Origin: Rotaria socialis
Taxonomy: Eukaryota
Direction: 5' to 3'
NCBI GenBank assembly: GCA_905331295.1
Contig: CAJNYD010000034.1
Location: 186,001-250,000 of the forward strand
DNA length: 64,000 nt
Part shown: positions 1 to 64,000 of the stretch, piece after piece
How the letters are laid out: the number at the start of each line of letters is the position of its first letter
How positions within the stretch are numbered: the stretch's first letter is position 1
The notes under the pieces: model-generated
Told to the model about the DNA's origin: nothing
Database searches by the model: none
What the model saw: the letters and a program-made list of their open reading frames with translations, nothing else
Translations under genes and position numbers: made by a program

Positions 1-32
1 GCCGTTTCCCGTCATAAACCCCACGACCTGGG
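1..32. mobile_element. Terminal end of a CCCAGG-terminus non-autonomous DNA transposon, truncated by the window start
   Basis: Bases 1-32 (gccgtttcccgtcataaaccccacgacctggg) are close to the reverse complement of the terminus at 15666 (cccaggtcgtggacgtacggcgggaaacggc). Confidence 0.7.
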
Positions 33-1656
33 GCAGTCTCGAAAGAAATTATCAATGAACAATTCGTTTTTTGAAAAGTTTAGACAGATCAATTCATATA
101 TGAGATAGTAAATAGATATTTGATCTTCATCATGTACAGGTAATCATTATACAGCTATGTGTAGAATAGACGTACAGATGATGTTCAATGCTAATTTAAG
201 GGTAACAATCGTATTGTTACATCGTAAATGAGTTTCTTCATAGGACAGCTGAAATTTTATTCTTTTATTCATATTTCAATAATATTTATTTACATATTTT
301 TTAATCATGCTACATACTATCACTAAAATGCATTATCTTAGAATGATTATTTTTCACCAAAAACAAAACAATAGCCACAGGATTTTGTATTTTTAACAAA
401 AATAAAACGCGCAATAAATTACTTTTCTTTCTATTATGATAAATTGCGCATTTAAAGTTATTATCATATGACTAATAGTTTGTAATTATGTAAAGAAGTA
501 CTGATATACGTGTATTATTCAAACTATTTATCTCGTTCCGTATCATATATCTTGCATGCTAGTGTAGACCTATAGTCTGCACAGTCAGCTACTATAGAAC
601 ATTAGCTTATTGAAAAACTCATAATTTATAACTAAATGTCTACTTTTTTTTCTTCTAATAGAATTTATAGAATTATCAAAAGTCACAACAAACATTGATA
701 AGGTGCACATTTGTGACCGTACTTATTCTTTTCGTCTTTTCTTATAGTCTATGATAATTTACTTGTTAAGACTAGTTCTAATCATATAAATAAATCCGTC
801 AAAAACAACACGAGAATATTTTATAAGTAATAATTACAAATTCGTTTACGAGTAAAGATTAGATCAACCTCAATGATAAAAAAAAACAGAGAAAAAATAA
901 GTCATTTTGAGATTAGTTTTCTATCATGCATCACTCTCTTTTTCTTCTTAGCGTTCAATGTAAAAAAGGTTTACGCATAAAAAAATATATAGTAACCATT
1001 ACCCTAATTGATGAATGGAAAATAATAAATAAGAAGTAAATTTCTTTTATTCTTTGCGTTTTTGACTTTCAATAGATAAAAACCATACCAAACGTAAGTA
1101 TATTATACTAGTTCATATAGAATAAGTAGTATCAATATATGTGGGAATTTATCATATGACTTCATACTTCACTAATTCCATTTTCGTTTCACATCCTAAA
1201 TTAAATAATTATTCATATGGAAAATGAAGAATCTTCAAATAAATTATCATTATTATGCTTTTATATTTACAAAAGAAAACCCAATAACTTATGGAAACAT
1301 GCTTTACCTAATACTTAATAAATATAGAACAAAGTAACACTCAGAGCGATAAGCTTTTTCTTGGTAATTATTCTCTAGGATTGTTAGGGTCACAAAGATG
1401 ACCCAAAATTTCGGTCAAAAAACGTTCTTTCGAAAAAAGACTATACTGANTTCAGAGTAACAACAGTATAAGTAGCTCTTTGGTCTCAAATTGCTGATTA
1501 ATTAGTTAATTAGTACTCACTTAAGCGTTCAGTGTGTGCAGAATTAAAAGCTACATAGAGCACGTTCGGTTGGCTTCCTCAGAAACCGCGTGAAAATTGC
1601 AGAAAATTTAAAAAAAATGTTTTTCGAATTTTCTCAAAATCATGTTTTTCCCACGC

Positions 1657-1975
1657 GCATCCTAGTAATTTTGTTCTTAAGTATGTTTAATCGACCAAAT
1701 TTCTTTTCAATCGATAGAGCATGCAAAGACTCAGGACATGACGTTCTCCGATTTTTGAAAAAGCTTTTTTTTATGCCCAAAAAAGATCGCCTACAAAAGT
1801 AGCATGCAATTTTTTGGCCTCTTTTCAAGCACTTTTACTTGTGGAAAATTTTTCGGCCTACAGAATGAACTTTCAAAAATCGAAGAACGTCATACCCTGC
1901 ATCTTTGCATGCTCTATCGAATGAGAAAAAGATTTGGTCGATTAAACGTACTTAAGAACAAAATAACTAGGATGC
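1657..1975. repeat. Imperfect inverted repeat with ~105-bp arms, probably part of a MITE/foldback element
   Basis: gcatcctagtaattttgttcttaagtatgtttaatcgaccaaat...gagcatgcaaaga (1657-~1765) pairs with tctttgcatgctc...atttggtcgattaaacgtacttaagaacaaaataactaggatgc (~1870-1975). Confidence 0.8.
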
Positions 1976-2045
1976 CAGACCAGGTCCAACATATCCAGAG
2001 AATTTCAGCCGATTTGAGCGTTCTTTGGCGAAAATCGACCTTTGC

Positions 2046-2070
2046 GGGGCGGGGGGGGGGGGTTGGGGGN

Positions 2071-2128
<58 letters not shown>
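2046..2128. repeat. Poly-G / N / poly-C tract, likely an assembly or sequencing artefact
   Basis: G-run and C-run meet at an ambiguous base (2070). Confidence 0.6.
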
Positions 2129-2129
<1 letters not shown>

Positions 2130-2430
2130 CTTCGTAGTTCTTACAATTTGGATCATATCTATTGAATTGATTTCATACACAGTTTCTGTTAAAAATAAAT
2201 GTGTCATATATTTTCTGCTCTTTCATACATGTGACTCGTTGTATCTTACAAGTAGAAATCGTAAGCTATTCTTCTATAAAGCTGAATTAATCTAAAAAAT
2301 CATGAATTCTTGCATTTCTCTAGAGAACTTCTTGTCTTTTGTTTCTTTTTGCTAATTTCTAGATATTTTTAACCTGTCCTATTTATTCACCATAAATAAT
2401 ATCAAAAACAACAGCATTATAACAACAAAG

Positions 2431-3389
2431 ATGAAATCTACAACGTCAAAACTTGTCATTATTGTCTTATTTTTCGTGGATACTGCTCAAGTGGCTGCTA
2501 GTGCTGATTTCGTTCACTTACGTCCACAAGGTCATTGGCCACATTGGCTGGCCGAATCCAGTGATAATCGAGATGATGCACTGAAAATATGGAATAAAGA
2601 AAAACTGACTAGTGGATCCAGTGAAAGCCGTACGACTCCGTCACCAATCGAAATGTTACATTCGAAACCATCATTCAAAGGTACATTTTGTTTCAATTGT
2701 TTTCTTCGAAAAATCATCTTTGAGTTTTCCTTACATATTCAAGAAGCTTTATAGTTATTGAATAAATCTTTCATTTTATTTAGGATGTACTGATCCATCT
2801 GAACCATTTCAATGTCCACAAAGTGAACGATGTATTGCTTTACAGTTTATTTGCGATGGTCAACCAAATGATTGTCCTGATAATAATGATGAAAATGAAG
2901 AGACATGTATAGCAGGTAAATAGATACTTGTGTAGTATTGAAAAAAAATGAGCATCCTTTTTTTCATGTCCATACAGTCAAAAGACCAGCAAAAGAAAAC
3001 ATTGAAAATTTTCTTCGTGCTGTGTATACGTTACATGGTTTACGATTGTTTACATTTTTATTCGGTCAAACTTTTTCTAAAACTATTAAAAAGAATATGT
3101 CATATTGGTTGGAAGCTTTAGCCTCGGCATTTTCAGGTAAGAATCTTTTATTGTTTGTTTTACTAGAACATTTTCAAAACTTTCAAATATTTTAGTATCG
3201 AAAAATATTCGTATTTTTGGTACAAAATTACGAATGCCATCAAAAGATCTTGCACATTTTCGGCGTATCATACAAAAAATTCACCAAGGACTGTTGGAAG
3301 AAATCCCATTATTTGCACAGGAAGCCGTAAATCAAGGATTGGCGTCATTGATTGAAAAACTTCATAAATCCGGATTCATGGAAGAATAA
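2431..3389 (+). CDS. Prohormone-4 (IDLSRF-like peptide) family precursor with an LDL-receptor class A domain; 4 exons
   Basis: Exons 2431-2680, 2784-2915, 2978-3136 and 3196-3389 join in frame via GT-AG introns. Hydrophobic signal-like N-terminus, LDLa repeat CTDPSEPFQCPQSERCIALQFICDGQPNDCPDNNDENEETC, then AVKRPAKENIENFL...FLFG, typical of the prohormone-4 C-terminal domain. Confidence 0.8.
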
Positions 3390-3829
3390 ATGAAAAAATA
3401 TATATGTTTATATGTAATTTTTGAAAATTCGCGAGTACGAAAAAAGAAAAAGAAAAAGAACACAAAAATAAATATTTGAAAATACGATTGACCTTTTTGT
3501 TTTTCTTATTCTAAACTATGTACGCACTTCCATGTGTGATGATGTAGAATCAACTATTTACACATATGTACGAGTTGAACTTTTTCACTTCCTTAAATTT
3601 TATGTAGACATGTAAAATATGAAACATGGGGGCAAACATAAAAATGCTTTTAAAATAAGCACAAAATACACTGATAGCAGACAAATGCTGTTTCAACAAA
3701 TATTATTCGTGACTAATAGTATTTTCGTCATCGAATATGTACTAATTCTGCCGTATAAATATCGATTCCTTTTTGTTTGAAATCTCACATGAAAATAAAT
3801 ACTCAGTTGAATTCAATAAATAATTACAA

Positions 3830-6012
3830 ATGCCAAGTTCAGCATCTGTAGAAGGCATTCTTCATGGTGATGATAATCAACGTTTGAATTATCTTGTACA
3901 AGTTTTTGCTAAATATCAAATGACAGGAAAACGATATGAAACTAAAACATGGCATGCTTATTTTCGACGTATTGCCATTAATCCTGTTGTATTCTATCAA
4001 CATAATCATGCACTTTTTTATGAAGATAATCAAAGTGATAAAGATAATTTTCAAATTCATGAACCGACTTATATTCATGGTGATTTACATATTGGCCAAT
4101 TTCATTATTACTTTGATGATACTACTAATGAGCGAATATTTCAAATACGACAACATACAAAGAAAATTGCACCATTTACGTGGGACCTGAAACGTTTAGC
4201 AACTAATCTTGTACTTATTGGCTATTATCAAGGTTTTAGTGATATTGAAATAATTGAAATATTGAAAGCGTTTATTCAACAATATATTAATAGGGTTAAA
4301 GAAATTAAAAAGATAAATTTCTTTCGACAAAATTCAAATGAAGAAAACCAAATCCATCAAACCAAATCATATTTATTGCAAGGTCAATGCTCAGTTATTG
4401 ACTCAATACCAGTTCAGCAAGAAATGCATGAAATCGATTGGAAAGAATTAAATTCTGTAGCTAGTTGGATAATTTTAGCTGAACAATTGGCTATTACTGT
4501 TGCTGATTTGCATTGTCAATCAACTATTTCTGTGTTACCAACAGAAAAAATAGTAGAGAAGAATCCTGATTATTCACTGCGTATTATTCAAGCTGCTTTA
4601 TCATCGAGTGATCAACAGTATGAGTTAATTCAGGAAATTTGCTATTTCGCTATGAATTATGCTGAAATAGCTGAACACGATCATCGACTATTTTTTAAAT
4701 GTTTTCGTAATGAAACAATATTCAACGGCATTCTTATGGGTAATCATCGACAAATGCCACGTTCATTAGTCAGTGCTCGTTCATTGTCTATATTGATTGT
4801 TGGTGGTGGTATTGGCGGTTTGGCAACGGCATTAAATTTTGCTCAAGCTGGAATACGAGTTAGATTATTCGAAAAAAATTCTGAATTTAGTGAAGTTGGT
4901 GCTGGCATGCAATTAGCACCTAATTGTAGTCGTGTACTCGATCATCTTGGTATTTTAAAACAAGTACAAGCTAATGCTGTTTTTCCTAAACAAATTGTAT
5001 GGATGGATGCTCTATCTGGCCAAAGACTTGGCTGCATAGATTTAGGACCTAAATTTATTGAAACATTTAAATATCCATATATAGTTGTACATCGAGCTGA
5101 TCTTTTGAATGCGCTTTATCAAGCATGTTTTGCTGATCCATTAGTAACACTGGAAACAAATCGTTTTGTAGTAAGTGTTGACGAACGACCAAAATCAATC
5201 ATGGTTGAATGTGCTGACGGTACACGTTATGATTGTAATATGGTAGTTGCGGCCGATGGTCTTTGGTCGTCGTTAAGAAAATTTGTTCATGATGATGGAG
5301 CACCGCTTAGTGTTGGTTATGTAACCTATCGAGGTACAATAGATATCAGTCAAGTTTCAAAAGAAGCTGGCCTGGAAAATGTACAATTTTGGATTGGACC
5401 TGATATGCATCTGGTACAATATCCAATTCGACGTGGAGAATTATTTAATCAAGCAGCGATATTTAAATCAAAAAGAGTACCCGATGATACAGACGAATGG
5501 GGAACACGAGAAGAACTTAATCAACATTTTGGTATCGGATGTGAACATGTTAAAAATGCTTTGAAACTAATACAAAGTAATATACGATGGCCCGTATATG
5601 AGTAAGTTTATGTGTGTATTGAGTTCGCATAATTTTGTTCCTGTATTATTTTAGTCGTAATCCATTGTCGAAGTGGAGTCATGGCCATTTGGTGTTACTA
5701 GGCGATGCAGCTCATCCGATGTTACAATATGCTGGCCAAGGTGCTGCACAAGCATTGGAAGATGCGGATGCACTTGTAAGTGCTTATAAGAAATATGGAT
5801 CATTAAATCTTGATGCCGCATTTCGAGAATACGAACGAAAACGAATACCACGTTCATCAAAAATTGTCCAATTTGCACGTGATATTGGCAATTTTGCACA
5901 TTGTGATGGTGTCGCAAAGATTGCTCGTGATGCAACATTAAAAGCGCATGATATGAATGATTATGAAATTTTGAATTGGTTATATGCAGCTGAACAAAAA
6001 GACAGCGAATAA
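3830..6012 (+). CDS. Fusion: degenerate DUF2252 (kinase-like) domain + group A FAD-dependent monooxygenase (3-hydroxybenzoate 6-hydroxylase-like); 2 exons
   Basis: Exons 3830-5601 and 5655-6012; intron gtaag...ttag restores WPVYD-RNPL. N-terminal part has IHGDLH, PFTWDLKRLA, IDWKEL...VADLH and FAMNYAEIAEHDHRLFFKCFRN. C-terminal part has GGGIGG, EVGAGMQLAPN, VHRADL, AADGLWSSLR, HLVQYP and LLGDAAHPMLQYAGQGAAQALEDA. Confidence 0.9.
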
Positions 6013-6702
6013 AACTAGATTATATCTTGCATATGTTTTTGTGTTTAATGAATATATCGAATTTTGATAAGCTATTTCGTTATTTTTCTCTTTTTGTTTA
6101 TTATACTCAGTTATCCGTTCTAATAAAATGCTATTCTATTATGATGAATTAAATTTTTAAAAAGTAAACTTATTTTTGTTTCCACTTCGTATTGTTTTGC
6201 TAACTATTCTTCCAAGAAAAATCAATTATGTAATCACAATTTGAGTACAAAAACATATCCCGTAAAATAGAGTATTTAAACTGAAATTTCTATGAGTTCT
6301 GCACAAGCACGCGCGCACTATTTGCACAGTTCATTTTTCTATGGATCATATTTGTCGAGTATTTAGCGTAATAATTTTGAAAATGTATGCTAGTATCCCA
6401 CGCACACTGAGTGCATGCATTCGCTAAAGAGATTTGACTAGTTTTACAAAGAAACACTTCGAAGAAAAATACGCGAGCTTATGCGTACAATGAATAAACA
6501 TAAAATATAACTAATTAATAACTTTTCATTCATTTCATTCATTATTGTCGAAGAAATTGTAAAGATTCGCATTATTTTTTTTATTTATAAAGCTAAATTG
6601 ATAAGTAAAATTTCAGAAAAATGGCACAATATTAATTGGAAAAAAGAATCGAACATTTAACGAATGAGAGAGAAATAAAAGTTTCTTTTAGTTCTTATTT
6701 TA

Positions 6703-8743
6703 CTATTCACACATTCTTTTCAATGCAATAATTGCTTTTTTCAGTAATGTGACAAACTGAAATATGTCAGTAAAACTATTGTATAATGGTGCAGGTGCTA
6801 TTCGAATAATATCGTCGCGAATATCGATCTAAAAAACAAAGTAGTATTGGATAATTCGTGAACGTCAAATAATCGTGATTGCTTTTCTACTCACGACAAC
6901 ACCAACTTTCTCTAATTCATCATGAATCTGTTGAGCAGTTATACCGATAGGTCGAAATGATAGTTGAGCACCACGTTCTTGAGGATTAAGAGGAGTCAAT
7001 AAAGTAAATTGGCACAATCCTGTATCTTTATATAGGATAAAAATAGGACCATCTATAATTATTTGAATAAAGAATATAAAACAATAGGTACCTGCTAATT
7101 CAGTTTGAAGTAGATACTGGAGATATTGAGTAGCAATCATTGATTTCGCTCGAATTTGTTCGATTCCTACGTCTTCAAAAATCTATGAAAAAGAAAATAG
7201 TTTCTGTAACTTTAATCAAAACTATCTAGTTAAATTACCTCTAAACTAGCAGCAAGAGCAGCACATTGATGAATAGACGGATTACTAACACGAAAACCAA
7301 GAGCAGTAGTATCTCGATCAATATCTACAAATAATAGTATCTACTATTTACATGAAAATCGAATCAATGTCACGTACTATCCAACATGGCAAATCGGGTT
7401 GATTCTTGATTACTCCACCAGCCGTCAAGTGTTGTCAATTGAGTATCTTTCAAATTACTTGAATGTACAAATACTCCACCAATACATCCAGCTCCACCAT
7501 TTAAGTACTATATTCACAATGAGAATACAATATTGTCTTTTTTAATTTCAATAACCTACCTTATACGTACACCAGACAGCAAAATCAACTTGCCAGTCAT
7601 GTAATTTCAATGGTACATTACCAACTGCATGTGCTAAATCCCACCCAACACAACAGCCCTAAACAATGTTCAAGACAAACAGAGAATAGATTCACTATTT
7701 ATTTATTTTTGGCAATATGATTATTCATACTTGTTTATGAGCAACACGTGTAATAGTTTCAATATCGAATAATTGACCTGTATAATAATGTATACCGCCA
7801 ATCATGACAAGAGCAATTGAATGACCTTCACGTTGAAGTACTTCAACAATATCTTCAGTTCGTAAACAACATTCATTCTATAAGAAAAACTAAACTTTTA
7901 AAGAAATTATACATTGTGATCAACTTACTTCGCGTGCTTTGAGAACAATTTTTGCATCTTTTGGATCATAGCCATGTAATTTGATTTGTGAATTAATGGC
8001 ATATTGATCACTCGGAAATGCATGGTCTTCGTATAGAATTTTATAACGCTCACCTTTAGGTTGATAAAACGCTGTCTGTTAGTAGTCAAAAACAGACAAA
8101 GAGTTTTAGACTTATTATCTATTTTGTACAAAAAGATATTTACCATCATAAAATGAAGATTTGATGATAATTGATTCATAACAGCGACCTCTCTGATTTG
8201 AGCACCAACTAACAAACTCATAGTTGGTATACATGAAATATCACACTTTGCCCAAGGATTTGAACCAGTAAAATGACCATAAACGCCTCTATTACAAGAA
8301 AAGAGATAAGTTGAAGTGTGTTTCCTAAATAAAAGCAAATCATTTAATTTACAAAGTAGCCCAGTCATGCATAAATGCATCCATATTTTGCCATGTTTGT
8401 ACAGGCATTAATCCAAGCGATTGACCACAAAGATATATGCATTCATGAGATGGTTCAACTCGTTTTTTATCAACTAGAAAGCAATAATTTGATTTTCGTT
8501 TTACTTTATCAAAATGATATTAATTCTTTCATACAGACCATTCGGTAATGTTTGCAATTTCGGATAGAAAAATTTCTGTCGGACATAACCAAGAGGATCT
8601 TGATCATCCATACTTAATGCAAATTGTTTTGTATTTAATTCTGATTGAAATTGAAGCGCTTTTCTGTTGAGAAACGATTGTGGTGATTGATCATCATCGA
8701 GCTGAAAGAATTCTTGCCTGTTTATATTTTTTAAAAGTACCAT
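6703..8743 (-). CDS. KYNU: Kynureninase (PLP-dependent), multi-exon
   Basis: Spliced translation gives [87 protein letters not shown] (PLP lysine), FRVSNPS, ERGAQLS and [15 protein letters not shown]; stop TAG at 6703-6705. Confidence 0.95.
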
Positions 8744-10002
8744 TGTATGGGAATCAATATGATCTTATTTAATTTATTATTTTCTTTTAATTCATAGACA
8801 TTCTCTTGTAAATTATATAGGTACTTATATAGTTGACAGCAATAGAGAAATTTTTACTTCCTTTTTCGCCATGAAAGGTCATCGATTACTAACTTTTCAT
8901 TTACTTATTCCAGTATGATTTTTGCTTATGACGCAGGCTTTGTTGATCGTCATTTTTGTCACATATAAGCCATAGAAATCGAAGGAAGTGCAACATAATA
9001 TGGTAGACTGTTATTTTTTTTATAAATCATTTTGTACACTTTTTTGAAACTACCAAAACAGGCTAAAAATAGGAAAAAAAAGGAAGTGATAAACAAGCAA
9101 GTACATTCACTGAGTCAATTTACATTTTTGCAGAAAATGCTTCTATTGGTTTGATCCTCATAGGATATACTTTTTCAATAAAATAAGTGCTGCACACGAT
9201 CATATAAGCCTAATTTAAATAAAATAAGGATGACAACAACTCATAAACTTGAATAATTCAATTTTATGTTCCTTTCATTTCTGTTATGATGTTCCCTAAA
9301 AAAAAGTCTATTTTTCTATTTGTAGTTTTATAAATACAGCGACGTAGCGTATACTTTCGAATGCACCACAGTTTTATGTTAAGATTTGAGGATATGGCAG
9401 AGATTTTTCTGAAGCCTTTCATAGAAAACACGACCTTTTCTTTTTATCAGATGCCTAAAATTCAACATTTCTAGTAATATTTTTCTTCATGATATTAACG
9501 CATGTTCCGATACAAGCCTACATGTTAAAGATGAACCTGGGAGTCTCGAATTCATGTAGAATGTATGTCCGAACAATTTTCTCGAATATGAAAATTACAA
9601 AATTGCTTCATAACCTATTTTTAACCAGCAAATCAATATTATCAGAAATTTTACGTTCTGAGCCACCTTACCGAATTGTTTTCTCCTGATTCATACTATT
9701 TGCATTTTAATGTAAGCATATGTTTAAATCAATTTTTGTTAGCATATTAATGTGGTGTACTCAATCAAAATAGTCTAAAAAGTTGAAAAACAGAAGAGGA
9801 AAAAACAGATTTTGTTTCTAAACTGATCATCACAAAAAAAAGAATTTTTGGAAATAAATATTTTTTGTTTTGCGATTTTGATTATAAGTAGAATGTTCGA
9901 ATGATTTCTTCACGATATTTTGAATTTATTTATACAAGAATTTTATTGATTGTCTGATATAAATGAAAGACCACAAAAAGTAAAGCAAAAAATAAACACG
10001 AG

Positions 10003-13000
10003 TCATTGTTGATTATGTGATTGCTCTGTTGCTCGTTGAAGTTTATAATATAAACCTTGTTGTCTTAATAAATCTTCATGCTGTCCTTCTTCATGTACAC
10101 GGCCACTCTTGACAACAGCGATCTTTTCACTATTTTTTATAGTTGTTAATCGATGAGCAATAGTTAAACATGTTCGACCTTTTCGTGCATTATCGATTGC
10201 TTCTTGAACAATCTTAATTTTAAAATAAAATATAAATAATAAATATACTAATGAACATACTCCTTCGGATGTATTGTCGAGTGCAGATGTAGCTTCGTCA
10301 AGTAGAAGTATTTTAGGTTTTCTTAGCAGTGCTCGAGCTATAGCTATGCGTTGTTTTTGACCACCACTCAGTTGACTATTTCCAACATTACCACAATTAG
10401 TTTCATAACCCTAAAATTATTCATATGGGACATAGTTCACAAAGTAAAACGTAAGAAACTACTTGAGGAAATTGAAGAATTTCTTGATGAATATTAGCTT
10501 GTTTAGCTGCTTCTTCTATTTCTTCCAAAGCTACTTGTCTATGATCAATTCCATATGCAATATTTTCTGCTATAGTACGATTAAATAGAACGGGTTCTTG
10601 TTGAACAAAACCAATGATTGACCGAAGCCAATTTATATTTAATATTTTGATATCATGTTTATCCAAAAAGATTTTACCATCTGTTGAATCATAAAAACGA
10701 AGTAAAAGAGAAATAGTTGTACTTTTCCTATAATGAAATGAATATGAAGATAGTTTTCAATCAGCACTTATTTATCTTACCCACAACCTGAAGAACCAAT
10801 CAATGCTGTCGTTTGTCCTTCTAAACATTTAAGATTAAAATTGCTTAGAACAAGTCGAGTTTTCCGTGTTGGATATGAAAATGTAATATTATGGAATTCG
10901 ATATTGCCTTGAAAATGATCCTAAAAATATTTTCATTCAGAACTTAAAAAGACTTCCCTTTCTATTTAAAATTTAAATACCAACCAGTTTTAAACCATCT
11001 TCGTTGTATGGATCAATTGCAGATTGACGATTATGTAATGCAAGAATACGTTCTGCTGCTGTTTTAGCTATATTATAATCGGGCATGGCAGATGTACTTC
11101 GACCAATCGACATGGATGCAAAATTAATAACTATATAAACTCGAAATACTTGTGAAAAATCCATTTCACCATTTTCAATTAAACTTGCACCATAACTGAA
11201 TGTTGTAACCTGTATAAAATATAAAAATGAATTTGCTATTGCTTTGCCTAATGCCTGAATTTGAATTTTGCACATTCGTTTCCTAGAAAAAGAAAATAAT
11301 TATTTATCAAAAAAAGTAATTCTTTTACAATGACTTACTTAAAATCTTGATTAAATGCTTCTTCATATCTTTGGATAAAAAATTTTTCTTGATTCAAAGT
11401 TGCTACCGTACGAATATCTTGAATAGCTTCAACTGCATACTATTTAAATCACAAAAAGCATTAAAATCTCTAATAAAACTACAATAACTTACTCGCCCAC
11501 CTTCTTCAGCAAATGATTTTGCTGTTTTTGATTGCCCTGCTTTCGATTGTGTTTGCCCTTGTAGATAACCGGAAAAAATTAATAATGGAGTGAAACATAG
11601 AACAACTAATGTCAATTTCCAGCCAGCCATCAGCGCAACAACAAGTGTAAATATCAGCGCACCTAAAGATGAAACAAGTGCATTCAGTCGAACACCTGTT
11701 AAACCCTTTGAACAAGAAAAAAGTTAAAGAAAAGTAGAATTTTAATTTTTACTTTAAGAGCAGCTGTATCTGTAGATAATCGAGTGATCAATGATCCAAC
11801 ACTATTTGTTTCTTCATCGAACCAACTCATATCCTGCCTTAGCATTGCTTGAAATGTCCGTAAACGCATTCGTAATGTTAATGCTTCACCTGATTTAGCA
11901 AATGTAATTGTACTCAGACATTGTACAATACCAGCAAAAATATAAATACTAAAAATTATCAACGATAAATCTCTTGTACTTTGCGATTGGTCTGCAAGAT
12001 TTGGATTTGCCAAAAGTCCAAAAACAATCGAATAGATGAGACCAACTACTGGTTCAACACAGCCGAACATGAGAGAACATATACATCCAATAAATAGATA
12101 GAATTTTTCAGGTGAATTTAATTTAAGTAATTTAATAAAGAATGGAGTATGACAACAAGAATACTTCGGATTTTGCTCGTTTTCATTTAATGATGCTTCT
12201 TCAATAGTAGACGAAGACATTTTTCGACTTGATTTTACTAAAAACCAAAATATTTAGATTTTCAATTCAGAATAATTTAATCAGCTTATCTATATTTACA
12301 TGAGGAAGCATTTGATGTTTTTCGTTTGATGCCACATGTTGCTTCTTCTTCTTCTTCTTCTTCCTCATCTGGAGCTGAATGAGCAGCCAACGAGCGATAA
12401 AGTCCATTTTCAATTTGTAACAATTCTTCATGTGTACCTTGTTCTATAATATGTCCTTTATCAAAAACGAGAATATGATCAGCATCTTGAATAGTGGTTA
12501 ATCGATGTGCAATGATAACTGTTGTTCGACCTTGACTTGCTTTGTTCAATGCATTTTGTACAATTTTTTCACTTCTATTGTCTACATACATATATTAATA
12601 ATAATTAAATCGATGGCAAATGGCAAAGATAGATTTATAATTTTACCTAATGCTGAAGTTGCTTCGTCTAAAAGTAAAATTTTTGGATCCGAAATAATGG
12701 CACGAGCAATAGCAATTCTTTGTTTTTGCCCACCACTTAGCATTCCTTTTGCTGATGTTTGATATTTTTCAGGTAATTCAAGAATGAAACTATGAGCATT
12801 TGACATTTTAGCGGCTTCATAGATTTCTTCCTAAATTAATGTGCAAATTTTTCTTTTAGTAAATTAAACATTGTTATACCAACTTCTGTAGCATCAGGTT
12901 TACCCAACCGAATATTATCTGCAATTGTGCCGGAAAATAATACAGGTTCTTGCCCAACATATCCAATTTGTGAACGAAGCCATTCAATATTTAATTTTCG

Positions 13001-15205
13001 AATATCGCGACCATCTAGTAATACCTAAAAGTAAAAGCTATTAGAAGAGTATCTAGAAAATTAATATTTGAAAGACGACAAAGCTACGTTTTAAATCGAA
13101 TTGAACAGACAAGTATTTTAAATCTTCAGAGAAACTATCGATAGTATTATGAGTATGGATCGAGTTTCGATGCAAAATTTTTGTAATCGACAAGCTCTAT
13201 TGCTGTTACTCTTCACCTGAAAAGTGTTATTCAATGGAATTTATGATAGCATGTCTTACGTTCTGAGATACAGAAAAACGATCGATGGTTACAATGCTTT
13301 ATCTCTACATTAATTCTGATTTTTCTTACTTGGCCATCATCAGGATCATACATTCGAATTATCAAAGAAAATATTGTACTTTCTACAAAATGTATGTACA
13401 GAAATATTAGAGAAAATAAAATATCACTATTATAAGAAATTTTACTTCCACAACCAGATTGTCCAACTAAGGCGACTGTTTTACCACTTGGAATTGTAAG
13501 ATTAACTGTTTGAAGGATCTATAATAGTATTTATTTATTTTAATATTCATAAAAATAATTGAATATAACGAACTGGTTGTTCTGGGCGAGCTGGATATGT
13601 AAACTGAACGTTTTCGAGTTTTATTTCTCCTGTAAACGACACTGGTTTTTCACCTTCATCTACTAATGATGCATCGATTTTTGATTTCTAATTCAAATAA
13701 TCATAGAAGAATTATTATTTTTGATCTATCTTAACATACTCTTGATATTGTCTCAAAAATGAATGAACCAGAAGCTGCAGCATCAGCAAATTTTTCCAAA
13801 CTAGGAACTATTTGATTAAGACACCATGTTGTATTTAAACAAGCAATAATTATCTAAAATCGGTAAGAATCATGTCGTTCGTCATATCGTTTTCATAAAA
13901 ATCTACTTACAGTAACAAGTATACCAGCGGAATAAGCAAGACATTCAGTTTGAATTAAATATTGTCCATACCAAAGTGCAGCCGTAAATACAATACCAAT
14001 GGCAATATTTGAAAATATTTGGCATAAACCTTGAACTATACCTTTTTTAATTCCAATCAACGGTACTTTTAATAAACTATTTGCGTATCTAGCAAACAAA
14101 AAATAAACACAATCGAAGACATAAGCCTAGTCTTTTCAGTAAACCTTTCATATTCTTTTTTCTGTACATTGAAAGCCGTTACAGTACGTATTGCAATCAA
14201 TACTTCTTGTGCGATACTATTTGCTTTAGCATATGCATGTATTTGTTCTTTTGTATATTTAATAGTAAATTTAATTGTTAAATTGAAAGCTATAATAACG
14301 AGTGGAGCAACAGCCAAAATAACTAAAGTTAATTTCCATCCTTTGACAAGTGCAAAAATAAGACAACCGATCATACGAGCCAATAATGATAGAAAATCGG
14401 CCATTTTATCACCAATGCCGTCTTTTATTTTCAATAAATCATCTGTCAACATATTACTTAATTTACCTTTGCCACCAAGTGTATCGAAAAAGGACATCTC
14501 TTGATAGAGAATATTACGAAATAAACGAAATCTAAATATTTTCAATTTATTATTCTTGCACTGACAATCAGATAAACAAACCTTATTCGACGTATTTGTC
14601 TTTCAGCTGATATCATATAGGCCGAAAAGGCAATCGTAGAAAATAGAATACTCAAAAAACCCAATAGAACGTACCAACTAGCCACATTTTTTATAGCTCG
14701 AATAGGACTTGTTGTATTATTAGGAACATCAAATCTTAAAAAATTGAAAAAGACTCTTTTTGTAAGAAAAGAAAAAGCATTTTTTTTGTTTAAAACTTTA
14801 CCCTCCATTTTCACACGATAGTTGAGAACGATTTTGAAAATTCATTTGTGCAATATAATTCAATTTGCCATAGTTCACAAGAGCATCAATCACTTGTTGA
14901 TAAACGAATAATAATAATGGTAGACATGCACCGCTAGCAAATGAACCTATTGTGCCAATAATCAATAGAAATATATCTAAGCCATCTGCATATTTATACT
15001 AGAACAAAAGACAATGGAAATTATAGGTAAAACTATTGTTTTTTTCACACACTATTTCTACAGTTCGAAGTTTTTTAATTAATGTTGAATTATCTTCATG
15101 TAACTTGGGATTATTATTGTCTGTCGATATTTTCAAATCACTCAGTTGTACAAATTTCGTTAAAACTGGTTCTTGAGGTTTTGCATGGATTTTAATAGTA
15201 TTCAT
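10003..15205 (-). CDS. ABCB1: Full-length ABCB / P-glycoprotein (MDR) transporter, multi-exon
   Basis: TMD-NBD-TMD-NBD layout: two GWKLTLV motifs, Walker A GQSGCGKS and GSSGCGKS, two [14 protein letters not shown] signatures, [17 protein letters not shown]. Stop TGA at 10003-10005; start codon tentative. The symbol denotes the family, not strict orthology. Confidence 0.93.
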
Positions 15206-15665
15206 TATTCGTATAAAAGGAATCCACTGAAATCTTAGAACATCCAGAACCTTTATACAACTATATATATATAAAATTTATTCATATTGCGTTCTGTTAT
15301 TTATTTAGTAAGGAAGCATTGAAAATAGCGGCTAATGTATTATATGATGAAAACATGCCGATTGGCAGATTTCGTCATTGAAAGGTTTTTCTTATTTGAT
15401 TTTAGTCATTGCGTCAAGAAAAAAACAGCTCTGTTAACTGTGTACAATTGTTGTTTTTTGATTGTTAATAATATTTGACTCACTTCCTTGCTGCGACGTA
15501 TGCACATTTTTTAGTTACTTTATGAAACCATAAAATAATTGTATTTCGACCTGTCCATTCGTGACGGAATCACGTTTTTTAAGATTGTGCCTTTAATGTG
15601 TCAACTGATGTAAGTCGAATAAAGCTGATATTGTTAGAAAGAAACAGTAGAAGTTATGATCTATG

Positions 15666-15916
15666 CCCAGGTCGTGGACGTACGGCGGGAAACGGCCGGA
15701 AAGCACAGGAAAGCGCTGGAAAGTGGAAGCAGTATTCCAGTTGGACGTTACCGNAAAACACAGGAAACTGACCGGAATCTACAGGAAAAAAATCCGGTAA
15801 CTTCCAACTGGAATACTGCTTCCAGTTTCCAGTGCTTTCCGGCCAGATACGGTGATTTTTCCGCATCTTTCCGGCCGGTTCCTACAGTATCCGTCCTCCG
15901 GAATCATTGACCTGGG
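15666..15916. mobile_element. Non-autonomous CCCAGG-terminus element (CMC/EnSpm-like) nested in the Sola element
   Basis: CCCAGGTC...GACCTGGG termini, 2-bp TSD TG, internal ggaa/ttcc-rich subterminal repeats. Confidence 0.8.
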
Positions 15917-16379
15917 TGCATAAGAAAAGTTTCATTAAATTTCATACTATTCGGAATATTTTTGTAATTGAAATATAGCATCGTTACAGAATCACCACAA
16001 ATGGACCTTGAGCTTGAGTGTTAAGTAAAGAAACAAAATTTTTAACTCAGCTATAGGTGGTATCAACAATCTTTCTATGTGAAAGTTATAGCTTAGATGA
16101 CGAGCTATATATAGAAAAAAAGTAATTCAAAATATATCATAGCTAATTCTTATAAACAGAAAAAAACGTTGTGACGGAATCACGCTTTGAAAATTTTGAT
16201 GATTTGATTAAAATTTATTTATTCAAAAGTTAGAGATAATCCATCAAGATAAGCACGTAACGTAAATATCATGTGCAATACGATAATCAATAAAACTACT
16301 TCAAACAATACTAATAATGTAAAAATGACTACATTTTTGCTGACAACATAATCTATAAAAAATGTCAAAATCTAAATAC

Positions 16380-17096
16380 ACACTTTTCGTTTCTTGTTGC
16401 ATATAAAGCATATTCAACTACATTCAGATGTAGTTGATTAATATGATGTTGTTGTCGAACATCAGGTATCCCAGAAACTATTTAAAAAGTATTTTCGAGT
16501 GTTACACGTGTTGTATCAAATTGTGCTTGTTGTACAAGATTAACAATAATTGTTCTTGTTTTACGACGACAAATGTCAACAAATTCTTTAGCAGATGAGC
16601 AAATTACACCAGTCATGATTTCCATCCAAACAAGTCGTTCTAAGGTACCACCTATGGAATCAACAATTCCTTTTCCATGTGATGATGTAAAATAGTTCCT
16701 ACTAAAATTAATGTCGAACTTGTCCATCATGGTTGTTAAATGCTGAATAACATAACGATTCTTAAATTGACGGGCAGCACCATCTGAGAAGAAAATAATT
16801 TCATTAACGTCTGACATAATGTTGATAATTTCTTCAACAAGATTTTCCAAGCAGGTAATAACACAATATTTATCATGTTTAGCCGAGTCAGCTACAAAAC
16901 CGAACGAATAACCTTCTCCACCACTGTTGCTCATCCAAGCATAAGCTGTAAATATGGAAACTTGCTGATTTGACCAATGTGCCGATTGTATTTGGTCTTG
17001 ATTTACTAACGTAAAATTTTCGGAATAATCAACCTGGCAGATTACTGTTCCAACTTTCAGACCAATCGTTGATGTTTCTAAATCACAACTGCGCAC
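16380..17096 (-). pseudogene. Truncated Sola-like transposase
   Basis: VDYSENF...IQSAHW, FFSDGAARQFKNRY and FTSSHGKGIVDSIGG motifs; no intact 5' part; TAA at 16482 with coding-like sequence continuing beyond it. Confidence 0.75.
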
Positions 17097-17151
17097 TCAT
17101 GCATTCATATAGAGTGAAAATTATGAGGAAAAAAAACGTTCTCTTATGTTG

Positions 17152-17717
17152 TAGTGGCGTAACCAGGGGGGGGGNAGGTCGTAGCCATCTTTTATATAAA
17201 AAAAAGAATTAAGACACTAATGAAACGAAAGTTTTGAGATACTCTTCCGATGAAAGTTAATTAAAGAAGTCGTTAAATATCATTATCAGATACAACAAAG
17301 TGTTGTTTCATCCACATGTCAATGTGAAATGATATTTAAAACAAATGTTTTGTTCGCTCTGCTCTTATTACAGTTACGATAGACAATTTGAAAAAAAGCA
17401 ATCATTGGTATTTTTTGACCGTCGGTAGGGATGCACCAAAACCATTTTTCTGTGCATAAAGATGATGTGTTTTCTTTATGCACAGAAAAATGGTTTTGGC
17501 GCATCCCTAACCGTCGGCATAACACGACACTGGAAGGAGCCGACGGCATACTATCACTATACCGCCGATTTCATTGACTATCGTGGTATACTGGTGACAG
17601 TTCAAGAAAATGTGTCAGATCAAACGAATCTTCACGAATAAATTGATCAGTACCTGAAAGTGGACAGACAGTCTGGGGCTGAGCCCCACCACCCATAAAT
17701 TTCTGGTTACGCCGCTA
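17152..17717. mobile_element. Non-autonomous hAT element nested in the Sola element
   Basis: TIR TAGTGGCGTAACCAG / CTGGTTACGCCGCTA; exact 8-bp TSD TTATGTTG at 17144-17151 and 17718-17725. Confidence 0.88.
17419..17517. repeat. Near-perfect hairpin (~44-bp arms, ~11-nt loop) inside the hAT element
   Basis: ccgtcggtagggatgcaccaaaaccatttttctgtgcataaaga pairs with tctttatgcacagaaaaatggttttggcgcatccctaaccgtcgg. Confidence 0.85.
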
Positions 17718-19856
17718 TTATGTTGGTCAAAAATATATACCAACCGATGGTGATTCCGCCACACTCGCTTTATTACACTCAAATGTTTATAGGTCAATGT
17801 GGTTGGTGCATTGGATAGAGCATAAAAAATTAGCGTTAGACTGCTAATCAAACAAATCTGAAATATGATACTCAGAGCTAGAAATGAATTAAAAGCTATT
17901 TTCGTGACGGAATCACCTCACCAATGGTACTAATTTACATATACCCAAAAGTTTTCCAAGAAAACAGTGAATGCTATTTCTTTTGATATGGACATACAGC
18001 TCATTCAAAACATTTTTTTGTGATATAGTTGACTTAAGAAAAATCGTATTTCGTTATGCAAAAAAACAGACTACAAAAACAGCAACATATATATGGTCTT
18101 CATTGAGTGCGTGAGGTATCTCTTTTGCAACGCTTGTTTTTCGGACATATGCATATCTGGATAGATAAAAAATACTATTTCCTACGTTTTGGACAATGCT
18201 CTACAAGATGGTTATATTTGATTTGTTTAGTTGTGTAATTCGAATTCGCCCAGAAAGGTGGACTGTTACGTGGACAGGTCGATTTGTCATTTATTTATTC
18301 ATGTTCTATTCTAAAAATGTCTTAGGTCTATTAGATTTAAAGAGATTAAAAGAGTTTCTGTCGGACGAATGACATAAAACACCAGTTTTGAACTAATTCC
18401 ATTAAAAATTGATTCTTAGAAAACAATCTGTGAATTTTATGCTTTTAGTAAAAATCTAAAATTTAAATTAGATCACATTTCGCTTGCATAATTTTAGTCG
18501 TGTGTCATTCGAGTGCATTTTTACAACGCATTGAAAAGAAATCTTCCGGCTTTTTATATCTTTGAAAAACTACTTCCGTAGACATAGCAGGTAAACAAAC
18601 TTGTACACATTTGTATTTGCCACAGAGGAAGAGGGACAGAAATTTTTCTAAAATAGAAAAATGTTTAGTACTATCACGTTTTGTACTAAATAAAAGCTCT
18701 CATTATTGTTTCACTTTGCTCTAAAATTTGAGAAGTACAATTGGTTTTTCAAGAGCTGATTCATATAGCTAAAAAAAGACATACTCTTTAGTAGACATAT
18801 GGGAATTTATTTTATCAAATTTTTGTCTGATTTTAAAACGATCTGTCGATATCTATTGCAATACACAAAACGAACACTCGCCATAAACAATGATATTCAT
18901 TAAAGTTACGTTGTGTTTGATGACTATGCAATTGTGGACAAGTTTTATACAGACTACTCATTTTTCAAAGAACAATTATCATTGGAAAATAATTTTTATT
19001 TTTCTCTTATGATAAAATATGATCTTTTCATGGAAAAAAAACCAGAAGACATTTAGTTTTATAATATGTCAAGGGCTATAGATGTTTGCTAATGTAATCG
19101 GGATGCAACATCTTTGAATAACTCAACTTCTCAGCAAGTCAAATACTTTTTTTCCAGAAATTACCATTGTTCTTCATCAGTTTTGCTGAAAATAATGGAA
19201 AATACATTTTGTTTGAAAAACTATGCCTATTTTACTATGCACTCTCTATAACAGAAACAAACGAATTGATTTAGAAGTTGGCACGGTGGTTTAATCGATT
19301 TTGACAGCTTTCCAACAACAATGGAATCGCATGTTATTTTTATTTCCTTATTGATTTATGAGAGACTTGGATTCATCTCGAATTATATGTGATCATCATG
19401 ATCAATACGTTGTTAAATGTCAATAACAATGAGCATAATAAAAGTTCTCAAAATATTTTTTAGATGAATCTCATGAATTTTCATTCTTTACAAGGTGCAG
19501 CTGTGTGTGCCTGTATAGATACGAGCATCCAGTAGTATTATTATCATGAATTAATTTTAATAATAGAGTAAATAAATAAACCCACTTTCCTACAAATCTC
19601 GGTGGCCCTTCTCAAAATGTATGAATAGTTTCAAAAGAAAATTATTCTTCTGTCAATATAATTTTGTGATTAGTTTATTTTCTATTATATAAAAGCGTTA
19701 ACAATGCAACAACTATCAAATATCATGAAATTTTATGCTTGTTGAAAAACTACTTGCTCAGCTGGTAACACTTAAAAGAAACACTATAGACAACAAAAAA
19801 TATATATAGAACAAATTAGTTATATCGTAATTTTTCATCGAGAAAACAATAGCATT

Positions 19857-20306
19857 TTAGGTACTGTCAGCATAATTATTATATTTTCTGTCTCTATTTT
19901 TTGTTCTTTCTCTTTGTTTCCTTCTTTCATATCCTGTTCTTTCTAAATCTCGATGATTAACGTTCACATTATAAGTATTCCCTAGCAAATCACCAAGTCT
20001 CTCAACGAGAGCTACTGACCGATGTCGTCCTTGTTCACATCCAACAGCTATTGTTATAGAGTTTTTGTTATGTTCATTAATGAAATTCTTCAATTGTTCA
20101 ATAATCGTTTCAAGAAAACCTTCGTATTCTGCTAAATGTAATAATTCATTTTGTATCCGTTGATGTCGTCCATCATATTGCTGGTAGTTCTCCACGTTAG
20201 TAACTGGTAGATGACGTATTGAAAATAATAAATCAACATCTATTGGAACACCAAACGAATGGCCAAAAGAGAATAATTTTATATTGATATCTTCAACTTG
20301 TGCCAT
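19857..20306 (-). CDS. Stand-alone RapZ/YvcJ C-terminal-domain protein (~149 aa), intronless
   Basis: From ATG 20306 (MAQVED): LFSFGHSFGVPIDVDLLFSIRHLP, YDGRHQRIQ, ITIAVGCEQGRHRSVALVERL, VNVNHRDL. These match RapZ CTD motifs SFGFKxGxPxDAD..D.R.LPNP and GCTGGxHRSV. Basic C-terminal tail. Confidence 0.85.
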   Translation of the reverse strand: MAQVEDINIKLFSFGHSFGVPIDVDLLFSIRHLPVTNVENYQQYDGRHQRIQNELLHLAEYEGFLETIIEQLKNFINEHNKNSITIAVGCEQGRHRSVALVERLGDLLGNTYNVNVNHRDLERTGYERRKQRERTKNRDRKYNNYADST

Positions 20307-20993
20307 TGCAATCAAAAATTGAAAGAAACTAACCAATACTTCAATACAAGTTATTTTTGAAAAATTTATTAAAAAGATGAAATAAGTAAATGTTAGAAAA
20401 CATTGCTTTTTTCTTATGCAAAACGACACAAGAAAAACAAAAATTGTGTAATAATGATGAGTCACTGTCATCGATCGCATAGTTATCGTTGAAGATTTCG
20501 TTGATATATTATTCATGTATTTATTTTTAAAATGCATCCATTAAATAGTTTGATAGCGAGTCTTGAAATCCATGATTTATTTTTGTAAAAATAGTTTCAT
20601 GAGTAGATTAACAAAGAAAACATTACACTTCACTAAATATTCATGTTTTTAGGAGTGTTGCTCGTTATTCAAAGATGATTTTTAGTTCAATGTTGATTAG
20701 CTATTTTTAACTATGAACTTGAAAATCTTTTCTATATTAATGAAGAGAAGTCGTAGAGTAAATTGAATAATGAAAGCTTGTCTAAAATAGCTATTTAATC
20801 ATCGCTTTGCATGTTTGAACAACTCTTTTTTTTGTAGTAGACGAGAACACTCCAAATAAATAATCAAACGGTCTGTCGACGATCTTATGATGCATCATGT
20901 GTGATTCTATGGAGACTTATTCTAGGGATAGAAGTCTCAAACAGATATTAATTAGTTGAAGTGTTTTTCTTCGCATAACTTCATTTTACATTA

Positions 20994-21751
20994 TATCCGC
21001 CTGGCAAAACAAAATAATGTCACACGATATTCTTGATATATCATCTTCATACATTAACATTTTGAGAAATGTAATTATATATTCGGATAGCCCATGAAAT
21101 TCTCTATAACTCAATATATGTACATTTTGAATTGCACTCATTCGCTAAAGATAAATTCAAGTGCAGTAAAGGCATCGTCAGATCCCCCGAAAATTCATTT
21201 TCTGTTCTTTTAAATGTAGAACAAGTTATTACAAAAGCAAGTATATATTCTGAAAGTGCGTGAAATTCTTTATCATTCTGCACCTCTGCCAGTCTGTACT
21301 AGCAATCGGTCGATGACAAATTTTCCGAGCATTGTTATTGTATCCTAGTTCACATGAATTCATGCAGCAACCTATGAACGATTATCTGCTAAAAACGTAA
21401 GAGGTATGAATAACGAATCACTCATCAAACCTGATCTAACTGCTGCTGGGAGTGTTTGGTCTTAGATAAACAACTTTCCGCAGGGATATCGCTTGAACTC
21501 TCAACAACGTCAGACCTAGGAACGTGATGCGTGAGTACATTAAATGAATTTTCAGGGGATCTGACGATAAGGGGGCCTTTACTGCACTTGAATTTATCTT
21601 TAGCGAAGGAATGCAATTCAAAATGTACATATATTGAGTTACAGAGAATTTCATGGGCTATCCGAATATATAATTACATTTCTCAAAATGTTAATGTATG
21701 AAGATGATATATCAAGAATATCGTGTGACATTATTTTTTTCCAAGCGGATA
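20994..21751. mobile_element. Non-autonomous element with ~205-bp TIRs (Tc1/mariner-like, TA-flanked)
   Basis: 20994-~21200 is nearly the exact reverse complement of ~21542-21751; TA on both flanks; no intact transposase between the arms. Confidence 0.85.
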
Positions 21752-22513
21752 TATTATCATAACAGAATTATCAGGATTTGAAAAAAATGATTTCCAAAAA
21801 AAGGGGTAAGATAGGAGAGGATTTAATTTAACTAATTTTAAAAAATTATTTTTATTTAAGATAAATCGAAATGTCTGCTTGTTGTAGTATCTTGAATGTA
21901 ATACAGAATAGAAGTTCGATTATTGATTGAAATCATTTATAACATTTTGCCTTAGCTTTGAATTGTCTTACCTGTATTTCTATCATAGAAGTAAAGTCAT
22001 AGAAACCATACTATATAATCTTTCCTTTTTTCATTTTATTTGTTCTATAGTGTGTATGTACGTATTCCCAAATGCATGAAAATGTTCAAATAGAAAACCA
22101 AGTGATACATTTGTCACATAACCACAAATGATGATGATGGCAAAAAACGAGTTAGTTACTGATTAATGACTGTTTTTATGAGTTCTGATAGACTCGATGT
22201 TTTCTTTTTCTTCTACTTGTGCATATATATATATATATATTATATCATGTCTTAACTGAGAAACATGGTTTTGAGTAATTACAAATAGTAAACAAGGATA
22301 CGAGGAAAAAAGAAAGAAAATATATATATTCATAGATAACAGATCTCATGGTTTTTTCACATTCATGTACTTATTTTCCAATAGGTGACATCCGAAAATA
22401 AAGTCTTGTCTTGTGATAGATTAACTAGCGTCTAGAACAAAATACATCTATCTGGTGAATAGAAGCAACAAAAAGACATGTTTTCTTGACACAACAAGGA
22501 CCATATTTTTGCA

Positions 22514-23841
22514 ATGAGGTCAGTAATAATTCTATACTATTCTGTCAGTTACTTTATATACACGTATAGGTTAATCTTGTCAAATAAACCAAACGTTAAT
22601 TATATTCATTTCAATTTAACACTCGCCCGACAGTAAATGTCTATAAATCATCCATATTTCTTTCTTGTTATATAGAATGACTGTTTTCTTTTTAGTGCTG
22701 AAACATATGCGAATGCAGAAGGTATTATTCAAGGTATACTTGATACAGAATTATCTAATATTGGCTATCACCAATCTAGAGCGCTTGGCTTACATTTACA
22801 ATATCACCGTTTTACACATATTTATTCGAGCGATCTTAAACGTGCTGCAGAAGTATGTTCTTATCTATCTTGCTTTAAACAAAAAAAAACACTACTGAGT
22901 AAGTTATATATATATATATAATTATTTTAGACAGCTCATCTGATTCATCTACTAAATCGTGTATCATCATGCGAAATCAAATTCGATAGTTTACTACGTG
23001 AACGAGTAAATGTTGATTTTATTTTATTTTTTTGCACTTAAATTGCTGATTTTATTATATGGTGCACTTTTGAGTTAACTAGATATTTGGTATTGCTCAA
23101 GGACGTACACGTCAATGGTTACGCGAGTTAGCGAAAGAAAATGGCGTTCCCTATATTAATTTCACACCGTCGGGTGCTGAAACAACTGCGCAAGTTCGGA
23201 AACGTGCAATAAATTTTTTTGAAAACTTGTGTAAAGAAATTTGTCTTAAATATGGTACATCTACTTTACTGACAAAACAGGATACTTCCCAACACCTGGC
23301 ACGTTATGTCTCAGCAGAAAATCTATTTCTTAATCAAGAACTTTTAAAAATTTCACATAGAATATGTTCGATATCAACAGAAAATATTCATTATCAATTA
23401 ATCAGTCCTATTATTTTAACAAGATCATGTGGATCATCGATAGATTCAACGTTGGATCTTTCATCGCCATCATCATCTATTTTATCATATAATAGTAGTA
23501 TTGAAAAACGACGCATTTTCAGCAAAAACCTGACGGATTTTCCAGATAAAAATGATTGTTTAGATCTTGACATACTTGTTGTTAGTCATGGAGCGGTTAT
23601 ACGTGAATTAATTAAATATTTTGCATGCGATCTAAAAACAGACATCGGACAACATTTAGAGACTATACAGGAACTAGCTCCAAATACATCCATAACGCGT
23701 TTTCAAGTATCATATTCAACAAATGAACAGCAAATACCAACAGCAACACTTCAGCTTATTGATTATCATAATAAAACTCATTTAATTAATGCAACCAATG
23801 ACGAATATAATTTGGACACAACTAATATATGTAGCTTTTAG
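22514..23841 (+). CDS. TIGAR: Histidine phosphatase, TIGAR-like fructose-2,6-bisphosphatase; multi-exon
   Basis: Spliced: LARH|AETYANAEGIIQGILDTELSNIG, IYSSDLKRAAET, LLRERIFG, FTPSGAET, ILVVSHGAVIREL, APNTSITRF. Start codon tentative. Confidence 0.82.
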
Positions 23842-24424
23842 TTATACAAATGCTTGTTTTGTTTTCGAACTTTGAATATTTGTTTCTATGTACGTATGCC
23901 AGATCAATGTTGTATATTTTTAAAAGCTATCAATTTATTTTTCGTTGAAAATATTTGCAAAATATGTATTTTAATTTATGAAAATGAATTTTATTTGTAT
24001 TGAAAATAAAACAAATATGTACATAGATGTACATGCTAGAAGTAGGACAGGAATCCTAGTAGTGCGGTCGAGAAAATACCCTTAATTTATCGCTAGTCAA
24101 GTCAATAGATGATTTCGATGTCAAGGTATATTTTGCACATTTTTTATCCTCTGTAAATCTTTTTCTTTTTTATCATGTTCGACATATTTTTCATAAATGC
24201 TACATTGTCATTCGTGTCTTTTTTTTCCATAGATCTATTACATTATATCGCCTATTGATCTATCTATCTATCTATCGTTATATTGTATTTCTGTGGAGAA
24301 CTAACAAAACAGCGTTCAGTAAGATTCAAGCATAAAAAATCGCTCAAATATCAACGTCATGAATTGAAGGAAATCAGATTAGTTTAATTTATTCCATGTG
24401 CTTCGTTGATTTTTGTATACGGTT

Positions 24425-24428
<4 letters not shown>

Positions 24429-24463
<35 letters not shown>
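24429..24463. repeat. (TA)n microsatellite
   Basis: Perfect dinucleotide run. Confidence 0.95.
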
Positions 24464-24466
<3 letters not shown>

Positions 24467-26384
24467 TCGTCATTCTATGATATATATGGTCGAAATCGTT
24501 TAGATGTTTATGTGTGAATATGTAAAAGCAATATACTTTGCTAACATGTAAGTGAGTGTATGTTTGCGATAATTCATGACGTCGGAAAAAACTTGGAAAC
24601 AGCAAAAGAAAACAAGAAAGAAAAAGATCGGAGACGATGAATAAGGAGTAACCAGTGATGACTATAACTCAAACTCAAAAGAAAATGAACCATTGCTGAC
24701 GACGAAGAATGAAGGGTGTAAAAAAGTTTTCATTCCCTCAATGAATGTTCTCTTTTTTTTGTTTTGCACATAAATCCACACTAGTAGCAGTTATTATCTG
24801 CGGTCCACGCTCTAGACATCTAGACGTACTCAATAGTAGAACGTTACTTTTCTTCATATTGTTTCTGTAGGGGTCAAAGCAACATTGATAATCGTCTAGA
24901 TTTTGTTCAAAAAGTACTTTTTAAAGTATAAACTACATAAAAACTATTATGATCATATGTATGAGCATTGATTCTTATGAGTAGCTTTTATTTTTCTACG
25001 CCTCGTTCTTGTGTTTCTATCATTTGCTTACACCGTTGTGAATGGAACAAAGAAAAGAATTGAACGATTGGTTTTCCTCCTCCGCTGACTGTAAAATGCG
25101 GAATGAGCAAATAATATGAATGAATAATATGAAATAGAAAAGGTCTCTTCTAGTGGCTAAAGTGAGTCGATATATAATTGTCGTTTCTTTTTTTTCTGAA
25201 TCAAGTTACTCAGTGCTATTTATTCTCTCTTTAAATTCTATAAAACACACCTAATATGAGATTTGAATGTGGTAAATCAGAATTACTATATTAGCTTGCT
25301 CAATTTTTGATGTCAGGCAAAAATTTTTTATTAATTTTAAGCAATTGATAGATCAGGATGGCAGCAGAAACCGTAAATATTCTTGTTTGATTTTTATTTC
25401 TTTTTATTTATAAATTGTCGTTTAAATTGTCGTACTTTTTGTATTATGTTAATAATAATAATAATAATAAAAGCAAAGATTGCTTTATATAGTGCAACCG
25501 CTTTCATGATTTTTAAGATTATCTGTGTCTAAGTAACTATAATGTGATGCGATTGATAAAATGTGAAAATTATAGCAATGTGCAGCTCTAGACGCCCAGT
25601 GTATACAACGTGAATAATTGGCTTGATTAGTGGGAAATCATGTGAAAAAGAATATTACTTAAGGGAAAAAACATGTTTTACATCCTTTAATGAAAGAAAT
25701 AGCGGCATTATTTTCTCAACAGACTTACTGAGAATAGTATGTTTGTTTGTGTGCAATAAATAATTCCTTTTTTAAAAATATATTTAACGAGAAAAAAAAT
25801 GTATGCCATGCCAATTTCGTCTTGGTAATGTAATACAATTTTCTTAGCCAGCTTATAACTGAACAGGTGAGTCGTAGATTTAGGATGACAAATAAAAACA
25901 GATAAGTGATAATAGATTCTATTCACACCTTAGATAAAAAAAATATTAAAGACAACGCCATCGTTATTACATGCACGAGTGATTGTTATAATGCTACTAA
26001 CGACAAAGTTTGAAGATACACGTCTTATTGATTCTATTAACTTCCTCCCTTCTAACAGATTATTGTTTCTCTGCGTTTCTTTTTATTGGCAAGAAAAAAA
26101 TCTGTAATAATACCACAATGTTGAGTGCCAATATCGTTACACCCGTCAGCTAATATGTGATAAATAGATTTCACATCTTTCTTTCAGATTATAAACAGAA
26201 CTACATGCGTATAATTATTATTGATAGAGTAGTTTGCGACAATCAGATTGACATTGATCGACCGTGAATGAGATTGTAAGTATTTCGACATTCATATAAA
26301 ACATAATAACAAATACATATTTATCATGTATGCACATATATGTTATCTATTTAGATCTTTGTTTTCTTAGATATTTCGATCATA

Positions 26385-26717
26385 ATGCTTTTCTTTCGAC
26401 GTCGTGATACACTAACTCGGTCGAACTTGACCGATCAAGAACGATGCATACATGCATGTCTTTTCTTCTCATTTATCTTACTTATTCTTACGATTCTACT
26501 ATTTTATTTTGGTGCAACATCTAAAGGTATCGATGAGCCACGCCTTTATTATTATCTAGGAGCTGGTATTAGTCTTGGTTTTCTTATCTTAATGACAATA
26601 TGTACAATAATGTATATTCGACGATTTTATGGTGGTCCTGTATCTTCAACTCATCATCGAGGAATTACTTCGGAATCGGAACATGAGAGTTCAAAATATT
26701 CAAATAATGATTCATGA
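26385..26717 (+). CDS. Small two-transmembrane protein of unknown function (110 aa)
   Basis: Two hydrophobic helices (CIHACLFFSFILLILTILLFYFG; LYYYLGAGISLGFLILMTICTIMY), basic residues after TM2, and an upstream 5'UTR intron-like gtaag (26276)...ttag. Confidence 0.65.
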   Translation: MLFFRRRDTLTRSNLTDQERCIHACLFFSFILLILTILLFYFGATSKGIDEPRLYYYLGAGISLGFLILMTICTIMYIRRFYGGPVSSTHHRGITSESEHESSKYSNNDS

Positions 26718-29396
26718 TAACTCAACATTATTCAATTATTTTCAATTGGGATTTTGAACTTTCAAAAAAAAGCATATTACAACCAAAATTTTAATATATT
26801 TATCTAGGTTGGATAAAGCAAAACAAAAAAAAATAGAACAAACTATTTTGCATTTTAATTTCATTATTATAATTAAGTAGACAGCATTTTTTTCTACAAG
26901 AAAAAAATATTTATTTATATAAATTTAATCGTATTTCTTTAACAAAGCGCAGAAGACATTTGATGAACTTTTCTATATTTATGCACACATATATGTATGT
27001 AAATGTTGGCTAGTTGATATAAACCATTCTTGGAACGAACCAAATTGTGTCAATTTATAAACAGACTTTTTTTCTATTGTCTGAATGTTTTTCTTAATAT
27101 TTCTGTCGCTGGCAGCTATGACTAATGGATGTTGAATCAATAGAAATATATGAAAATAGACTGAAACAAACAAAGACTTATTGTTACATTTGCGTGCTCT
27201 TCATCATATTGTTTTTACTCATCTAGGAAAAGTCATACTTTATTTGTGGCATCAAGATCAGAGACAACTTTCATAGTATCCTGTGTTCACATTAGATTTG
27301 ATTCTCCTCTAATTTGATATCAATCGTTCAAGTTCGATAGGGCGTTTCAAATTGGATTTTTCAAGATTGCAAGATTGTGATCTTATATCATAATTTTCAT
27401 CAAAGAAGGAAAGTCTATAAACTACATGCAAGATGCCTATTTTCTTATTTACTGATAAGATTTTCCCTCGTAGCCAGAATATCTATTCTTTTTTCCTTCT
27501 GATGATCTTCGCCTGAAGTGAAAGCAGTTAATAATAGCAAGTAAATATGTATACATAATAATGATAAATAAACAGACAACATCAATAGAGCAAAAGAGCC
27601 AAAATCAATGTCAGATTGATAAAGATAAATTAACTCTTGCTCATCATATTCAAGATATTGTACGAAATTTCACAAATTTTCTGACTATGAAGACATCAAA
27701 TCATATTCGAAATATTCAGTATTTGGCTAATAATTCTCAAGTTTTTCATTTTATTGTAACTAAATAAGAACATTTAAAATAACATCATGATTTGAATTCC
27801 AACATATTATTCACCATGAAAACACAACTAATAGTGTCGGAAGAATTCACATCTTTTGTTGTTTGTGAACAGAAAAATAGTAAAAGTCCATTGTAACCTA
27901 TTCGAAAAGAATTATCTAAATGGGAAAAAAAACAAAAGAAGATGATCCTAATAAAAATCATGTCTAACAATCAATCAACAAATAATTTGACATAATATTC
28001 ATTCATATTTTTGTCTTTCATAGAAGTCTGCGGATTTCAAATCTCATTCAAAATTTCTACTTAGCGATAATAAATTATTGACTTTTACGAGGTTGATAAA
28101 TTCATGATGGACGCAAAGCTCACTATACCGCCAAATTACTCAAAGCAAAAACCAACATGCTTTTAAATATTTCTCTATAGAATAGCATACGAATGATTAA
28201 TTTGACAGAAGTCATTTATCAATGGTGACTGTTTTAGTGAAGAGGATGCCAAATTAATGTTCTCGGTTTCTATAGAACATTGAGTCGCATTGCATGTTAG
28301 GTCATTTTTTCTGAAATTGTTTTTCTATTTTATCGCTTGGCAGAATAATTGCTTGCTGTGACTTTTATAGGAAAAACTTAGTAAAATAACGCATTTAGGG
28401 AAAGGAGATTCTTGCTGCAAGAGAAACGTTAATTTTCTCTGTTGAAACTTAGTTTTGCCGCCACTGAAAATTCACGAGATAATGCTTAAATAAAAACGTG
28501 TAGAGGAATATTAAAAACTATGTTCAACAGTTTAAGATGTTGAAAACCAATTGTAAATATTTTGTCCAATTACTTTCTAATCATGCGTTAAATAAATTGA
28601 ATACTAATAATATCAAAGACATTTTTCATCAGACAAACAAATAGCAAAAAAGATTCTACAAAAAAAGATTCATTTCAACGGATGTTGTCTATATCTACTT
28701 CTCAGTTTTGTGGTTAATATTTTAGTTTGATACGTTTCTGTGCATTCACATATGTTACAAAGTTCTATTTATTTTTTTATTATACATACTCGTAGAGTAA
28801 AGAATGCATGAGACTTGGTTCAAATTAAATTCTATTCATTTTTGAACTAACTTTGACTTTAATCGACCATAGTTATATACCTCAATGACTATCACCTGCT
28901 AAGGTTGTTAGTATAATTTTTACGTCTATGTAACGATAGGAGCGACCTCTCTCGAGAAGTTTTGGATTCGAGTAGAATTTTCATCGACAATCATTTACCA
29001 CGTTTGGCCTTAATGGATGTTTTATATTTATCATTATTTTTTTTTCTTATACAGTAAGCTATTTAAGAACTGATGATTAATATTTTATACAATATATCTT
29101 TTGCAAATATGTAGGTGAGCTGAGCAAGATTTCTTTTGTTGTCGATGGTTGGGAACGATTTTCAGATGTATTTTATCGTAAACATATGAACAGATAAGGA
29201 TACATGCAATTGAAATTCTTCAGTCTAAATACATAAGCTATCAGTTATTTTGTTTTATATAGAAAAAAATTTACAATCAGATAAGATATAGTAAAAAGTC
29301 TAGTAAAATACAAAACGTATATATATATATATTATTAACTTGAGAAGAAAAAGTTTCGTTAATCTTCTTCTCTTAACTAAACAAAATAATATTTAA

Positions 29397-29843
29397 TTAA
29401 ATATTTTGATGAAGTATTGAAGAAATAATTTTTTTATCATGTTCATTCGTTGATAATCGTTTTAGAAAATTATTTTCATTTAAATTTGAATTAGTTTTCT
29501 CTTCTATTTGTGTTCTATTCCAATTATTAATCCAAATATTACGAAATATAGACACCAGACGACCGGTTTCATTTGATTTTGTTGTTAATTTTGAACAAAA
29601 TGTTTCCCATCGTTGAGTAGGCTCAATTGGCGCTTGAGATGGATCAGCCTTTTTCCAAGGGCCTACTATACCGTAATCATTTGGTTTTGTATAATTTTCT
29701 TTATTAGTTTTTGATAATGAATTTTTTAAACGTGTTTCAAATAAATCCCAATGACGATCACCGACGCGTTGTAGAATATTTTCACTTAATTCGATTTTTA
29801 ATGCTAAATGTTGACGATTTGCAGATGAATTTGAGCTTGACAT
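29397..29843 (-). CDS. Uncharacterised 148-aa protein
   Basis: Long ATG-initiated ORF in very AT-rich DNA with a splice acceptor just upstream; no recognised domain. Confidence 0.55.
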   Translation of the reverse strand: MSSSNSSANRQHLALKIELSENILQRVGDRHWDLFETRLKNSLSKTNKENYTKPNDYGIVGPWKKADPSQAPIEPTQRWETFCSKLTTKSNETGRLVSIFRNIWINNWNRTQIEEKTNSNLNENNFLKRLSTNEHDKKIISSILHQNI

Positions 29844-30610
29844 TATTTAACTAAAAGAAATAAGTTTCAAATATTGAAGATTTTTATGGTTTTCAAAATC
29901 ACAAGATATGTTTCTTTTTTTTCTGCTCTTGTTCAACCTTGAGTATATATACTGAAAAAGGCATGGTAAAACGGCATTTTTTTTTGTCTTTATTAGACAT
30001 ACGAAGCCAGACAACTTACTTGATACAGACAGAAAATGATTCTGTATACTTTCGTTATTCTTCTCTGTCTCATCTTGTTTTTTTCCTGCTCGTGGATGTT
30101 TTTCGTGTAGAACTATTCATTCAAATAGAATTGACGAACGGAGAAGAATAATAAAGAGAAGAGAAGCACATCGTATATGATAGATATCAATGAGATAAGT
30201 TTCATTTACACGAATAGATACTTATTCACAATAAAGAATACAAAATCTCGTAACGGTTCATTTTAGTTTTATAAAAACGAAATAAATTATGTGAACTAAC
30301 CTTGAATACATCCAATTTGTGATGGTGTTTACTATCTTTGCCGTTAAAATTATTATGAATGGCACACGTCGCTACTCTTTCTCTCTCTCTCTCTTGTTTC
30401 TTGTCTCTTGTGCAATGGACTCAATCAAAGGAAGCAAGCAAGCAATCAAAATAAAAATCAACAAGAAGAAAAAGTAGCACAGAAAGAAAGAATGACTGTT
30501 AACTAAATATGCTATTTCTTTACAATTTGCTCAATCATGCATAGCGTAGTTTTAATGATTTGAAAGACGAAACCATTAAACAAAATGATGTATAAGAAAA
30601 TATTTTCTAG

Positions 30611-32370
30611 ATGGCTATCATATGCACAGTATTCTTCTTAATTGTCTACTGCTCATTAGTTTATGGTGGATGCCATATTAATCAAGATAAATCAACGAAA
30701 AACGTTTATGACAATATGAAGAAATGGAAAATCTTTGGAAACACGTAAATATTTTATTTCTTATTTAATTATCATTGATTCAATTGTTTTTATTTAGTTT
30801 AACAGTGTTTAGTAGTGAATCAACGTTTTCTGTTGGAATATGTTCATCGCCTTTTAACGCAACTGATGTAGCAGCTATTATTCAAAAAGAAAGTAATGTT
30901 TCTTATGTTCTCGGAAAACTAGATCAAGTCAATCTTATTCAAGGAGGTTAATAGAAATTCTTGTTGATTGTTGTTTGTACTAAAAGCAAAAAAAAGAATT
31001 TCTTTTTAGATAAATGGATCCTTTTAACTTATGAAAATGGTGATGAATACGATGCCATTTGTAATAATTTAACACGATCAGCTTCGATTATGTTTGTTTG
31101 TGGATCAAATATGGTTAGTAAGATCTAAAGTCTCTCTTTCATAATTGCATTCAAAGAGAAACAAAAATTACTTCTGTTAGAGATTGTAAATATCCGACAA
31201 GACTCTTCAGTGTTTTATATCTAGTTTATTGGCACAATTCATTCATTCATGTCGAATCTATGAGAGAATTCTTCCAAACGATAAATTGTCGTTGAATCAA
31301 GACTACGTGAAATATACACACATACACTGTAGTTTAGTAAAATTTCTCATAAATAAATGCCATGAAACTTTATCAGAAAATTAATTTTCTCATTTCCAAG
31401 TCAAACTTACATAGTAACAACATTTAGTAAGAACAACAGCTTTTTTGTGAATATTTCAGATTGCTTCACTTCTATTACATTACTTTACAAATATGATAAT
31501 CCTTTGACATGCAGTGCCTTATTTACTGTTTTTGAGTAAGTAGCTAGGCAAACAAAGCACTTGATTTAAACTATTGCTAAAAATTGTTCTCATTGAGACT
31601 TTTCTTTTGTATTAATTTTTACATCGAAACTTATTCTTTCTAGATGTTTCACAAGGGTAATACGAAATCTATTTTCTTTAAGAAATATCATAAAAGTGAA
31701 GTATTTTCATAATGTTAAACTGAAGATACGAAATCTTTTTTATAATATTTATAGCTGATTTAAGTCGTGCTTTAGTAAGAAGACGCTCCTCATCAGTGTC
31801 AAGCTTTCAGAAGTTCTAATATCAATTATTTTCCCGTCAAAGAATTTGTTTGAGATGAAAGTTCCTCTAAATTTTGCAATATGTATATATAAAAACAAGC
31901 ATACTCTTTACTTAATGTGGGTCACATATTTCTCTAGGTTGGTCTTACAATTCTCCAAGCACATACAACATCTAATCAACAGTGCAACTATATGTTTCAA
32001 TTGCAAGTTCCAGAGATGTGCCCAATTGTAGAGAAAGATGATAAATTAAGTGGCGGTGCCATCTTTCTTATTGTGTGAGTGACCATATATTGAAAGTTTT
32101 TTATTTAATAAATCATCTATTTCTATGTTGTTTAGTATCGGTAGTTTAGCAGCTGCCTATTTAATTCTGGGAGCTGTGTATATGCACGTGAAACATGGAG
32201 CCCGTGGTATTGAACATATTCCCAATTTAGAAATGTGGCGTAAAATGGGTGGTTTAGCTGCTGATGGGTGTGATTTTTGTTGCCGTTGTGAAAGGACTTC
32301 ACCACGGGCTGGATATTTTTTTGATGAATCGGGACTGGACGCACATGATGATGATATTCTTTCTCCATGA
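30611..32370 (+). CDS. M6PR: Cation-dependent mannose-6-phosphate receptor-like protein; multi-exon
   Basis: Signal peptide MAIICTVFFLIVYCSLVYG, MRH domain (FSVGIC, WILLTYENGDEYDAIC...RSASIMFVC, CNYMFQL...C), TM LSGGAIFLIV, tail GARGIEHIPNLEMW..GGLAADGCDFCCR and acidic C-terminus DDDILSP. Confidence 0.88.
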
Positions 32371-32647
32371 TAGTAATCTAAAAAAAATCCAACATTTAAA
32401 GAATCTCTAATTATTAAACTGACATTTTTTCGAAAACAAAATATTTGTGATCTTCTTTCCTTACTCTTAGTTAATCTCCTGTCTTTCATTTTTATTTTAT
32501 TTTATTAATATTTTTTGTGTTTTCATTCTCATGCTTTATGTATTGGCAACTGCAACATGAATTCAATAACAAAATAAATCAAACAATTTGACAATTCATT
32601 TTAAATGTTTTCCATCAACAATTTTATTTCTTTTTTAAATTTTAGCT

Positions 32648-34128
32648 ATGCAAGACAATCAAACTTTACAATCGATTCGTTATCAACGTGGTTTATTATC
32701 AATTTTGGATCAATTAAAATTACCAGACGAATCTATCTATATTCCTATTCATTCAGTCGATGATGCATGGAAAGCTATTCATACAATGTCAATTCGAGGT
32801 ATATATTGAATGGAGAGAATTAGAAAAATTCAACGCTCAGCCTTATCGAGATATCAGCGAAAATTGATCGATATTTATGCACTATCAATAGTATGAAGAT
32901 GCTGATTTCAAGAGAAATAAAACAAGTTATCTCTAGTTTCATCGAGTACATCTTTTTTTACTTATGATTAGTTATTTTTAGAAAACAACTTCAGAGTTTA
33001 CTAGAAATATTTTTTTGTTAGGTTTACTTTGTTTGAATATAATGAGTCTAGAGAATCTGATACATAGAAAATACAAGAAGAAACTTTTTAACTAATATTA
33101 TATTTTTTTCCAGGTGCTCCTGCAATAGCTGTATGTGGTGTATTAAGTCTTGCTGTTGAATTACATCATTCTCGATCTAAATTTGAATCTATTGCAGCTG
33201 TTCAACATTTTGTTACTGATCAATTGAATTATTTATCAACTGCTCGGCCAACCGCAGTAAATATGGCTGAAGCTGCCGCGACTATTATTGATTATTTAAT
33301 TCCATTGAGTAATAAACAAGTAGACTTATTGTTATATATTGATGATCTACTCGATTTCATGGAAAAATTTCTCGAACATGATCTTGCTGATAATCGATCA
33401 ATCGGTCGTTACGGCGCTGAAACTATTCGTAACAATAATCCGACCCCAAAACAATTAACTGTTTTAACTCATTGCAATACTGGTTCATTGGCAACTGTTG
33501 GCTTTGGTACAGCTCTTGGTGTTGTTCGGCAATTAGCAGCAAATAATGATCTTAAATTAGTATATTTTACTGAAACTCGACCATATAATCAAGGTTCAAG
33601 ATTAACGGCTTATGAATTAGTACACGATCGTATACCACATTCCATGATATGTGATTCAATGGCCGGTCTTTTGATGCGAACACAACCTATTCATGCAGTT
33701 GTTGTTGGTGCTGATTGTGTAACAGCAAATGGTGATACAGCTAATAAAATTGGTACTTATCAATTGGCTATACTTGCTAAATATCATCATATACCATTTT
33801 ATATTGCTGCACCAACAACATCTATTGATTTAGATAAAAAAACAGGGGCTGAAATTGTTATTGAACAACGTCCATCAAGAGAAATGACAACTATCAAAGG
33901 AATAAATATTGCTGCAGAAGGTAAAATATTGCTGAATACTCTTTTATCACTATGAAGTTTTCTGTTATTGTTTTTACTGTTATCTTCTTAGGTGTTCAAG
34001 TTTGGAATCCAGCATTTGATGTAACACCGGCAGCTTTGATAACTAGTATTATAACAGAACATGGCGTTTTTAAACCTGATGAACTGGAAGAAAAATTATT
34101 ATCTCTACAAAAAAATGTTTCAACATGA
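32648..34128 (+). CDS. MRI1: Methylthioribose-1-phosphate isomerase; 3 exons
   Basis: [84 protein letters not shown]. Confidence 0.96.
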
Positions 34129-34250
34129 GCACTTAAATATTTTCTAATTTTGTTTTGCCAGCTTTCGATATGTTGTTATCAGAATAAAAGTGACTAAACA
34201 GTGATTATAAATTGTTTCAGATCTATTAAAAAAAAACTAAATAAAGTATT

Positions 34251-35476
<1,226 letters not shown>

Positions 35477-36719
35477 TTTACCATGTTTTTGTTACTTTTG
35501 TTGACAATAAAAAAAAGACAATTCTGCTAAATTATCGAAATTTAGTCAAAAACAAAAATAGAAAAACTGTAGCCATTTTCAAAACTAGAATCAACCCGGC
35601 AGAATTAGCATCGATTCAACTATGAAATAGTTTATATAGGTAACGATGAACTGGTAACTATAAATTGATAGATATTTGAATTACAAACAGTTATTTTATT
35701 TTCGGTATGATAGCTGAGTGTTTAGTTTTCGTTTTTGTTTTTGCCTAATATGAGATCAATAGTGCTGATGCTGATTCAAAATTATTTAAACAGAGATATG
35801 GTGTTAGTTTTTTTGACTGTGCCTTATTTCTAATAAAATTTTTAGTGTGAAAATTTTTTTGTTTAGAAATATATGTTTAGAGAAAAATAATTTGGAAGAA
35901 ATCGTTTTTCATATTAATCACTACAAACGACTCGAAAATGAGTAGAGTTGTCATGAAAAATGTACCTGTCACTACTGTCATCAATATTGCAATTGTGTTG
36001 TTCTGTCTCTTAGTATAAGAACAAATATTTGTTGATACATTTTATTTTCTATTAATAGATAACAAAAAATTGATATAGAAATCTTTTGAATAGATTTTCA
36101 ATCAAGTTAAATGAAACAAATTTGAATAACTATGTACTCCAGAATATATTATCACACCCTCGTATGAATAGCATATTGATTGTTTATTTCTCTATGATAA
36201 AATTGGTAAATGTGAACTGTAAGGTCAACTAATCGCTTGATACATGCTCAAAAATAAAAGAATAAAACGCAATAGAACAAGTGAAACTCAACTACAGCGT
36301 TCATGAAAAGATATTTCATTTATTAAAATAATATTTTATATAAAGATGAATAGACTCGATCGTTTCGATATATCCTAACAAAAAAACTGGTATACACTGC
36401 AAGTGCGAGTCTCGTTCTTTGAATTTCAAGATTGTTATTTCAAAATTCACTTGTTAAAACTTGTTAAATATGTCTTTCTTCATATTATATAGTAAATTGC
36501 ATTAATTTCATATAGTTTGGGACGAAGAGAAAAATCAAAAGCTTTTGTAAAGATTTCACCGTAGATGAATAGAAGAAAAATAATGAGATCGAATTTCATA
36601 TTGAATATTTTCGATCGACGAAATAATATATTTAAGAAACAAAAGAAGAACATTGATAGACATTTTGTTTTTTCTTATAAATATATACAGAAATTGTTAT
36701 TAATAAATTTTGATATGTT

Positions 36720-36998
36720 TCAAGGTCGACTATTTCGATCACATTCAAGTTGACATTCTCGAACCAGAACACGAGCTGATGCAATCGCACGCCGTAAACG
36801 TTCAGCTGAATTTTTATTGCCCGCATATGTTGGTTTAATATCTTTACCCATTTCTTCAATAACATTAAGTAATTGAACATACTTCGTTTGTTGCATAACA
36901 CGTTGTTGAACAGCAGGCGGAATTAGAACATATGGCTGAGATTGTTGTTTTATCCGCTGTTCCGGCTTACGAATTGATAAATCCATGGTTAAATCCAT
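36720..36998 (-). CDS. CDK2AP1: CDK2-associated protein 1/2 (DOC-1)-like, short copy (92 aa)
   Basis: [47 protein letters not shown] is the conserved CDK2AP domain. Confidence 0.85.
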
Positions 36999-37177
36999 TC
37001 TGTTTTTGTAGTAAACAAAAAGAAAAATAATAAGTAGCCTATAGTCTAGACAGAAAGAAAAACAACAACTTATAAATAATACTAATAAAAAACATATTTG
37101 AGCCTATCAGATATGAAGAATAGAAATAGATTATAAATGTATTAATGAAAGAGTGAAAGAATTATGGGTACTGCTCT

Positions 37178-37712
37178 CAGCAGTGCTTCCAACAGAAATC
37201 TAAAACAAAGTATACTGTACACTTTGTTTTTCTGAGCACAAATGCACACTGCTACTCAGTGTTTCCAATAACAAGCGTAAACAACAGAAGCAAAATGTAC
37301 AGAACATCCCAGATTAATGATTCTGGAGAACGGATATTGCGGGAGCCGGCAGGAAAATGCGGGAAAACCATCGTATCCTGCATGAAAGCACAGGAAATCG
37401 TTGTAAACTACAATGTACACTTTGGTAAAACATTTTACACTTTGATTTCTGAGCCTTAAAAACTGTACGTAATATTAAACTATGCATTATCTTTAAATGA
37501 TGGTAAAGTGTGATATCCTGGGTTCAATTCTATGATGGACTGAATAGAGAAAAAATTAACAATTTATTTAGCTTTTTAGATTGTGAAAAGTTAGGTTTTT
37601 GTACACTTTGGCACATTTTATTGACGAAAACAAAATGTACAGGTACACTTTGCTCATATAATACAGAGGGTACAGTACATTTTGCTTTAGATTTCCATGG
37701 GAAACGCTGCTG
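37178..37712. mobile_element. MITE with ~45-bp imperfect TIRs, containing a truncated CCCAG-family fragment (37308-~37400)
   Basis: cagcagtgcttccaacagaaatctaaaacaaagtatactgtac pairs with gtacagtacattttgctttagatttccatgggaaacgctgctg. The inner fragment aligns with the reverse complement of the right end of the 15666-15916 element. No clean TSD seen. Confidence 0.65.
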
Positions 37713-38083
37713 CTGCGGTTATATTGAAACTGAAAACTGATGTCAATCGCTTGGTTTACTTTCGAAAATCAACCAATAGAAAAATTATTAAAGTGCATTA
37801 ATAAACTTCACGTTACGCATTCGATGCGCGAACTCCGCACGGCAGCGGTGCGTATACCAATTTTCCGTGCCTCATGCGTACCGATAGCATCCCTAATCCA
37901 CTCTCCCCCGACGACTCCCCGGGGAGTCCCCACAAAAGAACGAAATCCCTAGGGACTCCCTGGGGATTCTTCTAGGGAGAGTTGACTAGGGTTTTCTATC
38001 TTTCAGATATAAAATTTAAGCCCTCACATTTTAACACGTAAGAAATGACTTGAAGTGTATTGAGCGTCATCACTGTTGAAGAT

Positions 38084-39740
38084 CCCAGGTCGACTAATCC
38101 GACAACGAATTCTATCGGATCCTATAACATCCTACTAACCGCTGAAATTCAATTGGATTCTGGGTTTCAGAATTATTGACGGACCCGACAGGAGAATCTT
38201 AAAAAAATTATCAAAATTCTATTTAGTGCAAAAATGATTTTTAGAGGTTGACTGTAGCAGATTTTTTTGACGTATCGGATAGTAGCGTAACCAGAAATTC
38301 TCTAGTGGTAGGGCGCCGCCCTATCACCTTTAAAAAGCCCATCCACACTATAACTCAGATTTTTTTCGGCGACCAAAACCAGATCCTCAATTTCTACTTT
38401 CTCAAAAAAGGATTACTCAATGTATCTATACTGCTATATTAAGTGAATTTATGAGAACAATAAAGAGAAAAGATGAAAAACAAATACATAAATAAATAGC
38501 AGTTATTTCAACAATACTCGACTGTTTTGTGCTGAATGGCGAAAGCACCAATTATTTTTTCATTATTAACAACAAAATCTCTTTCATAGCCAATAAAGAC
38601 AAATCATTTAGTGTATCGTCCGACATACGAGTACGTACACTAGTTTTGATTAATTTCATCTACTGAATGTTCGCTCTGTTGTGGTTAAACACACGGGCAT
38701 AGTCAAAGCACCGATAGCAAGATATATAATCGTGGGGAATGCTTGTTCTAATGGTAAAAATTCAAAAAATAAATCAACTACATCTTCTGATTTTGATTGT
38801 TTGAACATAGGCTTTAATACTTGAATTTCATTAGACAATGATACAATATCACATTGTAACATAATGCATTTATCTGTTAATTCTTCCGCCTTTAAAAATG
38901 TTGAGCTATCGGATGATAGAGATGAGATACCACAAAGAATTTTCATATTACTTTTTGAAAAGCGATCGTTCATTTTTAGGGGTATAACAGTTCTCAGATC
39001 TAAGAGCTGTTAGGATCTACACTGGGATGGTGTCTATATTGAAATATGCGTCTCTTATGAGATCTATTCGAATAGCTCTATTGATTGGAACTAAAACTGA
39101 ACTGTCATACCTCTACTCATTTCAACAAGGATAGAATCAATTATCGGATAGAAAACAAAATCCGTATATTTCCTCACATTGTCCTATTTTACTGGTAACT
39201 AAACAATTTAAAAATCTTGTTGAAATTGTTCTTTGTTTAACTTTAACACTAAGATCAATATTATTTTCAACATAAAATTCAGTTATTTGCCCAAGTAGCC
39301 TAGAAAATTCTTCTTCACTTCGAAGTTCATTCATTTGATTAATAACAGTACTAGTCAAGGTATGCGCTTTGCCAAAATCAACGAATTTAGCTAGAATAAT
39401 TGTAAAAAAAACGAATACCGCTCTCGAACAGGCATTTCTAACATTGTAATTAACAGTAAATAAAAAACAGAAATCTTAAAAATTTTCATATTTTTTCGGG
39501 GTGGTAGGGCAAAGATTAGCAATGGTAGGGCAGTGCCCTACCATGCTCACCCCTGGTTGCGCCACTAGTATCGGATCCAAGAGTAGGATACAATCGGATA
39601 TGTATCGGATTCCGATCCTATGGATCCGAATCTCGGTGCGAAATCCGGAATCTGTCGATTCTAGTGGGTTCTCATACAAGATCCGAGGTAACCCGTTTTC
39701 AGATCCGATTGGATCCAGTTGTAGGAATGAACGACCTGGG
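38084..39740. mobile_element. CCCAGG-terminus non-autonomous element (CMC/EnSpm-like) hosting a hAT insertion
   Basis: CCCAGGTCG...CGACCTGGG termini, 2-bp TSD AT, atcc/ggat-rich subterminal repeats. Confidence 0.85.
38280..39567 (-). mobile_element. Internally deleted hAT transposon with transposase remnants
   Basis: TIR TAGTAGCGTAACCAG / CTGGTTGCGCCACTA; exact 8-bp TSD GTATCGGA. Minus-strand fragments MNDRFS and AFPTI...ALTMPVCLTTTERTFS resemble the hAT C-terminal dimerisation domain. Confidence 0.9.
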
Positions 39741-40023
39741 ATATTGAAGTAAGAAATCATAAAATAGATAGAAATAATTTTTTTTTAGAACAAGGCAGAA
39801 AAAGATCAACAGATGCACCTGAATTCATTAAAAGAGGAAAACGAAGAATTAAAAGTCAGGTTAAAAGAATCCAATGTGCAAGTGGAAAAGCTTAATGCCT
39901 TAGTCTCGAAGTAGATGAAGGACATGAAAAAATACGTGACGAAAATGAATAAAGAAATGGAAGAGCTCAACGAACAATTGAAGAAGGCTCGTGACAATGG
40001 GATTATTCAAGATGGTTCATCCA

Positions 40024-40300
40024 CCCAGATCGATCAACTTGTGTCGTACACGGCCGTTTGGTATGCACCCGTAATACGGTCGTTTTGTATCGTGCCATAA
40101 ACGATCGGATACGGTCGGATACGGAAATATCCGACCACATTACGGTCGTTAGTAACCGTTTACGACATGATCAGTTACGGCCGTAATACGGTGCATACCA
40201 AAACGTCAAGTTACGGCCATTTACGATGAGAAACGGCAGTATACGTTAACGTTTACGGTAGTATACGACCGTTTCTGGTAGCCGTAATGCTCGACCTGGG
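40024..40300. mobile_element. CCCAG-terminus MITE with tacgg/ccgta subterminal repeats
   Basis: CCCAGATCGA...TCGACCTGGG termini, 2-bp TSD CA. Confidence 0.85.
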
Positions 40301-40845
40301 CAATTCAGCATCACCGCCACCTTGCAAAATGCAAAAAATTGAAGTAACCACGGCAACAAACCAAAATATGTAGACATTTTTTTGCATGCCAATGTAATAC
40401 TATAACATCAATCTAATCGCTGTTTTTGTTATCGTGAATAGAGTATATAGAAATTTCTTGGTTCTATTTTTTTGTTAATATTATTGAAAGAATTGCGATT
40501 TTTTTCGTTTAACTTTGTTGTACATTTTCTGAGAAAATAAAAATGTAACAAGAAAAGGAAGAAACTAATAAATATAAAAGAAATGAAGTGAACTTTCGAT
40601 CTTGTGTTAAGGATCACCATCAGACTTGATATAACTTCATGAACATAAAAAAATGGAATAAACCTTAGGCAGCATCTATCACCTAGAATGTTATCTCATA
40701 ATTTAAGCTCACGTTGTCTACTGGCATAATAATGTAGTATGTATGATTAATTTAATCTCTTTTATATTTATTCATTTTGAACAAACAACAAATAAATGAT
40801 AAAATTTATCTTTAGCAGCATTTGAACATTTTGTTTGTATAGATA

Positions 40846-40988
40846 CTGTGCCGATATTGGTGGCACGCGTCGACGATTCTCCTTCCTAATGTTATAGTTG
40901 TTGATGAAGACTACCTTCGAGAAGATTCTGCAGGATTTGACGGAGGAGAAAGGAGAATCATCGAAGCGTGCCATCAATATCGGCACAG
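40846..40988. repeat. Short foldback/MITE with ~42-bp inverted arms
   Basis: ctgtgccgatattggtggcacgcgtcgacgattctcctt pairs with aaggagaatcatcgaagcgtgccatcaatatcggcacag. Confidence 0.8.
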
Positions 40989-42075
40989 ATATCAATGCTA
41001 ATTTTTTGTGGGTGAATTCACACTATGCATAAGATTTAAAAGAATTCGATGTCAAACTAAAAAATGTTTTCAACCCATACATTTTTCTCTTTTAGATGCG
41101 GATAAACCAATGATTAAATGAATTGAAGAATTATCTGATGTATATTCTTTCGTTTCCTATACGTTGGGTACATCGGCGGGCCACCACGAGGCAATTGGTG
41201 GCAATTGCCACACCTGAGAAAAATATTGCCATACGTGAAAACAATATTAATAGTGTATATAAGCATCGGTGAACCACCACACAGCAATTGCTACACCTGA
41301 AAATATTATTAATCGCATATGCGTATCTATCTGTATAGATACATACGTCACTTTTAAAATATATCTTTGTTGAAAAAAAGCTAGGCATTACTATATATTG
41401 CCACACCTCCATACCAGACGCTGGCTCGCCAATGGTTGGGTACTCAATGGCATGATTAAAATAAACTAAATTCTTTTTTTTCTTATCTTTTTACTAATAT
41501 TATGATTAGCATGAAGCACATTTCACGTTAACAATAAAAGGAAGCCATCTTTTTTTCGAATAAAAGTGATAAAGGGTGTGGGTGGTATTATTACTTTGTT
41601 GAACATCCAAAACCATACTCCACATCCACCTCCACATCCAAAACGAGCTGCATCCTAAGATAAGCAAGATTTTTCAATCATAAAAAAGCCCCCTTTTTGT
41701 CTTACTCCTTCGTGGACAGTTAAATTTTATTTGTTAAATGATCAAAAACATGTTGTTTCTAATTTTTTAACTATTAAATGGCATGATGTTTTGCTATTTT
41801 CACAACGCATTTCATATTAACCTTGATCACCCTATTCAATATCATCTAATAATAATTTATAATAACACAACCAATTTATTTTGCATGTATACGTGATTGT
41901 GGAGTAAAAAATATTTGTCAATCAATATGATAGCATACAACATCTATATCAGCTTTGGATAAATGGTTCAACTAATTCAACTAGTTTATCTAAAAGAAAA
42001 ATTATCTTTTGTTTTATTTCTCTTTTAATTAAAATCATAGATGTCATAATACCTTCCCANTTATATATATATAAA

Positions 42076-42247
42076 TGTGGACACCCAAAAGTGGATACAC
42101 CAAAACAACTCAAATTGCTCAGCTTTTCAAAACATATATATATATACATAAATGTCGATACCAAAATGTGGATACCCAAAAGTGGATACACCAAATGTGA
42201 ATACCCAAATTCGGATACCCAAAAGTGGATGCACCTAATGTGGATAG
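42076..42247. repeat. Minisatellite of ~14-15-bp units (gtggatacccaaa-like)
   Basis: About nine degenerate copies in two blocks, each preceded by a (TA)n run. Confidence 0.8.
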
Positions 42248-43452
42248 TGTAGCGTGTTTGTGCTAATAATTCGTTACCGGGTGTAAGGATATTATGACAT
42301 CACTCATTAAAATAAAATAACTTTATCAATAATAGCTAATTTTGCTTCTGTAAATGCATCGTGTACAGCACATTTACACCATCCATTATCTCGTAATTTA
42401 ACTTTTAATATATGAAATACAAGTAACGCGACGTAAGCGTCGCTAATCCTCTACTGAAATTGGTGACCATGTTTGATAAATAATAAACAATCATACAAGT
42501 TTTGGCGCAAGAATTCAACAATGCTATTTTCCATGTCTCCATGTATTGATAAGTGTATCCAACGTATTAGCTATTGTGTATAGCTGGATGTGGATTGTTG
42601 GATGACCTTTTATTTAGATTCAATTACTAAAAATCTCATTGACAGTTTCATAGGTAATATATTGCTTAGTTCGAGAGCATTTTAAATATTTAGTTCGACT
42701 CTTTTAATAGTCCAAAGGTTCATGAGTAGTGAACTCTGTCGTTTTGAAACCTATAAATAAGAATACCGTTTGAATTAGATTTTATCCTTACAAGCGATCC
42801 AAATATGAAATTATTGCTAAACGACAACATCTCAGGTACCTCTTTGTAGGGGAACACTGTAATGTGGCATCTCATAAGAGAAACTGAACGAGAAAACCGA
42901 TTTGAAAAATTACATGAGAGTTACTTAAAGATATGATGTCTTCAACCTCTGAATATAAGCTTGAAAGTTAAAGTCCGATGACTCATAGTTTGTCCACCAT
43001 GAAATTGTTATAAAATCAATAATAAAAGTTTGATAAAGATCAAATGTATTCCTAGCTTACCATGCAAGATGATAAACGAAATCAAGGTGTTGTATCAAGA
43101 TGAGAAAACTTTCTAGTTTAAATTCAAGTAGATGAGTCAGAGAGCGACTCTTTACAACACAGATTTTCATGAAAACAGTGTTTTTTGACTTCGTTGAAAA
43201 TTATGTGTTAATCTCGCTCATAATACCGTTTCACTTTTCTTTTCATGAGTTTCCTTTGAGCGAAAATGAGCGAGAAAGTAAGACAAGACTTTCAACGCAT
43301 AGATATACTCCACTCACGATTTATTACACTAAAAAAGCTAACGCTAAAAAATCAAGTTGATGGATGTCAAAGATTTCAGAAAATACTTGAGATTATTGAT
43401 GCAACAAAATTCTGCAAAATCTAAGATTAAGAATGCACTATCTCTACGAGAA

Positions 43453-43552
43453 NNNNNNNNNNNNNNNNNNNNNNNNNNNNNNNNNNNNNNNNNNNNNNNN
43501 NNNNNNNNNNNNNNNNNNNNNNNNNNNNNNNNNNNNNNNNNNNNNNNNNNNN
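43453..43552. other. Scaffold gap (100 N)
   Basis: Run of N. Confidence 0.99.
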
Positions 43553-43930
43553 TTTATTGCCCGCATATGTTGGTTTAATATCTTTACCCATTTCTTCAAT
43601 AACATTAAGTAATTGAACATACTTCGTTTGTTGCATAACACGTTGTTGAACTTGATTTAATTGTTGTTGAACAGCTGGTGGAATTGGAACATATGATTGA
43701 GATTGTTGTTTTATCTGCTGTTGATGCACAGGCGTATGGGAAAGCGAAGGAGAAGCTGTTGTTGGTGCTGGTGCTGGTGCTGGTGGAGGTAGTAGTAGTG
43801 GTGAATTTCGACCAGCTGAACCTTGTAACATACTAGACGGTGCTGCTGGGTTAAGAATTGGCCGTGATGGTGCAATAGGCGATTGTTGTTGTTGCGGTTT
43901 ACGAATTGATAAATCCATGGTCAAGTCCAT
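43553..43930 (-). CDS. CDK2AP1: CDK2AP1/2-like, long copy with Pro/Gln-rich N-terminus; 3' end lost in the gap
   Basis: [18 protein letters not shown]...[24 protein letters not shown] runs into the N gap. Confidence 0.88.
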
Positions 43931-44656
43931 TTTTGTGTTAGAATTAAATAAAAATCAAACGATAAATAGCTTACAATCTAGAGAGAGCGAAAAAAAAATA
44001 CTGATAAAACAAATACTTAAGTATCTCATTTATATATAAGTACGGAAATCTATTGTAAATGTATTAATCAAACGATTCATGGCATATGTAATTGTATTGA
44101 GGGACTGTTTCTTTTTTTCTCTCTACTGTTTTATTTATTTTTACTAAGGAAAAGTATTGGTCAAACCAAACAACAATAGGTCTAGAAATAAATAAATTAA
44201 AATTAAACAAGAGCATAATGAACGATAATTCTGAACTTAAAAAAAATATCATTGGTTAACATTTTCAGTTATTAATCCAGTAAGTTGAAGTGACCTGTAG
44301 TTGTCGCTAACAATCTATCCTATGCAATGTTTGGAGACTATAAGAATTGAAGACTAAATATATATATATATATATATATAAGTTTAAAAATGATCATTAC
44401 AGGTTTAAGCAACAAAAAACAACAGAATTTTTAGTTTTTATTATAGGACAGTTGCTTTCGTCGTGTGTGTGATAGAGAGAGAGAGAGATGTAAGGAAATA
44501 ATATATTTTAAACTTAATATATATTAAAAGGTATTATTTTATTAAAATTTTCTTTATTATTACCATAAAAATTAATTCAAAGAAGATTTTCTAAGTAAAA
44601 AGAAAGAATCAAAGAAGGAATGAAAACTATGATATACAATAAATAATGTGATCAAA

Positions 44657-46376
44657 TCACGTTCCTGATGTTATTTCTTCAGCAACGGTTGGTATTCGAT
44701 TCATGATTACATCTTTTCCTTCATTATGTGAACGTTGAGTCAATTCTTCAAGTAATGAAATAACTCGATTTGTTTGTCTTTCAAGTCCACTTAATTTCGT
44801 TTCTAATCTTTGAACTTTAGCATTTAGTGTCAATTGTTCACGTTCTTTATCCGATAGAACAATTGGATATGATTTTGGTAGACCTAATGTTTGATCTAGT
44901 CGTCGTTGTATATCAGCAAGTGTATACATGACTTTTAAATTTCCTTGAGCATTTTCATCCATAATATCTTTAAAATTATATGGTTTATGTGCTTGGCGAA
45001 ATTTTCTTTTTGATACATGATATTTAATAATGCGTATCATTCGTATAGCAATTCGTTGATTTACACTAAGATCGTCAGCTTTTTCAACTTTACGCCAACA
45101 AGTTTTTTCTAATGACGTTGTATTCGACGATGCATGGTATGGAGATGAACCGTTTCGTAAACGTAATGTATCAGAAGTACTATCAAGTGCATTTACAGCA
45201 AATGAAGAACCTGCATGACGATGATATTTATTAGATCGTTTTACTTCAATTCGATAAATACGCCATGTAGCTACTAGACGTGGATGACGAGCAGCTGTCA
45301 TACGCCACCAACTTTGTATGAGACTAGCAGCAGCAGGAACCAAACGATTGAATTGTTTTTCACGTTTTTTTTGTTCAACTTTTAAAGCAAAACCTGAACC
45401 AATAATACCAGATGGTAATGTCCAAAATGCAACACCACAAATACATAAACATGATGTAATCATTTTACCAATATATGTACTGGGACATTTATCACCATAT
45501 CCAATTGTTGCCTAGAAAAATAGATAATAAAAATAAATGAATAAAACAAAGCGATATTTTTCGCTATTTTTGTTTTGTTCAACTTACCATTGTTACAATG
45601 GCCCACCAAAGTGTATCAGCAAAACTGTGAAACATATCTTCACCAGGTGGTTTACTTTCATCTTTTTCTACTAGCCAGATTAAATAAGCAACAACAATTA
45701 AGAAAATAAAACAAAAATAAAGCGTAGCTATTAATTCATATCGATGATCATAAACAACAGAACCAAGTAGACGCCATGATGTTAGACGTCGATCAACATG
45801 AAGAAATCGGAGTATTTGAAGAATTCTTACATATCTTACAAGTTGAATATTAAATTGTGTATGAGTTAGTCCCATACATAATAATATAGTATAACCAATA
45901 ATAACACACAAATCAACAATACACATTACTTTACGCATAAATAATAAACGACCCTGACGACCACGATATTTACTTCGACAACCGGATGACCATACACGAA
46001 CAATGTATTCAATAGAAAATAAAATAAATAATACAAATTCTATCCAAAATAAGATTGAATAGGATTGCTCAACATAAACAGTTAATATTGAACTGTAAAC
46101 TAGACAACCGATAACAGCTACGAAGACAGAAAAATGATATAAAAAACAGGATACACCACATGGTCGTTCAAGAAAATTATAAATACGAGCTTGCAATGGA
46201 TTATGTAAACGTTTAAGTGACATATGATGACTTAATGGCGAACCAATTTCAGTTTCTTCATCAAAACCGTTTGTTTGTAATGAAATTTTACTTGATCCTC
46301 GACGAAGTATTGTCGGTGGTGAGAATAAATTCTCATCGGTTGGTATAGGTAGAAACTGATGTGATGAACTATTCAT
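44657..46376 (-). CDS. KCNQ: KCNQ (Kv7) voltage-gated potassium channel; 2 exons
   Basis: Intron 45512-45587 joins WWAIVTM|ATIGYGDK. Also IYNFLERP, VRVWSSGCRSKYRG, S4 VRILQILRFLHVDR, GSGFALKV, AAASLIQSWWR and RRLDQTLG. Confidence 0.95.
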
Positions 46377-48181
46377 GATTGTATTGCCGTCTCACATGGC
46401 TATCGATAATAAAATATCAAGATACGATTTGAACAGTGGGAATGAATATCAGATGTCGTCTAATCAGACGAAGAAGAAAAAAAGAAATATTACATTTTGT
46501 TCTTAAATAAAATTTTCAACAAGAGGTTCGATGACATTCTCAAATTATATTGTATTACCTCATACAATAGTGGATGTTGCCGCTATTCTATTCTTTCTAT
46601 GTTGTATTGTGTTGAAAAACGATGATGCCGGATTCGTGAGTATGTGTTATATGTATGTGGCATAATGCTCGAAACCTCCATTATCGAATAAAGAATCTTT
46701 TTTTTTCGTTCGATTCTCTTCTCTTTTCCTTTTCTTTTCCTAGGACGCGATGTATGTCGACATTATCGAATGTTATAATATATACGTGTAGCTATACACC
46801 TGATCAACATTTTGTCTTCTTTCGTTTGCATTTCCAGCGGAAAAAAGAAAGAAAACGGCCTATTGCTTTTCTTTAGTATTGCTCGGTTTGTTGGACGTGC
46901 CGCCGAAGAGAAAAGACGGAAAAATAAGAGCAACGAAAAACACATTTACTTATATTCAGTTAAACTAAATCAGTAGAGTAGTCTTGACTGACAAGATTAT
47001 CAAATGAGGCATTTGCCTTTTACATTTAGTATATAGAACAGAGACTCGATGGAGATGAGAAAGAGAGAACGAAAAAATTATCACTTTTCTTTTTTTTTCG
47101 CGTAAATGAATTTTTTATAACATTTATTCGTTTCAACAATAAAAAGATAGCAAATAAATAAAATAGCAAACGTTTTTATTATTCATGTAATTATACACTT
47201 TACTGAACTTTGATATTTCTCGTAATTATAAACATTTTGTTACGAAGTCAATAAAACAAATATATCTATCGCAAATAAAGAATGCTCATTTATGATCTAT
47301 TTTTTTATTTTAAAAAGCACGAATAACTATATAGGTATCAAGAAAATATCAATAGATAGAAGTTTTGTAGGTACAGAATAAAAAGATAACGATCATTAAC
47401 AAGATTTATTCGATGTAATGAAAAGAAAAAGAAATTATTTGATCAGTGATAAGAGAAGTATTTTTTAAATTATCTGTAAGTATCTTTTCCAAGTATACTT
47501 ATTGTGTAGAGTAGTAGAAAGAATTAAAATAACACTAAACAATAATTTTTTATCATAACAGTTGCATTTTACTAATATTGATCATTTCTATCTATTAGAC
47601 TCATGAATGGATACAAATATATATGGAACATCTATTAACTTTTCAAAAAAGTTCAAAAATAAAGAATTTTTCAATGTGCTGCTCATCTTCCAATCAAAGT
47701 TTAGTTTTTGATATAAAATGATCTCAGATGTTTTTATAAACTTTTCCTAAATACAAAACAAAAGAACAGCATTAATTCATTTACTACATCTGTTCGATTC
47801 ACATCCTTGAATGCAAAAGATAACTTGAAATGATTCTCTATTTTTACTTCATTCCCATTCGTCGATCATGAAAATACTCGATTGATAACAATTTAAAAAG
47901 AGTTAAATCTTGAAAAATCATTTTTTTCATCTTATCTCATATTAAAAAGTTCATTTAGTTTACTTTCATATCTCGTATTGTCTCTACGATTTAGATAGAA
48001 TGAAAAAAGTAGTAAAACTGGTCTAGAAACAGTTTATTAGTATAGAAGGATTCATTTTTATCGTTGTGTCATATATTGTTATAGAGAGAAAAAAAACATT
48101 TTATTGATATGTTTAGAGACCTGGCACATTTACTATTATTTCTTTATGATTTTTCATATTTGTTAGATGAAACTATATTAC

Positions 48182-48516
48182 TTAGAAATAAATGAGGAAA
48201 CATCGGATTTGCATCCGATTGTTGTGTGTATTGCAAAAACTGAGTCGATTTATGTATGTTTTGAATAGTTCTGAGAAAAAATCCCTGTACTCCACTCCCC
48301 TCAAGGATGGCCTGGTCAATAATGACAATTTTTTCGATAACTCAGCCATTTCTTGACGGATCCCTCTCATTTTCGAACTCGACTGAGATATTGATGAGAT
48401 CATTCTGTGTACAAAATTTCAAGACAATTGGATGAGGCTTTCAAGAGTTATCGTGTTAACGGCCGGACACACTGACCGAATCTAGAGTGTACTCACTTTT
48501 TGAGTAAACAAAAAAA
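48182..48516 (+). mobile_element. Probable non-autonomous rolling-circle (Helentron/HINE-like) element
   Basis: GC-richer island with a 5' hairpin (aacatcggat-ttgc-atccgattgtt) and a 3' hairpin (tactca-ctttt-tgagta) followed by an A-run; boundaries approximate. Confidence 0.45.
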
Positions 48517-49383
48517 ACAGTAAATAAAACATTAGATTTTAGAACAATTTAATTGGGATAATAAAATGATATCGATAACAATTGATCTATCAATTCATTA
48601 TCTAGTTAATTAAATACTGTAGAAATACTACAATAATCAGAATTGACGTTTACAAGTCTTCTTTCACTGACAACGCACCGAACGTAAATCGAGTTTGAAC
48701 CGGCACTTACAAGTTTGTGATCGTTACATTTTCGACATGAAACAATATTTATGACATCTATTTTTACAACCATGGTATTCGATTCTCTGTTTTATTTGCA
48801 CGTGTTTTTAATATTGAATGTCAACACAATCCGTATCATGATCAGTCAACATTTAGGTTTGGATAAATTTTAAAAAACGAAAATAAATACTTCGAAAATT
48901 TCATAGTATCATCAAATCATTTTATGAAATTTTAAATAGAGAAATAAAAGCAAGACTTCATCGCCATGAGAAGTAATAAAACTGTTTTCTGATATGATTA
49001 TTTAATCTAATAATAGACAGTGCACTTGACACGAAACATATCATATTTTATGATATGATGAAAGTTTCTTTTCTATTTACTAAACAATATTTCATTGCTG
49101 CGTGTAAAGCTATAGATGGTAAATTAGTTATCTATCTATTATTGAAAGAGACATGATTGAAATTCGGCATTTTTGTTCTTCATAGTGTAACAAAAGATTA
49201 TTTATTTTTGTCTTCATTTGATGTAATTGAGATGAAATAACAAGATTGTAAACATCATAGCAAAAACATGATGTTCAATAACAAAGAAAACAAAAAAAAA
49301 CAAAATTTAACAACCTTAATACGGCAATGAAAAAACAAGAAAAGTGAAAACAATAACAAATTGAATACAAATCTGTTGAATCA

Positions 49384-52300
49384 CTAATCATCGTCGTCGT
49401 TAAATTTAATTTTCTTACTTGTCATTCCACCATTACTATGACCGTTTTCTTGATTACTAGTGAAGCTACGTTTCATACCGCCACCACGAGCACCGGAAAA
49501 TGTTGACGATCGTCCTTTTTTAGGTTCAGGACAGTCGAATGATTTATGGCCATCTTTTCCACAGTTGAAGCAACCGCCATCTGAATATAGATATGTTTTA
49601 TTTTCTAGATTTTTATCACTAGTTAGAAACTTACTTGATTGGTCACGACCACCAGTTTTTTTCGCTTCCGTACATTCGAATGACTTATGACCATCTTTAC
49701 CACAGTTAAAACAACCGCCATCTGAATATAGATATGTTTTATTTTCTAAATTTTTATCACTAGTTAGAAACTTACTTGATTGGTCACGACCACCAGATTT
49801 TTTTGCTTCCGTACATTCGAATGATTTATGACCATCTTTACCACATTTAAAACATCCATCTAAAATATAGAAAATAACATAGATGAAATCAGTTGTAGAA
49901 AGATTAATCATTATTCTTACTCGATCGATCGGAGTTTCTATTGCCACCATAGCTGCCACCACGTGATGATCCATATGAACCACGAGAAAAACTTCTACCA
50001 CCATTTCTTGATGTCTCATCAAGTTGTGGCAATTCTTGAATAGGTTTCATCTGAATTCTTGGACTATCTTTCCAATAACCTTGTAATTTTTCATCAAGTT
50101 CACTGGGTATATCAAATACTGCACTCTAATTAAAAAAATGATTATATAAAGTCGTTTTTTGTTTTCTATCTCAAAATTTTAATACATACTCTATAATCTT
50201 TCGTAAATGCGACTTGTGAGCAATTAGCTTTGGCATCAAAATCCTCTCCAAAACATTTGCGCAACATTGTAAATACTAATCCGGGACCTTTTAATTCATC
50301 TGTAACTGTTAACATATATGTTGTATAATTCTAATAAATAAAAAAAACGAATATTTCGCATAGATAAAATTCTTTATCATACTTCTTTTTTTGAAAATAA
50401 AGATCGAGGAACAATATTTGTTGTGCCAGATATGCAAGCCAATGCAGCTGATAGAGCATCAACTGCATCAAATGTTTTGAGAATTTTTTCGGCTGCTTCA
50501 CGAAAGTGAGCTTTGGCTGCATCAGTTACACTGTCAAGCGCTCTATAAAACAGAGAGGGAAATCAGAAAATAAAAATTGCTATTGAAATACATTACTTAG
50601 CTGCGTCCGCTGATGATGCACTCAGTACATCTTCTGTTCGTGGTTGTTCGATGCGAGTAAATGTAATACCCTAAATCATACAAATAATGTAATGTTTATC
50701 AATATATTTTCAAGGTTGTTTTCTACAATATCCATAATTGAAGCTCAAGTCTAAACAAACAGTGGTTTAAATAATAGTATCAAGTACATGGCATAGAGTA
50801 GTTTCATTCATGGTTTATCATAGGAACATTTTTGAATAAGCGGAAATTAGCCATTTTTAAGTGTTCAAAGTCAAAGCCAATATAAATATTATTTTTAAAT
50901 AGTATCCTTTTTCAAGTTCTGAGTTACGGTATCTATTACGCATTTTCTGTATAATTTACAATGATTTCATCAAAACGAACATTATTATAAGGTTATTTAA
51001 AAAATATTTTTTCAATATTTGATTATATTTATAGTTGTGTAAATACGAAGGTCTAGTAGTGGCCACAAATCTTTGTTTTCTGGGATTTAAGGCGGTCGTT
51101 TTTAAAACTATTCTCTCCGAACATATCTACAAACTACATTAGTTTTACGAGATATCACTACTAAAATCATTGTTTAGATGCGATTTGAAAGTTAAAGATT
51201 GAAGAAAAGTATATATCAGTTATTTGTTTTTAATCAAGACTGCCGCTAAAATATATGTACTAAGAAATTTATACTTACTGCTTCTATTTCGACTCGTCTG
51301 AGATCACGTATTTGAGTTGATTTATATAAACAAATACATTTACCTTGAGCACCAGCTCGACCTGTACGACCCGATCGATGAATATAGGATTCAACATCCT
51401 AAATAATTGATCAAATGTTTTTAGTAACATAAGAAAAAGAAAAAACTATATTCGTATATTCTTACTTTTGGTGGAGCTGTTACGATAACAAGATCGACTT
51501 CTGGAATATCAAGACCACGAGCAGCAACATCGGTTGTAATTAATAAACGATATTTTCCTTCACGAAATTTCTAATTAAATAAAGACATATTTTATTTTTC
51601 AATAGACAAACTTTTGTGAGTCTACTCTTAGAACAAGTTCACGTTTATCTTGTGGGATATCACCATGAAGTACGTGTGCTTCAGCTTTAATATCGTGACT
51701 AACTGAAAGTTCATCAGCTTCTTTTTTCGTTTCACAAAAAACAATTGCACGACCATCTAGAGTACTACTAGAATAGATTTGAACAACAGAATTGATGACA
51801 CCAGCTCGATCTTGATAAGCACATGGTACAGCTAAATGCTAAATCAAAAAAGCGATAAAGATATTTAAGAAGAAAAAAAAACACTTACTTCAACATTAGC
51901 AGCAGTTTTCTGCATATTTCCTTTGACTAAATCAATGGTAACAAAGTCTTTAGACATGTATTTTTTCGTTGTTTTATAAACCCAATCTGGCATTGTTGCA
52001 GAAAAAACAACAAACTGCGGTTTTGTTTCTCGACCTATGCATATATTCAAACATAGATTAATATTTCAAATTTGCTTTTCTTTTAATAATAATAATAATA
52101 ACAACAATAATTACCTGCTGTAAACATATGACCAAGAATTTCTTCAACATCATCAATGAAACCCATATCGAGCATTCGATCAACTTCATCGAGAACCACA
52201 TATTTTATTTTAGTTAAATCAAGTCTGCCTTTATCAACAATATCTTTCAATCGACCAGGTGTTGCAACAAGAATATCACATCCATTACGGATCCCTTTTT

Positions 52301-53333
52301 CTTGATCGTCATATTTTTTCCCACCATAGATTGTTACAATAGATAGATCGCTAACAATCGATTGAAAATCTTCAGAAATTTGATTAGCTAGAAAATATAA
52401 AAAATAATTCAATTGTATCTGTTTTCTAGATTTTCTGGCGAGTAAAGCTCTAGACATAATATTCGCTCATTTTTTCACACATAGGTGCATTTATTGGCTC
52501 GTATATCATGATAACCATTATTCTCAAAAGAAAGTAATGGAAAGCGTAAGCAACTCTACAATACTGATCTCGTTCGGAAGTTTATTCACATTGCTGTCAG
52601 TGTCGTCTAAAAGGAACTTTTTGTATTTTATAGTGACAAGATGGTCGGTCATATTTTGGTTCACTAGAGGGTGAGGAAAAAATAATTTTCTGTGTAACCA
52701 CCATTTCGAATAATTTTTATAATAATTGGTCAGTCTTATTTCAGATGGAAATTTTACATTATCGACTTAGCAAGAGTGAAAAATTCTAATTCTTACAAAT
52801 TGCTTTCAAATATCCAAAAATACGAAGTAAATATTTTGCCCTAAGATTTTCGCATCATAGTTTACTATCAAGACTTACTTAATTCTCTTGTTGGTGCTAA
52901 AACAAGAGCGCGCGGTGCTCGTCCACGTATTAACTTCACTGATGTATCATTTTGAATGAGTTCAACAATAGGAATTGTAAAGGCTAATGTTTTTCCGGTG
53001 CCAGTATATGCTTGAACTAAGCAATCTTTTCCAGCAAAAATATGATTGTAACTGTCTGCTTGAACAGGAAAAAGAATTTCAACATTACGACCTGAAAAAT
53101 AAATAATAAATAGGTTTTTTATATTGAAAATTTTTCTATTAAAGTTTTACTTTACTTTGAAGTTTTTTAATTGTTCGCTTCGAAATACTGAAATTTTTAT
53201 AATTTCCTTTTTCTTTGTCAGCATCACTTATATGTAAATTCGATGAAATAATTTTATTACCATTTTTTATCTCATCAATTCCAATTTCGGGTTCAACATT
53301 AACGGTCATTGTATCTTGTGTTCTTAATTTCAT
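49384..53333 (-). CDS. DDX21: DDX21/DDX50-like DEAD-box RNA helicase with GUCT-type region and three CCHC zinc knuckles; multi-exon
   Basis: [95 protein letters not shown], and three CF(K/N)CGKDGHKSF(E/D)C repeats. Confidence 0.92.
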
Positions 53334-53623
53334 TTTTATTTTCTTCTTTTCGAAATAGATAACTAGTGGAAAACGATGAGATCTTAAAAAGGCAAAAGAA
53401 CATAAGAACAAACTATGTCTACAATTTACGACCATAGGGAAGAGGATTCACCGTGCTATTTTATTCAACTATACATAGAAGTATAATAATTATGAAAAAG
53501 AAAAAAAAACTGCTTTGTCCGAATTATTTCTTAAAAATTCATTCGCAATAATCTATATATATATATACAGAAAGACAATCGGGTTAAAATACAAAAAGAA
53601 AAAAAATAATAAAGCTAATCTAA

Positions 53624-56600
53624 TTATAAATATTTTCGAATAAATTCGAACACACGTTCTTCCATATAGATGCGTTCATCAAATTTTCTTGGCATGTGCC
53701 GCTCATCTGGAAATAGAACTAGCTCATATGACTTATTAGCTCGAGTGAGCGCGTTTATCAAACGGGCTGAATGACGAAAATGAACATTTTCATCGATTAA
53801 ACCATGAATAATCATCAAATGTCCTTTTAAATTATTTACATAATGAATTACACTTGAAACTTTATACCCATGTGGGTTCTCTTCTGGTGTACCCATATAT
53901 CTTTCAGTATAATGAGTATCATATCTAAAAGTAAAAGAACACATTTTAAATTAATAGTGGTTTTACTTTGGTTTTTAATCTTACCCATCCCAATGGGTCA
54001 CTGGTGCACCGGCAATACCTAATTTAAAAATATTACTTGCACGGACCAATGCCATTGCAGACAAATATCCTCCGTACGACCAACCATATATACCGACACG
54101 TGTTTCATCAGTAATACCTTGTTTAATAAGATACTGTACACCATCAACCTGATCATTTAATTCTATATGTCCCATATCATGTTTAATCGGACTTTCAAAT
54201 GCTACACCACGATTTGAACTACCACGATTATCTAAGCTCAGTACAACATAACCAGATTCAACTAAACGTTGACAGCGCATATCACTTCGAATTGACCACG
54301 AATTGGTGACACTAGCAAATAAGAAATATGTAGATTTGAGTTTCGTTTGAAAACTTCTAAGTAGTTCAAAATAATTTCTGGCACAGTTAATCAGTCGACT
54401 AGTAAATCATTGTTGAATCGAATTATAAGACTGCAGTAGACTATGAATATTCTAAATAGAGTTCGTGTTCTCTACTATTTGTTAGAGAGATATTACATCT
54501 GCACAGTATTTTTAATAGCTACAGTCGACCCTTTTCAGTATGCGTTCGAAATGATTTTTTCGTTTAGATTTCATGCACTAAAACAAAAACTCAAATAAGA
54601 TGAACTCTCAAGATACTATCTATTTTAACAGACTCTTTAACTGAACTACGAAGTAAGTTCAAGTCGAAATTTTAGAAAACCATCGTTTGTTTTATTATCA
54701 AATAATTAATTTACTTAGAATTAGATTTTCTCTATGAATTATATTTTCCTTAGAAAGTATCTTTCTATACGAATAGAAATGAAGAGAGAAACAAGAAATA
54801 TACATTATTCAATAGGATAGTTCATACAGTACAAAATGAATTTATGATTATTTTTCGTTTCTTCTCTTAGTACATTTCTCTGTTCGATACGATTCTTTTT
54901 TTTGCACAGCCTGAGCTCCATCTGTTGGTGACAGTATAAGCCAGCGAGCTGAGTTTTGTTCTCAGTTTGAGACACTCGAAAACAAGTACCAAGAGTTTAA
55001 ATCGATTGACGAGCGCGAAACTTATTAGTCAAATATAGACAAAATTTGAATCGTATTTTTAAAAATTTATAATTAATTCCTTCATATGGTACTTCATTCT
55101 CATACCGTTGAAGATGTGGTCCACCATAAACTGATACAAGTGTTGGATACGGCGTTTGATATATTTGTTGTTCATTATCTGGTGTATAAAGTGCACAATA
55201 GAGTGTATCATTATTTCTATTTAATATTGAGAATAATTTTGGTTTAACAAAATTAAATTGTTCCATTATTTGCATTCGATCTCGCTGTAAATGATCTAAG
55301 GTATTGACGATTTCTTTCTTTTTAACATCCAACATTCTTATTAACGGATATTGTTCTATTGAACTCCATTGCGTGATACAATATTGATACGTTTGATTAA
55401 AACAATAAACTGTATGACAACCAGATTCTTGTGTTATACGTTCTATTTTTGATGTTGCATCATTATAATTAACACTGTACAGATGAATTTCAAGTGGTGT
55501 TTCACGATTAGCTAGAAAATAAATTATTGAATTGGTTTCATCAATAGCAACAATACGTTGTACAACCCAATTTCCATTTGTTAAAGTTTTTATTAAATTT
55601 CCAGTATTATAATCATGTACTTCTAAATGCATAAAGCCACTTCGTTCACTACCCCATATAAATTGTGTTGGCGTTAATTTCAATGTATAAAATAAATCAT
55701 GCAAATTAATCCATATTTGACTCGTATCTTCAATTAATAATTTTAATGTTTTTTTATTAATAAAATCATATTGAAATAATTTTAAATTAGTTTGTTGACG
55801 ATTTTCTATTTGTATTGCCACACTATTATCAGGAAAGAAATCAACACGTGCTATATAATAATCGTCAAATTCGCTTAAATCAACCCAATATATAGTAGGT
55901 TGTTTTCTATCATTGTCATTTTTTAGATCAATAATACCAATTGATACTTGAACATTGACTTTACCGGCAAAAGGATATCGATGTTCTTCAATCTAGAATA
56001 TTGAAAATGAAATACGAATTTTCTTTTTCTTATTAACTTGAATATTTTTCTTTTCTTTTTTTACATGATCAGGATCGTCCGAACCGGAATGTGATATGCG
56101 AAAAGCTGGTACATTGGACTCGTCAACTTGAGTAAATGCAATATAATTCGAATCATCTGACCACCAATAACCATCATTGCGATCCATTTCTTCTTGAGCT
56201 ATAAAATCTGCCATACCATTGGTTTTATTTGGACGGCCACGAGCATCAAATGTTAATTGGCGTGGTTTTGCTGAAGGTACTGATGATACTGTTGATATAC
56301 AATAAAGTTCACAGTCTTGAATATAAGCAACTAATTTTCCATCCGGTGATAATTTAGGATCAGTAATAGATGCTTGATGAAATCCACTGACTAAAAGACG
56401 ACGTTGTTTTCTATCATACATATAAAGATCACCAGCGATAGTGATGAGCATTAATGATTGAGTTTTATTTCTTGACCATTGGTAACGAATTACGCCAGTC
56501 ATCAAGAGACGTTGACGCTAAAATGAAAAACAAAAAAAATGCTATATTTCAATATTCTGGATATACAATCGAACAGTTTGCTTTTGTTCATAATGAATTT

Positions 56601-57087
56601 TTTCTCATGTACTTGTTATTTAATATATAATATTTATCTAGATAGATTCAATTTTTAGAATTACAATTAAGAAAACGAAAAATTTCTCTTGAATTCATAT
56701 GAGCTCATTTTATACTCTTCTCAATTGATTATTTTTTTTTTGGAAAAAAATCGAAATGATAATTTAAAAGATTGACTTCTACTAAAAATATAATCAATCA
56801 TTCTTTCTTTCTGGATAAAAGAAAAACACACCTACTTCAAGTCGAAGTTTTTCTTCGTGTGAAAGATTATTTTCCATAGTATCATCATCTTTTTCCGGTT
56901 CGGTATAAAGAAATTCTTTGTCAGTTCGAAGATCATATGCATACAATCGTCTGCTTGCTAATTGGCTTGGTGAACGAAGATAAGTTAATAAATTATCATC
57001 AGGACTAAAATGTATCAATTCAGCTAGATTATAACCAGGCTGTGGAAGTGATGCCACGTCCAAGCTCGTGATTCGTCTATAGGGCAT
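53624..57087 (-). CDS. S9B dipeptidyl peptidase IV-family serine peptidase without signal anchor; multi-exon
   Basis: IAQEEMDR (Glu-Glu motif), YPFAG, VYGGP, LDNRGS; catalytic Ser in GWSYGGY, Asp in DENVH, His in DERH. Confidence 0.93.
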
Positions 57088-57306
57088 CTAAGAAAAATAA
57101 TCATTCCACATATGCATTAATTATTGCACAAAAGAAAAGCAATAATATATATAAGAATCGATCTTGATTATATATAAAGATGATGCTTGGTTTTTTTTAG
57201 TGATTAAAAGCAGACAACCAAAGAGAAACACAAAGTATTGATAAAAGAAATATTTAAATATATCAGGAAAAAAAGCGAATGTACATGAAAATCAGGTCTA
57301 TTATTT

Positions 57307-60300
57307 TTAGTCCCGTTTTTTCTGTTGAATTTCTTGTTGAGATTGCTCGTATGATGGTGGTGTTTGAAAATACTAGAATAATCAAGGAAACGAGTGAGAA
57401 AGTTTCTAAGCAGTAATAGTATGTCATACTTGTTGTTGATTCATCTGTGGAACATACATTTGGCCACCATAGTTATTATCTTGATAAGCTGGTTGAGGTG
57501 GATATTGTATTGGTGCTTGATATCCATTTGGAATTTGAGGATACATATTCGAATTATTTCCTTGTGCCGGTGGAGCTGTTGGCATTTCAGGGTATTGCGG
57601 AATGAATTCAGCCTTTGGAAGGCCTGTTGGTTGTCTTTGATAGACTCCTTCATATGGTGCTTGTGCCGGGGATACATACATCGTTGTTTCTAAATTCAGA
57701 CAAATAGATAAACGTCAATCTTATTTCATCGACAGTTTCTCTTGTAGCGTTTAAAATTGAATATTAAAAATAATTTATGCAACTGACTTATTAATAGTTC
57801 TTTCTAATTCGAAACTTTTTCGTTTTTCAGCTTCTTTTAAAACTATTGATGCGAATTTTTGCGTCATAGACATTACTCATTAAGCCTTATTTAACGATGT
57901 ACAAGAAATGTTTAGTGTTTTTCAGTAATCGTCACAGGAAGATTATTTTGAATATACGCCTTTTTACTTGAAGTAATATACTCGATGACATACTTCTCTT
58001 AGATTACTTTTAGCGCTACGACTTATGGTCTAAATCGACACTATTTATATTCCTACGGATATAATAAATACAACACACATAATCTAGATATGAATACTTG
58101 AATTACAAAATTAATAATCTGGTTATGAATTATTTGACACCATATTTATCTGATCTGTTTTACTATCATATCATTCTTCTTTTTTTCGCCAGATTTGAAA
58201 CCGAGCATGACTAATACATATTGGTATGAAGCTGTTCCGTGTAAGGGTAAATATGCACGTGTGAGATCAAGTGATCTTATTAATCTACTGTACCAAGCGC
58301 CCTTCGTGCATACCTATTATGGCTTGACTCGACTAAATGTTATCAACACATACTATAATCATGAATTTCATTGAAATTCAAAAAAAACTCAAGTGGTCAC
58401 ATCGAAACTAAAAGATATCCTATTTCAAATATAATTTACCAGCATAATTATTACTCGACGCTTGTGCTGCTTGATATGATGGCGGTGGTGGTTCATATAA
58501 ATTAGCTGTAGCAATGCCATAAGATCTAGAATAATTCAATTAAGATACTTGTATTGAAATAAGGGAAAAAATTGTAATTTACGGTGGTGCTGCTTGAGGG
58601 TGTCGGTGAACTGTAACAAAAAGCAACAACAACATAATCAATGAAGTTTATCATTACCATAAGATAAATAACTCACAAATACTGTTGACCTCACGTAATG
58701 CTTTACTAGCATCAATAGCACCACCCGACGAGTACGTTAATTGAAACTTAACTTCGCCTTGAAATCCACCTAAACACAAAAAAAAGCAAATGTCAATCAT
58801 AGCACATGTTCTTATCAATTAATTGATTAAACGATATGTATGTATATATATGTATGTATGATGAAACAACAACGAAAAGAAAAATAGAAAATTTAACTAT
58901 GATTACTAAACAACGAATAGAATACGTATTCCTATGTTTTATTACTATTATTATTAATATTCAATTGACAAGTGAACAAGGATTTGAACAAGATTATTAT
59001 CGATACTTGCAACAATTTGGTTATACACCAAAAGTTGAAGGTCGTCGACTTTTTTCTGTAATTACTCGATCTTCATATACAGAAGGAATTCGTAAGTTTC
59101 AACGTCTTTACAAATTACCTGTAAGTTCATTTTTCATCAAATTATGTAATAATTCATATTTACTCAATCATAGGAAACAGGGCAACTTGATGAACGAACA
59201 AAATATTTCATGCAAAAAGCTCGATGTGGAAATCCTGATCTGGGTACTTATGATTCGATTGGACACCCAGTTGATGTTGATAAAAGTGAATCTTTTTCTA
59301 CGCACGTACAAGGACGTTCGGGAAAAACTAAAGTCGCTGAAAGTTCTTCGAAACCGACACATATCTGGTCAAAAAGACATTTAAAATGGTATATTGTAAG
59401 ATATCCTGAGCAACAAAAGTATATTACATCAAAAAATCATATTCTACGTGTAATAAATCAATCGTTTTATGATTGGCAAAAGCATTCAGGACTAACATTC
59501 GAGATGGTTGAAACAAAACAAGAAGCGGATTTGAAAATAAAATTTCAAGCAAAAGATCATGGTGATGGATATCCATTCGATGGACCTGGTTCCACATTAG
59601 CACATGCATTTTATCCAACTGCTGGTGATATTCATTTTGATGACGATGATGATTTCACAGATGAATATAAAGATGATGATCAATTGTATACATTGAGACT
59701 TGTTGCTGCACATGAAATAGGTCATGCACTTGGTTTATCACATTCATTTGAACAAGGATCACTTATGTATCCGATGTATCAACAGTTCAATTCAACTTAT
59801 GAATTATCCAGTGATGATCAAGAAGGTATACAAACACTCTATGGCAAACCAGAAATAAAGTCTATACCACCCAAACAACCTAAAACAACTTTGTCATCAT
59901 CATCATCATCATCATCATTCATCACATCAACATATTCTTCGGATATATTACCAATTGATAATTGGTGTGCAGAGGAATTTCAAACAGGTTGCGAAGGTCC
60001 CGACGGTGAACTTTATTTATTTAAAGATAATCAAGTATGGAGATATCAAGCAAGAAAAAAACGCTCATGGGATTCTCAACCATCATTGATAAATGAACGT
60101 TTTCCATCGCTAACTGATGCAAGCATAACCGCTTGTGTTAGATCATCAATTGGTTATACGTATTTATTTCGTAATTATCTTATGTGGCAATTTAAAACAC
60201 ATTGGTCTTTTGATGGACCATATATATTGCATGGTAAAAATTATCCGCAAAACCCTCGCATAGCTTTAGTACATCGAAACTCAATCTATTTAATACGCAA

Positions 60301-61717
60301 TCGTTTAGCATTTCGTTTGAATGAATTCGATCACAATAGAGAGCTGGAAATTCATAACATCGATGAAATACTTAATCCACCACCAAATGAATTTATACAA
60401 TCGGGTTTTACGTATGCTAAACGTCATTATATATTTACAAGAGATTTTGTTTATGTCTACGATTCAATACATGGAAGTTTACTACCTAGTTATCCGAAAC
60501 CTAGGATAAATGGTTGGTTTGCATGTGAAGCAACATATCAAGTATCGAAATCGAGAAAAACATCCACAACAACAGCAACAACAATAATGAGAGCTTCATC
60601 AGCAGAATCACCTCGACGACATGATCACGATCACGATGAAGATGATCATAATTTTCATCATCACCATCACCACAGTCATCATCGACCTAGACGACCTTTT
60701 CAGCATCGTTTACCTCCTCATGGATATCGTCGTCGTTGGGAATATTGAAGAAAATAATGCTATTCTTTTTTGTAAACATTGATTTAGAGCGCGAACACAT
60801 CTTTAGAATGCAAAATAAATATCTAGTTGAACAAAATTTTCATTCATTAATATTTTTAGAAGTAATTCTGATAATTTATTTTCTATGAATCATTAAGAGT
60901 TAAACTAATGTACATGTTATTTAATATTGAACAAACGAGTTAGAGATTTCGAAATATCAGGATGAAGATACGATACAATTTCCTTATGCTAAATTAATTC
61001 ATAACTTTGAACAATGTTGACAGAGTTATTTTGAGAGAAAAACATTCGAATTGTAATAAAATCTCCATCGGCTCCATAGATGATCATTCCTTATTCACAA
61101 GTCGTACTTCTTATATCAAACAATAGAAAATGCTATGTCTCATCATTGTATTTATAGAACAATGTAATCTGTTTTTCCGGTAAACTTCAGAAAAACTCGA
61201 GTAGGAAAAGCAACAAAACCTAGCATAAACAATTCCTGGTACTTTTGACGATTAAGATTTGTTACTAACTTTTTCTATTTTCAACATATAGATGTTCTTT
61301 TTAAACTAGACGAATATTGCATTCAGAAACTAAAAAACTAACCGTTTGGATGTGCACCAGCAGTACCAGAAATATAATTTGCACCAAATATTGGCTGTTC
61401 AACACGCAGATTTTTCATACACATAAAGGCCACAGCAAATGAAAGTAAATGATCTCGTTGATCATCACTAAGAAAGATCATTCGATGTGTTGTCACAAAC
61501 ACTTTTCCTTTATGTTTTCCACGAAAAGCTTCACCACATTGACGACTTGTATCATCAAATGTTAATGTTACATTTTTCGAATGATTTACTATTCTAAAAT
61601 GAATTTATAGAATAACAAAAATATGAACTATTTTATAAAAAAAAAGATTGGATCTCCTTACTGTTCGCCTTGATAAAGTAAAAGACCACCCTGATAATGT
61701 GCTTGATTAATTGACAT
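57307..61717 (-). CDS. WBP2: WW-domain-binding protein 2-like (GRAM domain + PPxY motifs); multi-exon
   Basis: MSINQAH, KGKVFVTTHRMIF, VEQPIFGANYISG, PNG|GFQGEVKFQLTYSSGGAID; APPSY, PPPPSY and TPPSY motifs; stop TAA at 57307-57309. Confidence 0.9.
58899..60748 (+). CDS. Matrix metalloproteinase (M10A) with hemopexin-like domain and His-rich tail; 2 exons, nested antisense in a WBP2 intron
   Basis: Signal peptide, YLQQFGY, intron 59121-59173, cysteine switch ARCGNPD, HGDGYPFDG..LAHAF, HEIGHALGLSHS, Met-turn LMYP, LYLFKDNQVWRY and YPK..GWFAC. Confidence 0.95.
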
Positions 61718-62359
61718 CGTTCTTTTTATGTGTTAAAATATATATATATATATATATATAAATAATTATTCGTAATTAATATCCGCAAAAAATAAAAGTA
61801 AAATTGATATCTTTAGAAAGATATGGTAAGTTAAACGATTTTCGTAATGACAAAATGATCCAGAATTTTCCTTTGGACCCTACTAGAGATTCTTGAGGGT
61901 TACTCATCGAACCAATCAGTTAATGCATTTTTATGTTTCCATGCTTACTTTTAATAATTTAAATTTCTTGTCACATTTATTTACAATTAAATCAATTCAG
62001 AAAAGATAATATATTGAAAATAATGATTCGTTCAAATGGTCGACTAATGTAAATGAGCGTCATCTGTCTGCCACTGAAAGAGCTAGAGCAGCGTCAAGCG
62101 CTGAAGAGAACTCAATGCTCAGTTAACAGTTTTTCTTTGAATCAATAAATTATCACAACTGCTATTAATTTTTATTTTCGTCAATAGTTGATTACTTTTT
62201 TATATTTATTTCCTTAATACTGCCTTCGGTTCTTTCCGATTCATAGATAGCATTTAGTTTTAGTGAATCTGTGCTACGCAATCAGAATTGAACGACATTA
62301 TGAAAAATACAATCTTGAAATGTTATGTGCTACGATTTAATCAAAGATCACATGCAATG

Positions 62360-62385
62360 CCGTAGACCCTCATCAGGGTCTACGG
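62360..62385. repeat. Perfect 11-bp-stem GC-rich hairpin
   Basis: ccgtagaccct-catc-agggtctacgg. Confidence 0.8.
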
Positions 62386-64000
62386 TAATTGGTCGTATTA
62401 TAGAATGGGTCGAAATTCTCGAAAATAAAATTGTAGAAAAGTTTTTATTAGTTTTACAGAAAAATAACTCAGAGAGATCTAGAAAATAGCTAACAATCTA
62501 TTCGAAAATCAGGAGCATTCAATATGAGTATAAATATCAATATTTAACAAACTCTTCTAATTACGTATAAAGCATTACATGAGAGTCAGTGGTAGTTGCT
62601 TTAAAACTTTGCTTAATGCGAATGATTTTTTTCTTATCCAGAGACCTCTGTCTGCTGCGCTACTCGCTACTCCATAATGAATATAGTTTTCATCTTATCA
62701 TAATATTTCGATGAAGCTAAACAGCGAATGCCATCATTCAGTTAGTGTTTACCAGCGAGACCATCTACTTATCTATTTCATGAAGCACATCTTCATTTTT
62801 TACACATACCCTCTCAGCCTCAAGCTGTGCTATGTGTGACTGAGTCACGCTTTTGTAAATTGAAGTTTTTTTGAAATAGAAAAGAATCATGCTTCTGTCA
62901 AACATGCGACGAAATCTACACTGCGACTAATTGTCGTTCGGCCAATTCATCAATATGCAATCTTAAGAATAATTATACATTAGATTTTTTAATTTTGTGA
63001 AACAATGCTAAATAAATTATAAATCTGTGATCATTTCACAAAAACTTCAGTAGAGCACTTGCAAAACGTTTATTTTTACAACGCAAGTACTAAATAATTG
63101 TACTCAGATTCTAGTACAAGCACTACTCGTGGATACTCGAAATCACGAGTACTCGATGAGTGAGCACACTTTCACGTAGGCAGCGCTGTAATAAAGCATC
63201 AGTGTGATATTTCAAGTTTCACATAAGTTAAGAGAAAAAGGTTTTTTTCTTGCTTTGTTTTCGATGTATGTGGGCTGAAATTAATTCTTGACTTGAACTT
63301 TGATCCGAAGGATAAGTTAATATTTCGAAGAAGACACTTGACGGCATCTTCATTAGTATACAATCAAAACTTAAGAAATACAGATTTGTACTTTTCTCAC
63401 ACACACTCTCTCTCTCTCTCTCTCTTTATTTTGTACATCATTAGTCTCCAGCAATAAGCAGATATTTTATAGTGTCTATTGTTTTTCTTGTCATCATTTC
63501 GATTCCTTAAAGAAATATACTTTCTCAATGTTTTTTTCCTGTATTTTCGATTGTAATGTTTCTTGTATAAAACGGCCATGTTACATATGAATGATTTAAT
63601 ATAAAAGTGAAGATACTGTTGAAATGAAATATATATTTTGACTCACTCACAAAATAAGCCATCACGTTCTTGTCGTTGGCCTCGTTGCGAATAAAATTCT
63701 AAAATTGTTTTTGATGAAAGATATTTTCGTTCTTATTATTTTTTTTGTTTTTGCTCACAGAATTTCAATTCAAAGCTCTTAATGGTATTTTATTCAAATT
63801 AGTGCAAAGAAAAAATATACCGTAAACGACTGTATTAGTTCATATCTGTTGCATTTTAGAAATAAACATATAATTGCAAGGAATAATATTATTTTTTACT
63901 GTTATGTGTAGCTAACTTTGATAAATTTGTCCAAATGATCTTCTTAAAAAAGACATGCGCACCAGTTGTGCTTTATGATAAGAAGGAAAAAGTCGTAACA

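Follow-up and report, generated by a model that had tools for sequence, protein, structure and literature searches.

A bdelloid rotifer gene joining a truncated DUF2252 module to a 3-hydroxybenzoate 6-hydroxylase-like monooxygenase domain

Related systems and structure of the gene

Among described proteins, the enzyme part of this gene comes closest to a group A flavoprotein monooxygenase of Rhodococcus jostii RHA1, 3-hydroxybenzoate 6-hydroxylase (3HB6H; PDB 4BJY/4BJZ/4BK1), a phospholipid-assisted homodimer that turns 3-hydroxybenzoate into gentisate at the expense of NADH. In 3HB6H, His213 serves as the base and Tyr217 as the carboxylate anchor (PMC5472690, PMC6043778), Gln301 favours hydroxylation over decarboxylation and Trp362 shapes the pocket (PMC13559804); GxGxxG, DG and GD are named as the FAD-binding motifs of Group A flavoprotein monooxygenases (PMC5472690, legend of Fig. 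5). The other part of the gene is related to DUF2252 (PF10009), a family of the kinase clan in which the N- and C-lobes are flipped (PMC9758233; bioRxiv 10.64898/2026.09.18.752743), for which no substrate is described in the literature naming DUF2252. In the systems TvaE/TvaF, LanX/LanD and RosX, a protein of APH-like fold devoid of the catalytic and Mg-chelating residues occurs beside a flavoprotein (PMC12291118). In bdelloid genomes, the horizontally acquired N4CMT, a bacterial DNA methyltransferase, has been given a new domain, a chromodomain (PMC10406627), and domain fusion after gene transfer is thereby already known in bdelloids. What is new here is an unusual half-kinase twist on this theme.

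The gene is located in a window of 64,000 nucleotides of Rotaria socialis (contig CAJNYD010000034.1, positions 186,001 to 250,000), to which all coordinates refer. Its structure and the adjoining gene are as follows:

3830..5601, + strand: exon 1, from the ATG to codon 591 (phase 2), 1772 nt without an intron (open frame; contigs of run X1 covering 3787-5601)
5602..5654, + strand: GT-AG intron of 53 nt at a position common to relatives (frame restoration and spliced contigs)
5655..6012, + strand: exon 2, with GDAAHPMLQY, Q615 (5725-5727), I668 (5884-5886) and A672 (5896-5898) (alignment to 4bjy)
6703..8743, - strand: convergent multi-exon kynureninase gene (TIGR01814, E 2.7e-9 on one exon; spliced contigs, poly(A)-like end at 6566)

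The ATG at 3830 opens a frame free of stop codons up to the GT donor at 5602. Among nine GT/AG pairs near the break, the 53-nt intron was picked; it restores the motif WPVYDRNP and gives a chain of 709 aa, identical in sequence to a R. socialis protein (P0251). Contigs of runs X1 and X2, which come from two studies, skip 5602-5654 exactly, and those of X1 together cover 3787-6165, overlapping one another by short stretches. Both runs were taken as RNA on the basis of their many spliced joints and the poly(A)-like end in the neighbouring gene. The uninterrupted exon and spliceosomal intron of the preliminary description are borne out by these data. At the intron site, 20 of the 32 relatives, called without splicing, read through as P-V-Y-E, so the intron position is shared. 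In both X1 and X2 coverage starts at 3786-3787, which may weakly mark the 5' end; runs X3, X4, X5 and X7 contain short pieces of the locus only.

The preliminary description also raised the case of transcripts starting at internal Met codons near 4736-4755. Such codons are present in frame at 4736 and 4754. Separate expression of the monooxygenase from an internal start is nevertheless unlikely, because the domain junction is spanned by single contigs (X1 record 2, 4446-4973; X2 record 8, 4677-4910) and a Met within the 22 residues ahead of the monooxygenase is found in only 7 of 32 relatives.

The surrounding genes are intron-rich and of animal type, and include the kynureninase and an ABC transporter. 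The kynureninase product 3-hydroxyanthranilate is an ortho-substituted 3-hydroxybenzoate and is accepted by 3HB6H. A metabolic link between the fusion gene and the kynureninase is possible and is treated here as a lead.

The truncated module and the enzyme domain

In silico analysis of the 709-aa chain revealed a Pfam DUF2252 match at residues 45-163 (E 8e-20; 72 bits against a gathering score of 22.3), accompanied by a second stretch, and a FAD_binding_3 match in the C-terminal part. Together with the frame shared by relatives, these matches substantiate the fusion of a DUF2252-type and a flavin monooxygenase domain proposed at the outset. The following elements have been distinguished:

3830..4309, + strand: first block of the DUF2252 module (residues 1-160), a helical subdomain, the catalytic loop and following helices (Pfam 45-163; HHalign 99.7%; AF2 pLDDT mostly 77-99)
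3920..3973, + strand: fusion-specific conserved motif (residues 31-48), with M31, K34, Y36, E37, H42, R47 and I48 fixed in fused copies and different in intact kinases
4076..4102, + strand: degenerate catalytic loop HGDLHIGQF (alignment of 32 fused modules)
4139..4165, + strand: site of the lost NDFDE metal-binding motif, now FQIRQHTKK (motif kept in 0 of 32)
4310..4423, + strand: deletion scar (residues 161-198; low pLDDT, 29% mean identity)
4424..4723, + strand: second block of the module (residues 199-298), the DW..A..H C-lobe helices and the C-terminal DHRLFF..FRN helix (alignments to intact DUF2252)
4724..4777, + strand: variable interdomain linker (bridged by single contigs in two runs; 36% identity)
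4778..6009, + strand: Group A flavoprotein monooxygenase domain, 3HB6H-like (GxGxxG 4802-4819, DG 5216-5221, GD 5701-5706)
5408..5422, + strand: H527-x-x-x-Y531 (HLVQY), corresponding to His213/Tyr217 of Rhodococcus 3HB6H (alignment to 4bjy)

Both retained blocks of the module are homologous to intact DUF2252 (HHalign 99.7%, E 6e-26), and the family landmarks HGDLH, FTWDLKR, DW, A..H and DHRLFF..FRN have been kept. In contrast to intact members, the Mg-binding Asn and DFD are lost in all 32 fused modules. The Asn is replaced by Gln in 31 of them, as in the HIGQF reading noticed earlier, and the catalytic Asp85 varies (D in 24, N in 8). In the R. socialis module RQHTK stands in the alignment in place of NDFDE, whose absence had been noted correctly. 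The Gly loop, DFD and HxxNF are each kept in 0 of 32 fused modules. Judged by this loss of all catalytic motifs, the module is not an active DUF2252 kinase.

In the preliminary description the centre of the domain looked deleted, and the spacing between Tyr152 and Trp204 agrees with this: it ranges from 30 to 66 aa in the 15 fused rows and from 188 to 227 aa in the 52 intact rows, with medians of 51 aa for the 15 fused, 206 for 20 intact bdelloid and 201 for 32 bacterial sequences. The scar stands in for about 190 aa of intact DUF2252 that carry G-I-G-S-A-G and a Lys strand, and the net loss is about 150 residues. The GIGSAG motif and the xxMK strand of the lost segment are what we take to be the Gly loop and the ATP-binding Lys. 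On the intact protein P0027, residues 26-139 (the first third) match positions 117-230 of the Pfam APH profile, i.e. its C-terminal half. From the motifs and the two papers on the flipped lobes, we infer that the deleted segment is the N-lobe of DUF2252. With the deletion the lobe-swapped fold has lost its Gly loop and its Lys, so that the module is likely a dead, lone C-lobe rather than a two-lobed pseudokinase, and the usual ATP-sensing role of pseudokinases is therefore unlikely. The "catalytically dead" part of the initial claim of a kinase-fold module thus stands, whereas a whole pseudokinase is unlikely.

The AF2 model of the module alone (pLDDT 84, pTM 0.86) consists of just the short catalytic-loop strands and helices, with disorder confined to the scar; in the full-length model (pTM 0.64) the linker is of low confidence. 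With the module model, Foldseek returned nothing at E<=0.001. The top VIA match (Z 5.3) is at background level, and kinases or their homologues account for 10 of the 50 VIA rows, each of them matched on C-terminal ranges (Z 4.1-4.7, rmsd 1.9-7.2). An hmmsearch of PDB sequences with intact DUF2252 gave four chance rows only, and the deleted segment of an intact DUF2252 protein had no usable match in the ESM Atlas. In the same atlas, the likeness of the module to bacterial DUF2252 is 0.89, which is a lead only.

Among 24 full-length relatives, the mean identity is 57% and 54% for the two blocks, 29% for the scar, 36% for the linker and 80% for the monooxygenase. Compared with locus L001, the module has dN 0.31 and dS 0.96 (dN/dS about 0.32; one pair, simple counting); the scar ratio in the same single pair is 0.36, and the comparison thus fails to separate folded from unfolded parts. 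Of 92 conserved positions, 23 are new to the fused clade (found in at most 10% of intact rows) and cluster at residues 31-68 and 90-93. The module, which carries a new conserved motif, is under purifying selection as judged by this one pair. Its Kimura distance is 0.64-0.73 against 0.23 for the enzyme, so that its rate of evolution is about threefold higher. In Didymodactylos carnosus the module has decayed (Pfam 20.9 bits, under the cut-off), and in the gene models P0031, P0041 and P0033 (the last flagged as partial) it lacks the first half or is missing altogether, which argues that the module is not strictly essential.

The monooxygenase domain carries all three FAD motifs in one chain (GGGIGG 325-330, DG 463-464, GD 607-608). 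Its top NCBIfam model is PRK08163, 3-hydroxybenzoate 6-monooxygenase, with 243 and 108 bits for the two exon pieces, which were scored separately rather than as a whole domain and sum to less than the cut-off of 459. The best Foldseek match of the full-length model is RjHB6H (TM 0.91 by target, rmsd 2.0, 38% identity). The domain resembles Rhodococcus 3HB6H in its fold, its three FAD motifs and its equivalents of Tyr105, His213, Tyr217 and Gln301. The positions given earlier for HLVQY (5408-5422) and the Gln of exon 2 (5725-5727) are correct. H527/Y531 are invariant in all 31 rotifer rows with letters there, and Q615, aligned with Gln301, is present in each of the 14 rows that include exon 2.

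There are differences from the Rhodococcus enzyme as well. These relate to the N-terminal module of 300 aa, the eukaryotic intron, the lack of gentisate operon context and the pocket. Trp358, presumably a pocket residue alongside Trp362, is replaced by I668, and Trp362 by A672, in 14 of 14 rotifer rows, whereas Trp is found at each position in 26 of 41 bacterial relatives; the lipid-phosphate Arg350 has become Lys660, and a polar Gln519 is present on the pocket strand. These residues lead us to predict that the enzyme is an active para-hydroxylase and that its pocket is wider; owing to the loss of Trp358 and Trp362 its substrate may differ from 3-hydroxybenzoate. The 3HB6H-like assignment of the preliminary description holds for the catalytic residues, which are intact, but the pocket is remodelled and 3-hydroxybenzoate need not be the substrate. 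The domain is accordingly designated a predicted 3HB6H-type hydroxylase, and membership in 3HB6H proper is left unclaimed.

Distribution and origin of the fusion

The search with the N-terminal module gave 27 matches, of which 25 were fused and two were bacterial stand-alone proteins. All named fused rows are bdelloid (R. socialis, R. magnacalcarata, R. sordida, R. sp. Silwood2 and Adineta steineri), and the rest are metagenomic. The fusion is also present in D. carnosus, which branches first in the monooxygenase tree, where the rotifer clade has an SH-aLRT of 100. Didymodactylos represents the deepest known split in its class (PMC7943196), and bdelloid family splits are dated to more than 60 Mya (PMC4632278). 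No fused row named Adineta vaga or A. ricciae occurred among the matches of the word-limited search; both species are present for intact DUF2252. A scan of JGI metagenome contigs gave one locus among 354 candidate stretches, with 1975 upstream bases unlike the upstream gene of the window.

No bacterial example of the fusion was found among the nearest monooxygenases, 1.84 billion representatives and 80 bacterial DUF2252 loci. The best 120 of 4246 matches in the monooxygenase search comprised 33 rotifer-type rows followed by 87 non-rotifer proteins (389-444 aa, about 50% identity), none of which contains DUF2252. An unindexed hmmsearch of the 1.84 billion representatives with the module profile gave 125 matches; the five with a monooxygenase part are all rotifer-type. 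The 80 bacterial loci (924 kb) contain no 3HB6H-like gene, with just two weak, distant flavoprotein matches, and no conserved neighbour tying DUF2252 to aromatic metabolism, the neighbour clusters being genus-level and unannotated. The fusion is thus real, old and bdelloid-restricted as far as the searches reach. Literature searches on DUF2252, 3HB6H, bdelloid horizontal transfer and related topics listed no description of the protein, in line with the earlier statement that no described protein with this architecture is known; supplements of papers on bdelloid horizontal transfer could list the gene. In PMC11258130 the main text mentions neither monooxygenase nor hydroxylase.

Intact, stand-alone DUF2252 proteins are also encoded by bdelloids, with 40 named rows among the best 120, under seven species-level names and with five in A. 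vaga. Leaving out three partial proteins, GDLHxxNF is present in 37 of 37, and NDFD, the Gly loop and the Lys in 36 of 37 each. The fused modules nest within the bdelloid stand-alone clade with an SH-aLRT of 100 in a quick tree (66 rows) and values of 100/100 in a careful tree (30 rows); from both, the Didymodactylos fused row (too decayed) and alignment columns 289-548 (deletion edges) were omitted. The stem of the fused modules is long (2.65 changes per column). The bdelloid profile scores highest for 22 of 25 modules, the best single match is bdelloid for 20 of 25, and diagnostic columns divide 13 to 4. The nesting among intact bdelloid genes suggests that the fusion arose in the host from a paralog, and on these sequence comparisons we regard such an in-host origin of the module as quite probable.

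It is improbable, by comparison, that the deleted and fused form was born in an unsampled bacterium, or that the module was transferred separately, and then imported as such. The AU test does leave a placement beside distant bacteria unrejected (p=0.128), and for three of 25 modules the nearest bacterial profile is slightly ahead. Exon 1 is intron-free over the whole module, unlike the intact bdelloid genes, in which read-through or breaks suggest introns where the fused gene has none; this fits an early or mRNA-derived copy equally with a separate import. Both trees, however, group the module with bdelloid genes, and the protein, monooxygenase and locus searches above all speak against a bacterial source. 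A chance reading of two adjacent genes as one, or an assembly join, can be considered refuted for practical purposes, its probability being negligible. It could draw on the Met codons at 4736 and 4754 and on the GC content of the two gene halves (0.305 against 0.38), although GC3 is equal (0.17-0.18). Against it stand an unbroken frame across both domains in dozens of independent assemblies and in locus L001, the single contigs spanning the junction in two studies, and the rarity of a linker Met among relatives.

The gene is horizontally acquired and host-integrated, as evidenced by its bacterial nearest relatives, spliceosomal intron, metazoan neighbours and spliced transcript. The preliminary description of two horizontally acquired genes that were fused is upheld as to their bacterial type and host integration; the module, in turn, probably came through the bdelloid-resident DUF2252 family and not straight from a bacterium. 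None of the three findings that the preliminary description named as refutations turned up in these analyses.

Possible role of the kinase remnant

The explanation we favour, with moderate confidence, is a single 709-aa chain in which a 3HB6H-type hydroxylase, predicted to be active, carries the kinase remnant as a non-catalytic accessory domain for docking or ligand holding. According to this explanation, the first step would have been the transfer of two bacterial genes into bdelloids, one for an intact DUF2252 kinase and one 3HB6H-like. A DUF2252 copy, intron-poor and perhaps mRNA-derived, would then have been fused to the monooxygenase in a common ancestor of Didymodactylos, Rotaria and Adineta. 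Because the lobes of DUF2252 are swapped, the N-lobe would lie mid-chain, and its excision would leave a closed, foldable C-lobe. Released from catalysis, this lobe may have fixed a new surface (residues 31-68 and 90-93) surrounding the former substrate side; this surface is likely a binding site for a partner, a membrane lipid or a small molecule. The pocket, without its two tryptophans, likely accepts a bulkier substrate of the 3-hydroxy- or 3-aminobenzoate type. The predicted reaction is the para-hydroxylation of a phenolic aromatic acid with FAD, NAD(P)H and O2. A bolder form, that the freed lone C-lobe is a ligand-binding regulator of an aromatic hydroxylase with a new substrate (e.g. 3-hydroxyanthranilate from the adjoining kynureninase), built by bdelloids from two separately imported bacterial genes and kept for more than 60 million years, appears doubtful.

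The remnant might instead be a stuck passenger: the fusion would have given the imported monooxygenase a functional promoter and start codon, or improved solubility, and selection would merely keep the remnant folded. This is somewhat unlikely, yet the most serious of the competing explanations. The faster evolution of the module, the decay in Didymodactylos and the three shortened models agree with it, as does the mostly hydrophobic-core character of the inherited conserved residues; the unfused alternative is unseen because all rotifer 3HB6H-like matches descend from one clade. On the other hand, a plain N-terminal truncation would be easy, the module has been retained in several paralog lineages older than the Rotaria-Adineta split, and the newly fixed polar or charged residues K34, Y36, E37, H42, R47, Q57, N59 and Q90 exceed the needs of folding. 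A new catalytic or channelling role of the remnant on the substrate or product of the monooxygenase, in the manner of LanX/TvaE beside a flavoenzyme, is very unlikely. H83, H87, Q90, D119, R122 and H228 are nearly invariant, but most of these are inherited structural positions, Asp85 alternates freely between D and N, and the pocket cannot close without the N-lobe. TvaE is among the weak VIA rows (Z 4.1), at a score of background level. TvaE and RosX, without the catalytic and Mg-chelating residues of kinases, are yet cyclases guarding the intermediate of a flavin decarboxylase (PMC12291118).

TvaE, LanX and RosX are separate bacterial proteins that act on peptides, and the flavoprotein beside them decarboxylates Cys instead of hydroxylating a substrate. 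They keep both kinase lobes. The parallel is thus to be read as an analogy, not as kinship. N4CMT gained a eukaryotic domain whose function is known, whereas here both parts are bacterial and the added part appears to be a truncated, dead enzyme.

The locus represents a clean case of horizontally acquired genes that recombined within an animal genome to give an architecture for which the searches gave no bacterial example. It would also illustrate that the central part of a lobe-swapped kinase can be lost while the C-lobe stays folded and is maintained by selection. Two further subjects that could easily be expressed and assayed come into view: the intact DUF2252 kinases of bdelloids, an expanded family that has not been described, and a relative of 3HB6H whose pocket is predicted to be naturally widened. 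Should the bolder reading of the C-lobe as a regulator hold, half a kinase would be serving as a regulatory module in its own right, and the hydroxylase would belong to an aromatic pathway specific to animals.

Stand-alone DUF2252 proteins of bdelloids

The family of DUF2252 kinases, intact and with swapped lobes, is expanded in bdelloids (proteins P0259-P0346, among the matches listed), and A. vaga has at least five intact stand-alone members among these matches. The intact bdelloid proteins are placed by their sequences in a single clade of bacterial origin, close to Chloroflexota/cyanobacterial-type proteins. A literature search retrieved no publication on the expanded bdelloid DUF2252 kinases. 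Motif comparison of P0290, a stand-alone DUF2252 protein of Didymodactylos carnosus, indicates a full-length protein in which the metal-binding NDFDE is replaced by NNFNE and the Gly loop is gone. Judged from these motifs, P0290 is an independent, second case of lost catalysis among DUF2252 proteins, besides the fused module.

Variation and possible loss of the fused module

Runs X1 and X2, probably RNA-derived, have in common five differences from the window within 15 nt (4034-4048), located in a loop of the module and possibly representing a divergent allele. The proteins P0031, P0033 and P0041 (R. sp. Silwood2, A. steineri) form a paralog clade, in whose gene models the module is half or wholly missing; this could be true secondary loss or else gene-model error.

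Genes accompanying the fusion gene

The following genes and ORFs were identified in the window:
2361-3389, plus strand: small gene, spliced, whose cysteine motif is LDLa-like; it lies directly upstream of the fusion gene
6703-8743, minus strand: spliced kynureninase gene, convergent to the fusion gene
16482-17096, minus strand: ORF piece without introns
19857-20540, minus strand: ORF matching RapZ, an RNase adapter, over the C-terminal part of that protein (PRK05416, E 1.5e-23)

The LDLa-like gene presumably resembles prohormone-4. The intron-less piece, with zero matches in the NCBIfam scan, has what we take to be a transposon-derived appearance, and the RapZ-like ORF is, from its sequence, probably a further bacterial-type gene in the rotifer. 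The product of kynureninase is 3-hydroxyanthranilate, which is a candidate substrate of the fusion enzyme.
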